DNA from: Octopus sinensis
Lineage: Eukaryota
DNA length: 64,000 bases
Reading direction: 5' to 3'
NCBI RefSeq assembly: GCF_006345805.1
Contig: NC_043001.1
Location: 43,524,001-43,588,000 of the forward strand
Below the pieces are notes generated by a model. The model was not told the DNA's origin. It saw only the letters and a program-made list of their open reading frames with translations, and did not search any database. The position numbers and the translations under genes are program-made. This document shows, piece by piece, positions 1 through 64,000 of the stretch; position 1 is the stretch's first letter; every line of letters starts with the position of its first letter.

Positions 1-456
1 GCTCAGTTAAATATCTTGTGGTTCCAAATGATGTCATCTGTAGTGAAGCGTTGTATTATCTAATTTTGTTTTGGAAGTACTTGAAATCTTGGTCAGGTGA
101 TGACAACAGTTTCTTCAATGGTTCTGGAGGTTGGGGGATTGCAGGGAGTTTAACCTTTCCACCACTACAGCACAGTGCAGGTTTCTCTCCAGGCCACTTC
201 CTTGCCTTACAATGTATGCACTCAGTTGTCATTGCACCAATGGAAACTCTAGTATCATCTGCATAATGAATTGTTGGATCATAATTGAAAGCTGCTTCGT
301 AGAAGTTGCTTCTCTGAGCTGTTGCAACTGCTCTTCGTTCTACAGTGGAGATCCTATTCCTTGTCAGCCGTGCAAGTGTACAGTCTGTTCGTTTCTTCAT
401 ATGCTTCCCTTTTTACTAAGTCTCTCTAAAGGAGATTACGGCAGCGTTACTGGAAA
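1..456 (-). mobile_element. Helitron RepHel N-terminal fragment (pseudogene)
   Basis: ORF 56..400(-) contains CIHCKARKWPGEKPALCCSGGKVKLPAIPQPPEPLKKLL...FQNKIR, continuing past a stop as YNASLQMTSFG. This is the typical Helitron N-terminal CxxC...CC..GKV.LP...IR.YN..FQMTSFG region. Confidence 0.85.
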
Positions 457-819
457 TTAATAGTTATCGCCATACTAATATGAGAGACTTAGTAATTTTA
501 ATATTTCTATTATTGAAAACAAGTGGATGTATTCCACTGAAACTAGGTAAATAAAGCCTTCGAACTGGGACGATCAGTAGCGACACATGCAAGTCTGACT
601 ACGCTGCATTGATAAGGGGCAACAACCCTGAAACATGTCTGTAGCTGTCTGACTGGCAGGATCAAGCGGCTGACCTCCCTTGTTCGAAGGTGTTTGTAAT
701 GGACGCAGGTTCGTGTGTCAAATAGCTAGCTTGAGGCGGTGGCCTCTTGGAGCTAATCAGCGACAGCTTTAGTCTTATATTTATAAGACTGCCATCATTA
801 GTATGGCGATAACTATTAA
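457..819 (+). mobile_element. Fold-back non-coding element with central hammerhead motif (Penelope-pLTR/retrozyme-like)
   Basis: Perfect 23-bp terminal inverted repeat (457-479 ttaatagttatcgccatactaat / 797-819), nested inner pairings, hammerhead at 591-654, and a (TA)-rich right flank. Confidence 0.7.
591..654 (+). ncRNA. Type I hammerhead ribozyme motif, U3-A8 variant core
   Basis: gctgca-TTGATAA-gggg(caacaa)ccct-GAAA-catg-TC-tgtagc. Stem I extends through agtc.gac/gtc.gact. Confidence 0.7.
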
Positions 820-863
820 ATATACATATATATATATATTATAATTATATTATATTCTAATAT

Positions 864-963
864 NNNNNNNNNNNNNNNNNNNNNNNNNNNNNNNNNNNNN
901 NNNNNNNNNNNNNNNNNNNNNNNNNNNNNNNNNNNNNNNNNNNNNNNNNNNNNNNNNNNNNNN
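864..963. other. Assembly gap (100 N)
   Basis: Run of exactly 100 n. Confidence 0.99.
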
Positions 964-1250
964 ATTGAAGTGTCCGACTTATCTCTTTCCACCCAACCTT
1001 TGTTTCGTAAAGACGGTTATGTTATGATAAGAGGGAAATTTGTATACTATTTGTTATAGGTTGATTGACCTCTTCACTAGTTTGGTTTGAAGACGTCATG
1101 TTTATAGTACTTAGTGACGAGCGCCTTAGAGTTACGGTTTCAATACTCGTTTTCGGATACGGAGGTTCTGGAAAATTACCAAAAATCAGCATTGTGAAAT
1201 TCCTCCCTTTCCCCTCCAACTTCTTCAATTTTGACTTTTTTCCCCAACAA

Positions 1251-1341
1251 TAACCTTAAAACCCTAACCCTAATCTTAAAACCCTAACCCTAACTCTAAA
1301 CCCTAACCCTAAACCCTAACCCTAAAACCCTAACCATAACC
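1251..1341 (+). repeat. Degenerate interstitial telomere-like (CCCTAA)n within a dispersed repeat (about 967-1715)
   Basis: accctaaccctaa/aaaccctaa variants. The end of the host repeat (1595-1702) resembles 19124-19230 and 20257-20365. Confidence 0.75.
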
Positions 1342-2264
1342 GTAAGTACAGAAATGTTTCGGAATTTTTGTCCGACTCATAATGTACGTATTTTCCTGTA
1401 TATTTAGAAAAAAAAAAAATTCTTAAAAAAAATTTTACAAAAGTTTTTGGAAATTTTTTTCAGAATCATAATTTCCCGTATTTTTCCGCATATTTTGAAA
1501 AAAGAAAAAAATCTGAAAAAAGTGAAAGTGAAGGAAATGGGGTTGGGAGTAATTTAGAAATGTCGATTTCTGGCAATTTTTTTGCAGATTCGTATATCCC
1601 CATAGCTGAAAGGGGGGGGGGGAAGGGGGTTATGTCGAAAAAAAAAAATTTAAGGGTGTTTTTTTTGTGTTTCAGGGGGGCGGGCGGAAGTCTTGCCAAC
1701 TTATAGGGTACCACGTGTGTAGTATATGATGTCTAGCATATCGATCACTATTGTTGTTTTGCATAAAACTAGCGCGGATTAAGCAAATCTATGGTGTAAG
1801 GCCGTGACTATACTGTCTGTTTTGTTTTTTTTACTCCTTTTCAGGCGTGATCTATCTGGGACGATATCCAATAAGTCCTATTTTATTTTTACGACGGAAG
1901 GGGTTGATATGAAGGAAATTTAGCTGGTGTTTCTAGGATGTCGAGTAGCTGCATACAGGCTTCTGTCGTTTTTACTCGTGTCAATCACTGTGGAAATGTG
2001 AGGAGGAAATTCTTGGCAGCGGCTTAAGAAATTCGGTTTTGATAGTTGTTAATGCCTTTGAGGGGTTTGGGAGACAAAAAGAAAACACACATCGACATCA
2101 TATTTTCACCTTTTCTATGAAGATGAGCGCTTTCGCGGACGAAAGATAATTATATTCTTTAACATTCTTGGTAGACAAGAACAAAGATGGTGGGCAAGAA
2201 CAAGGATGCTGGACAAGCTGCGATTAGCGGAACAAATAGTCCTCCACGGAATACTTTACTCATA

Positions 2265-2503
2265 TAGAGAGATTGGCCAAAAGTCACCAGACAGTAGTAA
2301 ATCAAAACCATTTAATTCCAAGATTTATTTATGTTTAACAACTGAATGAATTTAATAAAAGCATCTAAATATGAAACATCATGAAAATTGTTCAAAATGA
2401 AGTCCTTCTTGAGCGACACATTTTTCCATTCAAGTCAATACAGAATTACAGATAGAATTTATGGAAGTTTGATTTACTGTCGGGTGACTTTTGGCCAGCC
2501 CTG
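2265..2503. mobile_element. Tc1/mariner-type MITE
   Basis: Imperfect TIRs ttggccaaaagtcaccagacagta..aaatcaaa / tttgatttactgtcgggtgacttttggccagccctg, TA-flanked. Confidence 0.65.
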
Positions 2504-2726
2504 TATTTTTGCTTTTTTGATGCCCCAAGATAAATATATTGTTGTCGCTGTTGCCTTCTAGTGTTTTACAAGGTTGATGGTCTCGCCAGGAGACGGGACA
2601 AACTGCTAGTGGGTTTTGCTGATTTCTATTTTTTATCTTTCACTTGTTTTTGTCATTAGACTGCAGCTATACTGGGACATCGCCTCGAAAGGTATATAGC
2701 TAGGATTTATTTTTTCATGTCTGGCA

Positions 2727-3391
2727 CAGTAACCCCTCGAGTATCGCGGGTGTTACGTTCTAAAACCGCCCACAGAAATAATTAAAATCTAAAAAATATA
2801 AATACATATCGGCCGCAGAAACCTGCGATATACCGAGGAGTCCGCGATATAAATTTACATATATTTATTTCTTTATTACCCACAGGATCTAAACATAGAG
2901 GGGACACACAAGGACAAAGTGATTAAGTCGATTATATCGACCCCAGGGCGTAACTGGTACTTATTTAATCGACCCTGAAAGGATGAAAGGCAAAGTCGAC
3001 CTCGGCGGAGTTTGAACTCAGAACATAACGGCAGACGAAATACCTATTTCTTTACTACCCACATGGGGCTAAACACAGAGGGAATAAACAAGGACAGACA
3101 AACGGATTAAGTCGATTATATCGACTCCAGTGCGTAACTGGTACTTAATTTATCGACCCCGAAAGGATGAAAGGCAAAGTCGACCTCGGCGGAATCTGAA
3201 CTCAGAGCGTAACGGCAGACGAAATACGGCTAAGCATTTCGCCCGACATGCTAATGTTTCTGCCAGCTCGCCGCCCTAAATTTATGTATATTAGCCAGAA
3301 AAAAACCCCGCGATGTACTGAGTACGCGATAGATGAACTGCGATATACTGAGTATGTAATAGGTGAACCACGATATGGTGAGGGATTACCG
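2727..3391. mobile_element. pogo/Tigger-like MITE containing a SINE insertion
   Basis: Imperfect TIRs cagtaacccctcgagtatcgcgg / ccacgatatggtgagggattaccg, with repeated cgcgatatac subterminal motifs. Confidence 0.6.
2866..3276 (-). mobile_element. Dimeric tRNA-derived SINE (family A, Meta-domain-like)
   Basis: Head ggcggcgagctggcagaaac..gagttca(g)attcc plus a duplicated body ggtcgactttgcctttcatcctttc. Approximate TSD taaattta(ca/tg)tatatt. Confidence 0.85.
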
Positions 3392-3518
3392 TACTTTACT
3401 TTTTCTACCGGTCACTTTTGCTCAAACGCTAGATATGGCGACGTAAACAAACCAACACCGTTGTCAAGCTGTAGCGTAGAGGTCAACGCAAACACACACA
3501 CACACACACACATTCTAC

Positions 3519-3616
<98 letters not shown>

Positions 3617-3817
3617 GTCTTTATACACGACTGCTACACAGTTTTCTTTCACTAAATCCATTATACTCAGAAAGCATTGGTCAGCCGAGTGCTATAGTAG
3701 AAGACACTTGCCCAAAGTGCCGCGTACAGGCATTGAACCTGAAGCCAGGCGGTTGCAAAGCGAGTTTTTTTATCACACAACCATACCTGCGCCTATTTCA
3801 GTAATAGTTCTCCGTTG

Positions 3818-4127
3818 TGGAGGCACATGGCCTAGTGGTTAGAGCAGCGGACTCACGGTCGATGGATCGCGGGTTCAAATCTCAGACCGGGCGATGTGTG
3901 TGTTTATGAGCGAAACACCTAAGCTCCACGCAGTTCCGGCAGAAGGTAATGGCGAAACTTCTGCTGATTCTTTCGCCACAACTTTATCTCACTCTTTCTT
4001 CCTGCATCTTGCAGCTCACCTGCGACGGACCGGCGTCCCGTCCAGGTGGGGAACCTATACGCCAAGAAACCGGGAAACCAGCCCTTATGAGCCAGGCATG
4101 GTTCGAGAAGGAACAAAAAAAAAAAAA
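3818..4127 (+). mobile_element. tRNA-derived SINE (family C head, V-domain-like tail, polyA)
   Basis: A box tggcctagtggt and B box ggttcaaatc; polyA; TSD aat(a/g)gttctccgttg at 3803-3817 and 4128-4142. Confidence 0.85.
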
Positions 4128-4499
4128 AATGGTTCTCCGTTGCCAAATTCGAACCACCGGCCAGGTTTGACCTCGACTTGATCAGCTCACGAAGCATTCG
4201 TTCATTAGTAATTAACAGCTCCTATTGTTGTACCTGTTGGTGATACATGGAAACACAGCTGGATCGAGTCAGGGTTAAACGTTTTGATTACAGTGACTGC
4301 AGGATGCTCGAGGTGTGACTCGAACTGTCAACTTCTTCGTCTGGAAATCTGACATTAATCTTGTCATTGCGATACACCATTCTATGCGCGCGCGCGTATG
4401 TGTGTGTATGTTTGCGCGTGCGTGCGTGTTCGCGCCCGTGTGTGTGTTTGTAAGTGCGTATGTTCATGCATGCATGTATCTATGTCACGTATGCATGTA

Positions 4500-4850
4500 T
4501 CTAGTCGCGGCCATGCTGGAGCACCGCCTTAAGGGTTTTAGTCGGAGCACCGCCTTAAGGGTTTTAGTCGGACAAATCGACCCCAGGACTTACTTTTTTT
4601 AGGCCGGGTACTTATTCAATCGATGTTTTTTTTTTGCTGAACCACTAGTTTACGGGGACATAAACACACCAACACCGGTTGTCAAGCGGTGGTGGGGGAC
4701 AAACACAGACACATAGAGAAACAACACATACACACACACACACACACACGCATACCGTTTACCAAATCCACTCACAAGGCTTCGGTCGGCTCGAGATAAG
4801 TGAAGAAGTCATTTTGTCCGATTGAACCCGGAACAATGTGCCGTACTATG
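4500..4850 (-). mobile_element. SINE family B, partial
   Basis: ggccatgctggagcaccgcc...ccaaatccactcacaaggctt matches family B. Confidence 0.75.
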
Positions 4851-5147
4851 TTCATGATTTGTATAAGAGAGTATTGCAATAATTCTGAAGTATATTACAA
4901 AGACTACTCTATATAATACAACACAGGATGATAGGGAACAAATACAACTTATATACTTTGCACAAGTGCTGCTGAATAGTAGAAACAATTTCTTATCTAT
5001 TCCGGTAAAAAGAGACAAAGAGATAAAAAAAAAAAAAAAAAACTTTGACAGAAAGCTAATAATAATATCATTTATTTATTCTTCTACCTGAAGTCACACC
5101 AAAAGTAAAAGGGAAGAAATGTTCACACGCACACACAGAGGCACGTA

Positions 5148-5193
<46 letters not shown>

Positions 5194-5855
5194 ATAAACA
5201 TTCATGTCAGTAATTTTCAACCTTTTCTCCCTCATCCTCACAGATTGATGGGTTTGTTATCTAGTTATATCCTTACACACAACCCATACAAAAACATATA
5301 CAGTATAACTACGATATATATATATATAATATATATTTATTATATAGAAGGAGCTTCTACAGATAGAACTGTTTCATTCAAGAGAAATCTTCAGAGGGAG
5401 AATTCACAAAAAAGCAAAAGACGACGACAGGTGGCGTAGACAACAAATAGATGTATTAGTATATAAATTATATATATATATATATATATTATAATATATA
5501 TATAATATATATATATATATATTATATGTATGTATATTTACACACGCACACATGTACACACACACCATACTTGCATATATATATATATATATCATATAAT
5601 ATAAGCAATAAGAAAATGGATGGGATCAATAGGTGGTTCATCAACTTTTAGACATTATATTATGTCAATTTATTTATTTACTTATTTACTAAAATGACAA
5701 TTACAAGAATTACCTATATATGTATAACATATTATGCTTTACATATAAAATATATTAATATATATAGATACCAGTAATTATTAAAATATAACATACAGGA
5801 ATATCAGTTGGGATTATAATATATATAATATAATATATAATATATATATATATAT

Positions 5856-5909
<54 letters not shown>

Positions 5910-6101
5910 CATTGTACATTAAAAGATTATGTTGGAAGCCTTTTAATGTGTTTAAATGTACACTGTATTTTATATGAATAATATATAGTCTATTGACTAA
6001 TTTTTTATACGCTAGGCCACTGGTAGTAAAAATTTCTAAAATCTTTATACCCTGATATTATAAATTATGTATGTATGTATATACATACATACATACATAC
6101 A

Positions 6102-6151
<50 letters not shown>

Positions 6152-6160
6152 TATTATATA

Positions 6161-6191
<31 letters not shown>

Positions 6192-6199
6192 AATATATG

Positions 6200-6435
6200 T
6201 ATGTATGTATGTGTATGTGTGCGTGTGTGTGTCTGAGTTTGTCCCATCACCATCGCTAGACAACCGATGTTGGTGTGTTTACGCCCCCATAACTTAGCGG
6301 CCTGGCAAAAGCGACCGATAGAATAAGTACTAGGCTTACAAAGAATAAGTCCTGTGGTCGATTTTTTTGACTAAAGGTTGTGTTCCATCATGGCCGCAAT
6401 CAGATCACTGAAACAAATAAAAGAATAAAAGAATA
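6200..6435 (+). mobile_element. SINE family B, 3' half
   Basis: tttgtccc..ctagacaaccgatgttggtg..gaataagtactaggcttacaaag..ctgaaacaaataaaagaataaaagaata. Confidence 0.75.
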
Positions 6436-6454
6436 TATGAATATATATATATAA

Positions 6455-6720
6455 AGATCGCAGCATCACAATCAAAATACAGGACCAGATACTGCAAGGT
6501 CCGACAGTTCTTCAATATTTTTCCAAAATGGTGTAGTTGTAGGTGTCTTTAAAATATAACTGGATTTCCTCCTGTCAAGAGTTCCAGATGAGCCTATCTC
6601 ACGACAAGAAACACAGATGCAGCAGCATCAAACTCCCTCATTCACCAAATGCCACATATCAGAGGAGGTTCCAAATAATGGTGTAGCAGAGTCTATGGTG
6701 ATACCCAGCAACACCGCACT
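6455..6720 (+). mobile_element. CR1/Jockey-group LINE 3' end relic
   Basis: Degenerate reading GP.FFNI...GVVVGVFK..LDFLLSRVPDEP...AAASNSL, typical of the C-terminus of CR1/Daphne-type ORF2. Confidence 0.5.
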
Positions 6721-7380
6721 CTTATATATATATATGTATATGAGCAATGCCATCACTTGATTGTTTTCTTAAATCAGCACAGATGTGGAGCGATGAGCCC
6801 TTCTTACAGCAAGTGTTTATAGAGGTTATCACCCATGCTGACACGTGCCTTCATTTCAAGTAATTTTTCGACTATGGCCAACCACAATATGCAACGCATG
6901 ATAGAGATGTTGAAGTGAGGAAAAGCCTTGCATATGATCATTCTCACTCTCTACACAACGTATGCATTTGCCTCACAGACGATATCATTAGATGCAAAAG
7001 GAGCCTCGGTTGTTTCATCAGAGTTCCCGAAGACTAAGGGTCTTTCACTTACATTCCAACTCATACACACACAAATATATGTTTGACAAGTAAAGACAAA
7101 AAAGAAAATAAGCAAATAAAAAAAAGAAATCTTTTTAGTTTACTAAAAGTAATTTTTTCGTGTAATGTTTAGTAAGTTGCAATAATTTACTTTCAAAGTT
7201 CCTCCAAGGTCAAACCCAGTCAAGATGAAAAATGATGTGGTTCAAATAAGCGTATAGAAACGCTCAACTTAAATTTCTAGGGGATGATGGATGAAAAACT
7301 GGCTTGCAATTCCAACCTATCACTGTTTGGGATGTGAAAGGGTTTTTACAATGTCCTTTGTCCTAGGAAGCTCTACTATG

Positions 7381-7791
7381 TATTTCTTTACTACCCACAA
7401 GGCTAAACATAGAAAGGACAAACAAGGACAGACAAACGGATTGTCGATTACATCGACCCCAGTACGCAACTGGTACTTAATTTATCGACCCCGAAAGGAT
7501 GAAAGGCAAAGTCGACCTCGGCGGAATTTGAACTCAGAACGTAATGGCAGACGAAATACCTATTTCTTTACTACCCACAAGGGGCTAAACACAGAAAGGA
7601 CAAACAAGAACAAACAAACGGATTAAGTCGATTATATCGACTCCAGTGCGTAACTGGTACTTATTTAATCGACCCCGAAAGGATGAAAGGCAAAGTCGAC
7701 CTCGGCGGAATTTGAACTCAGAACGTAACGGTAGACGAAATACCGCTAAGCATTTCGCCCGGCGTGCTAACGTTTCTGCCAGCTCGCCGCC
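7381..7791 (-). mobile_element. Dimeric SINE family A with target-site duplication
   Basis: Same head-body-body layout as 2866-3276. Perfect TSD aggaagctctactatgt at 7365-7381 and 7795-7811. Confidence 0.9.
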
Positions 7792-8100
7792 CTAAGGAAG
7801 CTCTACTATGTGAAAGACACTCACCGCCATCATTGCAAAATAGGAAAACATGAAATTTTTGCCGAAACTGAGACATTTCCGACTGTACAAGTTTTAATAA
7901 TAATACGTTTGTCGATTGTGTGGTGAACTGGAAGAAAAAGTAAATAAATAGCTAACATATATTTGCTATATTTAGCAAATATTTTTGTTACGAGTGGAAT
8001 TTGGTAGACGGAAACAGTACAAAGGCCCACTGCTTGAGCGTGTGTGTGTGTGTATGTGTGTGTGTGTCTGCGTGCGTGCGTGTGTATATACATACACACA

Positions 8101-8418
8101 CAGTAACGCCTCGATATACGAGTAAATTTATTCCCGGAGATCGCTCGTAAAGCGAAAACTCGTAAAGCAGAGCAATAATTTCCTATAGTAGCAATGAAAT
8201 TTTATGCCGTCATTTTACACAGTCGCTACGTAGACGCATCAGAAGAGGGTGCAAGAAACAACGAAAATGTTAGAAAAAAAATTAGTGGAAATCGAACCGA
8301 TAAGGGTGTTAATTAATAAGGCATTAAAGCAAAATGACTCTCCCTAGAGACAATAACCTTTTTGTATTTATTGTAAAATAAAACTCGTAAACCCGGAGTC
8401 TCGTAGAGCAGGTCCACA
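8101..8418. mobile_element. pogo/Tigger-like MITE
   Basis: Starts cagtaacgcctcgatatacgag, with repeated ctcgtaaa subterminal motifs at both ends. Confidence 0.5.
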
Positions 8419-8918
8419 CACACTCGCACAGACACACGCACGCACTCACGCACACATACACACTCTTCTCCCTCCTCCCATACTCTCCCTGTCTGTCTGA
8501 CATATTGTTGACAAAAATGACCTTTTAGAGGTGTTTAAATCTGAAAACAATAAGCACCGAAGAAAAGGTCTGCTAATAAAAGATTTTGGATAATATAGAC
8601 AATGCAGATTAGAGTGAATCTGGTGTTTGCATCCAACTGGTGGAAAATAAGCATATATGTTTCGGTCTTATAAGTTTTCATCAGCGAAGCGTATTCTGCT
8701 CAGTTGGCAACACTAAGATGGATCAATAATATATATAGAGGGAGAGGGAGAGAAAGAGAGAGAGCGGGAAAGGAGAGAGGACAGAGAGAGAGCAACAAAA
8801 AATTAAGCCCATGTTGTTTCTACGTTTAGATCGTTTCAGATAGCTAGTTGAACTGTTTCGTCACTATATATTAGTTTGTATATTCACCTGGTTCTTTTCA
8901 AGTCCTATTTTCTATTAC

Positions 8919-8980
<62 letters not shown>

Positions 8981-8985
<5 letters not shown>

Positions 8986-9450
8986 CAAAAATAGGTAACA
9001 AAGGCAAGGTTGTGAGGAGTTTTTAGGACATTTATAAGGAAAGCGATATAGTCTTACAGTCTTACAGCTGTTTCTGGGATATTATGGATATCCCTTCATC
9101 AGGGATGATGTGAGACAAGTAAGTGGAAAAGGAGAAGATAGTGAAAACAGAGGGAAATAAGAGAATGAAAGTGGAAATAACATATAAAATATTGTAGTTG
9201 CAGTTCCATTATTCGAGTAAAGTGGTGTACAGAAGTGGTAAAAAAGTTTCCTGTACATGGTATGTAAGTTTCGATAGTAGTTCGTGTTTAGTCATTTCCA
9301 AGTATGAAACTGTGGATTCTGTGTTGCACATTCGAAGGGGTTTTGTGGTATGAATGATCCACAATCGAACCAAGAGTTTATCTATGGTCTGTCCTTAGCA
9401 CTTACTTAGCATTACCTGCCATTCTTTGGGTCTTCTAGATACCAATAACT
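8981..9450 (-). mobile_element. (TA)n-embedded Penelope-terminus-like element with hammerhead (9051-9117)
   Basis: Minus strand reads tcc-CTGATGA-agggatat(ccata)atatccca-GAAA-cagctg-TA-agac. Long TA arrays on both sides. Confidence 0.7.
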
Positions 9451-9544
<94 letters not shown>

Positions 9545-9594
9545 ATATATATATATACATACGTATATATATATGTATAAATATATGTATATAT

Positions 9595-9626
<32 letters not shown>

Positions 9627-9649
9627 ATATATATATATATAAATATATG

Positions 9650-9698
<49 letters not shown>

Positions 9699-10155
9699 AG
9701 TAATACTAAGTAATTAAGGGTTTAGCAACGAATTGCCTCACCAACACACCGAATTTAGAAATAGCAGTCAAAGAGATATAGCTATTCCTTCTACTAAAAG
9801 GGGGATCTCAGTAAAACGCAGCACTATTATTACTGATAACCATATATATATATATTATATATATATATAAGTAATACTAAGTAATTAAGGGTTTAGCAAC
9901 GAATTGCCTCACCAACACACCGAATTTAGAAATAGCAGTCAAAGAGATATAGCTATTCCTTCTACTAAAAGGGGGATCTCAGTAAAAACGCAGCACTATT
10001 ATTATGATAACCATATATATATTATATATATATATGTATATATATATATGTATATATATATATATGTATATATATTATATATATATATATGTATAATATA
10101 TATATGTATATATATACATATGTATTATATATATATATATATATATGTATATAAA
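9451..10155. repeat. (TA)n arrays with a tandemly duplicated ~145-bp unit
   Basis: Units 9697-9842 and 9868-10012 are nearly identical and separated by TA repeats. Confidence 0.85.
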
Positions 10156-12142
10156 ATATGAATTAGGGATAACTCAAACAGTGATAGACATAAACCAATA
10201 CATAATTAACAAATAATATAAATATGATTAATATAATAGTGGTTTTATCTCTAATTCATATTTTATATATTTATACTGTGAAATTTGATTTAATACTAAA
10301 TCTAATTTTTCCCTGTAAGTTTGGCGCCATACTTCCTAATATTATTATTATTATTATGATATATATATATAAATATAAATGTCAGGAACCAATTGATGGC
10401 AAGAATGTAAATGCAGTTTGCTCAGCTGCCTCAACATTCTTCAAAAAATGTGGGCACCAAAAGACGCTATTCTTGAACATTGAATCACGCGACGGCTTTA
10501 CGCTGATTGGCTGCTTAATAGACCGATCACGTGAAACTACTGTGGTCCGGTCGTGGTGTTTGATCGGTTACCTAGCGGTTAGGTTTCGAATTGCCGCTAC
10601 AGTAGGTTATGCAAAAGTAAAACTAAATATATAAGGCACATCATTGTCAACTGTAAGAAAATGTCCTCTAGATACTACCTTCCCATGAAACATTATGTGG
10701 TAGCTAGAAATAGCGAGAAACATTACAAGAAATGAACATTGTAAATGAAGATGCATGTCACAAGTCTTAAATATATGTCAAAAGTCTTAAATATATCTCA
10801 GAACATCGTGTTTGCATTTTCGCTGGAGGGAATGTTATTTTGGTCAAAGAAACCTTACTGTTTTATTTTTGTTAGGCTTCAATTTCAATGATGTGGGGTG
10901 ACCACAACGAGGATAACTGTTCTAAGTGTACCATTAAGAGATGAAAAAAGATTAAAAAAGCAACAAAAACAAAAACGGAAAAACAAGAAAGCTTCTATCG
11001 AGTCATCTACAAGAAATAACTACCAAATCTCACTCAAATCACACTCTAGCACCTTAAATAAAAACAACTACATGTACTGGACAATTTGGACAATATACAG
11101 GAAGGCAGCGCGATCGTGACTTGAACCTCTTTGATTATAATTCTGGTCGACGAGAGTTTACCTAGACTGTAGCAACACCATCACCTCTACTGTCAACTAC
11201 TACCATCGTTACTCGAACCCCTCAAGCCAACGAAAAAAGTTTTATACACAGTTGCTTCACTTAATAGAAATAGTAGTCAAATTTCCTCGAACTACATCTT
11301 ACAGTCTTTATTTTAAAAAAAAGGACACATTGGATAATATAGTCTTAGATACACTGTCTCAGCCAACGACTGAATGGTCAAAGTCGGAGTGAGTTTGCCA
11401 CTGGAGTGTCTTTGACAATGCGTCTGTTCTACAACAAAACAATCACTCCTATCATTTGAAGAACCAACGAGGACGCTTCTACATCATCGCTTGACATGCT
11501 GGAAGTAACAGTTAAATCTTCGACAAACATCATACCTTTAAAAAAATGGGTACAGGCCCATCGCCAAACTTTGGTACCTGGGGGTGCTTCAGAATATTCT
11601 GGGTGGGCACTAATTTGTAACAATGCTAAAGTGGAGTAAATCTGAGGGCGCACCATTAAACAGTGCCGTCCAATAAACCTCTGTAGCGATGGGCATGAAT
11701 GGGCGGCATCAGATTATATGAACCTTGGTGCACTGAGCCTAAAGAAAAGACAGGATGATTACAGCGTGAACGCCATTGATCGTAAGCTAAAGAGTTCTGG
11801 AAGATAAACAAACCAACATTTTTCTAACATATTAAAGACGTATATTTCTCTTGAAAGACGTATATTTCCCTCCAGCGAAAATGCAAACACGATGTTCTGA
11901 GATATATTTAAAACTTTTGACATATATTTAAGACTTGTGACATGGCGTTGGTGGTTGTAGTGGTGGAATTAGCGTCGCCGTCGTTGTCGTTAGATATGAT
12001 ATAGGTGGCTAGTAAGTCGAGTGGGTCTGATTAGGGGTACAAATTCATCCAGCTTCTAGAAACAGAAGTCACTGTAGCTGTTGTAGAATAGACATAACGA
12101 AGCAACAGCTCATCTGCAGAGCAGAAACTGGAGTGTGTAGAT

Positions 12143-15081
12143 CATAGCTTCCCACAGTGGGCGATTTCAACTTACAAGTGGGCATGGGCGAATTTCTAAA
12201 AAATGGTGGGCGATTTGAGATTTTGGCGAGCAATATGAACATTTTGTGGGTGACAATGAACTTTTAGAAATTAAGTCTGCATTTACTGACATCTAGACAT
12301 GCCTAGAATAAGAATGCACTTTTATCGATTTGACTACTCGTTTTGTATTAAAAACGTGGACTTGTTTATCGATCGAATATTTTTGTCGCAATCATTGAGA
12401 TGGTTGTCATGCGTGCTAAAAATAGCAACCAAATAGGCCTAGGCCTTAAATCACATTCTACCACAAATGTTTTTTTTTTGGCATAATCGTATGAAGTCCC
12501 GCGTGTAGAATTCAAATTTGCAAAATTTCCTGAAAATCCGAAGAAAAAAGTTATGAGGGGTTATATATCGTGCGTAATTCTGTGGTTTCATATCAAAACA
12601 CAAGTGCTATTTTCAGGATATTGACAAAATGTGCAGTCACGCACAAAACGACGGCTTTGAAATCGTGTTTCTTGACTAGGCGAAAATGATCGAACTTTAA
12701 ACCTCTATAACTTTTTTAAAACATTTTTCTGGGAAAAGTTTAATAGCTCCAGCAATTTAGCTTGGAAAGGTACATTAATGTGCCAAATTTTAAAATTTTT
12801 GATAAACTTTAATTTTTGAAATGCTGGCAGACACACGAACTAGATCTGTATTTGCTCCAGTAAAGACGTATCATCTGACTCTGCTCTATTGACTTCTTCT
12901 CTTTGGGAATACCATACTATCTTTCTGACGCCATCTGTAGAAATTCGTTTTCACATTTTCACTTTGTGATTTTTTATCGTTTGGATTTATTCCCTCTCTT
13001 CAGAACTGTCAGTTATCAATGAGCCTTCTTTGCCATCAAACATTGACCAATGAAGCAATGAAACCTTCACGTTTGAAGTATCACTTTGATGCAAAGCATT
13101 CTGAGGACAAGCCGTTATCATACTTTTTGCAAATGAGCTGCTCTTTCAAAAAGCAAACACAAACATTCAACACGCTACTAGTAAACTGTAAACTGGAGAA
13201 TGATGGGTTGATCGTACAACATTATATTGCTTGTTGCTAAGTTTCACACATTTGTAGAACATTACTTCGCCCTGTTATCGAAGAGGTTTTGTCAACCGTT
13301 ATGCACGAAAAATCCGATAACATTATGAAGATCCCATTTAGTAATAACACAATTTTTCGAAGCATCGATAAAATGGCCAACGATGTCAAACGTCAGCTCA
13401 TTAATATTCTCCAGTGTTCTGAATTTTCTACCCAAGAAGATGAGTTAACTGTGGTGGACAATCAATGTTTGATGATGGTATATGTTCGGTATTTCAGCGA
13501 AGACCTTCAACCTTGTGAGGAAATGCTGTTCACAGAGAAATTGCCGTTTGATTCAAGAGGTGCAACTATTTTTCACACTCTCAAGTCTTTTCCTTTTTGA
13601 ACATAATATCACACTCAGTAATATTCTTGCATGTGCGTCTGGTGGAGCCCCTTCGATGATAGGAAGATACAGAGGTTTTTCATCTCTCCTAAAGCGTGAA
13701 ATTTCCCACCAGATACTAATTGTTCATTGCTTGGCACACCGGCAGCATTTAGTGGCAAAAGTATGAACGGTAGGTTGAATGATGCGCTACAGTTAGTTCT
13801 CAAGACTGTGAATAAATTGAAGTCCGGTCCCTTGTCTGATCGAATTTTCCGTCAACTCTGAGAAATGACGAGGACTATACTAAACTCTTATACCCTACCG
13901 AAGTGCGGTGGCTGTCAAAAGGAAACTGTGTTTTACGCTTTGTTGAACTGCTTCATATAATCATATCTTTCTTTGAAGTTACTCCACTATCCGCTTCATT
14001 GATGGCTAAGATATATTTTTTTTCTTTGTGTATATTCACAAAGTTAAATGATTTGAATAAGTCATTGCAAGAAAACAGAAAAACTCTCGTTGATTGTAAA
14101 TTATTTATCACTACCTTCATTTCGAAATTGGTATTGTATAAGACTAACATTTCAAAGTATCAGTTCCATCAATTTCCACAACTTGATTCTTAGAAAGATG
14201 GATTGGTTGATGAGGACTTAACTACATATTGCAACTATTTACAATCATTGCACGATGACATGGTGAAGCGATTTCAAGACGTTATTGTACTGAATATTCC
14301 AAATTGGTACAGCAATCCGTTTGAGGTCGATGCAATCGATTGCGAGGATGACGTTCAGGAGGAATTGATAGGATTACAAAATGACAATGACGCCACAATG
14401 CGATATCACCGTAATGGCAAAGAAGGTTTGTGGTACCATCAAAGTATATTGAATTCCTACCCCAGTCTGTGGAAACATCTGAAATTACTTTTGCTTGCCT
14501 TCCCTACCTCATACCTGGTTGAATCTGGTTTTAACCATGTTGGAACTTTACTTTCTCATCAAAGAATTGGACAGGATGTGACACAACAAGGAGACTTGCG
14601 GCTAAAGTTGGCAAGTTTGAAACAGAATGTATCTGCACTGGCTGCATTGCACCAGACACATAGTTCTCATTAAAAAGTTTTACTCTTTTCCTTTATAATA
14701 CAATCATTAATTATTTTTGCATCGGTAGTTCTGATCAATGGTTCATTTGGGGAAAGGAAAATCAGTGTAAAAGAAAGCGCAAGTTTCCAGAAGTTAATTT
14801 TTCTGAAAAAGATATAGTTAACGTTAGAATTTTATTGACATTAATGGAAAAAATAAACCCACTATAAGGGATTTGTAAACAACCGCATATTTAGTACAAA
14901 CAGCACTAAGCGGGAAACGAGTCTACGACATAGTGTGTCAAATGATACAGGGTGGGGTAGGAGATTTTGTGTTGGCGGGTGGTGGTGCCAGGGTCTTTTT
15001 TTTTACACAGGTAGGTGATGGAGCATTTTTTGGCCAATAGGTGGGTATTACAATTTGGCGCGAAAAGTTTGGGAAACACGG
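12143..15081 (+). mobile_element. hAT (Buster/Charlie group) DNA transposon, full-length but degenerate
   Basis: Degenerate TIRs catagcttcccaca / tttgggaaacacgg. 8-bp TSD gtgTAgat (12135-12142) / gtgTAggt (15082-15089) with the central TA typical of Buster elements. Confidence 0.85.
12960..14673 (+). pseudogene. hAT Buster/ZBED5-like transposase, frameshifted
   Basis: ORF pieces give CHQTLTNEAMKPSRLKYHF, FSTQEDELT, ACASGGAPSMIG, VHCLAHRQHL (CxxH), RWLSKG and FPTSYLVESGF (catalytic E region). Confidence 0.9.
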
Positions 15082-17459
15082 GTGTAGGTGAATGATTCCA
15101 CAACTATCAAATGAACAGTCTATTAAAATTTTTCTTTTTGATAGGAACCAAGTTGTCTGTATGCACTACTGTCCTAGATGTGGGGGCAGTAGTCATTTGA
15201 AAGACTCACTTGAACTTGGTGTAACACATGTTCAACCCAACCGAAAATTTGACTGAAGTGAATGAAGTAATTTCAAATCCAAACAAAATATATCTGCATG
15301 TATCTACCTAGCGATGGAAGTGGGTTAAACAGTTTCTCTCTCTCTCAATGCGAAAGCTAAATTGCTCTGTCTTGGTATAATATTCATCCAAGCAGATGTG
15401 AATGAAATCGGCTTGGACTTTAAGAATTCGAACTTGTTGTCTTTTGTGCTTTGGAACTGTCAGTTGAAAAAATAATTGATGATCAAAGTAAATCCCTTAT
15501 TAGAGACCGGTGCAAAAAGTCTCTCTGGAATATTGTTAATTAAAACAGAATCAGTTCAAAAAGGATGATGAAGAATTTATCGAATTACAATTGCGGAGTT
15601 CCTACTCTCTGATATCTATCTGATATCGCAGAGAATACTTTTTGAGATGGCCATGGACTCCATATCAAATACAGTGAATCAATGAGATATTCTTATGATG
15701 TTGTTTAGCCCCAGGCCAACTCTGAACGAGCAGACTCATAACCCTCTTGTCTTTTTAAAGTAGTACATATAAGACCATATTATGAGGAAAATTTAAATGG
15801 TATTTCTAACATGGAATTCCTCGAAAGTTTTAAGAGCAGTAACTAGCGGTACTTCGAAAAGTATTCTGACTGGTTCATCGGGAAGGAGGGCACCCAGACG
15901 CCGCCACCACTTGAGTGACCACAGTTCCTGGAAGTCCAGAAGTTTTCATCTAAGCGATCAGTTGAATATGTTTAACAAGTGTTCACTACCTTGCAAAAAC
16001 TATATCATTTAAGCAAATGACCTTCTTTAAATGTCTTAAAAACACTACAACTATCTCAGAAAATTATCTCCGTTCTCTTTGATCGTACAAAAAACAAATT
16101 TTGGTGGGACAAAATGAGTACTATAAAATAAGGTAAATTGGCGCGAAATAAGTCAAGAGACAAACTGCGCCAATGCCAACCAATCGGAGCAGTGGACACA
16201 ACAGGGTCCAAATAGCGGCCAAAAGTTAACTGTCATCTGCTACGACATTATTTCTAATATCTCTTTCAAACAGTGAGGATATCACCGAGCGACGCTACAG
16301 AGGCTTCCTCGTTGATGAGAAGTGTTACAGTAGTTTTTCGTCGAAGAAACATTACACGTCTTATCAATGTTGGTATCACTAACCAATTTGCGTTGTGAAT
16401 AGCCATAAATAACGACTTGTTGAAATATGAAGTATTTTATTTCATGTTTAGAATTCTGCTTAGTTAGGTTTGTCGAAACAGCTCTAAGGTTACAGAGGGC
16501 GTTTCATGATGCCCTCAGAGATCCCAGGAGTTCGTTCACATCCGCCTCTCGTCTTACTACCCATATCAATTAATGTTTCACCCCTCCACACACACACAGA
16601 AGCACAAATAGGCACTGTATATATAGAGCCATTTTCTGCCGATTCTATCAATCCGTTTCGTATACGTGAGTTTGGGAAAAAAAGAAACCAATCCCAGCAT
16701 TCGACACAAAGGATAATAGAAAAAGTATAGCATCGGTTCTATACTATCGGTGGTCTGGAAATATATCTGGTTTATGTGAGTTGGGAGAAGCCAGAACAGG
16801 AGAAAAAGGATATTAAAAAAAAAAAAAAAAACGGAAACGAAAAAACATGCGGTTAAAGCTCAGAAGGGTAATTTTATCAGTAATACTCCTTGGAAAGGAT
16901 CAGGCAATGCCACCACTGTATAAGGGGTAAATACCTGCACAGTGAAGTCGATGCTGGGGTAAGGGCGGAATGCGGTAGATGTGCGTGCAGAGGAAAGGAG
17001 ATGATCAATCTTAAAAACATGTATGGACATGTACGTGCATGCATGTATCTGTGTGTTTGTATGTGATAAGCTGGATGTGCTGTACCCTCAGACTTTGATG
17101 ATAATAGGTACTAACTGTGGAAGCTTTAGCGTTTATATTCACGGTGCAGTCCGCCAGTATTCAATCTGTCTTCGAGTAAAGAGATTTTCGACGCCCTGGT
17201 TCCGTACTACAAGAGGACCTGACCGCCAGCATATTTAAGGATAAGATTAGTTACACATCCGACCCTAATCCCACCGACATAAAACGCCCCTAAAAAGTTT
17301 TGTTGCTCACACCTTCTCCCGAACGTAAAAACTTGTGTAGGTAGTATCTCTGGTTTAGTCGATGAAACTTTTCTTCAAACGCATTAATGCAGATAAACAT
17401 TTAATAGACATGCCTTAAGAGCCTCTTTATCTGTACCACCTAGTATAAAGAAAATCTTG

Positions 17460-17810
17460 GCTGGCCCATACCTGAAACAAGTAGAATTCTCATGTAGATA
17501 CAATATTGCATGTCCATTTATCGGCCAATGCAACACAGAAACCGTTGTATATGACCCAGAATTGTTAAAGGATCCCAGCGAGTATATAGACGTACAGAAA
17601 TATTTGGATGCAACAGACAGCCCTTTCAGTATCAGATTTGATAATCACAAGTTCTTCAATATCTCGGAGAAGCGAAATGTCACAATCCTGGCGAGGCATA
17701 TATGATCGTTGAAAGAAAGCGCCATGGGTTATATAACATCAAGTGAAAAATAGTGAAGTACAAGCACAGAATTACGTCAATGGCAGTAGGACGTGATTTC
17801 ACTGTCTGCC
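17460..17810 (+). pseudogene. Penelope-like element GIY-YIG endonuclease relic
   Basis: CRYNIACPFIGQCNTETVVY...KYLDATDSPFSIRFDNHKF..KRNVTILARHI*SLK fits the PLE pattern C.C..CP..G.C...VIY...YIG.T...F..R..NH...T.L..IW.LK. Confidence 0.7.
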
Positions 17811-18478
17811 GTTTTTTTTTCTAAATGCTCAGTTTACATTTTCATTTTGTGCTGAGCAAAAAGTTACCTTTTTTGTCCACTTTCTTCACCCACAGTACTG
17901 TTTGTTGTTTAATCTAAAACAATAAATTAATATATTAGTTTTAGAAAATTGACCTTTCCGTCGGGAATATGAAAATTAATCAAACATTAGGTGTGTGTGT
18001 GTATGTGTGCATAGAGAAGCTTAGGAGCCATTAGATTAGGGTGTTACGATAAAGAACATTGAAATCTCTGAGATTTTTTATAAAAAATATTTATTCTTAT
18101 TGTAAACAAGAAAATGTTACCGTAAACGAGATACTTCGAAGCTTATTGTTATTGGACTAGGTTTCATAGTAGTCACTATCACGAGTTTCTTTCTTGATGT
18201 TAGATGATGATTGTGTGTTGCTGTCGTTGTCCGTTCATCGTTTTTGTGCTGCAACTGCGCTCTGGTCAGCTGCCGGTTGTACTACTGTCTGCTGTCGTAT
18301 GTGTCCTGTCTAATGTCTGCCGTCCATCGTCTTTCGGTAGTGACTAAAATGCGTTGAATATGTAGGTCGTACTCTTGCTCAGAAAAAGCGAGCCAAAGAT
18401 AAAATTGTTCTTACATTCCATTAAGAAGTCTTGAATGGTCAAATTTTTAAATGGCGTTGGTAATATTCTAGCGAATCG

Positions 18479-18682
18479 GGATCTTTTCATTTTGAAGGCC
18501 AGATTTTCCTAGTTAACTAAACAATTTGAAACTTCGTATACTGGTAGAATGTGTCAAAAGAAAACATTATTGTAAACAAAATTGAAAACAAAATTGTTAT
18601 TCGTAACTTAAACGTACCAGTATACGAAGTTTCAAATTGTTTAGTTAACTAGGAAAATCTGGCCTTCAAAATGAAAAGATCC
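18479..18682. mobile_element. MITE / perfect 68-bp inverted repeat
   Basis: 18479-18546 is the exact reverse complement of 18615-18682, with a 68-bp spacer. Confidence 0.85.
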
Positions 18683-18749
18683 GTAAATCCGATGCAATGA
18701 AAAGACCCCTAGTGCTAACTTCTCTTGGTACCTTACATCATGCTTAAAC

Positions 18750-18955
18750 TGGTTTTAAATTTTGGCACAAAGCCAGCAGGTTCGAGGTAAGCCGATGACA
18801 TTGAAAGTGCTCAACTAGTACTTAATTTATCGACCCCGAAAAGATGAAATGCTAAGTCGACCTTGGCGAAATTTGAACTCAAAACATAAAGACGAACAAA
18901 ATGCCGCTAAACAGTTTGCTTGGTGTGCTAACAGTTCTGCCAGCTCACCACCTTA
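18750..18955 (-). mobile_element. SINE family A monomer (older)
   Basis: gtacttaatttatcgaccccgaaaagatgaaa..aatttgaactc..ttctgccagctcaccacc. Confidence 0.75.
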
Positions 18956-19123
18956 CGTCAGGCTTATGTTGTTAAATGGTGAGTTCATGTCTGAACAGGG
19001 GAGTGGTATTAAAGAGAGGGTTGGATCTGTGAAGTCAAACCAACAAAAGGATCCTCTACGTCCAGTAGTTACAAAACTACTGTAATTTAGAAATGCCGAT
19101 TTTTGCCAATTTTTTTGCTGATT

Positions 19124-20474
19124 CATATTTCCCGTAGCCGAAAATGGGTGGGGTTGAGTCGAAAAAAAAATGTAAAAAGAAAGGTGGTTTTTTGGGGTGG
19201 GGGAGGATGGTTGGAAGTCTTGTCCAATTACAGCTAGTTCTGCGATTTTGTGTTTACTGTTGTTGTTGCCATTTAGCTCTGACGGAGCATACGTTTGATG
19301 AAAAATGTAGCCATTACCCTCTTTATTCAATGTATAATGTAACAGAGACCACAAAGTTCACTGCTGTTAATAAGTATCACAATTAACGAGTGTTTTCCCT
19401 TAACAACGTTAAGTTCAAATAATTCCCCATGGACAAAAATCTATTTAGCAAGCGAAAGAGAATTTTGTCCTATGTGCAAAATTAAAGGCTCTTCAGTTTT
19501 CTTTTTTTTTTTTTTATTTTACAAAAATTTCCCCCAATAGAACGACGACGATTACGAGAATAACTGTGACAGAAACTTAAAAATTCAAGACCCTCAAACA
19601 TATCACGTTTGCATCTTGAAAATAAAACCACCGTTCTGTCTTTAGATATCTGGGTCAGATGACTGGCACGATAAAGCTATCGGCGGTCTTTGAGTGGTTT
19701 TATGTGTATCCGTTCTTTTCAAGGAGCAAGAATAGGCGCGGGAATATAGAAAAATAATTGTTCGATGTAATTCAAGATGTAACTGTTGTCTCTAAGTTTC
19801 TATGAAACAACATCAACAGCAGCAGCAACAACAACAACAACAATAGTAACAACATCGTATTCGTTATAGGTCTGTGTCGTTTGTGAGCAGATATGCGATT
19901 GTTTGATGTGTAAGAACACATTTACTTATTGACTGTATGATTGTATGTAACTACAAATATGGCAGTATACATTTTCTGGGTACTACTAGCGAACAGTGGT
20001 CCCGGTTCGCGCACACGAACAGTCGCGCATCCGCGCTAGCTAGTCGTAAGTAGTCGATCCTACAACGACTACCTAGCAAAGTAAATAAAGCACAAAAGAA
20101 ATAATTTTTTACACAAATTAAATAATTTTTGTTAAACAAAGTAAATAAAACACAAAAACACAAAGTAAATAATTTTTTAAACAAAGTAAATAACACAAAA
20201 ACACAAAGTAAGGATCGACTAGTCTTGACTAGCTGGCGCGGATGCGCGAGTACGCGCATATTTCCCGTAGCCGAAAATGGGTGGGGTTGAGTCGAAAAAA
20301 AATGTAAAAAGAAAGGTGGTTTTTTTGGGTGGGGGAGGATGGTTGGATGTCTTGTCCAATTACAGCTAGTTCTGCGATTTTGTGTTTATTGTTGTTGTTG
20401 CCATTTAGCTCTGACGGAGCATACGTTTGATGAAAAATGTAGCCATTAACCTCTTTATGTATATTCAATGTATA
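19124..20474. repeat. ~210-bp direct repeat pair
   Basis: 19124-19336 and 20257-20474 are near-identical (catatttcccgtagccgaaaatggg...attcaatgtata). Confidence 0.85.
20023..20249. mobile_element. Small CpG-rich TIR element
   Basis: 39-bp imperfect inverted repeats at 20023-20061 and 20211-20249 around A-rich caaagtaaataa repeats. Confidence 0.65.
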
Positions 20475-20740
20475 GCGAACATTGATAAAGTTGTGATTGG
20501 CAACGAAAGTATTTTAACAAACTTAGCAGACTGATTGACTGACCAAACAATTAATCAAACAGTTGATTAGTTAATTGGTTAAATGGTTGACCAATAATGA
20601 AAATAAAAAAGTGAAATTGAATCAATGTGTATTTATTATTGACATAATGACCCACCCAAATATACATAACTGTATATATGTACATATAACGGAAGGGTTT
20701 TTTCGTATTAATCGTTTGGACTGTGAACACATACCAATTA

Positions 20741-21109
20741 TCTATATATATATAAAGCTGAAGTTGTCTGTGTACGGCAGGTTTGGTAGCCTTCAACTAA
20801 CACTATCTCCTCGAGACCCTGTGGCACAAGTTGACCAAAATTGAGAGTATGATAGAAGAAGGCTTGCTCTTCCTTCCGTAGAAGAAAAAATTCAAATCGG
20901 ACCATGTTAACACCAAAAATTATTTACATCAAAAAGGTGCTTTTTTTCTATGAAAATCCCTATTTTTTTACGATTTTTTGACTGTCGCCATTTTTCGGTG
21001 TATTTCAACCAGAAAAATGTTCACTTAAAGAGAATAACAAGCTACATAATGCAACATTTTTACTTTTCAAAAATTCCAATTCTAAAGCAATGCCGGGTGA
21101 TACTGCTAG
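20741..21109 (+). mobile_element. Non-autonomous Helitron
   Basis: A|TC 5' end; 3' end gcaatgccgggtgatactgCTAG|T; inserted between A and T without TSD. Confidence 0.75.
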
Positions 21110-21127
21110 TATATATATATATATATA

Positions 21128-21540
21128 TACAAAATTAGAAAATGGAGAAACATACTTAATTCAATCAAACATCAACCATCAGATAATACCCAATCAATAC
21201 TATATTACACCATTACATAACAGCAAAGACATTATACAAAATATATTGTAAATATAATTAGACAAGGAAATAGAAATATAAAATACAATTAGTATTGATT
21301 GGCTATTATCTGATGGCTGATGTTTGATTGATTTAAGTATGTTTCTCCATTTTCTAATTTTGTATTATTAATTTACGGTAATATTTTTACCCTTGCCCAC
21401 ATAATACAGTAGATGAATTAATTGCATGGCAATTTTTAACATTTATGTATTAGTCTTGTTGGGTACTTCTCTAGCAGTATATTGGATATATGTTATCCCA
21501 TGGTGGGTTGAATTTTCAACCCCTATCTCATTTTATAACC
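21128..21540. mobile_element. (TA)n-embedded fold-back element related to 23212-23660
   Basis: ~75-bp inverted arms at 21128-21203 and 21290-21365. Its ends match both ends of the 23212-23660 element. Confidence 0.65.
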
Positions 21541-22595
21541 GATATATATATATATATATATATCAGAGGCGATGCCAGGTCATCAGTGTCACTCAGGCTT
21601 ATCACAGATTTTGTCACTTGGGTTCATCACAGATTTCACACATAAGACATATGCCTACTTGAAAATTTCACATTTTCCCACAATATTTCTGGCCCCAAAT
21701 GGCCTATTTTTCATATCAAGCACTACGTCTTTCTCCATTTCTAAGTTAAGAGTAAAAATAAAGCAAACCTGCAAAACACAACTGATCTTTATGCACAGAT
21801 GCACAAAATAACACCAATCAAATAACAACAGCAGAGTGCACAACAAACATCAGCGATCTGACTGTTATCTGTACTCTTGATAAGAGATGCCAGTTAGTCT
21901 TTTACAGCTACCAGGCTCATTCATATTAGCCTGAGTTCCTGGATAATTTTTCGTTCCTTAAGAATATTGTAGAATGGAATCTTTTTATCGATTGAAATTC
22001 AAATCCTAATCTCTATAGGAATTTATTGTTTCAAGAAAACATTGAATTTGAATTACTTTTAATTTTTATGATTATAGATAACAACTAACAACTTAGGCTG
22101 TGACTTCTGAGCCTGAGTCATGTATGTGTGAATGATGTTGAGAGAACGTTTGTTGTGAATAATATTTTTTGACACAGGGCACCTCTAAGACATTGAGCGA
22201 AAATAAATGAACTGCGACCAGGCTCAATAAAAGCAGCCCGAGTTATTGGCTGCAATTACATACTTGATATTAGTGTTGGCAGAAATTAAATCAGCTTGCA
22301 ATGACACATTCATTTTACTAAATTTATACTCAGACTAAGCCCAAACAGCCCGGGTACTGGAGTCACCACTGAGATGTGTGTGTGTGTGTGTGCGTTTATG
22401 TGTGCATGCATAAAATAGTTACTAATCCAGACAAATAGTTGTATAAAGGAAATAAAATAAGTTGAAAAAGCACAGAGAATGTTTAAGAAGATTTATTTAT
22501 ATTAATATTAATATGTTTAACTGGTTTCATATTTGTATGATTTTCAAATGAAAAAGATTTGAGAGACATGGAGCTGTGTCATTAAAAAGGTATCA

Positions 22596-22707
<112 letters not shown>

Positions 22708-23166
22708 ATGTGTGTGTTTTATGTATGTATGTACGTATGTATGATTTTAAACTGCCGCCAGTAAGGACCTGCTATCCGATTTGACAGTACCTTGGTAGAT
22801 TCTGCAGAGTGTGGAACCACCTCTTAGCCACTACAGTTCTCAGGTATATCTTGCTCCAGAGTATTCGCCTCTGTTAGGATCCCAGCTATGGGTTAACTAG
22901 TATGTGAATCACTGGGAGTCAAGGGCCTTTAGTTCTCATCCTAGGAGAAGGTAAACTTGTGTCAAAAAGTGAAGTGTCTCGACTTATGTTGTGCCACTGG
23001 TGTTATAACAGATTGCACTGAAAAGAGGATACAGTGCTGTGCATCACTATCCATTCAAAACAAATTCATGTACAGAGTAGCCTCTTGAACTCTCAGAACA
23101 TTTGCATGGACTTACTGAGTTTAGGAAGTGGTTGCACTTGGTCACAAGTTGACTTCTACCATGCAA

Positions 23167-23211
<45 letters not shown>

Positions 23212-23215
<4 letters not shown>

Positions 23216-23656
23216 AATTGAGATAGGGGTTGCAAATTCAACCCTCCATGTGATGGGTATGTACCCACACTTATATGAGTATATATGTAATTTGGTTTAT
23301 ACTTTAGAATCTCCGAAGAGGCCTTAAGATATCTTTGTGAATGTCTCAATTTTAACTTCATATTGGCATACTATACATGGCTAATATAGGTAAAATGAGG
23401 CATACTTATCTGCATGGCCGAAACAGCTGTAAGATATAGTGTATATTTATATTTATATCTATTTATATTTATTAATTTATACCCTCTTATAATGATTGTA
23501 CTTTTTGTATTGTATTACTCATTCATGTACGCTGTTTTGTTATATATTTTTATGTTTAACCCTAATGTTCTTATGTAGTGGTTTAATAAAGTATATGATT
23601 GGGTATTATCTGGTAGTTGATAAATGATTTAGTTGTATTTCTCCATTTTCTTATCT

Positions 23657-23660
<4 letters not shown>
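23212..23660 (+). mobile_element. (TA)n-embedded element with expanded hammerhead (23298-23443)
   Basis: atct-CCGAAGA-ggcc-[92 nt]-ggcc-GAAA-cagctg-TA-agat. TA arrays on both sides. Confidence 0.65.
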
Positions 23661-23694
<34 letters not shown>

Positions 23695-23723
23695 GCAGGT
23701 TGAAAAGGAACATATGAGTTGAT

Positions 23724-24120
23724 ATATATGGAAAAATCATCAAGAAAGAAAATGCTAAAATAATTTTATAAAAAACATTTCAGTACCGGTTTCAGTCATT
23801 GAGACTTTTTCAAATTTGAGTATGGAAAACAATTAAATTTTGGAAAAATTAAAAGAAAAGTATTTTTAAAAGAATATTTGCATAGGGTTCAAATACAAGT
23901 GGTATTTTCCTTGTTTCTGCCTGTCTCTGTCTCTCTTGTTTACTCTTGTATTTGAACACTATGCAAATATTCTTTTAAAAAAACTTTTCTTTTAATTTTT
24001 CCAAAATTTAATTGTTTTCCATACTTACAGTTGAAAAAGTCTCAATGACTCAAACCGGTACTGAAATGTTTTTTATAAAATTATTTTAGCATTTTCTATC
24101 TTGACTTTTTTTCCACATAT
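23724..24120. mobile_element. Long inverted repeat (~180-bp arms) carrying mirror-image hammerhead motifs
   Basis: Arms at 23724-23904 and 23941-24120. Each holds TTGAAAA-agtc(tcaat)gact-(G/C)AAA-ccgg-TA-ctg. Confidence 0.75.
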
Positions 24121-24123
24121 ATA

Positions 24124-24171
<48 letters not shown>

Positions 24172-24629
24172 TATATACAGAGGTACACATATCTATATGA
24201 CAGATATGTGCATGTTATATATGCATATATCTATCTTAAATATGTGCATATTATTATATATACACATAAGGCTGGCAGAATCTTTAGTGCATGTTGGACG
24301 AAATGCTTAATGGCATTTTTTCTGTCTTTCTTATGAGTTTTAATTCCACTGAGGTGCTTTGCCATTCATTCTTTTGAGGTTGATGAGGTAAGTATCAGTT
24401 AAGCACTGGTGTCAATATAATCAACTTACATCCTTCCGTTCAAAACTTCTGGCCTTGTACCTTAATAGAAAGGATTATTATATATGCATATATCTACTAT
24501 GTACATTTTAGCAAGGAAGTTCTGGCACGTTTTATCTGCTTGTAACCTACAAGCAGATACATGAGGTGATAGGAAAAAATATGTCCACATGAATCATGGT
24601 TCACTTGCATTAAACAAGGCTGCAAAGGG

Positions 24630-27152
24630 AGAGGTTTGCAGGTGCCACTATGAAAGGTTGCTCAATAAAGAGGATGAATGGGAGAAAGAAAGTCTGCCGA
24701 ATGTCGATCCAACAAAGGGACCTGCTATCTGAGTTGACAGTACCTTGGTAGATAAAGCAATTAAGGATATGAAGACAGGGAAAGCCCTGGGCTCATCAGG
24801 AGTCACTGCAGAGATGCTCAAAATATCTGGCGGTGTTGGCTATAGCTTAGTCACTCGTATAGTTAACCAGGTGATACATGAAAGGAGTCATACCCAATGA
24901 CTGGTGTAGCAGCACCATAACCAACTGCTACAAAGGTAAAGGTGACACTTTAGATACAAATAATTACAGAGGTATCAAGTTATTGGATCAGGTAATGAAG
25001 GTCACGGAGAGGGTCATAGCCCAACTAATTAAGGAGAGAGTCAGTCTAGATGAGATGCTGTTTGGGTTTGCGCCAGGGAAAAGCACCACTGATGCTATAT
25101 TTCTGGTAAGACAGCTGCAAGAGAAATACCTAGCCAAAGATAAACCTCTGTACCTGGCTTTCGTTGACATGGAGAAAGCCTTTGAGAGGGTCCCCCAGTC
25201 TCTTATCTCGTGGTCAATGAGGAAACTAAGGTTAGATGAATGGTTAGTGAGAGCTGTGCAAGCCATGTATAGGGATGCTGTCAGTAAGGTGAGAGTTGGC
25301 AATGAGTACAGTGAAGAATTCTGAGTAGGGGTAGGGGTCCACCAAGGATCAGTCCTCAGGCCCCTCTTATTCATCATATTCCTCCAGGTAATAACAGGGG
25401 AATTCAAGACAGGATGCCCCTGGGAACTTCTCTATGCTGATAACCTTGCTCTAATTGCTGAGTCACTATCAGAATTAGAGGAAAATTTTCAGGTGTGGAA
25501 GCAAGGATTAGAATCAAAAGGCCTTAGAGTCAACCTAGCAAAAGCCAAAGTCCTAATTAGTTGGAAGGAAGACAAACTACAAATCCCTTCAGGTTGATGG
25601 CTCTGCTCGATATGTAGAAAAGGCATAGCTAGAAACTCAATAAGATGTACCCAGTGTAAGCTATGGACACATAAGAGGTGCAGCAATATCAAAGGGAGGC
25701 TAACTGGGAAGATAGTTTTTGTATGTGGCAAATGCTTAGGTGCTATAAACACAGAAAATGTGCAGAGAACAACTTCTTCCACATTCCGGGGAGAAAAACT
25801 AGAAGTAGTTGATAGCTTCCGTTACCTAGGTGACCAAGTCAGTAGCAGGGTGGATGCTCTGAAAGTGTAGCTGCTAGAATAAGAATAGTCTGGGCAAAGT
25901 TCAGAGAGCTCCTACCTCTGCTGGTGACAAAGGGCCTCTCGCTCAGAATAAAAGGTAGACTGTATGACGCATGTGTGCGAACAGCCATGCTACATGGCAA
26001 TGAAACATGAGCCATAACTACTGAGGATATGCGTAAGCTCACAAGGAATAAAGCCAGTATGCTCCGCTGGATATGTAATGTCAGTATGCATGCACGACAG
26101 AGTGTAAGCGCCCTGAGGGAAAAGTTGGATTTAAGAAGCATCAGATGTGGTGTGCAAGAGAGATGACTGTGCTGGTATGGTCATGTGTTGTGAATGAATG
26201 AGGGCAGCTGTGTGAAAAAGTGTCACAACCTAGCAGTTGAGGGAACCTATGGAAGAGGTAGACCCAGGAAAACCTGGGATGAAGTGGTGAAGCATGATCT
26301 TCAAACATTGGGCCTTACCATGGCAATGACTGGTAACTGGGACCTTTGGAGATATGCTGTGCTTGAGAAGACCTGACAAGCCAAGTTAGACCATAGCCCA
26401 TGGCCTATGCCAGTGGGTGTAACCAACCCATTTATGAATACCCCTCATTCATTAGACAATAAACCTTGCTTGTGAAGACCTATTGAGGCAAGTGAAATCA
26501 AAATCAAAATCAAAGTTGCTGATGTGGCCGATGACAGAACTACCTGATTGGCACTCGTGTCAGTGGAACGTTAAAAGCACATCCAAATGTGGTGGTGTAA
26601 CCGGCCCATTTATGAGTACCCCTCATTCATTGGGCAATGCACTTTGCTTACGAAGACCTATTGAGGCAAGTGTAAACAAATCAAAATTGCTGATGTGGCC
26701 GATGACAGTACCGCCTGATTGGTACTTGTGCCAGTGGAACATTAAAAGCACATCTGAGCATGATCGTTGCCAGCGCCATGGATTCGCTCCCATACCGGTG
26801 ACATGTGAAAAGCACCATTCAAGCCTGATCGTTGCTAGCATTGCCTTACTGGCACATGTGCCAGAGGCATGTGAAAAACAACATTTGAGTGTGGTTGTTG
26901 CCAGTGTTACTGGACTGGCTCCCATGCAGGTAGCATGTAAATACACCTTTTGAGTGTGGTCATTGCCAGAACCGCCTGACTGGCCCTCATGCTGGTGGCA
27001 CATAAAAAGCACCCACTACACTCTCAGAATTTGCATCCAGCTGTAGAATTTTTGCCAAGTCAGATTGAGCCTGATGCAGCCTGTGGCTCACCAGTTCTCA
27101 GTCAAACTGTCCAACCCATACCAGCATGGAAAGCGGATGTTAAACGATGATG
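24630..27152 (+). mobile_element. RTE-clade LINE, 5'-truncated and degenerate, with repetitive 3' UTR and (GAT)n end
   Basis: NYRGIKLL, FGFAPGKSTTDAIF, AFVDMEKAF, GVHQGSVL, LLYADN, FRYLG, WYGHV and RGRPRKTW motifs. Stops include apparent CGA>TGA changes. The 3' end matches dispersed tail copies. Confidence 0.92.
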
Positions 27153-29521
27153 GATTTAGAGATAATCAACATCATCATCATGGTGTTTTTTTAAATGAAG
27201 ATATTTTGGAACTTTTATTATTTTATATATAGTAAATAAATTTCAAGGTTCTTGGAAGTTTGTTATTTTTAATGTGAGAAAAATAGGGAAACACTTTGTG
27301 TGAAGTATTTAGTGTCTCTAGTTATTTTAGTGTAACTACTAGTAGCAGATTTCAGTACTTTCAAGTGGTTCTTATCAGTATAATTCAAGGAAGTGTTTGG
27401 CATGATTAAGAAATTTCAAAACTTGGATACATGACCTCACTTAAATGATTAGAATTATTTTCGAGTTGAGTAAAATATTCTTCTTTACCTCATGACTGAA
27501 AATATCACTCTTCCCCTATTTCCTTTTATCAAACTTTTTCCACTTCTGTCTCTCTTTGATATATATATATGCAGATGAGTCATGGGGCTAGGGTGATAAT
27601 GCTCTTATAAATTTGGGTAAAACAGTGAGGAAACTTTGGGCAAAGAAAATAAAGAAAAATCAGACAGAACAAGTAAAGGGATCAAGAAATTAGCAATGTT
27701 GGCAAATTAACTGCTAGTTAATGCTGGTTAATTCTTGATATTGATAAACAGCCCTTTTAAATTTCTTATATTTTTTTTTTCAGGAGTAGAAGAATTAACC
27801 CAATGCCTTATTTCTTTGAGTTATCTTCATTTTTATTTTCCATTCTTTATTTCATTCATTACTGAAAATCCTAGTTTTTATCTTTCTATATTTACTCTTT
27901 GTTGTTACAATGTTTGTATGACTTCTGAGGATGAAAAACTGAACACACTGTACAGTTTTCATTCCCCTACATATTTTTCTTTGTACTCCAAATCCAAACT
28001 GTACATTAATTTTCCTTATGGCCATGAAAGAAAAAGCCAATTGCAAATGGTTTTATTATCAATGCATCAAATGTGCAGGGTGTAGCAAACAGATAAACTG
28101 ATTACAAAGAAAAACATGCTAGGATGGTTTTTGTGCTGGTCAGACTTTTACATCAATACTCCATTCACTGAGTGTTTTTTGAAACAATATATTCAGTGCC
28201 AAATCTTTTAGATAAAGAAGAATAAGATGATAATGATAAAAGTGATATGTAACCCTTACAACTTCCTAGACTATCAAAAACAACTTTGTTAACAGTGAGA
28301 ATCACAGAAAGGATTTAAAAAATGAATCTAGACTATCTAGTTCTTAGCTTCTCTGAATCTGAAATTATTTCATATAATGAAAATGACAATGAAGTGAATG
28401 CTTTGCATGAATCCACACTATTTCTGTTGTCTCTGCAAATAAGCATTAGGAATTTGGTAAGCAGTGTAATTTAATCTGAAGCTGATATTCAATATTTCTT
28501 TCTCATTGCATTATTGAAATGTTTGTTATTGTTCTTTATTTGTGTGCTACATTGTGCATGTATAAAAGTTGAAATTTTCTAAGGAGGAATACTTGTTTTC
28601 ATAACTGCTACTATCTTTGTGGGAGCCTCCTCTACTTCCACTTTATTGAATGGCCATATGAATAAATTCCAAAAAAGTTTCTTATAGCAAATCATCCAAA
28701 ATGTTAAGACATTTTCTTCCTCAAACAGGGGAAAATACAAGACTTCTCATCTTTGTATATAATGGCTCTACACAAACACAACAACAAAAAAACTCATCTC
28801 GTTTATAAACTGATCCAAGATATTTTTTCTTAGACACCTCAACTCCACCTCTAGCAATTCCAAATAATGATAATAATTGCTTACATAGATATATGGTTTC
28901 AAATTCAGGGGGTCAGAGAACAGTCACTTGAATGTTACTTTATTTTATTAACCCCAGAAACATGAAAGGCAAAACTGAATCTGGCAGCATTTGAAATCAG
29001 AATGATTATAACTAAATGCCAGAAAGTAATTTTTTGGTGCTCTATTAACTTGCCATCTAACAGCAACAACAACATGCAAAAATGTATGTTCCTGTGTTAT
29101 TTGTACAATGATAATGAGCTTACTGTATACAGTGCTCAAGTGCATTACAACTTGTCTGAAAATGGTAAAAGAGGGGACAGAAAGCAGCAATAAGTTTAGT
29201 AAAGACATTAATCATAGTCAAAATGTATGCTATGTACACAAAATGAATATGTTGTAATTGTTGCTTAGCCCCAGCTCAGCCCTGATCAAAAGATATTCCC
29301 ACTGTAACCATTCTGCCTTTTTTTCTGACTTTATTTAACCAGAGCTATATTAAGCAAAATGTATCCATTTTTAAGACTGTGGGGGTGATTCTTGAGAGAA
29401 GCTTGGCTGATATTTCTAGCAGGTTGAGTGATTTTACACAGCAATTACTTTTTACCTCATGACAAAGGGGAAAACCAAGTTGATCACATCTTCAATGTTT
29501 TTAAGTTATTTGAATATACAT

Positions 29522-29670
<149 letters not shown>

Positions 29671-30596
29671 CATTTTGTTGTGTGTACTGGGCATTTATAT
29701 TTCTCAAAATATAAGCTGACAATATTCCACTCGGTCATTCATCTCTAAATATTTCTTTAGCAGCAGTAATAGCAGCTGGCCATTTTTTCCATTTCCAACA
29801 GATTATTGAACTTTTGTCTGAAATTGGATTGTTGGAATCCCATCACAGAGACTGTACTTTGTTGTGATATTTAGCTCCTATTGAATCTGGCCATTTAACT
29901 GCTAATTTTCTAAAGATATATTTGAACACATAACTGTTAGCAGTGGAAGTAATAAATAATTCGTGAATATTTCATTTACTTGCACTGTCCTGAGTTTATT
30001 TCCTCTTATTTCTCTTATGAAGCCCACACCATGATACAAGCGTGCGTGCACGCCCCAATCGTTTATATTTCTAAGGAATCACAAAATTGGAAATACTTGA
30101 TTATTAGTTTTCTTCACCACCTCCCCACAAAAACACAACAAATATCAAATTCTAGAAGGATGTAATTTTCAGATTTATATCAGAAATTTGTATAAATTTG
30201 TATTTTTGTAACCTTAAGAGAAATGTTTTAGTTTCTATATTATATGCTTATTGTCCGATCCCCATATACTGCATTAATATTTCTCATACTTATCATTGTG
30301 TTGTTGCCTTTATTGAACTCATAATGCAAAATATGTGAAATATACTTCTTTGTCACTTCCATTATAGCTTTGAAAAACTAACTGTTAAATTGAACTGCAC
30401 TCTTCAAAACTTGCACTAAGAATAAGGACAAGGTAAAATTACTACCTATTTTTATAGCAAGTTGATGCAGGTAGTTTATCCCATGCCCCTCCGACTTTTA
30501 GTTCATGCAATTGAAAAAAACCACATGACTCAATACATATATATATGTATACGTGTGTATGTGTGTGTGTGTATGTGTGTATATATTATATATAAA

Positions 30597-30821
30597 TATC
30601 CCTTCTGGTCATTTCAATATGCGACCGTGTGTGTATCGTTGGTGATTTTCTTACTCTGTCTTCCCTTCCTTGGACCTTTCCTTTTTCCATGTTTCTGACG
30701 AAGAGCTCCGCTCGAAACGTTAAATCCTCCTTCTTTCTTTCCTTCCCTGAGCGTCCAGTAACACAATACTTGTTCCACGTCTTCACATAGTTGTGTCTTC
30801 TCTCTTTGTTCATGTTTGGAT

Positions 30822-30826
<5 letters not shown>
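30597..30826 (+). mobile_element. (TA)n-embedded short element with minimal hammerhead (30691-30725)
   Basis: gttt-CTGACGA-agagc(tcc)gctc-GAAA-cg-TT-aaat. A second copy lies at 62507-62725(-). Confidence 0.72.
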
Positions 30827-30867
<41 letters not shown>

Positions 30868-30869
30868 GA

Positions 30870-31360
30870 GTGCATAAGGTATTTGGGGACATACCTTTTT
30901 TGGGTCATTGCTGCATTTAATGCTAACTCTGTATAATCTTTGATTCAGAAAACAATAATGGCTGACCCTCAGCTTACTCAAGAAATGAAGAGTCATGATG
31001 TTATTGTGGCTATAAAGGCTGAGCATAGTGATTTAGAAATATCTAAATTTTTAAAAGTTGCCTGATCTTTTGTCTACAAAGTTTGTAAGGAGCTAGAGAC
31101 TGAAGATGGAAACCTGTCACCAGTATCAAAGCATTAAAAAAAAACATTCTAAACACTCTGAAGTCATCAGAATGCCAGAATTTATCCAGCAAGTTCAACA
31201 GACCATTGATTAGAATCCCATAAAATCCATGATGTCAATTGCAAAAGATCTCCATGTGTCAGAAAGAACAGTCAGAAATGTTGTCCATGAAGACATCAAA
31301 TATGAGTCTTATATGATGAGGAAAGGTCAATTTGTCAGAAAAAGCAAAAGAAAATCACTA
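30870..31360 (+). mobile_element. maT/DD37D-like Tc1/mariner transposase N-terminal fragment
   Basis: MADPQLTQEMKSHDVIVAIKAEHSDLEISKFL...NPIKSMMSIAKDLHVSERTVRNVVHEDIKY (HTH), with stops. Confidence 0.65.
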
Positions 31361-32020
31361 CATAGTAGTACTAGTACTTTCTTTACTGATATAAGGATAG
31401 CTAAGGGTTTTTCTTGGCTTTGGTAAGAAAGGGAAATAAACTGATTTGAATCAAACTGAATTTGTTGATTTAGTTCCTTTCACTTTTGATAGAAATTACA
31501 ATAACAACAACAACAACAACAACAACAATGATTGACAATAATGTCAATATGAAAAATAAGAATAACAACAATAAGGAAATATTTCATAGTTATCTATGAA
31601 ATATTTCCTTACCAAAGTTTTGTTTTTCTGATAGTGTGACTTTAATGTGCATAGTATCAGATAAGAATTTTTCCCATTAGTTTAATTTAAAACTAACATA
31701 CAATATTACACCCTAGACCAAACCACATTAAATATTTTCTGATATTAGTAGCTCCCTAGAAGATAATAATAAATGAAAACAACCAGAATACTTTAAATGC
31801 CACTGTCAGCATTTAACACAAGAATTGACTTAGATTAGTCCCACTTCGGAAAGAAAACCTGTTACTATGTTTTGACATGCCTGCTCGCAGTTAATGTATT
31901 TCTTGAAGGAGGCGCCATGGAGTTTTACTGAAACTGTTTATAATGTGTACATTTTTTTCTTTTCTATATTTTGAAATCCAAGATTATTTTGTTGGAAGGT
32001 CAATTAGAGTGTATATGTAT

Positions 32021-32079
<59 letters not shown>

Positions 32080-32202
32080 TGTATGTATGTATGTATGTAT
32101 ATATATATATATGTGTGTGTGTGTATATATATATGTGTGTGTGTGTGTGTATATATATATATGTATATGTGTATGTATATATATATATATACATACATAA
32201 AT

Positions 32203-32243
<41 letters not shown>

Positions 32244-32392
32244 GCAGTTATATGAAGAAGCAATGCTGTTTCCTTTTCCTTGAATCTATCTACTTGGTTT
32301 TCTGTTATTGCCCTTGAAAAAGGAAAGACATCACACACTGTATTATGTCATCTCTCCCATTAAGAAATAAATAGTCATATTTTTATTTGTAA

Positions 32393-32775
32393 CTAGCAGT
32401 ATCGCCCGGCGTTGCTCGGGTTTGTAAGGGAAATAACTATAAAGCATTTTTAGAGAGTTATAGCCAAAAAATAGCCAAAAAATGGAAAAAAACTATGGTA
32501 AATTTTTTTTGAGAGTTAAAAAGGTCGAGTTGCGTCCCCTAGACAGTCTGTGGTTTGTGTTTCTGATTCTCGACCCCATGTCGAATTTATCAATTTTTTT
32601 CAGAACTAGGGGAACTTTTCAAAATTTTCGCTGCGTTAGTTTTGAATTATGACATTGGGCTATGTGTGTGTTAAGTTTCATCAGAATCGGTTGAAAGCCG
32701 TGGTCAGGGTGAGGGTACAACCTGACAGACACACAGACACACAGACAGACAAACTGCCGTTTATATAGAGAGAGA
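32393..32775 (-). mobile_element. Non-autonomous Helitron (young)
   Basis: 5' TC, 3' hairpin cccg-agcaacgc-cggg then CTAG. Near-identical to 45599-45968(+). Confidence 0.85.
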
Positions 32776-32967
32776 TACTATTTATTGAAGTAATTCTTTT
32801 TTTGAAACAGTGGATCTTCAAGTGCATAAAGCTATAAAAACAGCTAGTAAATATTGGATTGAAAAACCCTTTTGAATAGATAAGGCCAAAGGCTGCTTTT
32901 GAGCTGTTTCTATCCAAAAGGAATTTTCAACCCAATATTTACTAGGTATTATTTTTAGCTTTATTTA

Positions 32968-33400
32968 AGGCGGTGAGCTGGCAGAAACGTTAGCACGCCG
33001 GGTGAAATGCTTAGCAGTATTTCGTCTGCTGTTAAATTCTGAGTTCAAATTCCACCAAGGTCGACTTTGCCTTTCATCCTTTCGGGGTCAATAAATTAAG
33101 TACCAGTTATGCACTGGTGTCGATGTAATCGACTTAATCCCTTTGTCTGTCCTTGTTTGTCCCCTCTATATTTAGCCCCTTGTAGGCAATAAAGAAATAA
33201 GAATTGTTAGCATGCCAGACAAAATGCTAAGCAGCATTTCATTTATCTTTACATTCTGAGTTCAAATTCCACCGTGGTCGACCTTGCTTATCATCCTTTG
33301 GAGTTGATAAAATAAGTACAAGTTGAGTACTGGGGTCAAAGTAATTGACTTATCCCTCCCCCAAAATTGATGGCCTTCTGCCAAAATTTGAAACTATTAT
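32968..33400 (+). mobile_element. SINE family A copy followed by an older truncated copy
   Basis: Head and Meta-like body with CpG decay. Other monomers at 24270-24480, 35630-35830, 38736-38950, 47225-47425 and 47835-48040. Confidence 0.8.
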
Positions 33401-35039
33401 TTATAGCTTTATGTGCTTGAAGATCCACTGTTCCAAATAAGAATTATTCCATAGTCTCTTGAAAGTTTATCAGTTCTTATGACATTAACTATTTATTAGA
33501 GTTCTGATTTTGAATCTAGGTTGGTTGAAATTATACTTAAAACAAGGAAGAAAAATTATTTGCAATAAATGCAGAGTAAAAAATATCATCTTTATCTATC
33601 TAATAAATTGGCAATTTGGTATATACATCACCATAAATTTTCAGAACAAAATAAACAATAACAAATGTATGAAACTAACATACAACCTTTTTCAATGATG
33701 TTTTCATTGAGTCATATATCTCATCTATGGAACACAAAGTTAATTATCATTTTTATTTACAAGTTCATTTCCAGTGTATCAATATTCCATGCCTAAAGTG
33801 TGATGAAAAGATCTCAAAAATGAGATACATATGTATATACACACACATACACATGCACACACTCACACACACACAACACACGCACTCACACACACACACA
33901 CACACATTTTAATTTTCTACTGCAAGTAAAAAACAGAGTGAGTGCATTTTTTCTTTGCATAGGAAATCTGAATACTCTATAATGTATATTTTGCCTCATG
34001 TGTCTGCTTCCCTGAGACCTTCTTCCCTGGATTTCTACCACTGCTGACACAGCCTCCTATCTAGGTCTATCAAATTACATTCAATTTGGATTGTACTGAC
34101 TATATTCATTATCATGATAAAAAGTGGTGAATTGGCAAAAATTTGTAGGGCACCAAAATTAATGCCTTTCACCATTTAATTCTGTCTTTCTATATTCTTA
34201 CCAACTTGTCAATGTTGCCCTTAGTAATATTACTTGTCTGCAGAAAATATGTTGGTGTTGATTCAATACACTTTTTGAAAATAGCCTTCTGGTATTTTTA
34301 TTTAGAATGGCCTTCTTTTGCTTTATTAATTTAATAGGACCTACCCCCTCTCTCTCTCTCTCTCTTTTTCAAGTGAAATGGGCATCCAGCCATTGAAACC
34401 AAGTCAAAACAGACTATGGAAGCTGGTGTGATCCCTTGGCTTTGCCAGTTCCTGTCAAGCTGTCCAACCCATGCCCAGTATGGAAAATGGAAGTTAAATG
34501 TTGATGATAATGATGAGAATGTATGTATGTATGTATGTATGTATATATGTATGCATGCATAGTATTTCAGACAAATAATATCAATGAGGTGGAAGTATAC
34601 TCCAATCTGTGTATAATTTTATCTGTTGTTGGAACACCATGGTTGGCAGGAATTTAGAGTCTAGTGTACCATGCTAGCACATTGTATGTTGACTCAGATG
34701 GGTAGTTGATTGAATTAACTCCAGTACTTGACTGATACATCAGCTTATTGCTTCTGGAATGATAAAAGACAAAAGTTGACACTGTGGGATTTGAACTCAG
34801 AATGTAAAGAGCAGGAATAAATACCACAAGGCATTTTGTCTGGTGCTCTAATGATTTTGACAATCCACTGCCCTAGTCCGGTATTTTATTTTATCTACCC
34901 CAGAAGGATGAAAGGCATAGGTGACACCTGCTGGGTTTAATCTCAGAATATGAACTTATTGTGTTTACATCAGCCCTGAAACTGTTGCAGCCATCATACA
35001 GTGTTATGATAACTTGGTTGATAAAAAACTGCTAGAGTC

Positions 35040-35240
35040 AAGTGAAATTGTAGTTGTACTGGTGACATGTAAAAGACACCCACTACACTCGGAGTGGTTG
35101 GTGTTATGAAAGGCATCCAGTTGTAGAAACCAAGCCAAAATCAGATTGGAACCTGGTACAGCTCCTGGCTTACCAGTTCCAGTCAAGCCGTCTAACCCAT
35201 GCCTGCATGGAAAGCAGATGTTAAATGGTGATGATGATGA
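35040..35240 (+). mobile_element. RTE LINE 3' tail fragment
   Basis: cacccactacactc..ggcatccag.tgtagaaac..aacccatgcc.gcatggaaagc..gttaaa..gatgatg matches 27010-27152. Other copies at 34380-34515(+), 57860-58005(-) and 59728-60195(-). Confidence 0.8.
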
Positions 35241-35884
35241 ATTGCCATTTGTTTCTAATACTGAAACAAATTCTAATGAGGACGCCTTTATGAGGTCATT
35301 TGATCTACTGGAAACAGCAGCCAAATCTCCCTCATATAACATCCATCCCTCTGACAAAAATGGTGGGGAATAAACATGGATAATGCATGCCTAGATATAC
35401 TGAAAAAGACAAAAGCTGAGACGAATATATAATTGAATAATGTAACCCTAGAGATACAAAAAGGCAGTTGCTCATGGCTGGAATGGCATTGACCATAGAT
35501 TTGTTCAATCATAGATGATGTGGGTTTAAACAGCAATAACCCAATATAGAGCTAGATGTACATCCAGCATATTGTTTGGTGCTAATGAGGCTGTTGCTAT
35601 TTATACATAACCAATATTTAGTGCACAAGAAGGTAGCAAGCTGGCAGAATTGTTACTGTACTGGAAAAAATGCTTAGTGACATTTCTTCTGACTTTAAAT
35701 TTCAATTTCAAATACCCCCAGGGTCGACCTTATCTTTTATCCTTTTGATGTCAATAAAGTAAGTACCAGTTGAGCATTTGGGTCAATGTAATCGACTTTC
35801 TCCCTCCCACTAAATTGCTGGCCTTATATTTTTAATTTCACACATGCACATTGTTTGTTTTTGATTTTGTTGACTGCACAGTAT

Positions 35885-36648
35885 AGTAGGGTCAGTTGGG
35901 CATCGTCTGTGAGAAAAACAGCACCATGACGCAATTCACTCTGCCAGAAATTTGGAAATGACATGCTGTTTTCCTTGAAATTCATGCCAGAGGCTCCAAT
36001 ACAACCATTTCAGAATGTTTGGGTGACAATCTGAGGACAGTGCATGTACTAAGAGTGATAAAAATCAAACATCCAGTCAACATCATGGTGTTTGGAGTGA
36101 TCACTAGTGTGCCTCCATTGATCATATGTTATGCCACCATTCATCTTCCCACACGACCTCAGACTCAACATGGAGGTCAACATCAAGTGCCTGGAGGAGG
36201 TAGTACTGCTCTGGGTTAAGAGGGTGACTACTGGAAGTCCCCATGTCTGGCAACAGGAGTCTGCACCATACCATACAAGCTGGAGAACACAGTCATAGCT
36301 GTCAGACAATTTCTGTAGCCACATCACCCCTAACATCTGGCCACCTCACTCCCCAGATTGCTATCTCCTTGATTATTATGTGTGGGGCACAATTGAGTGA
36401 GAGACCAACAAAACTCCTTGTAACACCAAAGATGAACTGAAGGCAAAAATTATGGCAGCATTCACCAACTTAAACATGGAGATCGTCCAGAAGAGTTGCA
36501 GGTGATTCCAAAGGCGTCTGGAGGCCGCAGTTGAAGCCAATGGCAATTTTATTGAATAAATTTACTCTTTAGCATTTCAAGATATTTTTACGTAATTTTG
36601 GTAAATATAGCTGTTAAAATGAGATATCAGTTTATTCACTACACCCTG
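35885..36648 (+). mobile_element. maT/DD37D-like transposon, internally deleted
   Basis: Across frameshifts: KHPVNIMVFGVITS...VWQQESAPYHTS...NIWPPHSPDCYLLDYYVWG. Ends cactacaccctg. Confidence 0.7.
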
Positions 36649-36735
36649 TGTGTGTGTGTGTGTGTGTGTGCGTGTGTGTGTATTATATATCTGAAAAAGA
36701 AGCATACTCTGAAGGATAGAGTAGTAATGTATTTA

Positions 36736-37058
36736 AAGACTCCGCCGGTTACGACGACGAGGGTCCCAGCTGATACGATCAACGGAACAGCTTGCTCGTG
36801 AAATTAACGTGCAAATGGCTGAGCATTCCACAGACACGTGTACCCTTAACGTAGTTCTCGGGGATAATCAGCGTGACACAGAGAGTGACAAGGCTGACCC
36901 TTTGAAATACAAGTACAACTCATTTTTGCCAGCTGAGTGGACTGGAGCAACGTGAAATAAAGTGTCTTGCTCAAGGACACAACGCGTCGCCGGGAATCGA
37001 ACTCACAACCTTACGATCATGAGCCGAATGCCCTAACCACTAAGCCACGCGCCCTCAC
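36736..37058 (-). mobile_element. tRNA-derived SINE with CORE-like body and family C tail
   Basis: A/B boxes; body gtgtccttgagcaagacacttta..gctccagtccactcagctg; TSD ta(g/a)taatgtattta at 36722-36735 and 37059-37072. Confidence 0.85.
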
Positions 37059-39130
37059 TAATAATGTATTTACATACAGTTAAATGTATGTCCGGGCATA
37101 AAGTTATTACTCACCATTCCAGTTATGTTTTAATACTCTATGACCAGGCATATATTTATCTGCATGTAAATATATATATATATGCACACATTAATATATG
37201 AGGATAAACTAATATTTGTATTTTCAAATAGCTTGGTAGCTGACTGCCTTGAGTTCAGTTCTTGTTTAGATAAACTATATATTTAATCTTTTTAGACTTA
37301 GTGAAACAATCCTAACCCTAACTACCCAGCTTGGACAGGGGTGGATTTTTTGTATATCAGCTATGCAGACTTGAATATCATCACTTTCATTAATGAGACA
37401 ATACAATGAGTTGTATTCATTGTGCCAAAGGAATTTAAAGACAAGAATAGGATTATCACACACACACTATTGTCCCATCATCTCCACTGATATCGTGATC
37501 TGACTCAGTGTTAGTTGAAACACTAAGATGAATGAATGAATAGAAGGCCAGAAAGAGGAAAGACAAGAATCTTGCAGTAACAAAGATCTTGTTTGTTCCT
37601 ATATGATAAATGAAATTATCAAGCCATTCTTTGGGGAGAAGAAAAAATGGGGAAATTCCCAAGTTATTCTAAACTAGTCAAAACATAACTAGTGGTTGAA
37701 AAACATTATTTCTAACAAATTACAACAGAGACAAAGTAACAAAACATAACTCTGGAATGGTGAGTAATAACTATGGATATAAAAATGTGAAAAACATGTT
37801 TAAAATATGATCACAGCTAGTCTGCTTTGCCACACTGTTCAGTCACTATAAAAGAAATGCTTTATCACAAAATATGGTCACTTAGAAATTTAGTATTTTA
37901 GAGATGTAGGAAATATTTTTTCCACTTTTCAGTTTTTTAAATTAGAACATTTTTATAAAAAACATAAACATCTTTTCTTAAGAAATTTTTGAAACATCCT
38001 GGCAGTGGACAATCTGTCTATTATCCTGTTGTATGTTTTGCCTTCTGTTATAATTTGATACTTAACCGTCATGATTATCTGTCTACAATAATAAAACAGT
38101 TCTCCTCTCAGTATAAATTAGTTTCTCTGGCATAGTTATAATCTAAGTCTTGTTTTCTTTTTATATGTCCACTTCTTATACAATCATTGCTTTGTGCTTA
38201 CAGAAGACTAGATATCTCTAGAGATTGATATGTTGGAATGAATTACTAAAAATCAACACAGAATAAAGTTAGAATGAACAGAAAAACAATCCCAAAGAAA
38301 TTGATATGTTAGATTTTATATTTTAATATTTTCACATGCAATTAAAAGATGAAAAAAAATTCCCTTTTCACATCATTTAAGTGGCAGCTGGATAAAAGAT
38401 TCTATATTAAAATGAATTTTCCTCTCAACGACCCCATGTAGTTTTGCTTCACTTGTGTTAAGGTCAATGTAAACTCTTTAGTGAGAACTAAATTTTTGTC
38501 AAATGCTAGATTTACAGAAAGTTTTATTCATTTTTGCCATTCCATAAGTTATAGATGGAGTCACTAGAGTGTTTGTAACAGAATGGATTGTAGTATTTGT
38601 TTTGGATTTCTCTGTTCTGAGTTCAAATCCTGCCAGGATAAACTTTCCTATTAGCTGAAGCTACTCTAAAAATGTAATAAAATAGTTTAAGCTATAATCT
38701 GTGCTTACCATATATTAATATAACATCTATATTTAAGGCAGTGAGCTGGCAGAATTGTTTGCACACTGGCAAAAATGCTTAGCAGCATTTCGTTTGTTTT
38801 TACTTCTGGGTTCAAATTCTACTGAGGGTTGACTTTGCCTTTCATCCTTTTGGAGTCAATAAAATAAGTAACAGTTAAGCACTGGGGTCAGTGTAATCAA
38901 TTTAGCCCCTCCCCTGAAATTACTGGCTTTCTGCCAAAATTTGAAACTAATATTACATCCATATTTTCCATGTCTACTCAGACTATATACAATGTTTAAT
39001 CTTGAGCAAGTTTCTCTATTAATTAATTTCCCACAACTACCTATTCATAAATCTCATCCTAAAACTCTGAAGAATTAACTCTTAATAGTGAGAGTTTCTA
39101 ATTTTTCGATAACTGTTATATTGTGTTTAT

Positions 39131-39513
39131 GGAAGCACTCCATCGGTTACGACGACGAGGGTTCCGGTTGATCCGATCAACGGAACAGCCTGCTCGTGAA
39201 ATTAACGTGTAAGTGGCTGAGCACTCCACAGACACGTGTACCCTTAACGTAGTTCTCGGGGATATTCAGCGTGACACAGAGAGTGACAAGGCCGGCCCTT
39301 TGAAATACAGGTACAACAGATACAGGAAGTAAGAGTGAGAGAAAGTTGTGGTGAAAGAATACAGCAGGGATCACTACCATCCCCTGCCGGAGCCTCGAGG
39401 AGCTTTAGGTGTTTTCGCTCAATAAACACTCACAACGCCCGGTCTGGGAATCGAAACCGCGATCCTATGACCGCGAGTCCGCTGCCCTAACCACTGGGCC
39501 ATTGCGCCTCCAC
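39131..39513 (-). mobile_element. tRNA(Arg)-like SINE family C, full length and young
   Basis: Head gtggaggcgcaatggcccagtggttagggcagcggactcgcgg; perfect 13-bp TSD atattgtgtttat at 39118-39130 and 39514-39526. Confidence 0.9.
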
Positions 39514-40116
39514 ATATTGTGTTTATAGTTAAGGTCCATTACGTCAGTTACTTTGTTCTGAAGATAAATTGCAAGCCAATAAAAGTTCCACTACACGACC
39601 CCAGAATCTGTTAGAAATAACAACTATATCTTCCTCAAAACACACAATATCATTTAACTCAGGAAAGGATATATTAAATCATAAAAGTCCTATGCAGCTT
39701 TAAAAAAAAACAAGATGATTACAGTTATAACATCTCAATAATGATTGTTCTGGAGTTAGACAATGACAATTACAATCGTTTTCACTTTAAAGTAGATTGT
39801 TTATAAAAGGCATTCAGTTCTAAATAAATTTGTGTCAACCAACAATTCTGTCTAATATTTATTTGTTCAACTTATGATAAATATGACCTGTCATGTTGAC
39901 CCTGAAAAAGTAGTTATCAATATGTGTAGTTATCAGTGACTGTAGAGCTGAGAGAAGTAGTTAATGAGATTTCCTGTTACTTTAACAATAAGGAAAGGAA
40001 AAATAAAAACAAAAACCACAGCATACCACCTTAGGCAAGTGTTTTCTACTCCAGCGTCAGCCTTAGGTCAACAAATATCTTGTGAGTGAATTTGGTAGAT
40101 GTAAACTGTACAAAGC

Positions 40117-40210
<94 letters not shown>

Positions 40211-41449
40211 AGTGTGTGTGTGTGTGTGTGAGAGAGAGAATGTATATATCTTTGTATGCTTGCGTTTGTCCCTCACCACTGCTTGATAACTGGTGTTGTT
40301 TTTTTATGGTCCAGTAACTTTGCAGTTTAGTAAAAAGGAACTAATAGAATAAGTACCAGGATTTAAAATAAGTACTGACTGAAACAAGTAAAAAGAAACA
40401 GATATATATATATTTATATATATATATAGTAAGGTACTGAAGCTTATTATTTATGGTAAAGATATAAATAATTGTACATGCATACACCTAATAAACATAT
40501 ATTTAGTGTTGTGCAAATACATATCATGGTTAGACCAAAGGAATGTATTTGCAGCCTACAGCCTTTCTGCAGAGATCCCTGTGGTTTAACCGCAGGATCT
40601 CTATGTACCGCTAGGCTGAATGTATGTTTATTAAACATGTGCATGTAAATTTATTTATAACATGTAGACACACATGCCATATGGTTGTGTTGTATAATTG
40701 AGTAGAGAAATTCAGACCTTCATTTATTATTGTCTTTTCATGTGAAAAGATTTAATCTGAACATTGTAAGCTACCAAACTACTCAAATGTCATATTAGCT
40801 TTTATGTTCTATCTCTACCTTGCTTCCTCTCCTCCAGGTAAGTTGTGTAGGAATAGTTTTAATGCCTTACCCAGATCACAACATATTACCAAAGCTAGTG
40901 AAATGAACTGACACCACTTATCTATTTGCCCTTTATAATTTTTTTGTTTTGTTTTGCTGTCGTAAAATAATAAGGCATTTTGGTAAATATATGCTTTGAA
41001 AATACTTTTCCAAAAAATATCCGTAAACTGAGAAGAAAAAGAAAACTGAAGGTGCCAGTCAGAAACATATTACTGTAATTCTTTGTAACTTTCCCATAGA
41101 ATTTTGTAATTGAAATATAGGTCACTCAGACAATAAGCTATATAAGTATTTTTAACATCATTGAAATGATTCAAGCATTTGGCTAATTTCCTGCATTAGT
41201 AACTGAGAAAGAAAGTGGGTAACTCTTAGAGTAGTGACTTAATATTTAATTAGCTAGCCATTAACTCTTCTTGTTTTCTTGCATACATTTTACAACTATT
41301 TCTCATACATATTTAAGTATATTTCATGTGAATTTTATATATATTTCATTCATATGCTTTGCTTCTATTACTGGCTTTAGTCATTGACTGTGATCATGCT
41401 GGGACAGTATCTTCAAGAATTTTAGATGATCATGTTGGTCCCACATGAA

Positions 41450-42135
41450 GACAGATTATATAAACAAAGACACTTACTTTTAGACCAATGTAAATATAAA
41501 TGCCCACATTGACAAGATCAGTAACCTCTCCTGGACTTGCAATAACTGCATCACTTCTCACCCAGGAGGCTATGCCTTTGCTGTTGAAGAACAGGAGATA
41601 GGCATGAAATACCTGATTAACAAAAGAAATAAGAATGCCTATAAACTTCCACTTTGTAATAAAATGTGTCAGTTGTGCCATAACAATGTGGAAGATATTA
41701 TGCATACCCTCAGTAGCTTCTCAAAAATATCTGCAAGATATTTCTGGCCCAAGAGACACGGCACTATTATTAAGATGGCATATAATGCTTTACACAAGAA
41801 GGATTATCCTGACTGTTATACCAAAGGTACACCAGAACCAGAAAGTACCCACAGCTTTAAAAATAATCTATTTAAAAATACTGGTGGAACCTTCTGATAA
41901 AACTGGTCTGTGTATGCACAACAAGCCAGACATAGTTGTTTGGGATGGTAAGCAAAATGTGTGTACCATTGCAGATTTGAATGGGGAAAACAAGAACGTG
42001 TATGGAAAACTAATGAAAAACTTATAACTCTTATATGCCGATTATAAATTTTTATTTGTTCCTATTCTCAAAAGTGCACTGGACTATGTAATAACAGATC
42101 TGCATAGAAACCTAGAAATGCTTGAGTTCTTCAAA
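41450..42135 (+). mobile_element. R4/Dong-like (RLE-type) non-LTR retrotransposon C-terminal relic
   Basis: EQEIGMKY..CQLCHNNVEDIMHTLSS..RH (zinc knuckle) and HNKPDIVVWD (RLE PD motif). Confidence 0.7.
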
Positions 42136-42149
42136 AAAGAACAGAGTTG

Positions 42150-42335
42150 ACCGATCAAAGTGGATGATGAAATTCCATATAGAATTAAGAAAGCAAGTTT
42201 TGCTTTTGGAAGGCTAGAAAAGCGCCTCTGGAGTCGGCGAGACATATGCAGAAAGACAAAGATAAAGGTGTACAAGGCATGTGTGCTCCTTTCTCTTCTC
42301 TATGCCTGCGAGATGGGGGTCACATATCGATACCT
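42150..42335 (+). mobile_element. RTE/BovB-like RT C-terminal fragment
   Basis: DDEIPYRIKKASFAFGRLEKRLWSRRDICRKTKIKVYKACVLLSLLYACE. Confidence 0.8.
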
Positions 42336-44171
42336 CCTTAAACATACATGCATGCAGGTACACATACATACTCAATAAGTTTCACACACAAAACTCTTGA
42401 TCCTTGAGTCACTTTGTAACTTCTGCTGATTATATATATATTTATAAAACAAATGAACATATACACAGAAATATGTTGGAGCAATATAGTGCCATTGTAA
42501 GGTCAGGAATAAGATTGCCACATGAGCCAGTTATATATGGTGATTAGAAAAGAAAGGGACGCCATACAAAATTAACTGGAAGCTCTATGAAGAACTTGGG
42601 CAATACTTTAATGGAAGCAAACAGTGCAAACTTTACCTAGTTGTGAGGACAATAATTAAAAACAAAATGTACCTGATTCAGGTGCCATCTTGAACTCGAA
42701 AAGTGAAATTTTTAGCTGCTGTCCTTATGACAGAAAACTCATTTTGGAAACATGGTCTTTCCCATTTGTGGACCAGAGTTTGGAAAAAAAAACTACACAG
42801 ACACAACTTAGTCCCTTCGGCCAAGGCTGGAATCACACAAAGAGGAAGCAACTCTGCTTTCCCTGTCAGAAAAGGGATTTTTTCTTTGTTTTGGGTTTTT
42901 TTGCTACCAAGCCACCAGCACTACATATTTATCTCCAACATTAAAGAGGCTATGTGCTTCCAGCCAGTATATCTGATAAGTTATTTATATTGTCAAGCGC
43001 AATAGTAGATGCAAAAACAATGGTAACTTTCCACCCATTTATATGCCATGACCAAGAACATACTACTTGACAACATGAAAGTATACATACATACATACAT
43101 ATATACATACATACATATAAACATACATAAATATATACATACATGCATATATACATACATGCATACAAACTTAATATCCTGTTGTACAATCTTTATACAT
43201 AAAAAGCTCATACCTGTAATATTATTTCCTGTTCTCTGTTTAAGGGTTTCAGCTGCTTGTTCAATAGGCTTGTCTGATCCATGTAAACATGAAACAGGAA
43301 AACGATGATAATGATGATAATTTCATAAATTAAAACTAAAATTTTTGAAAACTGTATTAGTAATATATTGAAAAATTTTGTTAATATATTTGCTTTTTTT
43401 TAAAATTTCATTCAATAACAATAAATTTTCTGTAGTAAATTTGTGTTGTTGTTGTTGGATTTATATCAGAGTATGATATATGAGATAAAGTATTTTACAT
43501 AAATGGAGTTGTAGGAATAAAACAGTCCCATGGATAATGTTTTTTTACTAATAATTCATGTATTGTGAGTTGGAATCTGAGCCAGATGTTTTGAATGTTT
43601 TGGGGGAAGGTACTTATCTTTTAATAATCACTTCAACAAGATGTCAAGAATAGGTATCACATCTTCCAGAAAAATACTTCAGTTGTTGTTGTTGTTGCTG
43701 TTGTTGTTATTGGTGGTGGTGGTGGTGGTGGTGGCATTGTTGTTTTGCCTCCTCCCTTCCTCCTACTTTTGTGCTTAAGCAAGTAGTAAATAGAACTAAA
43801 GTTGTTATTCTATTCCTCTAAAAGCCAAGTCTGTATCCACTTACAAGTTCCAGTATAAATTATAATCACTCTAGCTTCTGGAAAAGCCTGTAAACTTACA
43901 AACTTTCATTTCATATCTCCTAATACAGTTTTGTGTGTGTATATTTGTGTGTAATGATTAAATTTTATCTCTCTCTAATTAATATTGTTCTAAATCATCA
44001 TCAAATCCAGAGGTTTAACCATTTTGATACTGACTTGCCTGAAAGTTTCCCAATTTTAAAGGATTCATACCTTAATTAAAATTTCTCATCATTATTTCAT
44101 GTAAGAACTTTTTGTGAAGATATATTCTAAACACCAGTTTTATATAGAAATAAATGTAAAAGTTAGTAATT

Positions 44172-44585
44172 TTTTTTACTCTTTTACTTGTTTCAGTCAT
44201 TTGACTGTGGCCATGTTGGAGCACCACCTTTAGTTGAGCAAATCGACCCCAGGATTTATTCTTTGTAAGCCTAGTATGTATTCTATCGGACCCTTTTGCC
44301 AAACCGCTAAGTTACAGGGACGTAAACACACCAGCATCAGTTGTCAAGCAATGGTAGTGGTGGTGGGGGGGACAAACACAGACACACAAACATACACACA
44401 CATGTACATACATATATATACATATATATGAAGGGCTTCTTTCAGTTTCCGTCTATCAAATCCACTGACAAGGCTTTGGTTGGCCCAAGGCTATAGGAGA
44501 AGACACTTGCCCAAGGTGCCACGCAGTGGGACTGAACCCAGAACCACGTGGTTGGTAAGCAAGCTACTTACCACACAGCCACTGA
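44172..44585 (-). mobile_element. SINE family B, near full length
   Basis: gtggctgtgtggtaagtagc..ggttcagtcccactgcgtggcaccttgggcaagtg..ctgaaacaagtaaaagag. Other copies at 40020-40400, 49478-49835, 55458-55625, 55715-56080, 56475-56700 and 58720-58865. Confidence 0.85.
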
Positions 44586-45598
44586 CTAAACATCTCCAAA
44601 TACTTGATTGTTCCAAATGGAAACATACCAGCAGCATATTTCATTAGAAGTGTAAATATGTCTTCAAAAGGGCCAACTCACAGTTTCCAGCCTAGTGGGT
44701 AAACTTGTTTGATAAAAGGTAGCCTTATCTATGAATAGCAGTGATAATAGTTGTTGTTTAACCCCAGACCAACTCTGATCAGGCAGGTTTATGATGAAAG
44801 GTGTCACAGTAATGACCAACCTGCCTTTTTTTCAAACATAGAATATGTAAAGCTATGCTATTCAATTTGTCCTCCCTTTGTTTTTCTAAGCTGATAAAGT
44901 GTTATACGAGGGAGATTTGGCTGTTATTATAAACACATTGTGCGTCCATGTAAAAGTTCCATTATTGGCTGTGTGTCTGCTACTGTTTTGTTACTTTGAT
45001 ATGTCAGCAAGACTTGTACTGAGAAATTATTGAGAAACTGACGTGGAAAAAGACGTGTTAGGTGGCTACAAAAATGTAATTTTCTGTAGAGATTTTTGTT
45101 TACATTGTCTGTTTATCAAAATAATCTGTCACATATATTTTTGCCTTGTATTTTTGAGTTTGTTTAAGTGAATTACTCTCTTTTTCTTTCTCTCTCTCTT
45201 CATTTTATTTCTCTCCCTCATTAGGTATATGCACTAGGTATGCCTTTGTATGTGTATACACACACACACACACACTCTCTCTCTCACACACACATGCACA
45301 AATGTTTTTATATGCTAGCACACTTATATGTATTTTAGTGTGTGTGTATGTATTTGCTCATTTATGCATATATTTTCTCATATCTGCTGTTTATTTTCAT
45401 AGTATTCCAAAATTCCTGTGATGAAAGAGATTTAGATATTATCATGCAAAGTAAGACAAATAAATTTTGCAGGCTTGCAATAAATTGAAAATTTATATTG
45501 CAGTAAATCTGTTTAAATGCAGAGCAAAGCACTGTGTTATATGCTGACTCTGCTATATACTGAAGAAAAGTTGATGTTAATTGGCAAACAGGTGAATA

Positions 45599-45968
45599 TC
45601 TCTTCTCTCTATATATAAACGGCAGTTTGTCTGTCTGCGTGTCTGTTAGGTTGTACCCTCACCCTGACCACGGCTTTCAACTGATTCTGATGAAACTTGA
45701 CACACACATAGCCCAATGTCATAATTCAAAACTAACGCAGCGAAAATTTTGAAAAGTTCCCCCAGTCCTGAAAAAAATCGATAAATTCGACATGGGGTCA
45801 AGAATCAGAAACACAAACCACAGACTGTCTAGGGGACGCAACTCGACCATTTTAACTCTCAAAAAAAAATTTACCATCATTTTTTTCCATTTTTTGGCTA
45901 TAACTCTCTAAAAATGCTTTATAGTTATTTCCCTTACAAACCCGAGCAACGCCGGGCGATACTGCTAG
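45599..45968 (+). mobile_element. Non-autonomous Helitron (young)
   Basis: A|TC start; ends cccgagcaacgccgggcgatactgCTAG|T. Confidence 0.85.
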
Positions 45969-46459
45969 TCATTTATAAAATTAAACTCTTTCTGACATCA
46001 AAGCAGAGCTCATCAAAAAGGAAGTTAACAGGATGGAATAAAAGATGTCACAAGCTTTAATATACTGCAACTGTACTTGGCAGTGATCATATGTGCTGGT
46101 GATCTATCATTAAGACATTTAACAAGCAAGGCAGAGCAAGTTTTTTAACACATCTTGCCTTAGGATGGAAACTTCTTAAGATTTAAGGTTGCTGTTTTCT
46201 TTTGTAGTGGAGAAGAGACTGTAATATATTCATGGGAATTCTTGGCTCTCTGAGCCCCAAACTTATATACCAACTGATCCTTCTCCTATTATAAGCACTG
46301 ATCAGAAGTTATACTCTAGTACCAGCAAAATGCTAGGGTTGATGGTATTAACTTAAACACTTCCACCTCAAAATTGCTGGCTTTGTACCTACATCAAAAA
46401 GCCATTATTTGAGTTTGTATTTAATTATAGATAGATAGCTAGATAGATAGATAGATAGT

Positions 46460-46506
<47 letters not shown>

Positions 46507-49500
46507 TGAACACTCAGTCTTGCCAGTTGAGTAGAATATACTTTAATGAAGAGGTCTTATAATACTGAAGCATGTCTGTTGCTTCTACGAATTGAATTTA
46601 ACAATCAGATACACTCCATCCAGTCTATATTGTGTACATCATCCAAAAATTTCAGTCAGCTGATCATATTGGATTTATCTCCCTTCCTTGTTTTTTTTTT
46701 TTTTTTTGAGATTTAAATAATTATACCAGAGAGATTTTTGTCTACCAATGGCATATGTAATTCCAAGTTGATAGAAGTGTTTCAACTTACTGTGTTACAT
46801 ATGTGAAACACTATCATAGTTGTACTTAATGCAAAGATTGCTCCCTTGTGATATTTCCCCTCCCCCCATTAGCCATATTTTTGATAATAAATTGTGACAA
46901 ACACTACATCAGATATCCTGATACATCTTAGTTTGTTTATCCAGGAACTGGGTGAGAACAATGTAGTCTATTCTGTGCAATAAATTTTCATTGAGATTCC
47001 TCTTATCATCTCAAGCAATATGAGATATTTTGTGTGCTTTATATATACACTAAGTTAAGCAACATATTTTGGCCAAGATTCCTATCATTAACTCAAGCAA
47101 CACTGGGATTTTACACTTAGTGTATTTTATATGGAAAAGAATTAACTAACATACTTATATTGTTTTCACCAAGTAGTGGAGAGAATAAAAGGTAGTGTGC
47201 TTGATTAAACGGATTTTATTATTTGAGCTGGCAGAACTATTAGTACACTAGACAAAATGCTTAGGAGCATTTTGTCTGTTCTGAGTTCAAATTCTGCTGA
47301 GGTCAACTTTGCCTTTCATCCTTTCAGGGTTGATAAAATAAATGCCAGTCAAGTATTGATGTTGATGTAATTGAGTTTACCCCTACTCAAAAACTGCTGG
47401 TTTTGTGCCAAAATTTGAAACCATTAAGTAGTTATATCCCTTTCATTTCAAGACATACTTTGTCTTTCATTCAACAGAACCAGCTAAAAATTGGGATTAA
47501 TTCAATTGCAAATTTCAATGCAAATTTATGGCCATGTTCAATGTAAGAGATCATTATTGTTTTATTTTTCTTCTCAGTAAACCAAGCCCTTGGTTTGGAT
47601 TACTAATTGTAGTCCTCACATTTTATGTTATTAATGAAGTTGAGAAAGATATGAATGTCATAACTTCTCATTTTCTTTGGTCCTCCAAAATAAAATTTCT
47701 TGGTTCTGTGTTAATGATAAAACTTCATTTTTTTAATTGCATTCATATTCCTCTAAGTCAATTGACTTAGCTCTCAGTGGCCTGCATAGCAGATACTCTC
47801 CCGCTAATTTAAATAATATTATTTGATATAGGTAAAGTGGTGAGCTGGCAGAATCGTTAGCCTGCAGGACAAAATGCTAGCAGTATTTCATCTGTCCTAA
47901 CAGTCTGAGTTCAAATTTCATTGAGGTTGACTTTGCCTTTCATTCTTACAGGGTTGATAAAATACGAACCAATTGAGTTAATGTAATCAACTAGACCCAC
48001 TCCTCCCAAATTTCAGGCCTTGTGTCTATAGTTGAAAAGACAATTTTATACAGGTATAATTTAATTGAATTATTATTTAGTAGTAATATGTTAGGGTGCC
48101 CACTTGTTGCTTGTTGTTAATACTGTTGTTTCTGCTGATACTTTTAGAGTTGGGAATTTGGCAAAAATAGTGGACTTCCTTCCCTCAATCTGGACTGAAA
48201 GCTTATAGTGTTTCAATTAACTCTTCTATTTTCTGAGTACAAACCTTGCTGGACGTAATTTTGCATCATTTCATCTCTCTGGAGTTAATAAAACAAGTAC
48301 CATTAATACACTAAGATCATTTTCATTTATTGACCATCACTCAAGCAAGAATTGAAGTTGTGTGAATGTGTGTTATTAAAGTTAGCTTTAGATTTTAGGA
48401 ATCTAAGCTTTGGTTTGTCTAAAATGGGACATTAGTAAAATGATATGCATACAGTAAATTCATCAATCTGGATAAGTTTGTTGGTATGCCAAGAGAAGAA
48501 GAGGAATCTAATGTTTTAGGATTTGGACTTTACCTGAAGGGAAGAGACTTCTTTAACTTTTCTCTTAGGTTAAGGGTTACCTAAAACATTATTTTCCTCT
48601 TCTCCCACAACATACAAACTTAACTCATCTACTTCACTAAAAAAGTTTTGTCAATGCCAGACCCTCATCAGTTTCCTCTGACGCTATTGTAAGGCTGGTA
48701 TGTATGCCTTACTTAGACATAGATTGTCTCTCCATAATTGAGCTCAGTTTTCTTCTCTCCTGTACAACTAGTCCTTGTGTATTATGGGTCATACAGGAAT
48801 ATCCAGTACCAGGTGTTTTGGGGATAGTTCTTTCTCCAGTGACCACATCTTTGCAGTCAATGTATGCTGAATAGCTGGTTGTCACAAACTTTACATTCAA
48901 GGTGAAACTAACTCAGTATCCTATGTTTTGCTGTGGCTGGGATTTACTTTAAAGATTTCCTGAGTTGTAATTCTGTCTTGTGATTTTGGGGATCTTTGTA
49001 GATGTTGTTGGTTGAACATGTCTAAATTTTTGACCACCTTTACTGTAATTTACAGTTTCACTGCTATGCATATCTGTATATCTACCAACTGAAATTGTTT
49101 GCATATAAGAATTTTACATAATTTTCCAAAAGTATATTTTTTGTAATAAATATATTCATATACTGGTCATGGCATTCTGAAAATTTTTAATTTTGAAAAT
49201 TCACGATATATTATAGGGTACCCATCTCTTACTTAATATACTCAGACCAGTTGTTGCTGTTTAATCCCAGGTCAAACTTGATCAAGGAAATATAAAAAAA
49301 AGGAGCCTATGGAAAAATAAAACAAAAATAAGAAAAACGATTAATATTGAGAAAGATACAGCATCAAGAAGTTAAAGAGCTTAAAGGCAAAAGAAAGAAT
49401 TAAGCTCTTAATCTCAACAAAGGCGAAAAACAGATAAGATCATTTTGTAAAATGTTGGAGCTTCTTCAACAAGAACCTGCAGGCATGGCTGGGTAGTAAG

Positions 49501-49949
49501 AAGCTTGCTTCATGGCATCTTGGGCAAGCGTCTTCTACTATAGCTTCGGGCTAACCAAAGCCTTGTGAGTGGATTTGATACACGGAAACTAAAAGAAGCC
49601 TGTTGTGTGTGTGTGTGTGTGTGTGTGTTGTGTGCCTGTGTTTGTCCCCTGCCACCGGTCGACAACCAGTGTTGGTATGTTTATGCCTTCGTAACTTAGC
49701 AGTTTGGAAAGAGACCAAGAAAATAAGTACCAGCCTTAAGAACAAAATAAGTACTAAAGTCAATTATTTCAACTAAAATTCCTCCAGGCAGTGCCCCAGC
49801 ATGGCCACGATCCAATGATGGAAATAAAAGGTAAAATGTTTTACTGGGGCAGTAAAGAAGCATGAGAAAACACACCAACAACAAGAGAAATACTAACACA
49901 TTTGGAGAACATATATAAGTAAAATATACAGCATAGTAAGGATTAGAAA

Positions 49950-51180
49950 AATGCAGGAAGAAGAAACCAAAGTAGCACTATTCACATGACCTTGTATAAC
50001 TACTTGAGACTCTATAAATACAGTCACTATATGGCTAGCAACAAGAAGCTTCTCAGAATTGGAAAAGCCTTCAGTTTCAGGTTAAAATATTTAACAAGCA
50101 CATATGAATTCCTACAAAGACCTTACTAAACACCCAGCTGGTTACTAGAAGAACATATGATATTAATTTCCATACACAAATATTCTATGTGCCCTGTAAT
50201 GGGCTCCAATATCACTAACAATATACAAAAGATTGATATCTATACTCACCAACAAGATGGCTACTCATCTGGAAAATAACGACATCTTGCCTGGAGAACA
50301 GAAAGATATTGTAAAAGAAGCAATGATTGAAGACAGAAGAGGGGTGAGAGAGGGGGAGGCAGAGAAAGAGAAAGATAGAAAGAAAGAGACAGAGAGAGAA
50401 AGAGATAAATAGAGAGAAACATACACACACATACACACACAAAGTGAGAGAAAGGCGAGGAGAAACAAAATTTAAGCATATTAGGGATTGATTACTTAAA
50501 AGCCTTTGTCAGCATCCACATTCTTGGATATTAGATACACTCTATATAAACAACTTAGTCCAATACTAAGAGAGTATGCCAAACATGTCAAGTCAAACTA
50601 GAAGATTTCAATAACATTAAAAGATAGTAAAACAAAAAAACCCTAATCCTATTCTTGTAAAAAAAGCAATTTTTTTTTCAGACCAGTTTATCCCAACCCG
50701 TTTTCTATGTAGCTTTGGTTTCATTAAAAAGATTTGTTGAATCAAACTTTAAAAGCTTTGGACAAAGCATTTTGATAGTTTGTATTTTGATAGTTTAAAA
50801 CTGTGTACAAAAGACAATAATCAAGTAGAGAATTTATTAGAAATTGTACATGGATTTATCAGGGATATGAAAATAAGTATGGGATTATATATATTTTATG
50901 AAATTAGGTTAGCCTAAGAAGGGGGATAATTAATTAATGCTTGAAACATTAAGTTAGATTTAAGCATCTGAAGCCAGAGGATTTTTACAGAACTACCTGT
51001 ATGACTAGGTATTTAGAAATAGATAAAACTGATAAGTTAGGTCACATAGAAATAGAAGGCAAAAAGTGCACACAATTCAGATTAAATTAAGAGCTTAATT
51101 CAAATCTTAAAAATGATATTATGAGTACACTAGCCATTCCAGTTGTAAGTCTATATTAAACCATATCTAAAATAATTTAA
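49950..51180 (+). mobile_element. R4/Dong-like RT relic, highly degenerate
   Basis: Pieces PISLTIYKRLISILTNKMATHLENNDILPGEQK, IDYLKAF..HSWIL and LKLCTKDNNQVENLLEIVHGFIRDMKISMGL. Confidence 0.6.
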
Positions 51181-51204
51181 CCAGATCATCTACCCAACAA
51201 TCTA

Positions 51205-52491
51205 TTAGGTTGTCAAGAAAGTTCTTGCGGAATTTAAAATTTTGGTTTTAAATGATGTATTTCCAAATTAATTTTCATTAAATTACTTTGACTTTATATA
51301 TAATTTTAAAGCCTGTTCTTCGCTCTATCTAATCGTGTTACTTTTTTTCTTTTTGAATTATTAAGCCATTTTTTTCTGGAATGTTGAATACAACATGGAC
51401 AAAAAGCAAATTTGCACAATTTTCTTATTCCAGTTCAAGCTAGGCCGAAAAGCTGCTGAAACAGCTTGCAATATCAATGATGCATTTGGCTCAGGAACCA
51501 CTAATGAATGTACAGCACAATGGTGGTTCAAGAAATTTCGTAGCAGTGACAAGAGTCTTGAAGATGATAAGCGTAGTGGTCTGCCATAAGATGTTGACAA
51601 TGATCAACTAAGAGCCCTAGTGGAAGCCAATCCATGCACAACTGTTTGAGAGCTTGCTTCTGAATTAGACGTAACATATACAACAATTTTCAACCACTTG
51701 AAAGAGGTTGGAAAAATAAAAAATACTTGAGAAATGGGTGCTGCATGAATTGAATGACACCCCAAAAAAACATCATTTTGAAGTGTCATCTTCCCTTCTT
51801 TTACGCAACAAGAGTGACCCATTTCTTGACCAGATTGTGACTTGTGATGAAAAGTGGATTCTTTATGACAACTGGCAACACTCAGCTCAGTGGTTGGACG
51901 CCGACGAAGCTCCACGGCACTTCCCAAAGCCAAAATTGCACCAAAAGGAGGCCATGGTGACTGTTTGGTGGTCTGCGGCTGGTCTTATCCATCACAGCTT
52001 TTGGTTCCAGGTAAAACCATTACAGTGGAGAAGTACTGTCAGTAAATGGATGAAATGCATAAGAAACTCCAACAATAACAGCCAGCATTGGTCAATAGAA
52101 AAGGACCAATTCTTCTCCACAACAATGCTTGGCCGCACATCGCACAACTGACCCTGCAGAAGTTGAATGAATTGGGCTACGAAACTCTGCCTCATCTGCC
52201 ATACTCACCAGACTTCTCACCTACTGACTACCACTTTTTCAAGCATCTCGACAATTTTCTGCATGAGAAATGCTTCAAAAACCAAGACGATGCCAAACAC
52301 ACCTTCAACAACTTCATTGCCACCAGAACACAGGATTTTTATGCTACTGGCATGAATAAACTTGTTTCGCATTGGCAAAAGTGTGTTGATTCTGATGGTG
52401 TTTATTTCGATTAATAAAGTTTTGTTTGAGCTGAGATATGTGCATCTGAATTTAAAGGTTAAAAACTGCAAGAACTTTCTTGACAACCTAA
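51205..52491 (+). mobile_element. Full-length mariner, Hsmar1/cecropia-like, degenerate
   Basis: TIRs ttaggttgtcaagaaagttcttgc / gcaagaactttcttgacaacctaa, TA TSDs, 1287 bp. Transposase 51395-52414 has WVLHEL, TCDEKW, HNNAWPH and YSPDFSPTDY. Confidence 0.95.
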
Positions 52492-52493
52492 TA

Positions 52494-53900
52494 CTATACT
52501 GTTCAACAGTATAAACTTGTCTTTCCAGCTACCAAGCTGCACACCCACTAACTTGTTCTGATTTATCTTTGCTCCTGCTATTGGTTCATATACCTTTAGA
52601 ATTGAATTGATTACTTGCAATTCTATGGTGTCCACAACCATTATGGTGATGTCATCTGCATACACTGACACAGCTCTCCAGCATCCCAGAATGAAAGGGA
52701 TGCTCTTTAAGAGTTCTAGTTTCTGCAGCAATGGCTTGTGGGCTAGTGTGTATAGAAGAGATAAGAGAGAACAATCCTGATGGACTGAGTACATGATATA
52801 AAATGGTCCTGATAGGTGGTCATTCACTTGACCACTAAGTAAGTGCCATTGTGCCTTGCTGCAATCTAGCCTCTAGAAACAGGTATGAAACTGGTTTCTT
52901 TTCAGACTGCTACCAAGTAGCAATGGCCACCTACCCAAAAGCCTTTGCCTGATCCAAATTGATCAGGGCCCCATCACTGCCAGATTTATCATCTGTTCCC
53001 TCTGTGATGTGTCACATGAAATGAACGTTGTCATAGATGAGACTATTGGAGATGACAACCCAGCCTTTGTGTTTTGCACTGAAGAAATGGTTGAGGGACA
53101 TTCATACTACTATCACATTGGTCATGATGCCATTTCTAATTACTTCTCATTTAATAACTAGCTATCCTTCTGATCTACTTATGTCTTTCACTAGCTCTTT
53201 CCTAAATGCTATCAATTCAGATTTAATTGCCCTCTTCAGAGTATCATGCCTCCTATTGTTGGCTGTTGCCTCCATCAAATGCTAGTTGACTATCTCACTG
53301 ATCCAGTCTCTGTAGTCTTCATGCACTGCGAAAGATGCATCCAACTTCCAGTAGCCAGTTTCCTATTTATAAATCTTAAGTCAACATCACAAATTAGTGG
53401 TCTGTGGAGCCAGTTAGTTTAAATTGTGGGTACCTTATACTTTCACTATCAGCTAGCCTAATGAATATTTGAAGTATGATCTGAATAACCCACTGTGTTT
53501 GTTCCAAGTTCACATTGGCATATTCAGGAAATCCACCCATACCTCTCAGACTGTTGGAAATGTGTAAGCAGGTTTTAGAGGTTTCTGCTCCATCTTCTTC
53601 TTCTATGGTTTGCCTGATACAATTTCATTGTGCATCTAAAATACAATTCCAATACTGCACTCGTTAGAAAGAGCAGGATATTCCCAGGGAAATCTTTAGA
53701 TGTCCTACTCCAATGGGTGCATAGGTAGCTACTAGTGCTGAAGGCACTGCCTTTACTGTCATTTACATCCCATACCACTGACTTACCTCCTGAATCCAGA
53801 AAGATAGTCTCTACTTCTAAACCTAATTCTTTCTAGTAAAGTAGTGCCACTCCACAGTGTCATGTTTGAAATGTCTGACTACAGCAAAAGAAAAAAATTG
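52494..53900 (-). mobile_element. Tx1/L1-clade LINE ORF2 relic
   Basis: SVHQDCSLLSLLY..VSVYADDITIMV..GAKINQNK; ALINLDQAK; GYWKLDAS near 53350. Confidence 0.75.
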
Positions 53901-55622
53901 GTGCATTAGTCTTTTTTATCCTTATATGTGAAGTGGGGGAACACCAGTAATAAAGTTTACCTTTCAATGACTATAATTTACCCAAACAATCCATTCAACT
54001 TAGCATGTAGTCTAATGAATTTTTGAGTTATTGAAGACAGTGGTGGAGTGGAGTTAGAGTGTGTGCTGCCTACAGAAATCCTTGGGTATATCACCACCCT
54101 GGGACCTTAAGCCCATATAGGCTTCTACATCAGACTCAAATGTGCCACCTCCATAAAAGCATTATCTAGGGTAGATGCCCCCTTTGGCCACCCACCCCTA
54201 GCTGGAGATGAGTGCCAGCCACATCTGATGAAATCCTGATGGCTAAAATCTCTACATCTTATAACCTGAGGTTTTTTGAGCAAGTAACCTTCCTCTAAGC
54301 TGATCTTGCCCTGGACCATTCCATTTATAATTATGGTTTCTTATGGATGCACAAGGTCAGAGACTTTTGGGCTTGGCTTTAATTAATTTAATCAATTACA
54401 GTACTTCATTGGTGCTTATTTTGTTGATTCCAGAAAGATAACAGGCAAAATGAACTACAACAGAATTTGAACTGAAAATGTAAATAGGTGTGACTAAATA
54501 CATAACTGGTATGGTAATAACTATAATTATTATTCTATAATAATAGCTATAATTATAATTCATATTATGAGGACACAATTATTTAAAAAAGAATTTACAG
54601 CTTATGTTTATGTTACAGAAACAGTAATTTCTGGGTGTGATATTTAACTTTCTCTATCAAAATGTTTAATAATTCATCATGAGCCAAAAGATTTTTATCT
54701 CATTGAATATATATATATCCACCCTTATCTATATTGTTCAAAATTTGGCATTCATTATACATACATACATACATACATACATACATACATACATACATAC
54801 AATCATTCATACATACATACACAGACACAGATACACACGTGCGCGCACACACACACATACAAATACATACATGTGCATGTATGTGTGTGTGCATATGTGT
54901 GTGTATTAAAATGATTTAAGTATTCTATTAAATTTGAACACAAAATCCTTTATAAATTATACATAGCTGTCTATGAACTTCTTCACTTTGCTACTGTTTG
55001 TTAATAAATTTTTGTTATGAGAAAGCAACATTATTCAGAGAATAGTTTTCCAAACTATTTACCTCATCATTAGTGTATATTCATATTCATTCAGTTTCAA
55101 TTAAGAGTCTTATTTCTTATTTCTGAATATGTATATTCCTCTGAAGTTGGATTCAAACCTTTACTTCTATAAAAAAAAAAGAAAACAATAGCGAGGTTGT
55201 ATCATAATGTTTCTATTTACTGAGACACCAGCACAGATATATCAATCATATAATGAGCTCATTGTATATATTGCTGAGATGTACTACTACTTGTCAGGAA
55301 AGGGTAAAAGAGGGCAGAAAAGCAGCAATAAATTAAATAAAGAACGACAGCAATAAAAGCTAAAAGTACATGTATAGTACACTGAATAAAACACAAAATG
55401 ACAGGAAAGCAATCAGCAAAAGTGCCATAAAAAGGAAAAGATGCATAACTTTGTCATGGAGGCGCAGGAGTGGCTGTGTGGTAAGTAGCTTGCTTACCAA
55501 CCACATGGTTCCAGGTTCAGTCCCACTGCATGGTACCTTGGGCAAGTGTCTTCTACTATAGCCTCGGGCCGACCAAAGCCTTGTGAGTGGATTTGGTAGA
55601 CGGAAACTGAAAGAAGCCCGTC

Positions 55623-55657
<35 letters not shown>

Positions 55658-56082
55658 AGCTCCAGTGTAATTTTTTTTTTTTTTTTTAATTTCTGGTGCT
55701 TATGAGGTGATATACTCTTTTACTCTTTGACTTGTTTCAGTAATTTGACTGTGGCCATGCTGGAGCACCGCCTTTTAGTTGAAGAAATTGAACCCAGGAC
55801 TTATTCTTTGTAAGCCTAGTATTTATTCTATCGGTCTCTTAGGCCAAACCACTAAGTTAGGGGGATGTAAACACACCAGCATCGGTTGTCAAGCGATGTT
55901 GGGGGTACAAACACAGGCATGCAAACATACACACACACACATACATACATGCATACATACATACATATATATATATGCGAAGGGCTTCTTTCAGTTTCCA
56001 TCTACCAAATCCACTCACAAGGCTTTGGTCGACCCGAGGCTATAGTAGAAAACATTTAAACATTTGCCCAAGGTGCCATCTA

Positions 56083-56213
<131 letters not shown>

Positions 56214-56225
56214 ATATATATATAT

Positions 56226-56236
<11 letters not shown>

Positions 56237-56257
<21 letters not shown>

Positions 56258-56465
56258 GGGAAAGTTTACGAAAAAAATAAAAGACGAAGACAGGTGGTGT
56301 ACAAAACAAACAGATGTATTAGTATAACGCTCAGGAATAGAAAAAGTCTTTTATGTTTCAAGCCTATGCTCTTCTACAGAAAGGCACACAGAAAAAACAA
56401 GGAGAGAGAAAAAGTGTGTAGTGGCTAACGATCTATCATGGCGACTAGTGCCAGACAGAGGGATC
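56237..56465 (-). mobile_element. (TA)n-embedded short element with degenerate hammerhead (56346-56384)
   Basis: Minus strand cttt-CTGTAGA-agagc(atag)gctt-GAAA-ca-TA-aaag. Shares the aaaagacg.agacaggtgg.gta..acaaa.agatgtattagtata segment with 5405-5463. Confidence 0.6.
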
Positions 56466-58005
56466 ATATATATATTCTTTTATTCTTTTACTTATTTCAC
56501 TCATTTCACTGCAGCCATGCTGGGACACCAACTTTAGTCGAGCAAATCAACCTCAGGACTATTCTTTGTAAGCCTAGTACTTATTTTATTGGTCTCTTTT
56601 GCCAAACTGCTAAGTTACGGGGGACATAAACATGCAAACATTGGTTGTCAAATGATGTTGGGGGGACAAACACAGACTCACAAACACCAACATAGAAGAT
56701 GGACATTAACTGATGATGCTATATTATACATAGGCATGGCTGTGTGGTAAGAAGTTGGCTTCCCATTCACGTAGTTCAGGTTCAATCTCACTACATGGTA
56801 CCTTGGTTAACTGTCATCAGCCTTGGGCTGATTTGGTTGATGGAAATTGAAACAAGCCTGTCATGTGTGTGTACAAGGGGAATATATACTAAGAACACTA
56901 ATGGGGAAAAAACAGAATTAAAATCTCTCCAAGCATAGTTTGGTAAGCTAGTCAAGCAATGCTGATTCCATTCTACAGGCAATGAAAGTTACAGTATGTT
57001 CCTGTATACAGGAGTAGAGTATGAAATTTAAATTTGAAATTGGAAGTTAAAAAAAAAATCAACCAATCAAGAGACAGCTTATTAAATGTCTTAGACACAT
57101 CTATGCTTCCCCACCCTATCTGTCAAAGGAGGCACAAGCACTTTCACACACACACACACATATATACATCCTCCTTTTTATCCTTTTCCTTTTACTAGTT
57201 TCAGTCATTTGACTGTGGTCATGCTGGAGCAGTATATACATTTGACAGAACTACCTACAAATTCATTCACAAGGCCCATATATTAGCTTTAAATGATGTC
57301 AAGAGGAACGTTGAGATAAAGGCCAAGATGAAAGAAAGATGGCAACAGTAATTCTGTAGAAAAGATCAAGATGTGTTATCAATACATCCTTCATCTGAGG
57401 CTCTTATGGCCAACTGTATACGTAAGATTCCATTAACAAGAGTAGAATGAATAAAAAATTATATTATAAAAGTAGCTTAATCTCCTGCTACACAATTTGA
57501 AAAGTGGGTTGTTTAGTGCTATTAGACAAGTGAAGTGGTTTCTAGTATCAACTTTCAGCTGTCTTATGATGTACCCGTGAACATTTCTCTGAGTACAATT
57601 GCTTGTACTACAGAGTTACCAATAATGTTGACAGTAAGGAAATAGAACATAAGAGATGCTGTTGAGGTGATGGAGAACAACTGGAAAAGACAAGAGGTGA
57701 TTAGATATCTGATCAGATTTAACAAGGGCAGGTGAGAGATGACCACCTGATCAAAGAGGAAAAGCAAGCAACAAAAGTAGTGTGGGTAGGAAACCACCCT
57801 TGTCAGCATCTTCTCAAATACAAACATAAACATAGACACACACATATACACATGTATATATCATCGTTTAGCGTCCGCTTTCCATGCTAGCATGGGTTGG
57901 ACGGTTCAACTGGGGTCTGGGAAGCCAGAAGGCTGCACCAGGCCCAGTCTGATCTGGCAATGTTTCTATGGCTGGATGCCCTTCCTAACACCAACCACTC
58001 CATGA

Positions 58006-58050
<45 letters not shown>

Positions 58051-58058
58051 TATATATA

Positions 58059-58288
58059 CCAAAGTAAGCACATAAATGTGAAACAAGGTGGGAAAAAAAT
58101 AGTACTCGAATACCGGGGGTAGGGTAATATGCTTTATTATTAAAGCCACGAAAACATCACAAAAATCACAAAAACTGCTACTCAGAGTTTCATGTTCCCA
58201 TTCGTTTGACAGTTTTGATTGAGAATGGAACAATATTAAAGTTATATTGTGATTTTTGTGATATTCTTGCAGTTTTGATAATAAAGTA
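58059..58288 (-). mobile_element. Fold-back element with central degenerate hammerhead (58171-58216)
   Basis: Minus strand aaaactgt-CAAACGA-atg(ggaa)cat-GAAA-ctctgag-TA-gcagtttt, flanked by inverted arms atcacaaaaatcacaa / ttgtgatttttgtgat. Confidence 0.6.
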
Positions 58289-60292
58289 CACACACACACA
58301 CAGACACATGAACCATGACCCTACATGTTGTAAGAGATGCCTAAAAGGGCTGATTCTTTTTCTGTTTGATCTGGTTGTTCTTTGTGGTCAAGATATCTCA
58401 TCTGACCTTGTTATTCTGATTAGATATCTATCACCTCCATTATTTTCTTATTTTCATATAACTCCAGTACTTTTTTTATGCCTGATACTTGATCTATTAG
58501 TCTCTTATTGCAGAACCATTAAGTTAAAGGGATGTCGAGCATTGAAAGATACATACATGTACATATGCGCATGCACACACACACACACACACACATCCAT
58601 CTGCACATGCGAACACACATGCACACACTCATGCACATACACACACACATACATACACACCCATCGACACATGCACACACATGTCCACTGACACATACAT
58701 GCACACACTCACACACACACACAGTTTCTCTCTATCAGATTCACTCATAAAGCATAAATTAGCCCAAGATTATGGCAGAAGCTCAAGATGCTAAACAATG
58801 AGACTGAATCCCAAACTATGTATTTGGAAAGCAAACTTCTTCACTGTATGACTATGTTTGTGCCTATTTATGTTAACTGAACAGAATGTAAACAGTTGAT
58901 ATATGCTGGGTTAAATAAGCACTTAATGAACTGATGGTGAGTGAGTAAGTGTGATCATGGTGGAGGCGAATCAAAATATACCCACAAGGGAGTGTTAGTG
59001 TTAGATTAAGAACGTAGGCTTGAAGATTGAGATTAAGGGAGATATTCTATATCTATAACATTTTATAGACACTTATTCAACATTATGCCAGCATGGCAAA
59101 AATTTTAAAAATTGGTATCAAAATAATAATGGTTAAATAGAATAATGGTGATGATGATGATGACGACGGGTGACAATGATGATGATGATGATAATTATAA
59201 TGATGATGATGAAGACAGCTACAACATTGACAGTGATGGTGCTGCTGCTGCTGTTGTTGTTGCTGTTAAGCAACAAGATGGGTAAGGGTGATTAGGTGAT
59301 GGTCTAGGGCTTAGGAGCAGGAGACCCCAGACCGTGGAAAAAAAAAAAAACTTTGGTCATCTTGTTGTAGTCGAGGGCTCTTCATTGACGGCTGACACCA
59401 CTGGGAGGTGGCCCTCGAAGTCGCTGGAAATGGAGATCTCCAGGTCCAAATTCTTGAACGGCTGCTGCTGCTGCTGATGATGATGATGACTACAACAATG
59501 ATAGTGATCATGATGACTTTGGTCTGCAGCATTTTTCTTTCAAGCAATGAATACAGTTTTGAAGCATTTCATTTCACTGTATATCAAGGCATCCTTTGCA
59601 AAATAAAGAATTTTTTAATGTAAAGTACAGAGGTAGAAGAAATCTTCAACAAACTGCTACAGACAAGTTCTTTTTTTTTTTCACATTGAAAAAATTGTCA
59701 GCTGATAATGATTACTGAGGTCTTGATCATCATCATCATCATCATCATTATTTAACGTCTGCTTTCCATGCTAGCATGGGTTGGACAATTTGACTGAGGA
59801 CTGGTGAACCAGATGGCTGCACCAGGCTCCAATCTTGATCTGGCAGAGTTTCTACAGCTGGATGACCTTCCTAATTCCAACCACTCCAAGAGTGTAGTGG
59901 GTGCTTTTACGTGCCACTGGCATGAAGGCCAATCAGGTGGTACTGGCAACAGCCATGCCCAAATGGTGTTTTTTTTTTACATGCCACCTGCACACTGGCA
60001 CAAGTGCCAGTAAGGTGATGCTGGTAACGATCACGCTTGAATGGTGCTTTTTATGTGCCACCCGCACGGACGCCAGTTAGCTGCTCTGGCAACGATCACA
60101 CTCGAATGGTGCCCTTAGTGCTCCACTAGCATGGATGCAAGTCATTTAATTTGATTTCAATTTCACTTGCCTCAACAGGTCTTCGCAAGCAGAAACACTG
60201 TAATACTCTGGGTTTTCAAGAAGATATATATTCCAGTTGAAACTGTAGTTATTTAAACCTTTAGCATTCAGATTACTCTGTCAAATGTAAAA

Positions 60293-60500
60293 GGGTAAAG
60301 AACCCCTTCAGTTATGAATGACCATAAGATTACACCAAGAAATTCTCCTTCAAGGCACAGGTCCAGGCAGGGTTGTCTATAGAAGACCAACAGTCACCCA
60401 CGCATACCAGCCTCTTCTCTCCACACCACCGATATTTTTCAAGGAAAAGGCAAAGGCTGATACAGCTTGGCACCAGTGATGTCATTTCTACAGCTGATGT
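60293..60500 (-). mobile_element. SINE/LINE-derived tail fragment
   Basis: GC-richer block; its catttctacagctga end resembles the body junction of the 36736-37058 SINE (catttttgccagctga). Confidence 0.4.
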
Positions 60501-61110
60501 AGAATGTTTGACAGCTGATGATGTAATATTTGACAAACTTCCAAAATTTCAGTCAATGGAGGTTCCATTCAGAAACCCATATTGTTTTTTATCCTACTCC
60601 ATCTTGTTTGTTCTGTTTCTCTTCTCTTTGCACATGGCATGTTTGCATCTTCTCTTTGTTACTTCAAGCTTTCATCATTATTTTCATGCATGCATTGGAA
60701 TCTTTTTAATATTTTCTCTTACTCTTGATAAATTTCTCCTTGTTTTGGCGCTTATGTATGACTCCATTTTATTTTCCTTACTTATTCATTTTCTCTCCTT
60801 ATTTCAATATTGCTTGTATGTCTGAATCAATCAGTGCTAGTTCTTCTAGAGACAAAACCCATGCTGCTTGATATATTAAAATTCTTCTTCATCAGTTTCT
60901 TGCTTATTGTCTAGCAACTCCAAGAAAGTATACCAAAGTTAGTCTCACATGCATGTCTGATCTAGCAACATCTGGACTACTTCCCTAATATTTCTTTTTC
61001 CTTTAAGTCTAATTGATTTTGAAGGATATTGGCATTTATGCAGTATGTAATTTCATTTTCCTTTCTCTTTCTTTTCCCCATCTTCCTTTCTTCCTATGAT
61101 ATTGTATATA

Positions 61111-62379
61111 TCAGGTCATCCCATAAGTTCTGTCCGATTTTACCTTTTCTAAAATTGAATGAAATTTAACAGTATTTTAGAATGTCTAGTGGAATTAAAA
61201 ATTATTTTTATGCATTTGTATACATTTAAACTAATTAAATATTACTTTACAGAATAATAGAATTAAAATTTCTTTGATTAAAACCCTTTCTAACATGGAA
61301 GTATCCAAAGAGCATTTGAGGCACATAATGCTTTTATGAGTACAAAAAAGGAAACTCTGCAGCTGAAGTGACTCGAAACATACACTCAGTTTATGGGAAA
61401 GAATGCTTGAATGAAACAACTTGCGGAAGATGGTTTGCAAAATTCAGAAGTGAAGATTTCAGCCTTGAAGATGAAGATCAAACAGGACGTCCAGTTGATG
61501 ATAAGCTCCTTGAGGCATTACTTGAAGAAAATCCTGCATTATCAGTTGAAGGATTGGCAATAAAGCTTAGTTCAAACCATACAACTGTTCATTGTCATCT
61601 TCAACAACTTGGAATGATTCTTAAACTTGAAAAATGGGTGCTTCATGAATTGTCTGAAAGCAACCACAAATCCCGAGTTGACATCTGCTCTTCTTTTCAT
61701 TCTCGTGAATTCATTTCACCCTTTTTGGATGGACTTGTGACTGGTGACGAAAAATGGATGTTCTATCGAAATGTTAAACGTTGTAAACAGTGATTTGGTA
61801 AAAGGGAAAAAGCTCAACCACAACCGAGAAGGGAACTTATGGGGAAAAGGTTCTTTTCTCTATCTGGTGGGATTGCAAAGGAGTAATTAACTTTGAATTG
61901 CTACCACCTAATGCAACAATCAATGCTCAAGCAATTAGAGCATTTGAACCAAGCTTTGAAGAAAAAAAGACCCACTTTAGTGAATCGAAAAGGAGTGATG
62001 TTTCATCAGGACAATGCACGACCCCACACTGCAAAGAAGATCACAGAAGATCGAAGAGCTTGGTTGGGAAAAAATTCCTCATCCACCTTATTCTCCCGAC
62101 CTTGCTCCTTCAGACTACCATTTGTTTCATAGTTTACAGAATCATTTGGGTGACATTACTTTTGCAAGCCAGGAGGAGGTCGAAACTGACATTTCAGAGT
62201 TCTTTGCTTTGAAAGCAAAAGAGTTTTACATGGATGGGATTAAAAAGCTTGTAAATAGATGGAAGGAAGTCATAGATAATCAGGGAAAGTACATTGATGA
62301 TTAAATTTCAATTAAATATAACATTTGATCACTTGTTTTCTTTATGCAAAATTTGGACAGAACTTATGGGATGACCTGA
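61111..62379 (+). mobile_element. Full-length mariner (mellifera-like), degenerate
   Basis: TIRs tcaggtcatcccataagttctgtcc / ggacagaacttatgggatgacctga, TA TSDs. Transposase 61295-62304 has WVLHEL, TGDEKW, HQDNARPH and YSPDLAPSDY. Confidence 0.95.
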
Positions 62380-62423
62380 TATATTTGCTATGATAATTCA
62401 AAGCTAAGTTAGATAGAGACATT

Positions 62424-62476
<53 letters not shown>

Positions 62477-62506
62477 TGTGTGTGTGTATAATATATATAT
62501 ATATAT

Positions 62507-62725
62507 AGTTAAAGTTAATCCAAACAAGAAAACACAGAAAAAAACACAACAACGCGAGGACGTGGAACAATTAAAGAATTATTTGACGCTCAGGAAAGAA
62601 GGGAAGGAGGGTTTAACGTTTCGAGCGGAGCTCTTCGTCGGAAACAAAGGAGAAGGAAAGATCCCGAGAAGGGAAGACAGAGGAAAAAAATTTTTTTGCT
62701 GGTGGTGCTCAAGAGATCACATGTT
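62507..62725 (-). mobile_element. Second copy of the 30597-30826 hammerhead element (motif 62611-62645)
   Basis: Minus strand gttt-CCGACGA-agagc(tcc)gctc-GAAA-cg-TT-aaac; TA-flanked. Confidence 0.72.
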
Positions 62726-64000
62726 ATATATTTATATATAATCAAAATAAGAAGTCAAAGAAAGAGTTTAGCGCATCTTTTATGATCAGTTACAACTGTT
62801 GTGGTACCTTGTCAAGTGTTGTATGTTGCTTATACCAGAAGGAAACAATAAGTATAAAATAAGAATATATATACATATTTGTGTGTGTATTTATCATAAC
62901 AAAAACTGTATTCCACTAAATTTGTTTGTGTTTGAGTTGGAGGAGAAACATGAGGCAAAAAATGAAGAATTAAAAGTGAAATTTTAAATGGTTAAACAAG
63001 TCAAATTCAGCAAACTAAAGTAAACTGATGATATATAACTGAGATAAGGGTCTGCATAAGGCAATGGGAAACAACCCTTAAATCGCTACCTGAAGATAAG
63101 ATCTTCAGTAGTGTCCAGATAACCAAATAGGTTTATGGGATTAACCACCATTATATTAGCTCTACTTCTGTCTCTTTTAACTTTGAAATCTCCACCAATT
63201 TGAAATATTCATTTGTTTCTTTGGCATACCAACCAAAGAAACAGGTGAAAGTTTATATTGCAATCACATCATGGTGTTAGATATCTACCAAAAAATAGAA
63301 TTTATATTTTCTGCAAATTATACTGCTTCAATAAACATGACATATCTTAGCAAAAAATAGCTTCAAACATGACAATCTTCAACAAAGGATAATGAAATTT
63401 TGAATGGATATGTCTTATTTCTGTAGTAAAAAAGTTAACCTTTCTCTATATCTCCCTCTGTCTCTCTCCCCTCTCACTCTCATTCAATTAGTTATGCCAA
63501 TTTGTACCTCTTTCAACATTCCTCCAGGAACTACAACTATATGGAAACAAAATTCAAAGCAATAGAAGTAACTTGAGAACTATATTCCCAAAGAGTTATC
63601 TTTGTCTTTAGCTAAATTGAATCACAGATGTTTGTGAGATTAAATTTGGAGTCCTGGAGTTTTTGTTTAAAACAGTCCCTTTAAAAATGCTTTAGCATGT
63701 ACTTCCCTCTATTTTTTGGAGGGTCCCTTAATGTTTATTTAAAAAACCCTCAGTTTATATCCCATAGTTAATTTACTGTTAGCCCACTTATTTTCTTATC
63801 TTGAATGTTATCTAAATATTATTAACCTGAAATAACTTCAACTTGTTTTCTATAATTCTCTAGTGGCCAGTTGTTTTTATATAGAGAGACTGATTCTTTT
63901 CTTTTCCAAGTGTTTGTGTCAAATTTTTGTTGGGAAAGGGTGGAATAGTCTTTGGTATATTACCTAGAGTCAACTTCATTTACCCCTTCTCACATTCCTC

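Follow-up and report, generated by a model that had tools for sequence, protein, structure and literature searches.

What is the hammerhead-bearing element near the left end of the 64,000-nucleotide stretch of Octopus sinensis DNA analysed here (the window), and how did it come to lie there? A sequence-only reading had described a rod-like element of 363 nt at positions 457-819, closed by a perfect 23-bp terminal inverted repeat and capped by a hammerhead ribozyme with an exchanged core pair. Our analysis leads to a different outline: the locus is probably one insertion of a dispersed non-LTR retrozyme with a U3-A8 core, copied into a (TA)n microsatellite by the enzymes of a Penelope-like element (PLE). 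The repeat unit, its fold and covariation, the fixed 3′ ends, variable 5′ ends, inverted arms and microsatellite flanks can all be read from the sequence, and they are considered here in turn.

The ribozyme is a type I hammerhead on the plus strand (603-645). Stem I (603-608/640-645), which rests on sequence, folds and covariation, encloses the core at 609-615, where U3 is position 609 and A8 position 614. Stem II, defined by sequence and folds, occupies 616-619/626-629 and is followed by the GAA box (630-632; GAAA, 630-633), a helix III formed by a six-base palindrome (633-638), and the cut site C17 at 639, within the UH site 637-639. The core boxes, a Watson-Crick 3-8 pair, the GAAA and the UH cut site are therefore all present, and helix I is open. 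The extended stem I of the sequence-only reading is found again in both sequence and folds, with nested helices at 597-599/647-649, 592-595/651-654, 588-590/656-658 and out to 557-565/682-690; together they are predicted to prolong stem I into a rod of about 138 nt on the plus strand (555-692, z -5.15). A 3-nt bulge in stem I (600-602) is conserved in 33 of 38 copies, and the U646 facing it in 37 of the 38. This bulge is likely a loop I-II tertiary contact, and we take it to resemble the bulge of the Schistosoma hammerhead. Patterns of the U3-A8 type located the core on a single strand of the unit; other minus-strand ribozymes lie outside such patterns. The Rfam hammerhead models gave no match to the window element, and no hammerhead was among the 150 matches listed of 233, which were mostly microsatellite-like miRNA models. 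Rfam is uninformative here because a copy with the canonical C3-G8 core, from the sister family described below (L111), was likewise unmatched.

The element belongs to a non-coding repeat dispersed over the 2.7-Gb genome. Its unit measures 366 nt, as given by the distance between the cut sites of a natural tandem at locus L021, and is numbered from the first base after the cut site; the window's ORF list holds no ORF of at least 120 aa over it. From the 40 scored of 2,416 candidates we obtained 159 matches, many copies being 92-98% identical, and they stand singly, in partial tandems or paired head to head. The copy in the window is one of the solos. Its main arm (483-819, plus strand, 337 nt) runs from unit 209 to 366 and then from 1 to 178, crossing the cut site, and shares 92-98% identity with dozens of dispersed copies. 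A second arm of 70 nt, inverted and 5′-truncated, lies on the minus strand at 413-482 (unit 153 to 222) and is identical to the L021 tandem unit at 69 of 70 positions. The 23-bp inverted repeat (457-479/797-819) is indeed perfect, but it is not terminal to the element: it is a by-product of the overlap between the inverted arm, which reaches 413, and the main arm, and the same overlap gives a 14-bp repeat at 413-426/482-495. The 363-nt unit of the sequence-only reading is thus replaced by a 366-nt repeat and an arm that continues past 457; its suggestion of a retrozyme-like nature holds good.

Does the UUGAUAA core reflect random decay of a canonical one? In a genome pattern search, exact core matches of the window's subfamily comprised 65 U3-A8 and 0 C3-G8 (control, 0), the reverse of what decay from canonical copies would give. 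A relaxed pattern produced 916 matches genome-wide against 1 in the control: 15 were C3-G8, 12 U3-G8 and 19 C3-A8, and 870 of the 916 were U3-A8, a number obtained by subtraction and with a few places counted twice. As judged from these copies, U3-A8 is fixed and is not decay. Seven C3-G8 loci make up a sister family that is homologous and likewise has inverted arms; the swap is therefore a true two-sided change between relatives, one that probably arose in one or a few events; the compensatory C3-G8 to U3-A8 exchange that had been proposed is upheld in this form. Covariation was scored on 38 of 46 copies (seven were dropped with the 5′ arm cut off and one as out of register), a set enriched for G8 copies and with stem II partly fixed by the search pattern. 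Stem I was paired in 89% of cells and the next helices in 89% and 84%, as compared with 13-54% in a slid control, and stems I and II both contained two-sided changes. Furthermore, inspection by eye of the first 100 rows of the relaxed search showed that 89 of 92 two-base loops of helix III complete a palindrome, and that all four possible palindromes are used (52, 29, 5 and 3 times). Two-sided changes, four alternative palindromes and a conserved bulge speak for selection acting on the fold of the ribozyme.

The U3-A8 pair is a natural hammerhead variant for which activity in vitro is reported (PMC3088659, available sections), and about 1,300 such hammerheads are described for PLE-type repeats of Schistosoma mansoni (PMC4209133, available sections). 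The swap likely lets the repeat cut itself. By analogy, the U3-A8 ribozyme may be slow, because a study that scanned mutants of a type III hammerhead describes, in its available sections, rescue by the G3-C8 swap only (PMC9901934). Two consequences follow for practice: most hammerheads of the Octopus sinensis genome would escape descriptors that require a canonical core, and the U3-A8 and C3-G8 sister families, residing in one genome, offer a natural pair for measuring the effect of the swap. Other hammerheads were seen alongside. A loose core pattern matched 5,908 places, compared with 467 controls, in many families with U3-A8 and C3-G8 cores; these matches, some of which stand as head-to-head pairs, are a collection of retrozymes and PLE ends that has yet to be catalogued. 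At L098:5521, L055 and L058 there are additional families of hammerheads whose helix III palindromes are longer or whose flanks differ, and one of them has a C3-G8 core.

The region 457-819 is predicted to fold at -145.2 kcal/mol (z -9.9 against shuffles). If the inverted arm is left out (482-819), z becomes -5.95, and for a natural monomer, taken from cut to cut and folded in circular form, the prediction is z -7.97. The notion of the whole unit as a single long hairpin does not survive, since the rod spans only about 555-692 inside a multibranch fold of 457-819; nor does a viroid-like terminal hairpin, the length of the inverted arm differing at every locus. In the monomer, the predicted pairing probability of helix III is 0.0. 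The palindromic helix III, being self-complementary, points to cleavage as a dimer, and in a transcript of two units the rod is predicted to make two hammerheads face each other. For the two-unit RNA of L021, the double-hammerhead fold scores -190.5 kcal/mol against an MFE of -196.3 kcal/mol; it therefore lies 5.8 kcal/mol above the MFE and is not itself the MFE, although in the latter arms of different units are already paired with each other. The score for two monomers folded separately is -194.7. Dimer cleavage of hammerheads was reportedly the subject of Lunse in 2017, and 3-8 swaps are said to have been treated by Przybilski and Hammann in 2007. The palindromic helix III, like the PLE link developed below, is an addition to the sequence-only reading.

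The boundaries of the copies were mapped at 27 loci, which together have 39 arms. Of 30 loci retrieved, L008, L012 and L017 were dropped as duplicates or overlaps, and small additional pieces at L004, L014 and L018 (three in all) were left out as well. The 3′ ends fall at two fixed sites 62 nt apart: 19 of the 39 arms stop at end A (unit 174-181), 17 at end B (unit 239-241) and three elsewhere. The 5′ ends are scattered over 33 distinct positions among the 39 arms, and 33 arms have a microsatellite-like 3′ flank, mostly (TA)n. Two opposite arms were present at 12 of the 27 loci, a share that is inflated because the first 30 loci were the best matches to a query containing the inverted arm. Ten of these 12 combine A with B, none A with A or B with B, and the remaining two, the window locus among them, have one end off. 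The other 15 loci are without an inverted arm; where it exists, its length ranges by locus from 34 to >500 nt. A further 21 loci were chosen by core pattern, of which 18 matched the unit; they contain six head-to-head pairs with both ends placed, all six A/B, and four with an unplaceable end. All 16 of 16 classifiable head-to-head loci are thus A/B. A simple fold-back origin of the inverted arm was considered and rejected: the window's short arm holds unit 179-208, which is absent from the long arm.

In the window, end A lies on the plus strand at 797-819, with a small hairpin predicted just before it in the circular fold. Positions 483-513, also on the plus strand, are the distal half of the 62-nt tail, 513 being end B; the inverted arm stops at unit 222 instead of B. 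A (TA)n-type microsatellite, the likely target, follows at 820-863, and the assembly gap behind it (864-963) means that no target duplication can be read. In contigs of three of four public runs, which carry four different organism labels, about 30 additional bases link position 819 back to 482, and in contigs of these runs the loose ends behind 513 are (TA)n. Elsewhere in the window, degenerate AACCCT-rich telomere-like repeats lie just past the gap (1242-1340), and a 23-bp inverted repeat of 96% identity with its halves 178 nt apart (2274-2296 and 2475-2497) is possibly a true MITE. By motif, the frames at 14194-14673, 24875-25324, 41484-42027, 51720-52151, 52459-52872 and 61329-62212 are presumably decayed transposase or LINE RT-like frames.

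The arms also tell something of the template. Thirty of the 39 cross the cut site, 21 are longer than one unit, and none starts at the cut; for these reasons, the template was, on the sequence of the arms, either circular or a multimer left uncut. Tandems in which two hammerheads follow head to tail are rare (L021 and L050); the longest tandem has 2.2 units, and longer arrays were not seen among the loci inspected. The L021 units differ by 11 mismatches and 2 gap positions, which does not separate a circle from a multimer. At L050:1781-2633, a single arm contains, in tandem and at a distance of 361 nt, two hammerhead units of different families, an arrangement suggestive of template switching or inter-family recombination.

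The available sections of PMC8557442 describe PLE insertions with 5′ truncation, partial tandems, an inverted 5′-truncated copy and a (TA)n bias, and with a tail of 30-40 bp that is often at one end only; they leave the origin of the inverted arms and one-sided tails unsettled. At the level of sequence, the footprint of the octopus family matches this described pattern. Potential partners are at hand in the genome. A GIY-YIG search by PF01541 gave 150 scored matches, and intact PLE ORFs of 775-883 aa were found that carry RVT_1 as well as GIY-YIG at the C-terminus, of Neptune/Nematis type. By a strict script, 5 of 30 GIY-YIG loci have a U3-A8 hammerhead 3′ of the ORF, and U3-A8 hammerheads also occur in both pLTRs (direct repeats) of L103 and in one further PLE family. 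The PLE hammerheads have the U3-A8 core and the same palindromes as the unit, some 70-80 nt before the 3′ end, and the PLEs also show two 3′ ends in (TA)n, about 30 nt apart. The unit and the sampled PLE pLTRs share core boxes and palindromes only, and blastn of the unit against PLE 3′ ends showed no likeness at 30 + 20 loci, retrozyme copies aside; because no sequence beyond the core is shared with the sampled 3′ ends, we infer the partner from footprint and co-occurrence.

Several loci where PLEs and hammerheads meet deserve mention. L094, L095, L096, L103 and others represent a young Neptune/Nematis-type PLE family with many intact 781-aa frames, preceded at L095 and L096 by an overlapping frame of up to 479 aa; the family (L094-L096/L103) carries an AT-rich U3-A8 minimal hammerhead in its pLTR. 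At L101:4069-5294 (L078), a retrozyme copy lies head-on in the microsatellite directly behind a PLE 3′ end, and the two seem to have one (TA)n target in common. At L004:1226-1834 (= L119:935-2375), a PLE RT fragment and inverted PLE 3′-end pieces join the 5′ end of a copy, a junction that would reflect a chimera formed by template switching or else an insertion next to an older PLE; the PLE fragment is 88-91% like its best relatives and the retrozyme copy there 96% like its own. No PLE ORF lies between the same-strand hammerhead pairs found 1.7 and 4 kb apart, and the pair 3,955 nt apart encloses duplicated zinc-knuckle-like ORFs.

Such hammerheads in PLEs raise the question of whether the unit might itself be the pLTR or 3′ end of an unsampled autonomous PLE family, the copies being its 5′-truncated insertions. 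The insertion footprint is the same as that of PLEs, PLE pLTRs carry hammerheads, the available part of a preprint derives retrozymes from pLTRs (bioRxiv 10.64898/2026.07.22.740005), and at L004 a PLE RT fragment adjoins the 5′ end of a copy. Yet what lies upstream of the hammerhead is the same 366-nt unit again and no ORF, as the arms longer than one unit show (21/39); tblastn of five PLE proteins against L001-L061 and the window gave short fragments only (L004, L007/L008 and L048); no PLE ORF is present in either same-strand pair (spacing 1.7 and 4 kb); and the L004 fragment (88-91%) may predate the retrozyme copy (96%). We regard this origin as unlikely. It is also quite improbable that the repeat is a SINE-like parasite of PLEs moving as linear, uncut read-through RNA with a weak or dispensable hammerhead: the two-sided changes in stems I and II, the four palindromes and the conserved bulge argue for selection on the fold, and the crossing of the cut site by 30 of 39 arms, none of which starts there, would be produced by a ligated circle as well. 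The poor cleavage of PLE minimal hammerheads in vitro and the absence of U-A rescue in the available sections of one scan (PMC9901934) would fit such a parasite.

The original outline, a 363-nt element closed by a 23-bp TIR, taken as a hairpin RNA of viroid type or as a TTAA-ended MITE, draws on the perfect repeat, on TTAA at both ends and on the z of -9.9. It has very little left in its favour once the copies are compared, since the arm reaches 413, arm lengths run from 34 to >500 nt, 15 of 27 loci have no arm, the left boundaries are not common to the copies and the fold is branched. The MITE/piggyBac reading of the TTAA was rejected, the copies being without fixed terminal inverted repeats. 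Immediately to the left, window 1-412 (minus strand) is a degenerate N-terminal fragment of a Helitron Rep, so assigned because its relative L044 matches PF14214 (Helitron_like_N, E 2e-22); the window fragment itself gave no Pfam match. The element adjoins this fragment at 412/413, and might on that account be a part of the Helitron or carried by it. This is hardly credible: none of 14 other Helitron loci holds the unit, and most run on as Helitron past the point corresponding to window 412, where the inverted arm cuts off the unrelated fragment.

The retrozyme insertion made by PLE enzymes thus remains our preferred explanation, and from the sequence features we infer its RNA-level steps (transcription, cleavage and circles) as follows. 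Tandem or partial-tandem copies would be transcribed, and the rod would form between a unit's 5′ arm and the 3′ arm of the unit that follows, so that the palindromes of adjacent units build a shared helix III. Both sites would then be cut after C17, releasing a 366-nt monomer. By analogy with the retrozymes of coral, mussel and axolotl, we lean slightly towards closure of the monomer into a circle by a host ligase; otherwise the template would be the uncut multimer. A Neptune/Nematis-type RT-endonuclease would nick (TA)n and prime at end A or B, the RT would copy across the joint and sometimes past one unit, and the other target end would prime at the other site, giving the inverted arm. A more speculative proposal, which we put forward tentatively, is that each insertion is primed twice, at the two fixed sites 62 nt apart, on a circle-forming retrozyme with hundreds of copies, and that this explains the tail and the inverted arm of PLEs; parasite and host element would have converged on U3-A8, perhaps as a slowed ribozyme that leaves an uncut or circular template. 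If this were true, the retrozyme copies would give a direct view of the way in which an RNA template is integrated by PLE enzymes. The origin of the PLE inverted arm and tail becomes testable with a template that is short, young and present in many copies and has two fixed ends.

The retrozyme class, the U3-A8 variant and the PLE footprint have each been published already, and the gain is incremental. The literature covered, which included main texts in part and few subscription papers, yielded no retrozyme described with a U3-A8 core or with the insertion footprint of PLEs; one octopus repeat paper, in its available sections, makes no mention of a ribozyme or hammerhead. As the mover of animal retrozymes, PLEs were called a 'strong candidate' in 2020 (PMC7229834, available sections), and mobilisation by PLEs was argued from phylogeny in 2026 (bioRxiv 10.64898/2026.07.22.740005, available part). 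A full PLE footprint with intact PLE ORFs alongside provides independent support for this mobilisation.

Metazoan non-LTR retrozymes are described as non-coding units of 170-400 nt, 350-390 bp in mussel, and share with the octopus unit one type I hammerhead per unit, a GC content below 50%, tandems, a stable predicted circle fold and PLEs as the proposed mobilising partner (Cervera and de la Pena 2020, PMC7229834, available sections). The octopus family differs from them in its U3-A8 core and in its mostly solo, partial-tandem and head-to-head copies instead of long arrays; moreover, circularisation by a host ligase was shown in coral, mussel and axolotl, whereas expression and circles of the octopus retrozyme are predicted. 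The co-occurrence with PLEs and the monomers, dimers and multimers reported in the available part of Li, Clavereau and Pollet (2026; bioRxiv 10.64898/2026.07.22.740005) are common to both studies; their evidence consists of distribution and pLTR phylogeny, mainly in vertebrates, and ours of an insertion footprint, with no pLTR homology found. According to the available sections of Craig et al. (2021, PMC8557442), the Neptune/Nematis EN+ PLEs share with the retrozyme the 5′ truncation, partial tandems, inverted copy, one-end tail, (TA)n bias and a hammerhead near the 3′ end. In contrast to them, the retrozyme has no ORF and a tail of 62 nt instead of 30-40 nt, and where their hammerhead is minimal it has a 6-bp stem I, a bulge and a long rod. 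Finally, the natural U3-A8 hammerheads described by Perreault et al. (2011, PMC3088659) and by Cervera and de la Pena (2014, PMC4209133), as far as the available sections of both extend, display the same 3-8 covariation; what distinguishes the octopus ribozyme from these is its setting in a retrozyme-type unit, a short stem II, a bulged stem I and a C3-G8 sister family.

Follow-up and report, generated by a model that had tools for sequence, protein, structure and literature searches.

Penelope-like elements (PLEs) of the Hydra clade use (TA)n as target and are recognised by diagnostic protein motifs (Craig et al. 2021, PMC8557442); a layout with an inverted truncated copy and a one-sided tail has already been described for PLEs in the same paper. 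Two elements from its File S2, Hydra-1_Obim and Penelope-1_NV, carry a sense-strand type I hammerhead motif near the 3' end, with a near-palindromic stem III, as does the locus presented below, and the 25 Hydra families of that file measure ca. 12-26 nt from core to core and all have U at core position 4 (U4). The minimal PLE hammerheads with a palindromic helix III described by Cervera and De la Pena (2014, PMC4209133) have a short stem I, an enlarged helix II and low expected activity, the palindrome implying dimers; hammerheads of this kind cleave slowly, presumably as dimers (PMC4209133, PMC6765202). One PLE hammerhead has been found to cleave only with its protein; insertion in vitro proceeds without it, and natural ends do not appear at its cut site (PMC11167929). 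The change of U4 to C (U4C) considerably lowers in vitro activity yet permits viroid infectivity (Perreault et al. 2011, PMC3088659).

The window, i.e., the whole 64-kb stretch of octopus DNA that was analysed, contains a motif of this known kind in an element of a known kind; what sets it apart is the length of its stem II arm and the inherited U4C change. The 'large' helix II in the available text of PMC4209133 has 6-8 bp, with no U4C found there, and the 'long helix II' of PMC13725137, as far as its available text goes, has 6 bp. In our literature search, no PLE hammerhead with an arm of 85-100 nt came up; cases of a long stem II or of U4C may nevertheless figure in the work of Lunse et al. 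on PLE hammerhead dimers and in the supplements of PMC4209133.

The motif in the window

The two core halves, CCGAAGA-GGCC (23313-23323) and GGCC-GAAA-CAGCTG-TA (23416-23431), are separated by a spacer of exactly 92 nt, as the first-pass annotation of the window had it, and stem I pairs in the way described there, through ATCT/AGAT (23309-12 / 23432-35) and TATACT/AGTGTA (23298-303 / 23438-43). Compared with the consensus CUGANGA ... GAAA ... UH, all core positions match but U4, which is C here, and, unlike in the PMC4209133 hammerheads, there is no extra nucleotide between A9 and G10.1. Three helices close the core, stem I being open-ended: stem II is 89-98% paired, stem I has 2-4 bp (83%), of which just the first two pairs beside the core are kept across subfamilies, and stem III is palindromic. 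Stem II comprises a GGCC/GGCC base, a 5-bp helix (23327-31 / 23407-11), an internal loop and a long irregular hairpin (23341-67 / 23380-403). Cleavage is predicted after A23431 (A17), in a GUA triplet behind the palindrome. The features of the locus are collected in Table 1.

Table 1. Coordinates of the hammerhead motif, its host element and a comparison site in the window
Feature	Position	Strand	Details	Basis
(TA)n target, left side	23168..23213	.		Tandem Repeats Finder
41-bp fragment of the distal 3' tail, in inverted orientation	23214..23254	-		opposite-orientation match to other copies' tail end
5'-truncated 3' end (pLTR) of a Hydra-clade PLE	23253..23658	+		relatedness to other copies
Stem I, 5' strand	23298..23312	+	distal TATACT 23298-303, proximal ATCT 23309-12	sequence
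5' core half, U4C variant	23313..23319	+	C3-C4-G5-A6-A7-G8-A9	
Stem II and arm	23320..23419	+	100 nt core to core	fold energy, covariation
3' core half and stem III	23420..23431	+	GAAA, palindromic CAGCTG, U16.1, A17	
Stem I, 3' strand	23432..23443	+	AGAT, then AGTGTA	sequence
(TA)n target, right side	23659..23691	.		Tandem Repeats Finder
Minimal hammerhead of another family (comparison site)	62611..62645	-	12 nt core to core, CG palindrome, U4C	

A type I descriptor allowing loops of up to 300 nt gave a single match in the window, whereas 60 block-wise dinucleotide shuffles averaged 0-0.017 matches. Since an Rfam scan of the window gave zero hammerhead matches at E<=1, standard searches do miss the motif, as had been anticipated.

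The host element

A 446-base query run against the window's own genome (2.7 Gb) gave 2,440 candidates, and all 40 of those scored are other copies of most of 23253-23658 at 90-99% identity. The copies either share a common 3' end followed by (TA)n or run ca. 175 nt further to a second end, their 5' ends being scattered, and some extend upstream into a 3' UTR and an ORF. Walking upstream leads to diverged subfamilies with reverse transcriptase (RT)/GIY-YIG frames, which are intact and 960 codons long in loci L141 and L142, with YRDD at codon 388 and YIG at 855. In L141 a 3' UTR of ca. 2.2 kb comes after the frame, then the ribozyme of this family, with U4 and 85 nt from core to core, and then the tail known from the other copies; a second pLTR lies directly upstream of the frame. 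The frame contains DKT, YRDD, CxCx5C (CxCx5Cx5C) and YIG, and CCHH is absent; RWK is found in L051 and L148, and RWR in L141. Homologues of the frame number 79 at E<=1e-20, the best named one coming from Argonauta (P0013). The RT/GIY-YIG assignment rests on motifs because a Pfam search found nothing significant for the PLE ORF or its fragments.

The motif is thus identified, by the diagnostic motifs of the clade, as the pLTR ribozyme of a Hydra-clade PLE and not a stand-alone oddity. A single ORF encodes, as judged by motifs, an RT followed by a C-terminal GIY-YIG domain; RWK, DKT in place of DKG, the CxCx5C linker and the lack of CCHH agree with the clade as described in PMC8557442, and so do insertion into (TA)n, partial tandem pLTRs, the inverted truncated copy and the one-sided tail. 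What departs from the clade is the hammerhead, which is canonically short (10-26 nt core to core) there and measures 85-103 nt here, with U4 or C4. In comparison with the Hydra families in the available text of that paper, the frame, the 3' UTR and the tail (ca. 175 nt vs 30-40 nt) are also longer. The resemblance to PAc (Poseidon) of Anolis (PMC11167929) is in the placement of the motif upstream of two RT start sites giving two 3' termini and in the lack of natural ends at the cut site; unlike PAc, whose motif overlaps the start codon and has been shown to be protein-assisted, the octopus motif of tandem copies precedes the start codon by ca. 530 nt, and its cleavage is predicted. A non-LTR retrozyme, defined by short tandem repeats with no ORF and one hammerhead per unit (definitions as in the available texts of 10.64898/2026.07.22.740005 and PMC7229834), was considered and rejected, there being a single motif in the window and the family continuing into an RT frame.

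In the window copy the inverted tail piece joins the forward piece via a 2-bp overlap (23253-23254), and the element ends at the family's main 3' terminus, ca. 227 nt past the predicted cut. The 64-kb window holds no piece of the PLE frame and no second motif of this family. The copy is an ordinary truncated, promoter-less stub, with neither partner motif nor ORF in the window, and is probably inert.

Several observations concern the element and its surroundings. The two fixed 3' termini are ca. 175-180 nt apart (L141:5628-8300; L003:1909-2085), the PLE tail being described as 30-40 nt long, and the end of the distal tail contains a short hairpin-like stretch common to subfamilies, a candidate RT start site. 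Related copies are present in contigs of four runs, with three other organism labels among them, contigs being a type of data that cannot show RNA ends, and one Hydra-type PLE protein (P0053) is labelled as coming from a Gammaproteobacteria MAG, probably through host contamination. A second fold-back stub, of a related subfamily, is situated in (TA)n 1.7 kb from the motif (21128-21563); it consists of an inverted part (21128-21242) and a forward part with the full tail (21291-21563), truncated downstream of the ribozyme. The right side of the element adjoins a ca. 500-bp inverted repeat between TA repeats (23657-24163; 79% arm identity), MITE-like or fold-back in type. Four stretches (27033-27148, 35098-35225, 57863-58034, and 59751-59880) match the last 116-172 bases of the L141 query stretch at 78-85%; these bases lie just beyond the element's tail, so the matches are probably to a different common repeat. 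A degenerate (AACCCT)n telomere-like array is found at 1251-1345.

Inheritance and pairing of the stem II arm

The pattern core-N70-100-CGAAACAGCTGTH, for which the CAGCTG palindrome only was searched, has 1,541 matches in the genome against two for the reversed control, and 98 of the 100 listed matches belong to the window motif's family. What had been noted as a 92-nt insert is, on this count, an inherited hairpin arm, and the idea of a private insert falls away. The motif is, as the first-pass annotation had it, of the type I hammerhead kind, its stem II being enlarged, and self-cutting is predicted for it. Both core halves are conserved in paralogues: of 30 copies retrieved through plain similarity at the DNA level, 26 have the two intact. 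Core-to-core length clusters by subfamily at 85-88 or 99-100 nt, with a few deleted copies and with 97-103 nt in two distant ones.

The suggestion that the insert is structural is borne out by covariation, with compensatory changes in the arm. In 27 copies spanning subfamilies, a 30-pair structure has 92.6% of its cells paired and 25 double-change cells, a result as high in 0 of 500 shuffles, the paired share of slid controls being 27-50%, though the test is partly circular, the structure having been derived from the same sequences, and related copies are not independent of one another. The double changes are confined to five of the 30 pairs, and 53 of 500 shuffles reach that number of pairs, which taken by itself does not go beyond shuffles. 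The arm of the window copy folds at -27.9 kcal/mol (z -3.3), with z from -1.7 to -7.5 in 14 representatives.

In ten copies identified independently of the motif, invariant positions make up 11/12 of the 3' core with stem III, 4/7 of the 5' core (C3, G5, A6, and G8), 23/58 of the paired arm, 6/34 of the unpaired arm, and 10/76 and 16/196 of the flanks, which are gappy; GAAA is fixed across copies along with C3, G5, A6, and G8. The gradient from the core through the paired arm to the unpaired arm and flanks therefore indicates, at the level of aligned copies, selection on the core first and on arm pairing next. That two short motifs merely came to lie together by chance in AT-rich repeat DNA is extremely improbable. 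The 146-nt stretch as a whole folds only modestly (z -1.54) and goes unrecognised by Rfam, as such a reading would have it, but the reading is refuted by the genomic count against its control, the pLTR position of the motif in full elements and the selective invariance of the core. Editing of the arm from A to I before copying was rejected as a source of variation, singleton A>G (12) and T>C (14) changes showing no asymmetry in 76 copies.

Long arms are not a peculiarity of this family. With a 3' half containing any hexamer palindrome, spacers of 40-69 nt gave 4,149 genomic matches against 20 in the control, 81 of the 100 listed rows being of one family, and spacers of 9-39 nt gave 170 against 14; long arms thus predominate among hammerheads with a hexamer palindrome in this genome, 5,690 of the 5,860 matches exceeding 40 nt. 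Overall, short motifs are nonetheless common, the 62611 family by itself contributing 9,185 copies of 12 nt. Other full Hydra-type elements have 50-59-nt arms (L145:7294, L148:6912, L149:6315, L158:5922, and L160 (-) 5794), with CGATCG, CAATTG, CACGTG, CATATG, and TGGCCA as their stem III palindromes, and arms of 50-100 nt, different in sequence, occur in other PLE families of the genome. Elsewhere, a sense-strand hammerhead is detectable in 31 of 78 metagenome loci encoding related RTs, several of these loci being of the same family; all have 10-25 nt and U4, so that the window motif's arm exceeds that of its relatives elsewhere ca. 4-10-fold in length. When a covariance model of the family was run on 76 of the 78 metagenome loci, the arm turned up in none, and only short-motif cores matched, weakly. 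The nearest parallels in File S2 of PMC8557442 are PLE-X1_sMoe and PLE-X1_sTam of spike mosses, which have a long loop II (ca. 54 nt in sMoe) flagged as non-canonical; unlike the octopus elements, they belong to another clade, have arms of about half the length and carry U4. Neither Rfam nor published descriptors pick up these long-armed motifs, of which a single genome has more than 5,600; ribozyme numbers may accordingly be underestimated, and with them the PLE families called 'no hammerhead'.

The prevalence of such arms could be taken to mean that the arm is a functional domain, either a platform to which the RT/endonuclease or some host factor binds or a substitute for the tertiary contact, so that cleavage would be licensed only in a ribonucleoprotein; the protein-binding domain suggested in the first-pass annotation has no backing except analogy. 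The need of a PLE hammerhead for its own protein (PMC11167929) is in line with this reading, as is an unpaired UUGU(U/A)AA stretch kept across subfamilies A-G; the same stretch, however, is not conserved in the two most distant copies, the unpaired arm is poorly conserved as a whole (6/34, above), and the arm tip differs by 12-14 nt between subfamilies. Moreover, the arms of other families are without evident common sequence, as judged by eye, and 10-26 nt are enough for most Hydra PLEs, which leaves a functional domain unlikely in our view. Since the arms differ in sequence across families, shape rather than sequence is favoured. A short loop II is absent, and alignment A1, inspected by eye for canonical contacts, shows no conserved pairing between the loops of the arm and the flanks of stem I. 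We see in the arm a tolerated, pairing-constrained extension, which probably removes the fast tertiary contact.

The U4C change and predicted cleavage

The first-pass annotation took C4 for a possibly tolerated variant of the family. It is tolerated and inherited, though the consensus in some subfamilies only: C4 is found in 570 of the 1,541 family matches and U4 in 971, while in the window's subfamily 28 of 30 copies have C4. A tree of 80 copies (46 with C4), for which the 3' flank was the only input, shows C4 across several subfamilies in succession and requires four state changes; the root is unsure, and the order of gain and loss cannot be fixed from it. CpG decay was rejected as the origin of the C4 lineages, since the only change it can make is from C4 to U4; it may account for two of the 30 copies of the window's subfamily. 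The same annotation also pointed to U4C in the minus-strand motif at 62611-62645. The CCGACGA core is indeed present there, but the motif is short-armed and of a different family, and the change is therefore independent and not a variant of the same family. That family has 9,185 genomic matches against none in the control, with C4 in 68 of the first 100 listed copies by hand count, and U4C occurs in smaller families as well. The core change is the one in a natural viroid hammerhead cited in PMC3088659; unlike that single variant, here it is carried by at least 570 copies and by the majority of listed copies of the 9,185-copy family.

No footprint of cutting is visible in the genome. Among the listed 5' ends of ca. 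85 family pieces at inspected loci, a sample biased to intact motifs, positions are scattered and none is at +1 of the cut, and genome-wide break patterns give no 5'-end enrichment there: in the U4 subfamily one match, a 1-nt insertion, stands against four matches at three loci for the control position, and in the C4 subfamilies four matches, at one fold-back locus, against five control matches, mostly substitutions. It is worth mentioning that in L247:1420-1540 (G000:C2:109.79 Mb) the centre of a fold-back junction, a single event, coincides with the predicted cut, and the inverted side carries three repeats of the 29 nt that come first after the cut. It was not accepted as a footprint, because self-complementary ends in these 29 nt explain it equally well.

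The missing footprint and the reduced activity of U4C in vitro (PMC3088659) raise the question of whether the C4 subfamilies still cleave at all, or keep the motif just for its fold or because their cleaving ancestors are recent. Insertion of another PLE needs no cleavage (PMC11167929), and intact 960-codon frames were encountered in a U4 subfamily only, the C4 elements (L153, L051, and L044) having frames of their own, now broken by stops or shifts. Against such a loss, C4 extends over several successive subfamilies while the other catalytic positions stayed fixed, and the copies with C4 are similar in age to those with U4 (mean pairwise difference 2.2-4.6% vs 2.7-3.3%); we consider a loss of cleavage rather improbable.

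The predicted cleavage also has the energetics of the monomer against it: stem I is weak, and the active monomer fold lies 0.8-10 kcal/mol above the minimum-energy fold (3.9 for the window copy). The self-duplex of stem III, ACAGCUGU, is worth -11.1 kcal/mol. The unfavourable monomer fold, the palindrome duplex and the lack of 5'-end enrichment at the cut fit, as we infer, the picture of a protein- or dimer-dependent PLE hammerhead. The host element has been observed, with its layout and its number of copies, and so have the palindrome of stem III and the inheritance of both C4 and the paired arm; to account for them, we favour with moderate confidence a slow type I hammerhead of a PLE, dependent on a dimer or a protein, in which the 100-nt stem II is a paired rod holding the core halves. 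In a tandem pLTR-ORF-pLTR transcript, two motifs would pair via CAGCUG, or the element's own protein would fold them, and once so paired or folded they would be cut after A17. The arm would remove the usual contact of loop I with loop II and C4 would slow the core further, so that most of the RNA would be left uncut and could be copied from start sites ca. 230 and 400 nt downstream.

A further-reaching and doubtful proposal is that the PLEs of this genome have repeatedly detuned their hammerhead, by 50-100-nt arms of differing sequence in several Hydra families and by U4C, fixed independently in at least two heavily amplified families, the arm acting as a protein-gated switch by which the RNA stays uncut until the element's own enzyme binds. 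If so, the matched natural subfamilies with U4 or C4 and with 85 or 100 nt would make the purpose of PLE hammerheads directly testable. More generally, the family has natural variants of recent amplification in which arm length and a single core letter vary and the other catalytic positions are fixed, a panel suited to asking how much cleavage a PLE needs.

Two more hammerheads are present in the window. The one at 30695 (+) is a second copy of the 9,185-copy minimal-hammerhead family, and one of the pair 30695 and 62641 (-) has U4 and the other C4. The second, at 9045-9124 (-), is short-armed (ca. 21 nt core to core), with a CAGCTG palindrome and a CUGAUGA core, and belongs to a small family with C4 members.
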